From: a virus
Taxonomy: Duplodnaviria > Heunggongvirae > Uroviricota > Caudoviricetes
Reading direction: 5' to 3' (one strand)
Virus record (IMG/VR): IMGVR_UViG_2693429748_000011
Length of the DNA stretch: 4,541 nucleotides
Numbering within the stretch: the stretch's first letter is position 1; the number at the start of each line of letters is the position of its first letter. The position numbers and the translations under genes were made by a program. The notes beneath the pieces were generated by a model. That model ran no database searches. It was not told the DNA's origin and saw only the letters and a program-made list of their open reading frames with translations. This document shows, one piece after another, positions 1-4,541 of the stretch.

Positions 1-82
1 CCAGAACGGGTGGAATTATAGTGCACCTGCACCTCATAAAACGGGTGCCGGGATTGCTACCCCGAAGTCATTCACGGCGCAT

Positions 83-105
83 AACCGCGCTCAGGCGGTT
101 TTTTT
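83..105 (+). terminator. Putative rho-independent terminator (short GC stem followed by T7 tract) ending an upstream + strand transcript
   Basis: aaccgc(83-88) pairs with gcggtt(95-100) around a 6-nt loop, followed by a run of seven T ending at 105. Stem is only 6 bp, so moderate confidence. Confidence 0.4.
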
Positions 106-271
106 ATGCGTAATGCACAGCCACATTCAAATTATGGTGGGGCGTGCGGGGCAGTCGCAAGACTGGCCGGGTTCCGTGATGACCGGTTGTAGCAACCCTG
201 TACGTCTCACCACCCATGAGATTGCTACCTCCGGTGGTGAGTTAATCAAATTCATCGCGGAGGCTGCCATC

Positions 272-445
272 ATGGCTACTACCCTTTCTCACCCTTGTGT
301 AACCGTAGAAAACGGTCGCGCTGTCACTACGTCTGTTGCGGTTGCAGAGTTCTTCCACAAACGACACGACAATGTGTTACGTGCCATCGCAAATATTGAA
401 TGCTCAGATAAATTTACTGCCCTCAATTTTGAAGCGAGCGAATAC
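272..445 (+). CDS. Rha-family phage regulatory protein (antirepressor-like), 5' portion; reading frame runs into N gap
   Basis: ATG at 272 preceded by GGAGG (259-263, 8-nt spacing). Translation MATTLSHPCVTVENGRAVTTSVAVAEFFHKRHDNVLRAIANIECSDKFTALNFEASEY contains the KRHDNVLR..I motif recalled from the phage Rha domain. The six-frame ORF extends upstream to 113 but has no RBS there. Incomplete: ends at the gap. Confidence 0.65.
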
Positions 446-458
446 NNNNNNNNNNNNN
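446..458. other. Assembly gap / masked bases (13 N)
   Basis: Run of n characters; the coding frame of the Rha gene differs on the two sides. Confidence 0.95.
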
Positions 459-476
459 AACTGCGTAAGGCGTTAA

Positions 477-926
477 ATGTTGGATAAAATTCGCAATCTG
501 GACTGTTCAGCAAAATTCACTGAGCACAATTTTGTGTCGAGCGAATACACCGACTCAACCGGGCGCAAACTCCCAATGTACCAAATCACCAAAAACGGCT
601 TCGTTTTCCTGGTTATGGGCTTCACTGGCAAAAAAGCCGCTGCATTCAAAGAAGCCTACATTGCTGAGTTCGACCGCATGGAGGCCGAACTGCGCCAGAA
701 TAACACCCCACCTGCTGACAAGATGATTCCGGGTGATGGTCGCACTCTGGTTGTTCACTTCGACAAATTCGGCAATGTCGAATTCACCGAAACCGTTCCT
801 GATGGCGCACTGGTCTGTCCCCTGGAGACTTTCCGGTTTTATCTGGAAAAACAGGGATGGACTCTTGTTAACCGGGGCGCAATTAAAAATATGACTGTGG
901 AACAATTACTCAAAATTCATTGTTGA
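477..926 (+). CDS. Rha-family phage regulatory protein, C-terminal portion (N-terminally truncated as assembled; possible pseudogene or second paralog)
   Basis: Frame-0 translation from 477: ...IRNLDCSAKFTEHNFVSSEYTDSTGRKLPMYQITKNGFVFLVMGFTGKKAAAFKEAYIAEFDRMEAEL..., matching the Rha-domain core as recalled from memory. A stop codon lies immediately upstream in frame (NCVRR*). Stop TGA at 924-926. Confidence 0.65.
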   Translation: MLDKIRNLDCSAKFTEHNFVSSEYTDSTGRKLPMYQITKNGFVFLVMGFTGKKAAAFKEAYIAEFDRMEAELRQNNTPPADKMIPGDGRTLVVHFDKFGNVEFTETVPDGALVCPLETFRFYLEKQGWTLVNRGAIKNMTVEQLLKIHC

Positions 927-936
927 GGACGCAATA

Positions 937-1125
937 ATGGAGACGTTATTACCAAACGTTAATACGTCTGAAGGTTGTTTTGAAATTGGTGTCACTATCA
1001 GTAACCCTGTATTTACTGAAGATGCCATTAACAAGAGAAAACACGAACGGGAGCTATTAAATAAAATATGCATTGTTTCAATGCTGGCTCGTTTACGTCT
1101 GATGCCAAAAGGATGTGCACAATGA
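937..1125 (+). CDS. Hypothetical small protein (62 aa), first gene of a coupled pair downstream of Rha
   Basis: ATG 937 preceded by GAGGA (925-929). Stop TGA 1123-1125 overlaps the next start (ATGA). A second copy at 2208-2396 differs at 6 of 62 residues with the ORF intact. No recognisable motif. Confidence 0.5.
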   Translation: METLLPNVNTSEGCFEIGVTISNPVFTEDAINKRKHERELLNKICIVSMLARLRLMPKGCAQ

Positions 1126-1313
1126 ATACAGTATTTGCACTCGTTCTGACGGTTTTTCTTGTTTCCGGTGAACCGGTTGACATGGTTACTGGCGTATACA
1201 GCTCAATGAAAGAATGTATGACTGCCGCAGCGAAACAGAAAATTCCCGGTGACTGTTATCCGGTCGATAAAGTTATTCACCATGATAATAACGAAATCCC
1301 GGCAGGTCTTTAA
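1122..1313 (+). CDS. Hypothetical small exported/membrane-anchored protein (63 aa) with hydrophobic N-terminus and two conserved Cys
   Basis: ATG 1122 with AAGGA at 1109-1113 (8-nt spacing). MNTVFALVLTVFLVSG is a hydrophobic signal-peptide-like or TM segment; Cys32 and Cys45 are conserved in the divergent copy at 2393-2584. Roughly 10 synonymous substitutions between copies support real coding. The six-frame ORF start at 1068 lacks an RBS. Confidence 0.65.
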   Translation: MNTVFALVLTVFLVSGEPVDMVTGVYSSMKECMTAAAKQKIPGDCYPVDKVIHHDNNEIPAGL

Positions 1314-1347
1314 AACAGTTCCGTAATAAATATCCGGTTTCNCCAAC

Positions 1348-1851
1348 TTATTGATAGTGTTTTATGTTCAGATAATGCCCGATGACTTTGTCATGCAGCT
1401 CCACCGATTTTGAGAACGACAGCGACTTCCGTCCCAGCCGTGCCAGGTGCTGCCTCAGATTCAGGTTATGCCGCTCAATTCGCTGCGTATATCGCTTGCT
1501 GATTACGTGCAGCTTTCCCTTCAGGCGGGATTCATACAGCGGCCAGCCATCCGTCATCCATATCACCACGTCAAAGGGTGACAGCAGGCTCATAAGACGC
1601 CCCAGCGTCGCCATAGTGCGTTCACCGAATACGTGCGCAACAACCGTCTTCCGGAGACTGTCATACGCGTAAAACAGCCAGCGCTGGCGCGATTTAGCCC
1701 CGACATAGCCCCACTGTTCGTCCATTTCCGCGCAGACGATGACGTCACTGCCCGGCTGTATGCGCGAGGTTACCGACTGCGGCCTGAGTTTTTTAAGTGA
1801 CGTAAAATCGTGTTGAGGCCAACGCCCATAATGCGTGCAGTTGCCCGGCAT
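1348..1851 (-). CDS. insB: IS1 protein InsB (C-terminal catalytic part of InsAB' transposase)
   Basis: 167-aa translation [113 protein letters not shown]... matches IS1 InsB. Overlaps the insA 3' end in the -1 frame. Confidence 0.92.
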
Positions 1852-2045
1852 CCAACGCCATTCATGGCCATATCAATGATTTTCTGGTGCGTACCGGGTT
1901 GAGAAGCGGTGTAAGTGAACTGCAGTTGCCATGTTTTACGGCAGTGAGAGCAGAGATAGCGCTGATGTCCGGCAGTGCTTTTGCCGTTACGCACCACCCC
2001 GTCAGTAGCTGAACAGGAGGGACAGCTGATAGAAACAGAAGCCAC
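1770..2045 (-). CDS. insA: IS1 protein InsA (transposition repressor / N-terminal part of InsAB' transposase)
   Basis: 91-aa translation [91 protein letters not shown] matches IS1 InsA from memory. Confidence 0.95.
1788..1794 (-). other. IS1 programmed -1 ribosomal frameshift site (A6C slippery motif) in the insA/insB overlap
   Basis: + strand gtttttt is AAAAAAC on the coding (-) strand, inside the insA-insB overlap, as in canonical IS1. Confidence 0.8.
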
Positions 2046-2077
2046 TGGAGCACCTCAAAAACACCATCATACACTAA

Positions 2078-2100
2078 ATCAGTAAGTTGGCAGCATCACC
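2078..2100. repeat. IS1 terminal inverted repeat (IRL-type end), intact
   Basis: Reverse complement of 2078-2100 reads ggtgatgctgccaacttactgat. Confidence 0.85.
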
Positions 2101-2197
2101 TTTCCGGTTTTATCTGGAAGAACAGGGATGGACTCTTGTTAACCGGGGCGCAATTAAAAATATGACTGTAGAGCAATTACTCAAAATTCATTGTTGA
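2101..2197 (+). pseudogene. 3' remnant of a second Rha-family gene copy (last about 32 codons), beginning exactly at the IS1 boundary
   Basis: 2101-2197 aligns with 830-926 with about 4 nt differences, stays in frame (..FRFYLEEQGWTLVNRGAIKNMTVEQLLKIHC*), stop TGA 2195-2197. No upstream coding sequence: IS1 abuts at 2100. Confidence 0.6.
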
Positions 2198-2207
2198 GGA
2201 CGCGATA

Positions 2208-2396
2208 ATGGAAACGTTATTACCAAACGTTAATACGACTGAAGGTTGTTTTGAAATTGGTGTCACTATCAGTAACACGGTATTTACTGAAGATGCCATT
2301 AACAAGAGAAAACACGAACGGGAGTCATTAAATAAAATATGCATTGTTTCAATGCTGGCTCGTTTGCGTCTGATGCAAAAAGGATGCTGGCGATGA
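2208..2396 (+). CDS. Hypothetical small protein (62 aa), divergent second copy of the 937-1125 gene
   Basis: ATG 2208 with GAGGA upstream; 6 of 62 aa differ from copy A; ATGA overlap with the following gene is conserved. Confidence 0.5.
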   Translation: METLLPNVNTTEGCFEIGVTISNTVFTEDAINKRKHERESLNKICIVSMLARLRLMQKGCWR

Positions 2397-2584
2397 ATAC
2401 AGCATTTGCACTCGTTCTGACCGTTATTCTTAATACGGGCGAACCAGCTGAACTGGTTACCGGAGTATACAACTCCATGAAAGAATGCGTGGCTGCTGCA
2501 GCTGAACAGAAAATTCCCGGTAACTGTTATCCGGTTGATAAAATCATTCACCAGGATAATAAAGAAGTCCCGGCAGGTCTTTAA
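2393..2584 (+). CDS. Hypothetical small exported/membrane-anchored protein (63 aa), divergent allele of the 1122-1313 gene
   Basis: MNTAFALVLTVILNTGEPAELVTGVYNSMKECVAAAAEQKIPGNCYPVDKIIHQDNKEVPAGL; 16 of 63 aa differ from copy A, with the hydrophobic N-terminus and both Cys kept. AGGA RBS conserved. Confidence 0.65.
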   Translation: MNTAFALVLTVILNTGEPAELVTGVYNSMKECVAAAAEQKIPGNCYPVDKIIHQDNKEVPAGL

Positions 2585-2677
2585 AGCAGCCACGTAATAA
2601 ATATCCGGTTTCATTTTTATATGCCAGCAATGGCAGGGATTTGTTCACCCTTAAATCTGTAATGAGGTTAAAACAAA

Positions 2678-2740
2678 ATGAGTAAAGTCTTTATTTGCGC
2701 CGCCATTCCGGACGAAAAGGCAACAAAAGAAGAAGGCGCT
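2678..2740 (+). CDS. 5' fragment (first 21 codons) of a second copy of the 353-aa hypothetical protein gene, running into N gap
   Basis: 2664-2740 is identical to 3437-3513 (RBS region plus MSKVFICAAIPDEKATKEEGA). Truncated by the gap at 2741. Confidence 0.6.
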
Positions 2741-2788
2741 NNNNNNNNNNNNNNNNNNNNNNNNNNNNNNNNNNNNNNNNNNNNNNNN
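2741..2788. other. Assembly gap / masked bases (48 N)
   Basis: Run of n. Sequence context changes across it, from the 353-aa gene start to the middle of the small-gene pair. Confidence 0.95.
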
Positions 2789-2799
2789 GGATGTGCACA

Positions 2800-2991
2800 A
2801 TGAATACAGTATTTGCACTCGTTCTGACGGTTTTTCTTGTTTCCGGTGAACCGGTTGACATGGTTACTGGCGTATACAGCTCAATGAAAGAATGTATGAC
2901 TGCCGCAGCGAAACAGAAAATTCCCGGTGACTGTTATCCGGTCGATAAAGTTATTCACCATGATAATAACGAAATCCCGGCAGGTCTTTAA
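2800..2991 (+). CDS. Hypothetical small exported/membrane-anchored protein (63 aa), third copy, identical to 1122-1313
   Basis: 2789-3020 appears base-for-base identical to 1111-1341. The upstream partner gene is lost in the gap. Confidence 0.65.
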   Translation: MNTVFALVLTVFLVSGEPVDMVTGVYSSMKECMTAAAKQKIPGDCYPVDKVIHHDNNEIPAGL

Positions 2992-3075
2992 AACAGTTCC
3001 GTAATAAATATCCGGTTTCATTCTTATATGCCAGCAATGGCAGGGGTTCGCTCAACCTTAATTAAGGAGAAAAAC

Positions 3076-3351
3076 ATGATTACCAGTTATGAAGCCACTG
3101 TTGTAACTACTGATGACATTGTTCACGAGGTTAATCTGGAAGGAAAGCGTATTGGCTACGTGATTAAGACAGAAAATAAAGAAACCCCATTCACTGTGGT
3201 TGATATCGACGGTCCATCAGGCAACGTTAAAACACTTAACGATGGTGTAAAAAAAATGTGTCTGGTGCACATAGGAAAGAATCTGCCCGCAGAAAAAAAA
3301 GCCGAATTTCTGGCAACTCTGATTGCAATGAAATTAAAAGGTGAAATCTGA
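3076..3351 (+). CDS. Hypothetical protein (91 aa), moron-like accessory gene with its own RBS; function unknown
   Basis: ATG 3076 preceded by a strong AAGGAG (3064-3069, 6-nt spacing). MITSYEATVVTTDDIVHEVNLEGKRIGYVIKTENKETPFTVVDIDGPSGNVKTLNDGVKKMCLVHIGKNLPAEKKAEFLATLIAMKLKGEI. No signal peptide, Lys-rich. Followed by a palindrome at 3361-3381. Absent from the paralogous context at 2585-2677. Confidence 0.7.
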   Translation: MITSYEATVVTTDDIVHEVNLEGKRIGYVIKTENKETPFTVVDIDGPSGNVKTLNDGVKKMCLVHIGKNLPAEKKAEFLATLIAMKLKGEI

Positions 3352-3360
3352 AAAAAAGAA

Positions 3361-3381
3361 AGCCTGCACACTGTGCAGGCC
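3361..3381. terminator. Perfect palindromic stem-loop after the 91-aa gene; terminator-like (U-tract is on the minus-strand side)
   Basis: gcctgcac-act-gtgcaggc is an 8-bp GC-rich stem. On the + strand it follows an A-run (aaaaaaagaaa) and has no T-run after it; on the - strand it reads hairpin then tttcttttttt, a classic intrinsic terminator. It may terminate antisense transcription or stabilise the moron mRNA. Confidence 0.4.
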
Positions 3382-3450
3382 TGAGTGAAGAACCTGGGAC
3401 ATTTATTCATCACTCGCAGTAATTTTAATCTGAGTTGAGGTTAAAACAAA

Positions 3451-4512
3451 ATGAGTAAAGTCTTTATTTGCGCCGCCATTCCGGACGAAAAGGCAACAAA
3501 AGAAGAAGGCGCTAAACCTGTAGCCACTGCCATTGAAGCCGGCGACGAACGCCGCGCCCGCGCAAAATTTCACTGGCAATTCCTGGAACATTATCCGGCT
3601 GCTCAGGACTGCGCTTATAAATTTATTGTCTGCGAGGATAAACCTGGTATACCCCGCCCTGCCCTCGATTCCTGGGATGCTGAATATATGCAGGAAAACC
3701 GCTGGGATGAGGAGTCTGCTTCCTTTGTCCCGGTTGAGACTGAATCCGAACCGATGAACGTCACTTTTGACAAGCTGGCCCCTGAAGTACAGAACGCTGT
3801 CATGGTTAAGTTCGACACATGTGAAAACATCACCGTTGATATGGTGATTAGCGCGCAGGAACTGTTGCAGGAAGACATGGCAACATTCGACGGACATATC
3901 GTTGAAGCGTTGATGAAAATGCCAGAAGTTAACGCCATGTGTCCGGAGATTAAACTGCATGCCATCGGGTGGATTAAGCATAAATGTAAGCCTGGTGCAA
4001 AATGGCCAGAAATTCAGGCAGAGATGCGCATCTGGAAAAAATGTCGCGAAGGTGAACGCAAGGAAACCGGAAAATACACGTCTGTTGTTGATCTCGCCCG
4101 TGCCAGAGCCAATCAACAGCACACTGAAAATTCAACAGGAAAAATCAGCCCGGCCATTGCTGCCATTCATCGCGAATACAAGCAGACATGGAAAACACTG
4201 GATGACGAACTGGCCTACGCTCTCTGGCCTGGTGATGTGGATGCCGGAAACATTGACGGCAGCATCCATCGCTGGGCAAAAAATGAAGTTATCGACAACG
4301 ACCGCGAAGACTGGAAGCGTATCTCGGCATCAATGCGCAAACAGCCTGATGCCCTTCGCTACGACCGCCAGACTATTTTTGGCCTTGTCCGTGAACGTCC
4401 GATCGACATTCACAAAGACCCTGTGGCACTGAACAAATACATTACTGAATACCTGACTACAAAGGGCGTGTTTGAAGATGAAGGAACAAATCAGAGCGCA
4501 ACTGATACTTGA
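3451..4512 (+). CDS. Hypothetical prophage protein (353 aa), acidic, function unknown
   Basis: Long ORF with start ATG 3451 and GAGG at 3437-3440. The first 21 codons and RBS region are conserved in a second copy at 2664-2740. No Walker, HNH or obvious DNA-binding motif recognised by eye. Overlapping antisense ORFs judged spurious. Confidence 0.8.
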   Translation: MSKVFICAAIPDEKATKEEGAKPVATAIEAGDERRARAKFHWQFLEHYPAAQDCAYKFIVCEDKPGIPRPALDSWDAEYMQENRWDEESASFVPVETESEPMNVTFDKLAPEVQNAVMVKFDTCENITVDMVISAQELLQEDMATFDGHIVEALMKMPEVNAMCPEIKLHAIGWIKHKCKPGAKWPEIQAEMRIWKKCREGERKETGKYTSVVDLARARANQQHTENSTGKISPAIAAIHREYKQTWKTLDDELAYALWPGDVDAGNIDGSIHRWAKNEVIDNDREDWKRISASMRKQPDALRYDRQTIFGLVRERPIDIHKDPVALNKYITEYLTTKGVFEDEGTNQSATDT

Positions 4513-4541
4513 GGTGTACTGGCAATAGCGGACACTACCAT

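Follow-up and report, generated by a model that had tools for sequence, protein, structure and literature searches.

The 4,541-nt stretch analyzed here (hereafter the window) is a draft scaffold in its entirety, probably of a Shigella sonnei-type isolate, and not a contiguous piece of a genome. Over all 4541 nt, including the Ns, it was identical to the entire NCBI record CXBM01000244.1 (GCA_001260235.1). Since the same Ns are found in the public record, the idea that they had been added to the window as masking was rejected. The interleaved repeats of the window are very probably an assembly artefact, i.e. a scaffolder or gap filler chained pieces of prophage remnants in an order without counterpart in finished genomes. 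Three runs of 13, 1, and 48 Ns (446-458, 1342, and 2741-2788) separate four ungapped pieces, termed C1 (1-445), C2 (459-1341), C3 (1343-2740), and C4 (2789-4541). Probes of 120-140 nt across every suspicious junction, as well as the whole window, were searched against 5,426 finished E. coli genomes. None of these genomes matched the window over its full length or held 80% or more of it in a single place. All joints were judged on assemblies of isolates other than the source. An earlier note on this DNA had suggested that an assembler or scaffolder threading through an IS1 repeat joined two different lambdoid prophages. Finished genomes indeed contained each piece without interruption, distributed over different prophage remnants, so that the joining of different lambdoid remnants stands, but the number of source loci is at least two and probably three, all of them riddled with IS elements.

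Piece C1 carries, on the plus strand, the 5′ region of a Rha-family antirepressor gene (C1-type rha), with isrK (29-105) and a C4 antisense RNA (130-217) upstream of it, both recognized by Rfam. It derives from a Rac-like remnant; S. sonnei 53G (HE616528.1, L022 9168-9612) has the same sequence at 100% identity, leading unbroken into the rha body. Piece C2, likewise read on the plus strand, starts with an internal fragment of IS600 orfA (459-479) joined directly to an internal part of a second rha paralog (rha′, ORF 477-926, Pfam Phage_pRha), followed by A-type dicB (937-1125, Pfam DicB) and A-type ydfD (1122-1313, Pfam DUF1482). What had been treated as a single context A (1-1341) consists of two pieces from two rha paralogs. 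The 13-N gap lies between these paralogs; its flanks (392-445 and 495-548) are homologous rha segments with 76% identity, and therefore the scaffold steps back by about 90 nt into the paralog. The junction between the IS600 fragment and rha′ (CTGCGTAAGGCGTTAAATG|TTGGATAAAATTCGC) was found in nine drafts, among them the N-free L027. A false closure at 479|480 was considered and rejected, as this junction shows only about 2 nt of microhomology and lies within an N-free 8-kb contig. Within C2, alleles are mosaic, with rha′ alleles at 559 and 819 and C1-type alleles at 614-656. The match of C2 to the Rac-like remnant of 53G was 98.1%, with identity from 820 on.

In other isolates, C2 continues directly into the head of C4 (2789-3446, plus strand), which is its true continuation and matched the Rac-like remnant of 53G at 99.7%. 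This head contains a second copy of A-type ydfD (2800-2991), located within the exact copy of the C2 end at 2789-3019, and geneX (3076-3351), a 91-aa gene of unassigned function followed by a terminator-like hairpin. C2 and the head of C4, overlapping by exactly 231 nt, form a single ungapped sequence in seven sister drafts (L026-L030, L032, and L033), and L027 has no N at all across this region. An 81-mer spanning 1341|3020 was present in 9/9 comparators, and all seven sister drafts as well as both finished genomes pass 1341 without a break into geneX.

Piece C3 consists of IS1 (1343-2100) and block B (2101-2740). The latter belongs to a Qin-like remnant next to ynfE and comprises, all on the plus strand, (i) the 3′ end of rha-B (to 2197); (ii) B-type dicB (2208-2396); (iii) B-type ydfD (2393-2584); and (iv) the first 63 nt of ydfE (2678-2740). 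C3 was identical to finished S. sonnei genomes at 1398/1398 positions. Joined to 3514-4541, it yields 2,426 nt which, without a mismatch, were an exact substring of six S. sonnei-type records (L008, L009, L012, L013, L014, and L016). The gene order in finished S. sonnei is rha::IS1-dicB-ydfD-ydfE(353 aa)-IS600-ynfE/F/G/H. In finished genomes of this species, each piece of the window is adjoined by a different sequence. The remnant carrying the A-type genes and the Qin-like remnant lie 210 kb apart in 53G and 81 kb apart in CP032523.1. The underlying biology is ordinary and already seen in finished genomes: S. sonnei harbors several lambdoid prophages in decay, whose paralogous rha-dicB-ydfD modules are interrupted by IS1 and IS600.

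Piece C4 is a chimera in its own right. At 3436-3446, it contains an 11-nt string on the plus strand (TGAGGTTAAAA) common to A-type and B-type sequences, and here the scaffold changes locus. After this string, every A-type comparator continued with AACAATGAGCACCG and then IS600, whereas the window continued with the B-type CAAAATGAGTAAAG. The 31-mer CTGAGTTGAGGTTAAAACAAAATGAGTAAAG defines the switch in the scaffold, with GAGGTTAAAAAACAATGAGCACCGATAAAC and CTGTAATGAGGTTAAAACAAAATGAGTAAAG as the true A-type and B-type counterparts. Among the assemblies searched, the A-to-B switch occurred in this record only, which points to a false gap closure that left no N. The tail of C4 (3447-4541, plus strand) is the true continuation of block B. 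It includes a ydfE-type exonuclease gene (3451-4512; Pfam YdfE_N and YdfE_C), cut to 353 aa by IS600, and the right end of IS600 (4510-4541, named after RefSeq annotation, 99.8%). A return to context A from 2789 onward, as proposed previously, holds up to about 3446, but 3436-4541 is context B.

The arrangement of the repeats relative to the Ns also argues for an artefact. Recomputation confirmed the similarity of about 90% reported for 830-1341 and 2101-2612 (462 of 512 nt, i.e. 90.2%), with 95.7% identity over 830-1110 and 83.5% over 1111-1341. The second, exact repeat had been placed at 1111-1341 and 2789-3020; its identity was verified (231/231), but the second copy ends at 3019. A third repeat, absent from the earlier note, connects 2663-2740 with 3436-3513 (78/78). 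Both exact repeats butt against N runs: one copy of the 231-nt repeat begins at the first base past the 48-N gap and the other stops immediately before the single N, while the 78-nt copy at 2663-2740 ends at the 48-N gap. The 48-N gap separates pieces of different loci, and the sequence on its left repeats 3436-3513 and that on its right 1111-1341. We also considered the 78-nt overlap as a k-1 overlap of Velvet (k = 79). This was dropped, as edge extension by a gap filler explains it equally well.

Conceivably, the entire structure could be real, with paralogous dicB-ydfD modules amplified in tandem in association with IS1, or arranged as a mosaic, in one prophage and with nothing but small gaps left unsequenced. 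Scaffolder linkage does need some read pairs, and lambdoid prophages are known to recombine into mosaics. However, this arrangement would need (i) a junction leading from codon 21 of ydfE into the final codons of A-type dicB within about 48 nt; (ii) an IS1 without its terminal repeat; and (iii) the identical ydfE::IS600 junction twice, and none of these three structures was present in any finished genome searched. Moreover, the repeats stop exactly at the N runs, unlike in a biological duplication, and the two halves of the structure exactly match two separate loci of finished genomes. We regard this possibility as extremely improbable. A mixture of templates, from two sub-clones that differed in IS or prophage configuration or from contaminating E. 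coli DNA, could account for the allele mosaics in C2, but it is also highly improbable. All finished S. sonnei genomes examined had both A-type and B-type loci, so that intragenomic paralogs are sufficient without a mixture, and mosaics and misjoins of the same kind recur in several independent sister assemblies.

IS1 (758 nt, minus strand; insA at 1770-2045 and insB at 1348-1851, Pfam InsA and DDE_Tnp_IS1) was 100% identical to L009 9136-9893. Its left inverted repeat (IRL) is intact and abuts block B exactly at 2100|2101, in agreement with the earlier description of this border. The corresponding statement for the other side, that block A ends exactly where IS1 begins, was not borne out: a single N (1342) is followed by an IS1 whose right inverted repeat (IRR, at 1343) lacks the outer 10 nt (GGTAATGACT). 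L009 has GGTAATGACT at 9126-9135, and both IS1 ends are intact in finished genomes. The flanks also lack a 9-bp target duplication, the left one reading ...ATCCGGTTTC plus N and the right one TTTCCGGTT. In L009, L010, L015, and L016, the 9-bp TTTCCGGTT flanks IS1 on both sides within rha-B; therefore, the insertion is genuine and its true left flank lies outside the scaffold. The only genuine IS1 junction of the window is 2100|2101, an ordinary fixed insertion in rha. Contig L006 of IMG/VR and nine S. sonnei records contained this junction, and a scan of the species-representative genomes and metagenome contigs yielded no occurrence. Of the nine bases before the single N, the last eight (TCCGGTTT) recur in the rha-B target site TTTCCGGTTTT, a coincidence that the artefact reading leaves unexplained.

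A true joint between C2 (ydfD-A) and IS1 would read ...AATATCCGGTTTC followed by GGTAATGACTCCAAC, with ATATCCGGTTTC and then GGTAATGACTCC as flank strings, give or take a few bases. The predicted junction was absent from IMG/VR, the species-representative genomes, the 5,426 finished E. coli genomes, and the fetched Shigella loci; as with the A-to-B switch, no other assembly searched contained it. Together with the N beside a truncated IS1, this speaks against the alternative raised earlier, a true IS1-mediated recombination or amplification. In a partly real version of the structure, IS1 would truly lie just downstream of A-type ydfD in the isolate, with artefacts limited to the joints at 2741-2788 and 3436-3446. 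This could reflect an insertion, specific to this strain, into one of two A-type copies, or a hybrid IS1 formed by homologous recombination with the IS1 in rha-B, which would have inverted or deleted the DNA between the remnants. If true, the hybrid would imply a chromosomal inversion or deletion of about 80-210 kb. Consistent with a partly real structure, C2 ends at 1341 without an obvious repeat boundary (the run shared by A and B is 20-23 nt), and S. sonnei is often rearranged at IS copies, which makes a strain-specific IS1 beside A-type ydfD conceivable. IS1-IS1 recombination is known at this locus, where rha-B was lost between two direct IS1 copies in 4/9 S. sonnei-type records (L008, L012, L013, and L014; three of them finished chromosomes and the fourth a large draft contig), block A not being involved. 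Nearby IS1 insertions also occur in some E. coli, namely 26 nt further downstream in H113 and inside A-type dicB in L004. However, IS1 was located elsewhere in all E. coli matches with IS1 near dicB or ydfD (H10, H11, H21, H113, and L004), and the sister drafts and finished genomes described above run straight through the site. The hybrid would also call for a complete IS with gap-free junctions to flanks from two loci, and the A-side offers an N and a truncated IS1. With an N at the joint and an IS1 end that is short by 10 nt, the record contains no read-derived junction. Given the very high copy number of IS1, a paired-read link to one collapsed IS1 contig is weak evidence. Overall, a partly real structure seems very unlikely, as does a real event at the single-N joint itself, be it IS1 directly after A-type ydfD or a Rac-like/Qin-like hybrid IS1.

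Under the preferred reading, an assembly artefact, a paired-read scaffolder would have chained four short-read contigs, after which a gap filler extended their edges. The contigs stem from (i) the ynfE-adjacent Qin-like remnant (block B); (ii) the Rac-like remnant next to ttcA (C1-type rha and A-type dicB-ydfD-geneX); and probably (iii) a locus with the IS600-delta::rha′ fusion. Each contig edge would have grown into its own true neighbouring sequence, and because these neighbours were already present elsewhere in the scaffold, extension would have produced the exact 231-nt and 78-nt duplicates at the N runs. An 11-nt chance overlap at 3436-3446 would have falsely closed one gap, fusing A-type geneX to B-type ydfE. 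Two true paths can be proposed: IS1, the rha-B 3′ end, dicB-B, ydfD-B, ydfE (353 aa), and IS600 (1343-2740 plus 3514-4541); and rha, dicB-A, ydfD-A, and geneX (459-1341 plus 3020-3446), followed by recE′::IS600. Sister scaffolds contain the same pieces in mutually inconsistent orders, with differing A/B or rha/rha′ allele mosaics, and scaffolds of the same lineage also have single-N joints at IS ends.

Where an overlap is predicted and not detected, SSPACE puts in one n. GapFiller cuts 10 nt off gap edges and extends them from both sides; a gap is closed when the ends overlap by at least 10 nt (Boetzer and Pirovano 2012, PMC3446322). The Sanger pipeline combining Velvet, SSPACE, and GapFiller, which its authors call greedy and prone to false joins, was the source of 299 assemblies of S. 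sonnei that averaged 405 contigs (Page et al. 2016, PMC5320598). Isolates of S. sonnei from Holt et al. 2012 carry CXBN, CXBR, and CXBV, accession prefixes that neighbour the one of this record. These prefixes and the gap style suggest that the CXBM record was made by this pipeline. No paper or supplement in which CXBM01 or GCA_001260235 is cited turned up in a literature search.

As a consequence, the gene order of CXBM01000244.1 is unfit for prophage comparison, pan-genome counts, and analysis of IS1 target sites. Gene copy number (two copies of A-type ydfD and two ydfE starts) and the adjacency of geneX and ydfE are unreliable as well. The site at 3436-3446 illustrates that gap filling can leave behind a chimeric junction which contains no N and is unmarked by any gap character.

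Several features of the window resemble false joins by SSPACE and GapFiller, i.e. N gaps of estimated size, a single-N joint, and duplicated gap edges. Closure on an 11-nt overlap and the 10 nt missing from IS1 at the single N fit the GapFiller algorithm; trimming is not uniform, however, as the IS1 end is complete after an N run in L006 and L029, which counts against this explanation of the missing bases. The A-type pieces resemble the Rac-like remnant of 53G next to ttcA (HE616528.1, ~1.9605-1.9622 Mb; L022), to which C1, C2 from 549, and 2789-3446 correspond at 98-100%, and the rha′-dicB-ydfD-geneX contigs of sister drafts (L026-L033), with which they share the gene order rha-dicB-ydfD-geneX. 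There, the segment is unbroken and leads into 27 nt of recE, after which comes IS600, whereas in the window it is split, partly duplicated, parted by the contig of IS1 and block B, and fused to ydfE. The Qin-like remnant of 53G next to ynfE (HE616528.1, ~1.7498-1.7523 Mb; L009) matches 1343-2740 and 3514-4541 exactly, sharing IS1, the rha-B 3′ end, dicB, ydfD, ydfE (353 aa), and the IS600 end. In the window, this path is broken by 48 N and 647 nt of another prophage, IS1 lacks its outer 10 nt, and the upstream part of rha-B with the 9-bp duplication is swapped for the A-type contig. Genes for DicB, DUF1482, and a YdfE/RecE-type exonuclease follow each other in this order downstream of the immunity region, and Pfam hits on the called genes of L031 (PF05358, PF07358, PF27430, and PF27432) agree with RefSeq names in the E. 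coli matches. The same families, DicB, DUF1482/YdfD, and a YdfE-type exonuclease, make up the dicB-ydfD-ydfE module of the Qin prophage of E. coli K-12; the modules described here differ from it in that a Rha antirepressor gene lies upstream of dicB and that IS1 and IS600 interrupt them.

By exact-protein look-up, the window was found to be identical, Ns included, to CXBM01000244.1 (GCA_001260235.1; 4541 nt) and therefore represents a whole small scaffold from a draft genome. Adjacent accession prefixes (CXBN, CXBR, and CXBV) denote Shigella sonnei isolates from the collection of Holt et al. 2012, and the CXBM record probably belongs to the same batch; a literature search returned no paper citing it. 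Three N runs (446-458, 13 N; 1342, 1 N; 2741-2788, 48 N) divide the scaffold into the ungapped pieces C1 (1-445), C2 (459-1341), C3 (1343-2740), and C4 (2789-4541), of which C3 is 100% identical to finished S. sonnei genomes, e.g. 53G (HE616528.1).

Both repeats described in the earlier note were recovered: the paralogous blocks 830-1341 and 2101-2612 agree at 462 of 512 positions (90.2%), and 1111-1341 recurs without mismatch at 2789-3019 (231/231). An additional repeat, absent from that note, links 2663-2740 with 3436-3513 (78/78). The 231-nt repeat has its first base directly after the 48-N run and its last base directly before the single N, and the 78-nt repeat stops where the 48-N run begins, so these exact repeats are piece ends.

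The pieces with the A-type version of the rha-dicB-ydfD module match a single Rac-like remnant adjoining ttcA in 53G (C1, 100%; C2 from 491, 98.1%, identical over 820-1341; 2789-3455, 99.7%). There, rha continues unbroken into dicB-A, ydfD-A, and geneX, after which come 27 nt of recE and then IS600. The locus with the paralogous B-type module lies 210 kb away in 53G and 81 kb away in CP032523.1. In the nearest finished E. coli genome (O121 strain 201805972), C1 and the C4 head (2789-3446) reside in two prophages 1.1 Mb apart, and none of 5,426 finished E. coli genomes holds at least 80% of the window in one place. All seven sister drafts, i.e. other draft records with the same 149-aa ORF of the second rha paralog in C2 (rha', 477-926), carry C2 and the C4 head as a single ungapped sequence with an overlap of exactly 231 nt, and L027 (8,004 nt), one of the seven, is entirely free of N. 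An 81-mer spanning 1341|3020 was found in nine of nine A-type comparators. Taken together, the ungapped sisters and the shared 81-mer establish 3020 onward as the true continuation of 1341, so that the contig of IS1 and block B has been placed between two overlapping ends.

IS1 and block B (2101-2740) are identical (1398/1398) in 53G and seven other fetched records, comprising finished chromosomes and two large draft contigs, where they run directly into ydfE; six records contain C3 plus 3514-4541 (2,426 nt) without a mismatch. The order in those genomes is rha-B::IS1, dicB, ydfD, ydfE (353 aa), IS600, ynfE/F/G/H, dmsD, and clcB, and this B locus is a Qin-like remnant. Since the IS1 in their rha-B (the rha of the B locus) is complete at both ends and flanked on each side by a 9-bp duplication (TTTCCGGTT), 2100|2101 reflects a genuine, fixed, simple insertion. 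In 53G-type records (L009, L010, L015, and L016; locus ~7120-9900), rha-B is bracketed by two direct IS1 copies, one with the 9-bp duplication CAACCGTTT and the other with TTTCCGGTT. In four S. sonnei-type records (L008, L012, L013, and L014; a large draft contig plus three finished chromosomes), a single IS1 has mismatched flanks (...CAACCGTTT | IS1 | TTTCCGGTT...), a genuine IS1-IS1 deletion of rha-B in 4/9 records compared. In E. coli O121 201805972 (L004, NZ_CP119441.1, 5201-6015), an IS1 lying directly upstream of ydfD-A and geneX truncates A-type dicB 102 nt ahead of its stop codon; this independent insertion hit the same module elsewhere.

Very active as IS1 is in S. sonnei, with the recombination that deleted rha-B in those four of nine records, it is nevertheless highly improbable that a strain-specific IS1 really lies after ydfD-A: the record holds no sequenced junction at the joint of C2, the single N, and IS1, the IS1 is truncated there, all nine comparators read straight across 1341, and the predicted ydfD-A|IS1 junction was found in none of the collections searched. 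The 8-mer TCCGGTTT is shared by the C2 end (the final 8 of the 9 bases preceding the N, 1333-1341) and the rha-B IS1 target site TTTCCGGTTTT (2101-2111), a coincidence whose chance expectation, over the offsets taken into account, is ~1 in 1000.

A false join unmarked by any N was located within C4. The A-type comparators all have ...CTGAGTTGAGGTTAAAAAACAATGAGCACCG... with IS600 after it; the corresponding sequence of the window is ...CTGAGTTGAGGTTAAAACAAAATGAGTAAAG..., which continues from 3447 as the B-type ydfE start (C4 tail, 3447-4541). The switch falls within an 11-nt string common to both types (TGAGGTTAAAA), and the junction was absent from finished E. coli genomes, IMG/VR contigs, and the other 33 fetched loci. 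Along the scaffold the loci thus run A (C1), A/C (C2), B (C3), A (C4 head), and B (C4 tail), an order that single-copy loci cannot produce in any linear arrangement.

Where SSPACE predicts an overlap but cannot find it, it writes one n. GapFiller trims 10 nt off each gap edge, lets both edges grow one base at a time, and declares closure once the extensions share an overlap of 10 nt or more, provided that the fill size falls within 50 nt of the gap estimate (PMC3446322). In the Sanger pipeline, Velvet is followed by SSPACE and then by GapFiller, run for 120 rounds as thresholds fall to 5 read pairs; the paper describing it calls both SSPACE and GapFiller greedy and liable to false joins, and covers 299 S. 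sonnei assemblies averaging 405 contigs (PMC5320598). This behavior most likely accounts for each oddity, including the IS1 edge at the single N, which is short by exactly 10 nt. Contigs of paralogous, IS-bounded loci would have been chained together, and each edge extended into its own true neighbor (C3 into ydfE; C4 back into ydfD-A and dicB-A), duplicating sequence already in the scaffold; one gap would have been closed on an 11-nt coincidence. As the longest exact run between A and B is 49 nt, paralog cross-talk is plausible with short reads.

C2 is mosaic: positions 559 and 819 carry rha' bases, and positions 614, 626, 641, 653, and 656 are C1-type. The two paralogs mixed here occur separately in sister assemblies, and the mosaic represents either a collapsed-repeat consensus or gene conversion. 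Further signs of paralog confusion are B alleles at 899-1008 within the A copy of L032, an A/B mosaic after the same IS1 in L006, and sister scaffolds in which the same pieces are joined in differing orders and IS ends carry single-N joints. Other joins involve IS600. The interior of its orfA (...CTGCGTAAGGCGTTAAATG) is fused to a rha paralog interior (TTGGATAAAATTCGC...) with ~2 nt of microhomology (window 459-480; L027 6556-6589; L007 4079-4112); the junction occurs in nine draft records (among them an 8-kb contig free of N), was absent from all finished-genome loci fetched, and looks like a real, sub-lineage-specific IS600-adjacent deletion. A suspicious join in L026 (13409-13445) fuses 32 nt of an IS600 end straight to dicB codon 5. 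Likewise suspicious is the join in L029 and L032, where C1-type rha is cut by IS600 at window-equivalent 910, with a single n after ...CAATTACT; which IS600 end is joined to this rha by the single n varies by isolate.

Genes were identified by Pfam on called genes and RefSeq names of close E. coli matches. They comprise Rha-family antirepressor fragments, dicB of A-type (937-1125) and B-type (2208-2396), three copies of ydfD/DUF1482 (1122-1313, 2393-2584, and 2800-2991), IS1 (1343-2100, minus strand), and a ydfE-type exonuclease gene (3451-4512). IS600, named from RefSeq annotation of 99.8%-identical copies, contributes the last 32 nt (4510-4541) and cuts the ydfE-type gene (~823 aa in E. coli) to 353 aa at 4509|4510 (L009 11529-11561), the same base as in finished S. 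sonnei genomes; the truncated remnant directly abuts ynfE/ynfF. GeneX (3076-3351, 91 aa) matches no Pfam family, has a GC-rich hairpin 3′ (3356-3384) and an A-run 5′, and is confined to A-type modules, where it is flanked by ydfD and an exonuclease gene that in E. coli and 53G is RecE-type, not YdfE-type. Its internal deletion in L006 (ACTGTTGTA|GGTGAAATC) may be another false closure.

Of the two readings in the earlier note, chimeric scaffold or IS1-mediated rearrangement, the former is supported, as the pieces match separate loci, the repeats end at N runs, and the C4 junction is unique. The interleaved structure is no real feature of the genome, and the main value of the record is as a warning that it is unfit for gene order or copy number use. 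Just upstream of the antirepressor gene, Rfam placed isrK (29-105, plus strand, 64.8 bits) and a C4 antisense RNA (130-217, plus strand, 79 bits), both above the gathering score and both overlapped by the long Rha CDS called by RefSeq and Prodigal; this is the known layout of an antisense-RNA-controlled antirepressor. The real content of the scaffold is two already-known decayed S. sonnei prophage modules and one ordinary IS1 insertion.

Follow-up and report, generated by a model that had tools for sequence, protein, structure and literature searches.

The stretch of viral DNA analyzed here (4,541 nt, hereafter the window) contains two small overlapping genes on the plus strand. In the open reading frame list, gene 1 spans positions 937–1125 (62 aa) and gene 2 spans positions 1122–1313 (63 aa). 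The ATGA at 1122–1125 is common to the stop codon of gene 1 and the start codon of gene 2. The stop codon of the preceding Rha gene (924–926) is located inside TGAGGA, the Shine–Dalgarno site of gene 1, and is followed by a 10-bp spacer (927–936). The pair is referred to as copy A, and a second pair further along the window as copy B. The features of the window are as follows.

29–105, plus strand: isrK-like Hfq-binding sRNA that opens the Rha cassette of locus A and has a terminator hairpin (83–100) with a T run behind it (Rfam RF01394, 64.8 bits, gathering score 50, E = 1e-12).
130–217, plus strand: C4-type antisense RNA, of the kind known from phage P1/P7 immI (Rfam RF01695, 79 bits, gathering score 45, E = 5.8e-15, full-length model).
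272–926, plus strand: Rha-family regulator/antirepressor gene of locus A (Pfam Phage_pRha matches at 272–445 and 477–923).
937–1125, plus strand: dicB copy A, 62 aa, predicted cell-division inhibitor (Pfam DicB, likeness to K-12).
1107–1113, plus strand: putative Shine–Dalgarno site of ydfD, AAAAGGA, within the 3′ end of dicB and 8 nt before the ATG at 1122 (read from the sequence).
1122–1313, plus strand: ydfD copy A, 63 aa, DUF1482, predicted lysis protein (Pfam PF07358).
1343–2100, minus strand: IS1 element (InsA/InsB ORFs on the minus strand).
2101–2197, plus strand: 3′ remnant of rha, locus B (3 of 97 nt differ from copy A).
2208–2396, plus strand: dicB copy B, 62 aa (Pfam DicB; 6 of 62 residues differ from copy A).
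2393–2584, plus strand: ydfD copy B, 63 aa (Pfam DUF1482; 16 of 63 residues differ from copy A).
2789–3019, plus strand: second entry of locus A, comprising the dicB 3′ end, ydfD, and the 3′ spacer (0 differences in 231 nt to 1111–1341).
3076–3351, plus strand: orf91, a small gene 3′ of ydfD in locus A (PHROG 4778, a function-unknown group, E = 9e-61; the related loci L369–L373 have it annotated as a 91-aa gene following DUF1482).
3451–4512, plus strand: ydfE of locus B, the N-terminal 353 aa of an 823-aa prophage exonuclease (PHROG 2082 exonuclease, positions 1–353 of 823).
4510–4541, no strand assigned: IS3-family terminal repeat truncating ydfE (the 32 nt match both ends of the IS3-family copies, with rve transposase, in loci L369 and L370).

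Both RNA matches exceed their gathering scores (79 versus 45 bits for C4 and 64.8 versus 50 bits for isrK) and lie 5′ of the antirepressor-type Rha gene. The isrK/C4–Rha cassette stands directly ahead of the division inhibitor and the lysis gene.

The window contains runs of N at 446–458, 1342, and 2741–2788. Its segments 1–445, 491–1341, and 2789–3455 show colinearity with a single locus in complete Shigella sonnei chromosomes (e.g., HE616528), designated locus A, where the order is Rha (281 aa), DicB, DUF1482, orf91, and an IS; the segment 2789–3455 is 99.7% identical to positions 5999–6665 of the S. sonnei 53G locus (L370). The segments 1343–2740 and 3424–4541 follow one locus of the 146-kb contig AKND01000019 (L375) in colinear order, overlapping by 90 bp, and are 99.9% and 99.6% identical to it, respectively. 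In this locus, designated locus B, the order is ydfA, IS1, rha remnant, DicB, DUF1482, YdfE (353 aa), an IS3-family element, and molybdopterin-enzyme genes. The first 63 nt of ydfE are present a second time in the window at 2678–2740, and the counterpart of ydfE in L375 has Pfam YdfE_N and YdfE_C on record. In six complete or near-complete chromosomes, a second DUF1482 gene was never found within 6 kb of copy A. The window, a draft scaffold, alternates between pieces of two paralogous prophage remnants, both riddled with IS elements, from a Shigella-type genome. The comparison of A with B is therefore valid as a comparison of paralogues, and the tandem appearance and the apparent third copy are assembly artifacts. 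A tandem duplication with IS1 between the copies was ruled out by the complete S. sonnei chromosomes and the 146-kb contig. The segment 2789–3019, taken as a third copy, is 100% identical to 1111–1341 and follows an N run; it is locus A entered twice.

The rha gene of locus A is not intact in the window, being interrupted by the N run at 446–458 and by a redundant stretch of ~59 bp around it; an intact 281-aa rha ORF is present in the S. sonnei 53G locus. The IS1 element lacks ~10 nt at the end beside the single n (1342), and its intact end at 2100 splits the rha gene of locus B. This junction, 108 bp 5′ of dicB copy B, is real because the same IS1–rha′ junction is present in the independent contig AKND01000019. 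A consensus scan of the plus strand found no internal promoter for copy B after IS1. The oppositely oriented IS1 cuts copy B off from the operon promoter, and in this genome copy B may not be expressed. An intact isrK–C4–Rha cassette precedes copy A.

Gene 1 of copy A matched the Pfam DicB family (PF05358) with an E value of 4e-40 and 135.8 bits (cut-off 27), over positions 1–62 of 62, and that of copy B with 124.1 bits (cut-off 27) over profile positions 1–60 of 62. Gene 2 matched DUF1482 (PF07358) with an E value of 8e-23 and 80.6 bits in copy A and with 75.5 bits in copy B (cut-off 25), and the match of YdfD to PHROG 1092 spans positions 1–63 of 63. In the Qin prophage of Escherichia coli K-12, dicB (b1575) and ydfD (b1576, annotated as "lysis protein") likewise overlap by 4 nt. 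DicB of copy A is identical to b1575 at 60 of 62 residues, with two differing, and YdfD is identical to b1576 at 47 of 63 residues in copy A (16 differ) and 42 of 63 in copy B. The dicB leader and the Shine–Dalgarno region of ydfD are nearly identical between copy A and K-12. The YdfD protein of copy A is also 100% identical to a "MULTISPECIES [Shigella]" "DUF1482 family protein" cluster (P0001), and the copy B allele of ydfD has an identical match in two independent NCBI assemblies. All the sequence-level family features of DicB and YdfD/DUF1482 (HMM match, length, orthology, junction, and cysteines) were found. We are confident that the overlapping small genes are the dicB–ydfD module of the early-left operon of Qin-type lambdoid prophages and that the divergence of ydfD reflects mosaicism. 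The pair is already known, having been annotated and studied experimentally. Both genes belong to characterized families, DicB and YdfD/DUF1482.

The dicB–ydfD segment was matched in 4320 of 5426 complete E. coli genomes (~80%), at up to eight places per genome. The E. coli matches are annotated as "dicB / DUF1482 family protein" and usually lie between a Rha gene or dicF and the exonuclease gene. In E. coli KFu019 (L001), the gene order is repressor pair, ydfC, Rha, dicB, DUF1482, 823-aa exonuclease, DUF4224 family protein, integrase, and tRNA-Ser, which is the arrangement of a lambdoid early-left operon adjoining the attachment site. A repressor pair together with ydfA, ydfC, or dicF is found 5′ of dicB in L001, L369–L373, and L375. 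The Rfam scan of the window gave no DicF; related loci have dicF 5′ of the Rha cassette, a position outside the window. With 208 clusters at 90% identity, the YdfD family is a small one, and its source names, where given, are Escherichia or Shigella. A scan of species-representative genomes yielded six loci, namely those of E. ruysiae, E. albertii, two E. coli, Shigella flexneri, and a Veillonella-labelled MAG contig. In a search of solved structures, DicB had no relatives and YdfD had chance-level matches only, and a literature search under the name DUF1482 found no papers. The dicB–ydfD pair is carried by most E. coli and Shigella genomes, and its presence here has little weight as a discovery.

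The first-pass annotation had pointed to the ATGA overlap at 1122–1125 and the 10-bp gap after the Rha stop codon, both of which are present in the sequence, and had proposed one operon with a translationally coupled pair. Among the matches listed, the junction is ATGA in 149 of 158 distinct segments and GTGA in eight (157 of 158 together). One allele class that keeps ATGA in this fixed-offset reading has a DicB ending two codons earlier (TGA-CA-ATG), with a 2-nt gap before the ATG of ydfD. An AAGGA-type motif lies 5–12 nt 5′ of the ydfD start in 157 of the 158 segments, again among the matches listed. From Rha through dicB to ydfD, the consensus scan of the plus strand found neither a promoter-like nor a terminator-like site. 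In K-12, a polycistronic ydfABC–dicF–dicB–ydfD transcript has been detected (PMC10448788). Good support for the proposed single operon and coupled translation comes, at the level of sequence, from the conserved junction and Shine–Dalgarno motif and the uninterrupted gene order, and from the K-12 transcript. Ribosomes ending dicB would start ydfD through the conserved ATGA overlap and the Shine–Dalgarno site inside dicB. The lysis protein would therefore not be made without its upstream neutralizer.

The functions of both proteins have been investigated in K-12. DicB, a 62-aa protein, interacts with MinC and keeps the Z ring from forming, and transient expression of dicBF reduces the plating of lambda to ~4% (PMC6832061). 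This exclusion requires DicB and the DicB–MinC interaction and is restricted to phages whose DNA enters by way of ManYZ, and deletion of ydfD has a minimal effect on it (PMC6832061). Expression of YdfD (63 aa) leads to rapid, division-dependent lysis, which is prevented by coexpression of DicB or SulA (PMC8835842). YdfD binds IspG, a cytoplasmic enzyme, as judged by pull-down, size-exclusion, ITC (Kd ~18 μM), and FRET; this evidence is modest, having been obtained with N-terminally tagged proteins and without enzyme kinetics (PMC8835842). The lysis is relieved by overexpression of ispG or by HMBPP, and cysteine mutants of YdfD still bind IspG (PMC8835842). The C-terminal part of YdfD alone retains some killing activity, according to the citation of Masuda 2016 in the same paper (PMC8835842).

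We infer the functions of the two proteins in the window from those of their K-12 orthologues, at 97% identity for DicB and 75% for YdfD (67% for YdfD of copy B). Here, we propose how the pair may act. In an inducing prophage, it would stall division and keep a latent lytic activity in check. YdfD would lyse dividing cells, reportedly by binding IspG and thereby starving the cell of isoprenoid (undecaprenyl-phosphate) precursors, and this lysis would be cancelled when DicB or SulA blocks division. As a side effect, DicB would keep the DNA of lambda and phage 434 from entering by the ManYZ-dependent route. The phage-exclusion factor within the pair, as predicted from orthology, is the first gene product, DicB.

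Copies A and B were compared without gaps at an offset of exactly 1271 nt. The differences amount to 3 of 97 nt in the rha 3′ end, 1 of 10 nt in the spacer, 13 of 189 nt and 6 of 62 aa in dicB, and 29 of 192 nt and 16 of 63 aa in ydfD. This recount agrees with the figures of the first-pass annotation (~4 nt per ~100 bp in the Rha 3′ end, 6 of 62 aa, and 16 of 63 aa). Its figure of about 10 synonymous changes in gene 2 is also borne out, the Nei–Gojobori count being 12.0 synonymous and 17.0 nonsynonymous differences. The hydrophobic N-terminus, both cysteines (Cys32 and Cys45), and the reading frame of gene 2 are kept between the copies, as had been described. The dS, dN, and dN/dS values were 0.150, 0.053, and 0.36 for dicB and 0.346, 0.127, and 0.37 for ydfD, respectively, and the two genes are under similar purifying selection.

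The divergence between the copies is uneven beyond chance, as had been suggested. The maximum chi-square method placed a change point at ~1116, in the last codons of dicB, with 12 differences in 286 nt (4.2%) on the left and 38 in 226 nt (16.8%) on the right (p = 0.0004 from 5000 permutations). Since silent and replacement changes rise together, the step indicates a deeper ancestry of ydfD and not faster protein evolution. The breakpoint at ~1116 joins a recently shared rha–dicB segment to an older ydfD allele, as in phage mosaicism. Two natural recombinants among the related loci show that this junction is used. In L002, a dicB of the A type (1 nt different) is followed by a ydfD resembling that of K-12 (32 nt different), and the region 5′ of the pair is unrelated. 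The other, L077, has a B-type DicB body (T24 and S40), an A-type tail, and an A-type YdfD. The pattern of A/B divergence is ordinary lambdoid mosaicism. For paralogous prophage genes in general, a step in divergence should first be tested as a recombination breakpoint, at which synonymous and nonsynonymous differences change together, and only then as selection. Draft scaffolds may interleave paralogous prophage loci and mimic tandem duplications.

The first-pass annotation had regarded ydfD as a divergence hot-spot. A survey of IMG/VR covered at least 349 dicB–ydfD pairs and at least 158 distinct 445-nt segments, among the matches listed. Four anchors were used (DicB, YdfD, the exonuclease N-terminus, and a 21-nt exact dicF word), and each set is biased toward its own anchor. 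Among the matches listed, the other gene looks more divergent in the sets anchored on DicB or on YdfD. Because one-protein anchors inflate the other gene in this way, the exonuclease- and dicF-anchored sets were added to bracket the bias. Among the matches listed, the pN values were 0.032 for dicB and 0.030 for ydfD with the exonuclease anchor, and 0.050 for dicB, 0.066 for ydfD, and 0.073 for the exonuclease N-terminus with the dicF anchor. The survey-wide pN/pS ranged from 0.19 to 0.44 for dicB and from 0.28 to 0.46 for ydfD, and dN exceeded dS for ydfD in 1% of haplotype pairs (both among the matches listed). In the three sets examined, the diversity at first and second codon positions was higher in dicB than in ydfD among the matches listed.

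Within the pair, and among the matches listed, ydfD codons 17–30 are the most variable of the gene, with a pS of 0.54 (0.17–0.35 elsewhere in the gene) and a pN/pS of 0.40, and a second peak of diversity lies over the DicB tail at the 3′ end of dicB. The most constrained part of the pair is ydfD codons 31–50 (pN/pS 0.11, among the matches listed). A dN/dS above 1 was sought for ydfD and its subregions and found for none, the subregions giving 0.11–0.49 among the matches listed. Among the matches listed, YdfD does not surpass DicB or the neighboring exonuclease in variability, and it shows no sign of positive selection. The hot-spot is not upheld: the A/B ratios are 0.37 and 0.36, and the excess is gone in the survey among the matches listed. 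With both genes in known families and no excess divergence, the two outcomes that the first-pass annotation had itself set against its hot-spot reading, that reading is not supported.

The two diversity peaks could also be read as old allele classes. Here, YdfD residues ~14–30 and the DicB tail would be specificity variants held by balancing or frequency-dependent selection rather than the product of neutral shuffling. The synonymous peak at ydfD codons 17–30 and the peak at the dicB 3′ end (both among the matches listed) would be expected from such classes, and discrete YdfD classes do recur (IAVSVHRTMQ, MVTGVYSSMK, LVIGIHDSMK, and AITGMYNSMK). In the recombinant L077, moreover, the DicB tail and the YdfD allele move together. 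However, peaks of old diversity between recombination junctions are the normal texture of lambdoid mosaics and do not require selection, and the linkage is trivial, as the DicB tail adjoins ydfD. Matching of alleles is not required either, since DicB neutralizes YdfD indirectly, as SulA does too (PMC8835842). Selection of this kind is an unlikely cause of the peaks. We likewise see only a slim chance that YdfD ~14–30 and the last 6–7 residues of DicB form ancient balanced classes that set lysis protein/neutralizer or lysis protein/target specificity, or, separately, that the site of YdfD is periplasmic, contrary to the IspG model.

The second gene product had been called exported-looking. YdfD has a short uncharged N-terminal helix, an acidic C-terminal part, and two invariant cysteines. 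Its uncharged hydrophobic run of 11–15 residues ends in VSG or NTG, which fits the length of an h-region and small residues at −3/−1. Among the matches listed, no charged residue occurs in positions 1–16 of 81 of the 82 distinct YdfD proteins, and Cys32 and Cys45 are invariant in all 82. An AlphaFold2 model from a 38-sequence alignment (mean pLDDT 64.6, pTM 0.37), with helices at 3–15 and 19–38, had a confidence too low to be relied on. A fair case can be made from these properties that YdfD looks exported at the level of its sequence. The uncharged N-terminus and the cysteine pair speak for the description, whereas the lack of a charged n-region and of a lipobox, the cytoplasmic location of the reported target, IspG, the residual toxicity of the C-terminal part, and the retained IspG binding of the cysteine mutants (PMC8835842) speak against it.

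From this description, YdfD had been taken as an exported or surface-exposed protein under diversifying selection from phage interaction, for example in superinfection exclusion. The signal-peptidase-like VSG/NTG end of the N-terminus and the cysteines kept in 82 of 82 proteins among the matches listed, as a periplasmic disulfide would predict, agree with such a role, as do the 16 of 63 residues differing between copies A and B and the position of the most variable patch at residues ~14–30 among the matches listed. Against this, the dN/dS of ydfD is 0.37 between A and B and 0.28–0.46 in the survey, no subregion exceeds 0.5, and dN is greater than dS in 1% of pairs (among the matches listed). 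The synonymous divergence climbs in parallel, and the step starts inside dicB. With the neutral anchors, YdfD does not vary more than DicB or the exonuclease among the matches listed. The first 16 residues lack Lys and Arg in 81 of 82 YdfD proteins, leaving no positive n-region, and there is no lipobox (both among the matches listed). The reported target is cytoplasmic and the C-terminal part alone is partly toxic, as cited in PMC8835842. Deletion of ydfD hardly alters the lambda resistance conferred by dicBF (PMC6832061). In addition, the PADLOC-DB defense models gave no match to DicB, YdfD, Rha, orf91, or YdfE at E values up to 0.01. A surface or phage-interaction role of gene 2 is not borne out by the deletion phenotype and the PADLOC search, and diversifying selection on an exported YdfD is very unlikely. 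That the A/B differences are an artifact of assembly chimeras, sequencing errors, or pseudogene decay in an IS-ridden genome can practically be discounted. The window does have three N runs, a duplicated A segment, and interleaved loci, IS1 detaches copy B from its promoter, and another IS cuts ydfE. However, A-identical proteins are encoded in complete S. sonnei chromosomes (L369–L374), and the B locus occurs independently in the 146-kb contig (99.9% identity) and in E. coli RMDEC465 (98.9%). None of the four ORFs is disrupted, and a dN/dS of ~0.36 is unlike free decay.

The dicB–ydfD module of the window is most closely comparable with the dicBF operon of the K-12 Qin prophage. The two share both Pfam families, the lengths of 62 and 63 aa, the ATGA overlap, the leader and Shine–Dalgarno region, and ydfE downstream. 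They differ in that YdfD here belongs to another allele class. Directly 5′ of the pair, the window has the Rha regulator with the isrK and C4 RNAs, whereas K-12 has dicF. Furthermore, insertion sequences interrupt the genes flanking copy B here, with IS1 in rha and an IS3-family element truncating ydfE. Lambda Kil and Rac KilR are FtsZ inhibitors of prophage early operons. Like DicB, they are small early-left proteins that block host division transiently after induction. In contrast, no sequence relationship of DicB with Kil or KilR was detected, and DicB acts through MinC and not directly on FtsZ (PMC6832061).

YdfD can be compared with the single-gene lysis proteins phiX174 E (target MraY), Qbeta A2 (MurA), and LysM (MurJ), which are likewise very small and have an N-terminal hydrophobic segment (PMC8835842). 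As with these proteins, only growing or dividing cells are lysed, and the supply of envelope precursors is blocked (PMC8835842). Unlike them, YdfD has an unrelated sequence and is encoded in the early operon of a temperate dsDNA prophage, where it is not the lysis gene of the phage. Its reported target is IspG, and it is paired with an upstream neutralizer. In the immI operon of phage P1, the order is c4–icd–ant, and icd encodes a division inhibitor. The cassette of copy A resembles immI in combining a C4-type RNA, an antirepressor-like gene, and a cell-division inhibitor. In the copy A cassette, however, the antirepressor gene precedes the division inhibitor, DicB is not Icd, and an isrK-type sRNA is added.

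The window (1-4541) is a draft scaffold in which two paralogous Shigella-type prophage loci, A and B, are interleaved, each with one copy of dicB (cell-division inhibitor) and ydfD (lysis protein). The scaffold is composed as follows.

446-458, 1342 and 2741-2788: N runs
1-445, 491-1341 and 2789-3455: segments of locus A
1343-2740 and 3424-4541: segments of locus B

Two stretches are entered in duplicate: 2789-3019 equals 1111-1341, and 3424-3513 corresponds to 2651-2740. A redundancy of ~59 bp also surrounds the first N run (446-458). The individual features of the two loci are listed below.

29-105: isrK RNA gene, above the Rfam gathering score
130-217: C4 RNA gene, above the Rfam gathering score
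1343-2100, minus strand: IS1 element inserted 108 bp upstream of dicB, within the Rha-family regulator gene (rha) of locus B
3076-3351: orf91, 91 codons, PHROG 4778, between ydfD and the exonuclease gene
3360-3382: strong, GC-rich hairpin of 10 bp, just 3' of orf91
within 3451-4541: prophage exonuclease gene ydfE, cut at codon 353 (823 aa in intact phages)

Some prophages carry an isrK–C4–rha cassette of ~0.9 kb between dicF and dicB (5743-7031 in Escherichia coli KFu019, L001; 1411-2700 in L035; 4760-6013 in Shigella sonnei 53G, L370), and its counterpart in the window is 1-936. The arrangement is common to ~245 complete E. coli genomes. Because the junction of the cassette lies ~20 nt ahead of the ATG of dicB, the Rha stop codon lies inside the dicB Shine–Dalgarno site. 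At the other end, isrK and C4 share DNA and strand (17-290) with the N-terminal "Phage_ASH" Pfam domain of the Rha ORF, which comprises residues 14-104 of the 281-aa ORF as called in complete Shigella genomes (L370:4969-5811). Either one stretch of DNA serves both purposes, or the domain model or the ORF extension represents translated RNA genes.

In locus B, the IS1 element detaches dicB–ydfD from the operon promoter. The same IS1/rha junction (2100/2101) is present in the 146-kb contig AKND01000019. The window closes with 32 nt from the end of an IS3-family element. Orf91 occurs in A-type loci only and has no Pfam match. Since a T run follows the adjoining hairpin on the minus strand only and an A run precedes it on the plus strand, the hairpin looks like a minus-strand terminator.

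Premature stop codons in ydfD were found in several related contigs (L062, L221, L339, and L212; also L035, L071, and L258), and an identical stop after codon 30 (...HRTMQ*) recurs across different allele backgrounds, which suggests that the lysis gene has been inactivated repeatedly. The dicB gene is intact in most of these contigs and disrupted in L212. In one allele class (L088 and L093-L123), DicB is two codons shorter (60 aa, ...KGR*), a gap of 2 nt separates its stop codon from the ATG of ydfD in place of the overlap, and the partner is a 67-aa YdfD with a KTAP extension. Contig L166 (JAGZPX010000007.1), assigned to a Veillonella parvula MAG but probably a binning contaminant, also carries a ydfD homologue; all other occurrences with a source name were in Escherichia and Shigella.

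Like the truncated exonuclease gene of the window, ydfE of K-12 is a pseudogene. The cassette upstream of dicB may be likened to the c4–icd–ant operon of phage P1, in which an antisense-RNA-controlled antirepressor is likewise combined with a division inhibitor, although in the cassette arrangement the inhibitor comes after the antirepressor.

Follow-up and report, generated by a model that had tools for sequence, protein, structure and literature searches.

Our starting question was why, in one short stretch of prophage DNA, two neighbouring genes adjoin each other directly in one place and are split by about 370 extra base pairs in another. The DNA concerned, hereafter the window, is the whole stretch of 4,541 nucleotides that was analysed. 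It consists of pieces of contigs, stitched into a patchwork and separated by runs of N at positions 446-458, 1342, and 2741-2788. It begins with a fragment of a gene for a Rha-family regulator. Context A (459-1341) then contains the end of the Rha gene, dicB, and a small gene encoding a DUF1482 (YdfD-like) protein. An IS1 element (1343-2100) lies between this and context B (2101-2740), where dicB and DUF1482 run directly into the beginning of a 353-aa gene. Context C (2789-4541) comprises the end of dicB, a DUF1482 gene (2800-2991, plus strand), a 91-aa open reading frame (3076-3351), and the 353-aa gene (3451-4512). DicB, DUF1482, and Rha were recognised in the window by Pfam, and the DUF1482 paralogue in context B matched PF07358 with an E value of 2.9e-21. 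According to the original prediction, the extra DNA is moron-like, was inserted into one paralogue, and encodes an unrecognised protein that is a candidate for an undescribed function.

The arrangement described for context B is accurate. The stop codon of DUF1482 (2584) and the ATG of the 353-aa gene (2678) are separated by a gap that measured 93 nucleotides. In context C, alignments delimit an additional segment of approximately 367 nucleotides (3062-3428, plus strand), and sequence shared with context B picks up again, at the end of the segment, at TCTG.GTTGAGGTTAAAACAAAATG, just as had been noticed. The additional DNA was also thought to be present in context A. However, positions 1111-1341 are 100% identical to the first 231 nucleotides of context C (2789-3019). 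Hence, contexts A and C are one locus. Since context A ends short of the insert, this is visible only in context C. The flanks of contexts B and C are the same only on the right, where 79 nucleotides contain one mismatch and are otherwise identical; on the left, identity is approximately 85% (38 mismatches in 262 nucleotides). The TTAA(T) repeats proposed to mark both junctions can be attributed to chance, with four spaced 5-mers found compared to 2.1 +/- 1.8 in shuffled sequences. The uninterrupted arrangement might itself have been an assembly artefact. In context B, the left and right flank elements abut to form an empty slot (2585-2677, plus strand) that is 100% identical to the corresponding loci of complete genomes (L004-L011). 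Furthermore, among 5426 complete E. coli genomes, at least 3694 have the empty-slot junction, in which DUF1482 is joined directly to the exonuclease gene. We therefore reject the artefact interpretation, and conclude that context B is genuine.

The extra segment carries the strong ribosome-binding site and open reading frame that had been predicted. The AAGGAG motif (3064-3069, plus strand, from reading the sequence) is 6 nucleotides before the ATG at 3076, and the coding sequence, of 91 codons plus a stop at 3349-3351, occupies 3076-3351 on the plus strand. The protein, initially unrecognised, is 97% identical to RacC of E. coli BL21 and K-12 (88 of 91 residues, gap-free). It scores 204.2 bits against NCBIfam NF007306 (PRK09790), where the cutoff is 171, with residues 1-91 falling on model positions 1-91, and has a full-length match to PHROG 4778 (E 8.9e-61). 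The approximately 370-nucleotide segment was matched in 1772 of the 5426 complete E. coli genomes. In K-12-like and BL21 genomes the matching DNA, with 93.5% identity, is annotated 'racC: protein RacC', listed in a review table as UniProt P15033, 'Rac prophage protein RacC'. We conclude, on the basis of these matches, that the 91-aa gene is racC, an accessory cassette already named and characterised in the Rac prophage of E. coli. The AAGGAG motif is unchanged in 21 of 24 unique variants of the DNA upstream of racC. The racC codons in the window differ from those of BL21 synonymously in 12 cases and non-synonymously in 3, a sign of purifying selection.

Searches for relatives show that RacC is a very narrow family. 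When 1.84 billion cluster representatives were searched with a profile, 19 matched, and the credible ones are short RacC-like sequences (30-110 aa). P0122, which at 42% identity is the most divergent of these, is encoded before an integrase gene, and no recE is present. The only sources named in a word-indexed search were Escherichia and Shigella. Three long profile matches (1004-1306 aa) were rejected as repeat or low-complexity proteins, and a Pfam match of the 91-aa protein to DUF2969 (E 0.046) was dismissed as below threshold. No defence family in PADLOC-DB matched the 91-aa protein at E <= 0.1, and a profile search of PDB sequences with RacC gave nothing below an E value of 1. The structure model of RacC has a pLDDT of 61, and Foldseek comparison of this model with the PDB found no match with E <= 0.001.

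Contrary to the expectation of an undescribed role, RacC has a published activity. In a genome-wide screen, RacC was the strongest blocker of RcaT, the toxin of retron-Sen2, and also blocked RcaT of retron-Eco9 (Bobonis et al., bioRxiv 10.1101/2020.06.22.160242). In the same study, RacC relieved every antitoxin deletion mutant of its cold sensitivity, and recE, which adjoins racC, was found to trigger the retron because RecE degrades the msDNA. Blocking was seen without co-expressed RecE. Note that the assay relied on plasmid overexpression of the K-12 allele, and that direct binding between RacC and RcaT was presumed by the authors (bioRxiv 10.1101/2020.06.22.160242). The blocker role was restated in a 2025 review. 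Given 97% identity, we infer that the copy of RacC in the window would act on RcaT as the K-12 protein does. The original prediction listed host benefit, superinfection exclusion, and anti-phage activity as likely roles. It was right to the extent that racC is an arms-race gene. However, the published role is counter-defence on behalf of the phage, rather than host benefit or superinfection exclusion.

Expression of racC has also been described. In K-12, loss of control by RacR derepresses racC by 40- to 70-fold, alongside other Rac genes, kilR and ydaE among them. When racR is silenced, racC, recE, and recT go up together with those genes. Hence, racC behaves as an early-operon gene under repressor control, and is probably not expressed independently in lysogens.

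In every context examined, a RecE-family gene directly follows racC. In BL21, the gene order is kilR-ydaE-racC-recE-recT, and the same order is found in two active Rac-like phages, the inducible Rac-SA53 and vB_EcoS-683R6. A prophage of O121, at the Rac attachment site, instead has IS1, a dicB fragment, DUF1482, and racC, followed by genes for a RecE-family protein, Gam, and an AAA ATPase. To survey such loci more broadly, IMG/VR records were classed using tblastn probes, with samples consisting of the best 80 matches per query. In all 95 racC loci sampled, racC is followed by a gene whose product has an ExoVIII-type N-terminus, and an Rv2179c-like domain was found downstream of racC in none of the 95. 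The left neighbour of racC is YdaE in 89 of these loci and DUF1482 in 6. We also took the exonuclease genes as the point of reference. Among the best 80 matches per query, racC is upstream in 49 of 52 loci encoding PD-(D/E)XK RecE of the E. coli type (defined as having a C-terminal domain at least 80% identical to that of Rac-SA53), in 0 of 21 loci encoding more distant RecE proteins (50-70% identical), and in 0 of 75 loci encoding Rv2179c-type exonucleases. In 71 of the latter 75, DUF1482 is directly upstream, with a gap of approximately 90 nucleotides like that in context B. Fisher's exact test, comparing 49/3 with 0/75, gives p = 5e-32; because the loci are related to each other, and not independent, this value overstates the independence of the observations.

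The proteins themselves fit this division. Intact exonucleases from racC-less loci (L003 and L025) end in an Rv2179c-like 3'-5' exonuclease domain, and the C-terminal end of racC-linked RecE proteins is a PD-(D/E)XK domain. Because of how racC is distributed between exonuclease types, the contrast between contexts B and C is better read as one between two types of module than as an insertion into one paralogue. The module types are Qin-like (dicB-DUF1482-Rv2179c exonuclease) and Rac-like (racC-RecE). By the same sequence-based classification, the rarer combination of DUF1482 with racC is a mosaic of both. Thus, the proposal of an accessory cassette holds in part. The segment is discrete and variably present, with its own ribosome-binding site and conserved lambdoid-prophage flanks, but a one-off insertion does not account for a gene that co-segregates with Rac-type RecE. 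Note that the pairing of racC with RecE is not obligatory, since 3 of the 52 close, and all 21 of the distant, RecE loci are without racC.

Our best explanation, which we consider likely, is that what we have here is a racC cassette belonging to the remnant of a Rac-like lambdoid prophage, most probably in a genome like that of Shigella sonnei. The cassette would be part of a repressor-controlled early-left (recombination) operon and would fill a defined slot directly upstream of a RecE-family gene, with RacC countering the RcaT released by RecE action. During prophage induction, or infection by a related phage, the RecE-type exonuclease would degrade retron msDNA. Loss of msDNA would free the retron toxin RcaT, leading to abortive infection. 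With RacC translated from a shared transcript, just ahead of RecE, the toxin would be neutralised, probably through binding by RacC, and so the phage would escape. Context B would represent a different module, with Qin-like dicB-DUF1482 followed by an Rv2179c-like 3'-5' exonuclease, and without racC. The pair in the window would have decayed. This analysis supplies the identity of the protein, the synteny, the association across the population, the evidence of purifying selection, the conserved hairpin, and the slot states; RcaT blocking, triggering by RecE, and control by RacR are from the literature. Counting against this explanation are the position of the 42% identical P0122 before an integrase gene without recE, the use of overexpression to detect blocking, and the occurrence of RecE loci that have no racC. 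A further point against is that, in the window, racC is followed by a truncated gene fragment of YdfE type rather than by a gene for a RecE nuclease.

The truncation was evident from comparison with intact relatives. The 353-aa open reading frame (3451-4512, plus strand) corresponds to residues 1-353 of a YdfE-type, RecE-related exonuclease of 823 aa, cut by IS600. Identity to residues 1-353 of the 823-aa protein at locus L003 is 97%, and similarity stops at the stop codon. The intact protein ends in an Rv2179c-like 3'-5' exonuclease domain. No nuclease domain is present in the 353-aa open reading frame, which stops at codon 353, at the end of IS600. This end of the IS3-family element occupies 4510-4541 (no strand assigned). 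The same junction is found in L004-L011, where the element is annotated 'IS3-like element IS600 family transposase'. Hence, racC in the window is not adjacent to an intact PD-(D/E)XK RecE trigger. As the partner nuclease has been destroyed by IS600, the pair has decayed and this copy of racC is probably a relic.

Look-ups of exact sequences located the two genes in different places. The exact 353-aa protein is encoded in complete genomes of approximately 5 Mb, such as HE616528.1 (which we take to be Shigella sonnei 53G), always in the order IS1-dicB-DUF1482-353aa-IS600 and without racC. The exact RacC is encoded at other loci, separate from that of the 353-aa gene. At one of these, Rha-dicB-DUF1482-racC leads into a RecE-family gene of which 11 codons precede the cut made by IS600. 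Consistent with this, BLAST showed that positions 2789-3455 of the window are 99.7% identical to a racC locus (locus R; L019-L021) in complete Shigella-type genomes. Positions 3424-4541 are 99.6% identical to a racC-less locus (locus Q; L004-L011) in the same kind of genome. The exact look-ups point to a Shigella-type source having two separate loci.

It follows from the two sets of matches that context C joins a racC locus to a YdfE-type locus, and that these are separate in complete Shigella-type genomes. The switch occurs inside an 11-nucleotide string shared by both, TGAGGTTAAAA (3433-3443). No such join was found in the 5426 complete E. coli genomes, and it was absent from the 95 sampled racC loci, from GTDB species representatives, and from JGI metagenome contigs. 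The join may have arisen by a rare recombination event, or else it is a chimera created during scaffolding. If the latter, the order of racC and the 353-aa gene is an artefact of assembling two prophage loci, and the contrast between arrangements with and without the insert occurs in no single real genome. This is a serious contender, though we rate its chances at somewhat below even. The patchwork nature of the window, with three runs of N and duplicated pieces, is what such an artefact would leave. So too is the composition of context C, where sequence from locus R (2789-3455) gives way to sequence from locus Q (3424-4541), complete with the same IS600 cut, at a hybrid junction absent from all four collections. 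However, 11 identical bases at the switch are too few for joining by a k-mer assembler, and a genuine, strain-specific recombination event at the conserved leader would give the same sequence. Importantly for the racC cassette interpretation, only the right junction is in doubt; the identity of racC, and the existence of both types of arrangement, are unaffected.

We turn now to the slot in which racC resides. To the left is a conserved flank (3027-3061, plus strand) consisting of TATGCCAGCAATGGCAGG, which contains a small hairpin (TGCCA-GCAA-TGGCA), and then GGTTCGCTCAACCTTAA. To the right, the flank and exonuclease leader (3423-3450, plus strand), beginning TTTTAATCTGAGTTGAGGTTAAAA, are invariant in 23 unique racC-exonuclease spacers. 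The left flank, TATGCCAGCAATGGCAGG...CCTTAA, precedes racC whether this lies behind ydaE or DUF1482. It is also found upstream of alternative cargo at locus L139, and racC-less loci have it immediately ahead of the exonuclease leader. Both flanks are thus kept across neighbourhoods that otherwise differ. In some RecE loci that lack racC (L139, L143, L166, L167, L170-173, and L177), the slot is filled by another open reading frame, of 95-98 aa (98 aa at L139), with equal spacing between ribosome-binding site and start codon. This belongs to PHROG 2434, a family of unknown function. Remote homology between RacC and PHROG 2434 was considered and rejected (BLASTP E 5.2; hhalign probability 0.3%). 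Since the PHROG 2434 open reading frame is unrelated, the slot has at least three states: empty, racC, and PHROG 2434. A tentative extension, which we would not rate as probable, is that Rac/Qin-type prophages may exchange cargo at the position between the conserved TGCCAGCAATGGCA element and the exonuclease leader, with cargo matched to the type of nuclease encoded downstream. PHROG 2434 proteins might then block other defence systems that sense RecE-type nucleases, and the racC cassette might perhaps also encode an antisense sRNA, ending at a terminator on the minus strand.

The terminator in question is a conserved hairpin just after racC (3360-3382, minus strand). It was originally described as a perfect palindrome, but is a stem of 8-10 bp, GCCTGCAC/GTGCAGGC, with a 3-nucleotide loop, and is not followed by a T-run on the sense strand. 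Folding is predicted at -16 kcal/mol, with z between -2.4 and -2.8. Among racC loci, the stem exists in at least four sequence versions (GCCTGCAC/GTGCAGGC, AGCCTGCG/CGCAGGCT, AGCCTGAG/CTCAGGCT, and GGCCTGCAC/GTGCAGGCC), and the loop is varied or inverted. The versions differ by paired changes, which argues for a structure under selection. Together with a T-run at 3350-3359 on the minus strand, the hairpin resembles an intrinsic terminator, and no other site in 2789-3700 does so. On the sense strand, the A-run consistently precedes the hairpin. Hence, the configuration is terminator-like on the minus strand only, and a role as sense-strand terminator was rejected, as that strand has no U-tract.

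Could the hairpin be part of a gene for an antisense sRNA, running from approximately 3415 to 3350 on the minus strand and carried beside racC? We regard this as unlikely. Such a gene would explain why the sole terminator-like site of the region is on the minus strand, why paired changes maintain the stem, and why the T-run is invariably on that strand. In addition, the motif TTGTTT-N16-18-TAAAAT precedes the site on the minus strand and is unchanged in 23 variants of the spacer, and there is a sub-threshold Rfam match on that strand, shaped like the sRNA family OmrA-B, at 3434-3355. However, the promoter-like motif fits at 8 of 12 positions only and was not called by a promoter scan. Since it overlaps the ribosome-binding site and leader of the exonuclease gene, its conservation is uninformative. 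Similarly, the OmrA-B match of 22.5 bits (E 0.54) compares with a gathering score of 40 and reflects resemblance in shape only, and the body of the RNA differs between K-12-type spacers and those of the type in the window.

A different possibility is that RacC is mainly an accessory of RecE/RecT recombination, which modulates the exonuclease or guards DNA ends, and that blocking of RcaT is a side effect of overexpression. The constant presence of a RecE-family gene next to racC, in 95 of 95 sampled loci, would fit, as would association of racC with the PD-(D/E)XK type of nuclease and its absence from Rv2179c-type modules. However, RacC blocks RcaT when RecE is not co-expressed, and rescues antitoxin deletion mutants. 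Furthermore, a divergent homologue occurs without any recE, distant RecE genes manage without racC, and RecET recombineering works in the absence of racC. We consider an accessory role in recombination distinctly improbable.

Least probable of all is a classic moron, meaning an autonomous inserted cassette that is transcribed while the prophage is repressed, to the advantage of the lysogen: variable presence at a fixed junction between conserved flanks, a strong ribosome-binding site of its own, and a conserved hairpin after the gene are what it has in its favour, but the hairpin is terminator-like on the opposite strand only, racC in K-12 is silent until RacR repression is lifted, there is no PADLOC defence-family match, and the published activity is counter-defence. 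Variable presence was confirmed by comparison of complete E. coli genomes, in which the junction has racC in 1772, and is empty in at least 3694, of the 5426; racC is thus not a core gene in all. A simple consensus scan, which weak promoters could escape, identified no sigma-70-like promoter on the plus strand in 2789-3700. The GC content of the cassette, at 39%, resembles that of dicB (38%) and DUF1482 (43%), with the exonuclease gene at 49%. With no promoter found, no sense terminator, no distinct composition, and expression controlled by the repressor in K-12, racC fails the strict definition of a moron.

Both racC and what it does have been published before, and our finding thus adds no new kind of system. 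Even so, the tracking of racC with PD-(D/E)XK RecE, and its absence from Rv2179c modules, fits the published idea of a blocker paired with a trigger. The possible exchange slot, with its uncharacterised PHROG 2434 gene, provides a modest lead towards a candidate counter-defence function. There is also a caution for genome scans, because the apparent insertion in the window stems partly from stitched contigs of two prophage remnants.

Finally, we compared the cassette with the closest known systems. In the HK97 and lambda literature, the moron of a lambdoid phage is a promoter-gene-terminator cassette between conserved genes. Like these, racC forms a discrete unit that some prophages have, and others lack, at one fixed junction between conserved sequences. 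Unlike these, it has no recognised promoter and no sense terminator of its own, is repressed in the lysogen, has a composition like that of its neighbours, and acts for the phage. In phage T4, the small protein Dmd neutralises the toxin of an abortive-infection toxin-antitoxin system. RacC would work similarly, although this is an analogy and not family membership; sequence and structure searches detected no relationship, in sequence or fold, between RacC and Dmd-like phage toxin inhibitors. The racC-recE pair described for the tripartite toxin-antitoxin systems of retron-Sen2 and retron-Eco9 (bioRxiv 10.1101/2020.06.22.160242) involves the same blocker family, and the order of blocker then RecE was found in 95 of 95 sampled loci. 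It differs from the window in that the trigger partner is not intact here, and blocking by the allele in the window is predicted from sequence. Closest is RacC of the K-12 and BL21 Rac prophage. Both genes encode 91 aa, with 88 identical, have the same ribosome-binding site and flank elements, are directly upstream of a RecE-family gene, and have a hairpin right after the stop codon. The differences are that the left neighbours are dicB-DUF1482 (Qin-like) in the window and kilR-ydaE in Rac, that the hairpin and spacer in the window are another sequence version, and that the gene downstream is a YdfE-type N-terminal fragment cut by IS600 rather than RecE. Lastly, although PHROG 2434 proteins (95-98 aa) have no detectable homology to RacC, they share with it the same slot, the same flanks, the same spacing between ribosome-binding site and start codon, and a position upstream of RecE-family genes.

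The window is several contig pieces stitched together. The pieces occupy positions 1-445, 459-1341, 2101-2740 and 2789-4541, with N stretches at 446-458, 1342 and 2741-2788. Two of them, 1-445 and 459-1341, overlap one region of the Shigella-type racC loci (L019-L021), with differing offsets. Note that the start of context C, the piece with racC, is duplicated by context A, the piece beginning at 459. Furthermore, context C fuses a pair of loci that lie apart from each other in complete genomes. An IS1 copy, on the minus strand at 1343-2100, has 100% identity to the IS1 copies of Shigella-type loci. This copy has been clipped on the left, where it follows a single 'n' (1342).

IS600 is present at 4510-4541 of the window, at 9060-10300 in the racC-less locus L004, and at approximately 8410-9630 in L021. 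Both in the window and in L004, the YdfE-type exonuclease gene is interrupted by this element after codon 353. A second IS600, found in complete genomes at the racC locus (L021), interrupts the RecE-family gene after codon 11. Hence, the two exonuclease genes of this lineage have been inactivated by one type of insertion sequence. The large exonuclease genes (L003 6198-8669, L025 3501-5939 and L022 7393-10539) are mosaics in their own right. Three types of N-terminus, K-12-type, 'MSTDKQ' and YdfE-type, combine with two unrelated kinds of catalytic C-terminus, either PD-(D/E)XK or Rv2179c-like 3'-5' exonuclease. At one locus, L159, the PD-(D/E)XK C-terminus is joined to the YdfE-type N-terminus.

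The slot upstream of RecE-family genes, occupied elsewhere by racC, can be filled by a PHROG 2434 gene encoding 95-98 amino acids. This is found in L139 (approximately 4330-4630), L143, L166, L167, L170-173 and L177. No homology of the PHROG 2434 protein to RacC was detectable. A divergent RacC homologue, P0122 (42% identity), is encoded at 3468-3743 of L266. Here, the operon comprises repressor, N-antiterminator, sieB, Kil, YdaE and RacC-like genes; the integrase follows directly and recE is absent.

On the left, the slot is flanked by a conserved element (3027-3061 and 2619-2661), inside which is a small hairpin, TGCCA-GCAA-TGGCA. The element also has an ATG, at 3028, lacking a ribosome binding site. 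This codon shares the reading frame of racC, resulting in the 107-amino-acid form given by some annotations, and in L139 the equivalent ATG shares the frame of the PHROG 2434 gene. The ATG of context B, which has no racC, starts a 13-codon open reading frame ending 16 nt upstream of the exonuclease ATG. In the spacer between racC and the exonuclease gene, K-12-type hairpins have an identical stem and a 5-nt loop in either orientation, TATGG or CCATA (compare the spacers of L082-type and L127-type loci). Comparison of these sequences suggests that the two orientations arose by inversion at the palindrome.

Two A8 runs lie within racC, at 3249-3256 and 3293-3300. Several database RacC variants, P0043, P0032 and P0075 among them, are frame-shifted exactly between these runs. 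The racC copy of the O121 prophage is annotated as frameshifted, and its first A8 run has one additional A. Such changes of frame could be homopolymer sequencing errors or reflect slippage-prone tracts.

An Rfam search of the window identified two RNA elements on the plus strand, both adjoining the Rha/antirepressor-like gene on its upstream side. These match the Hfq-binding RNA isrK (29-105; 64.8 bits against a gathering score of 50) and C4 antisense RNA (130-217; 79 bits against a gathering score of 45). The isrK and C4 pair looks like an antisense control module for an antirepressor, of the P1/P7 immI type.
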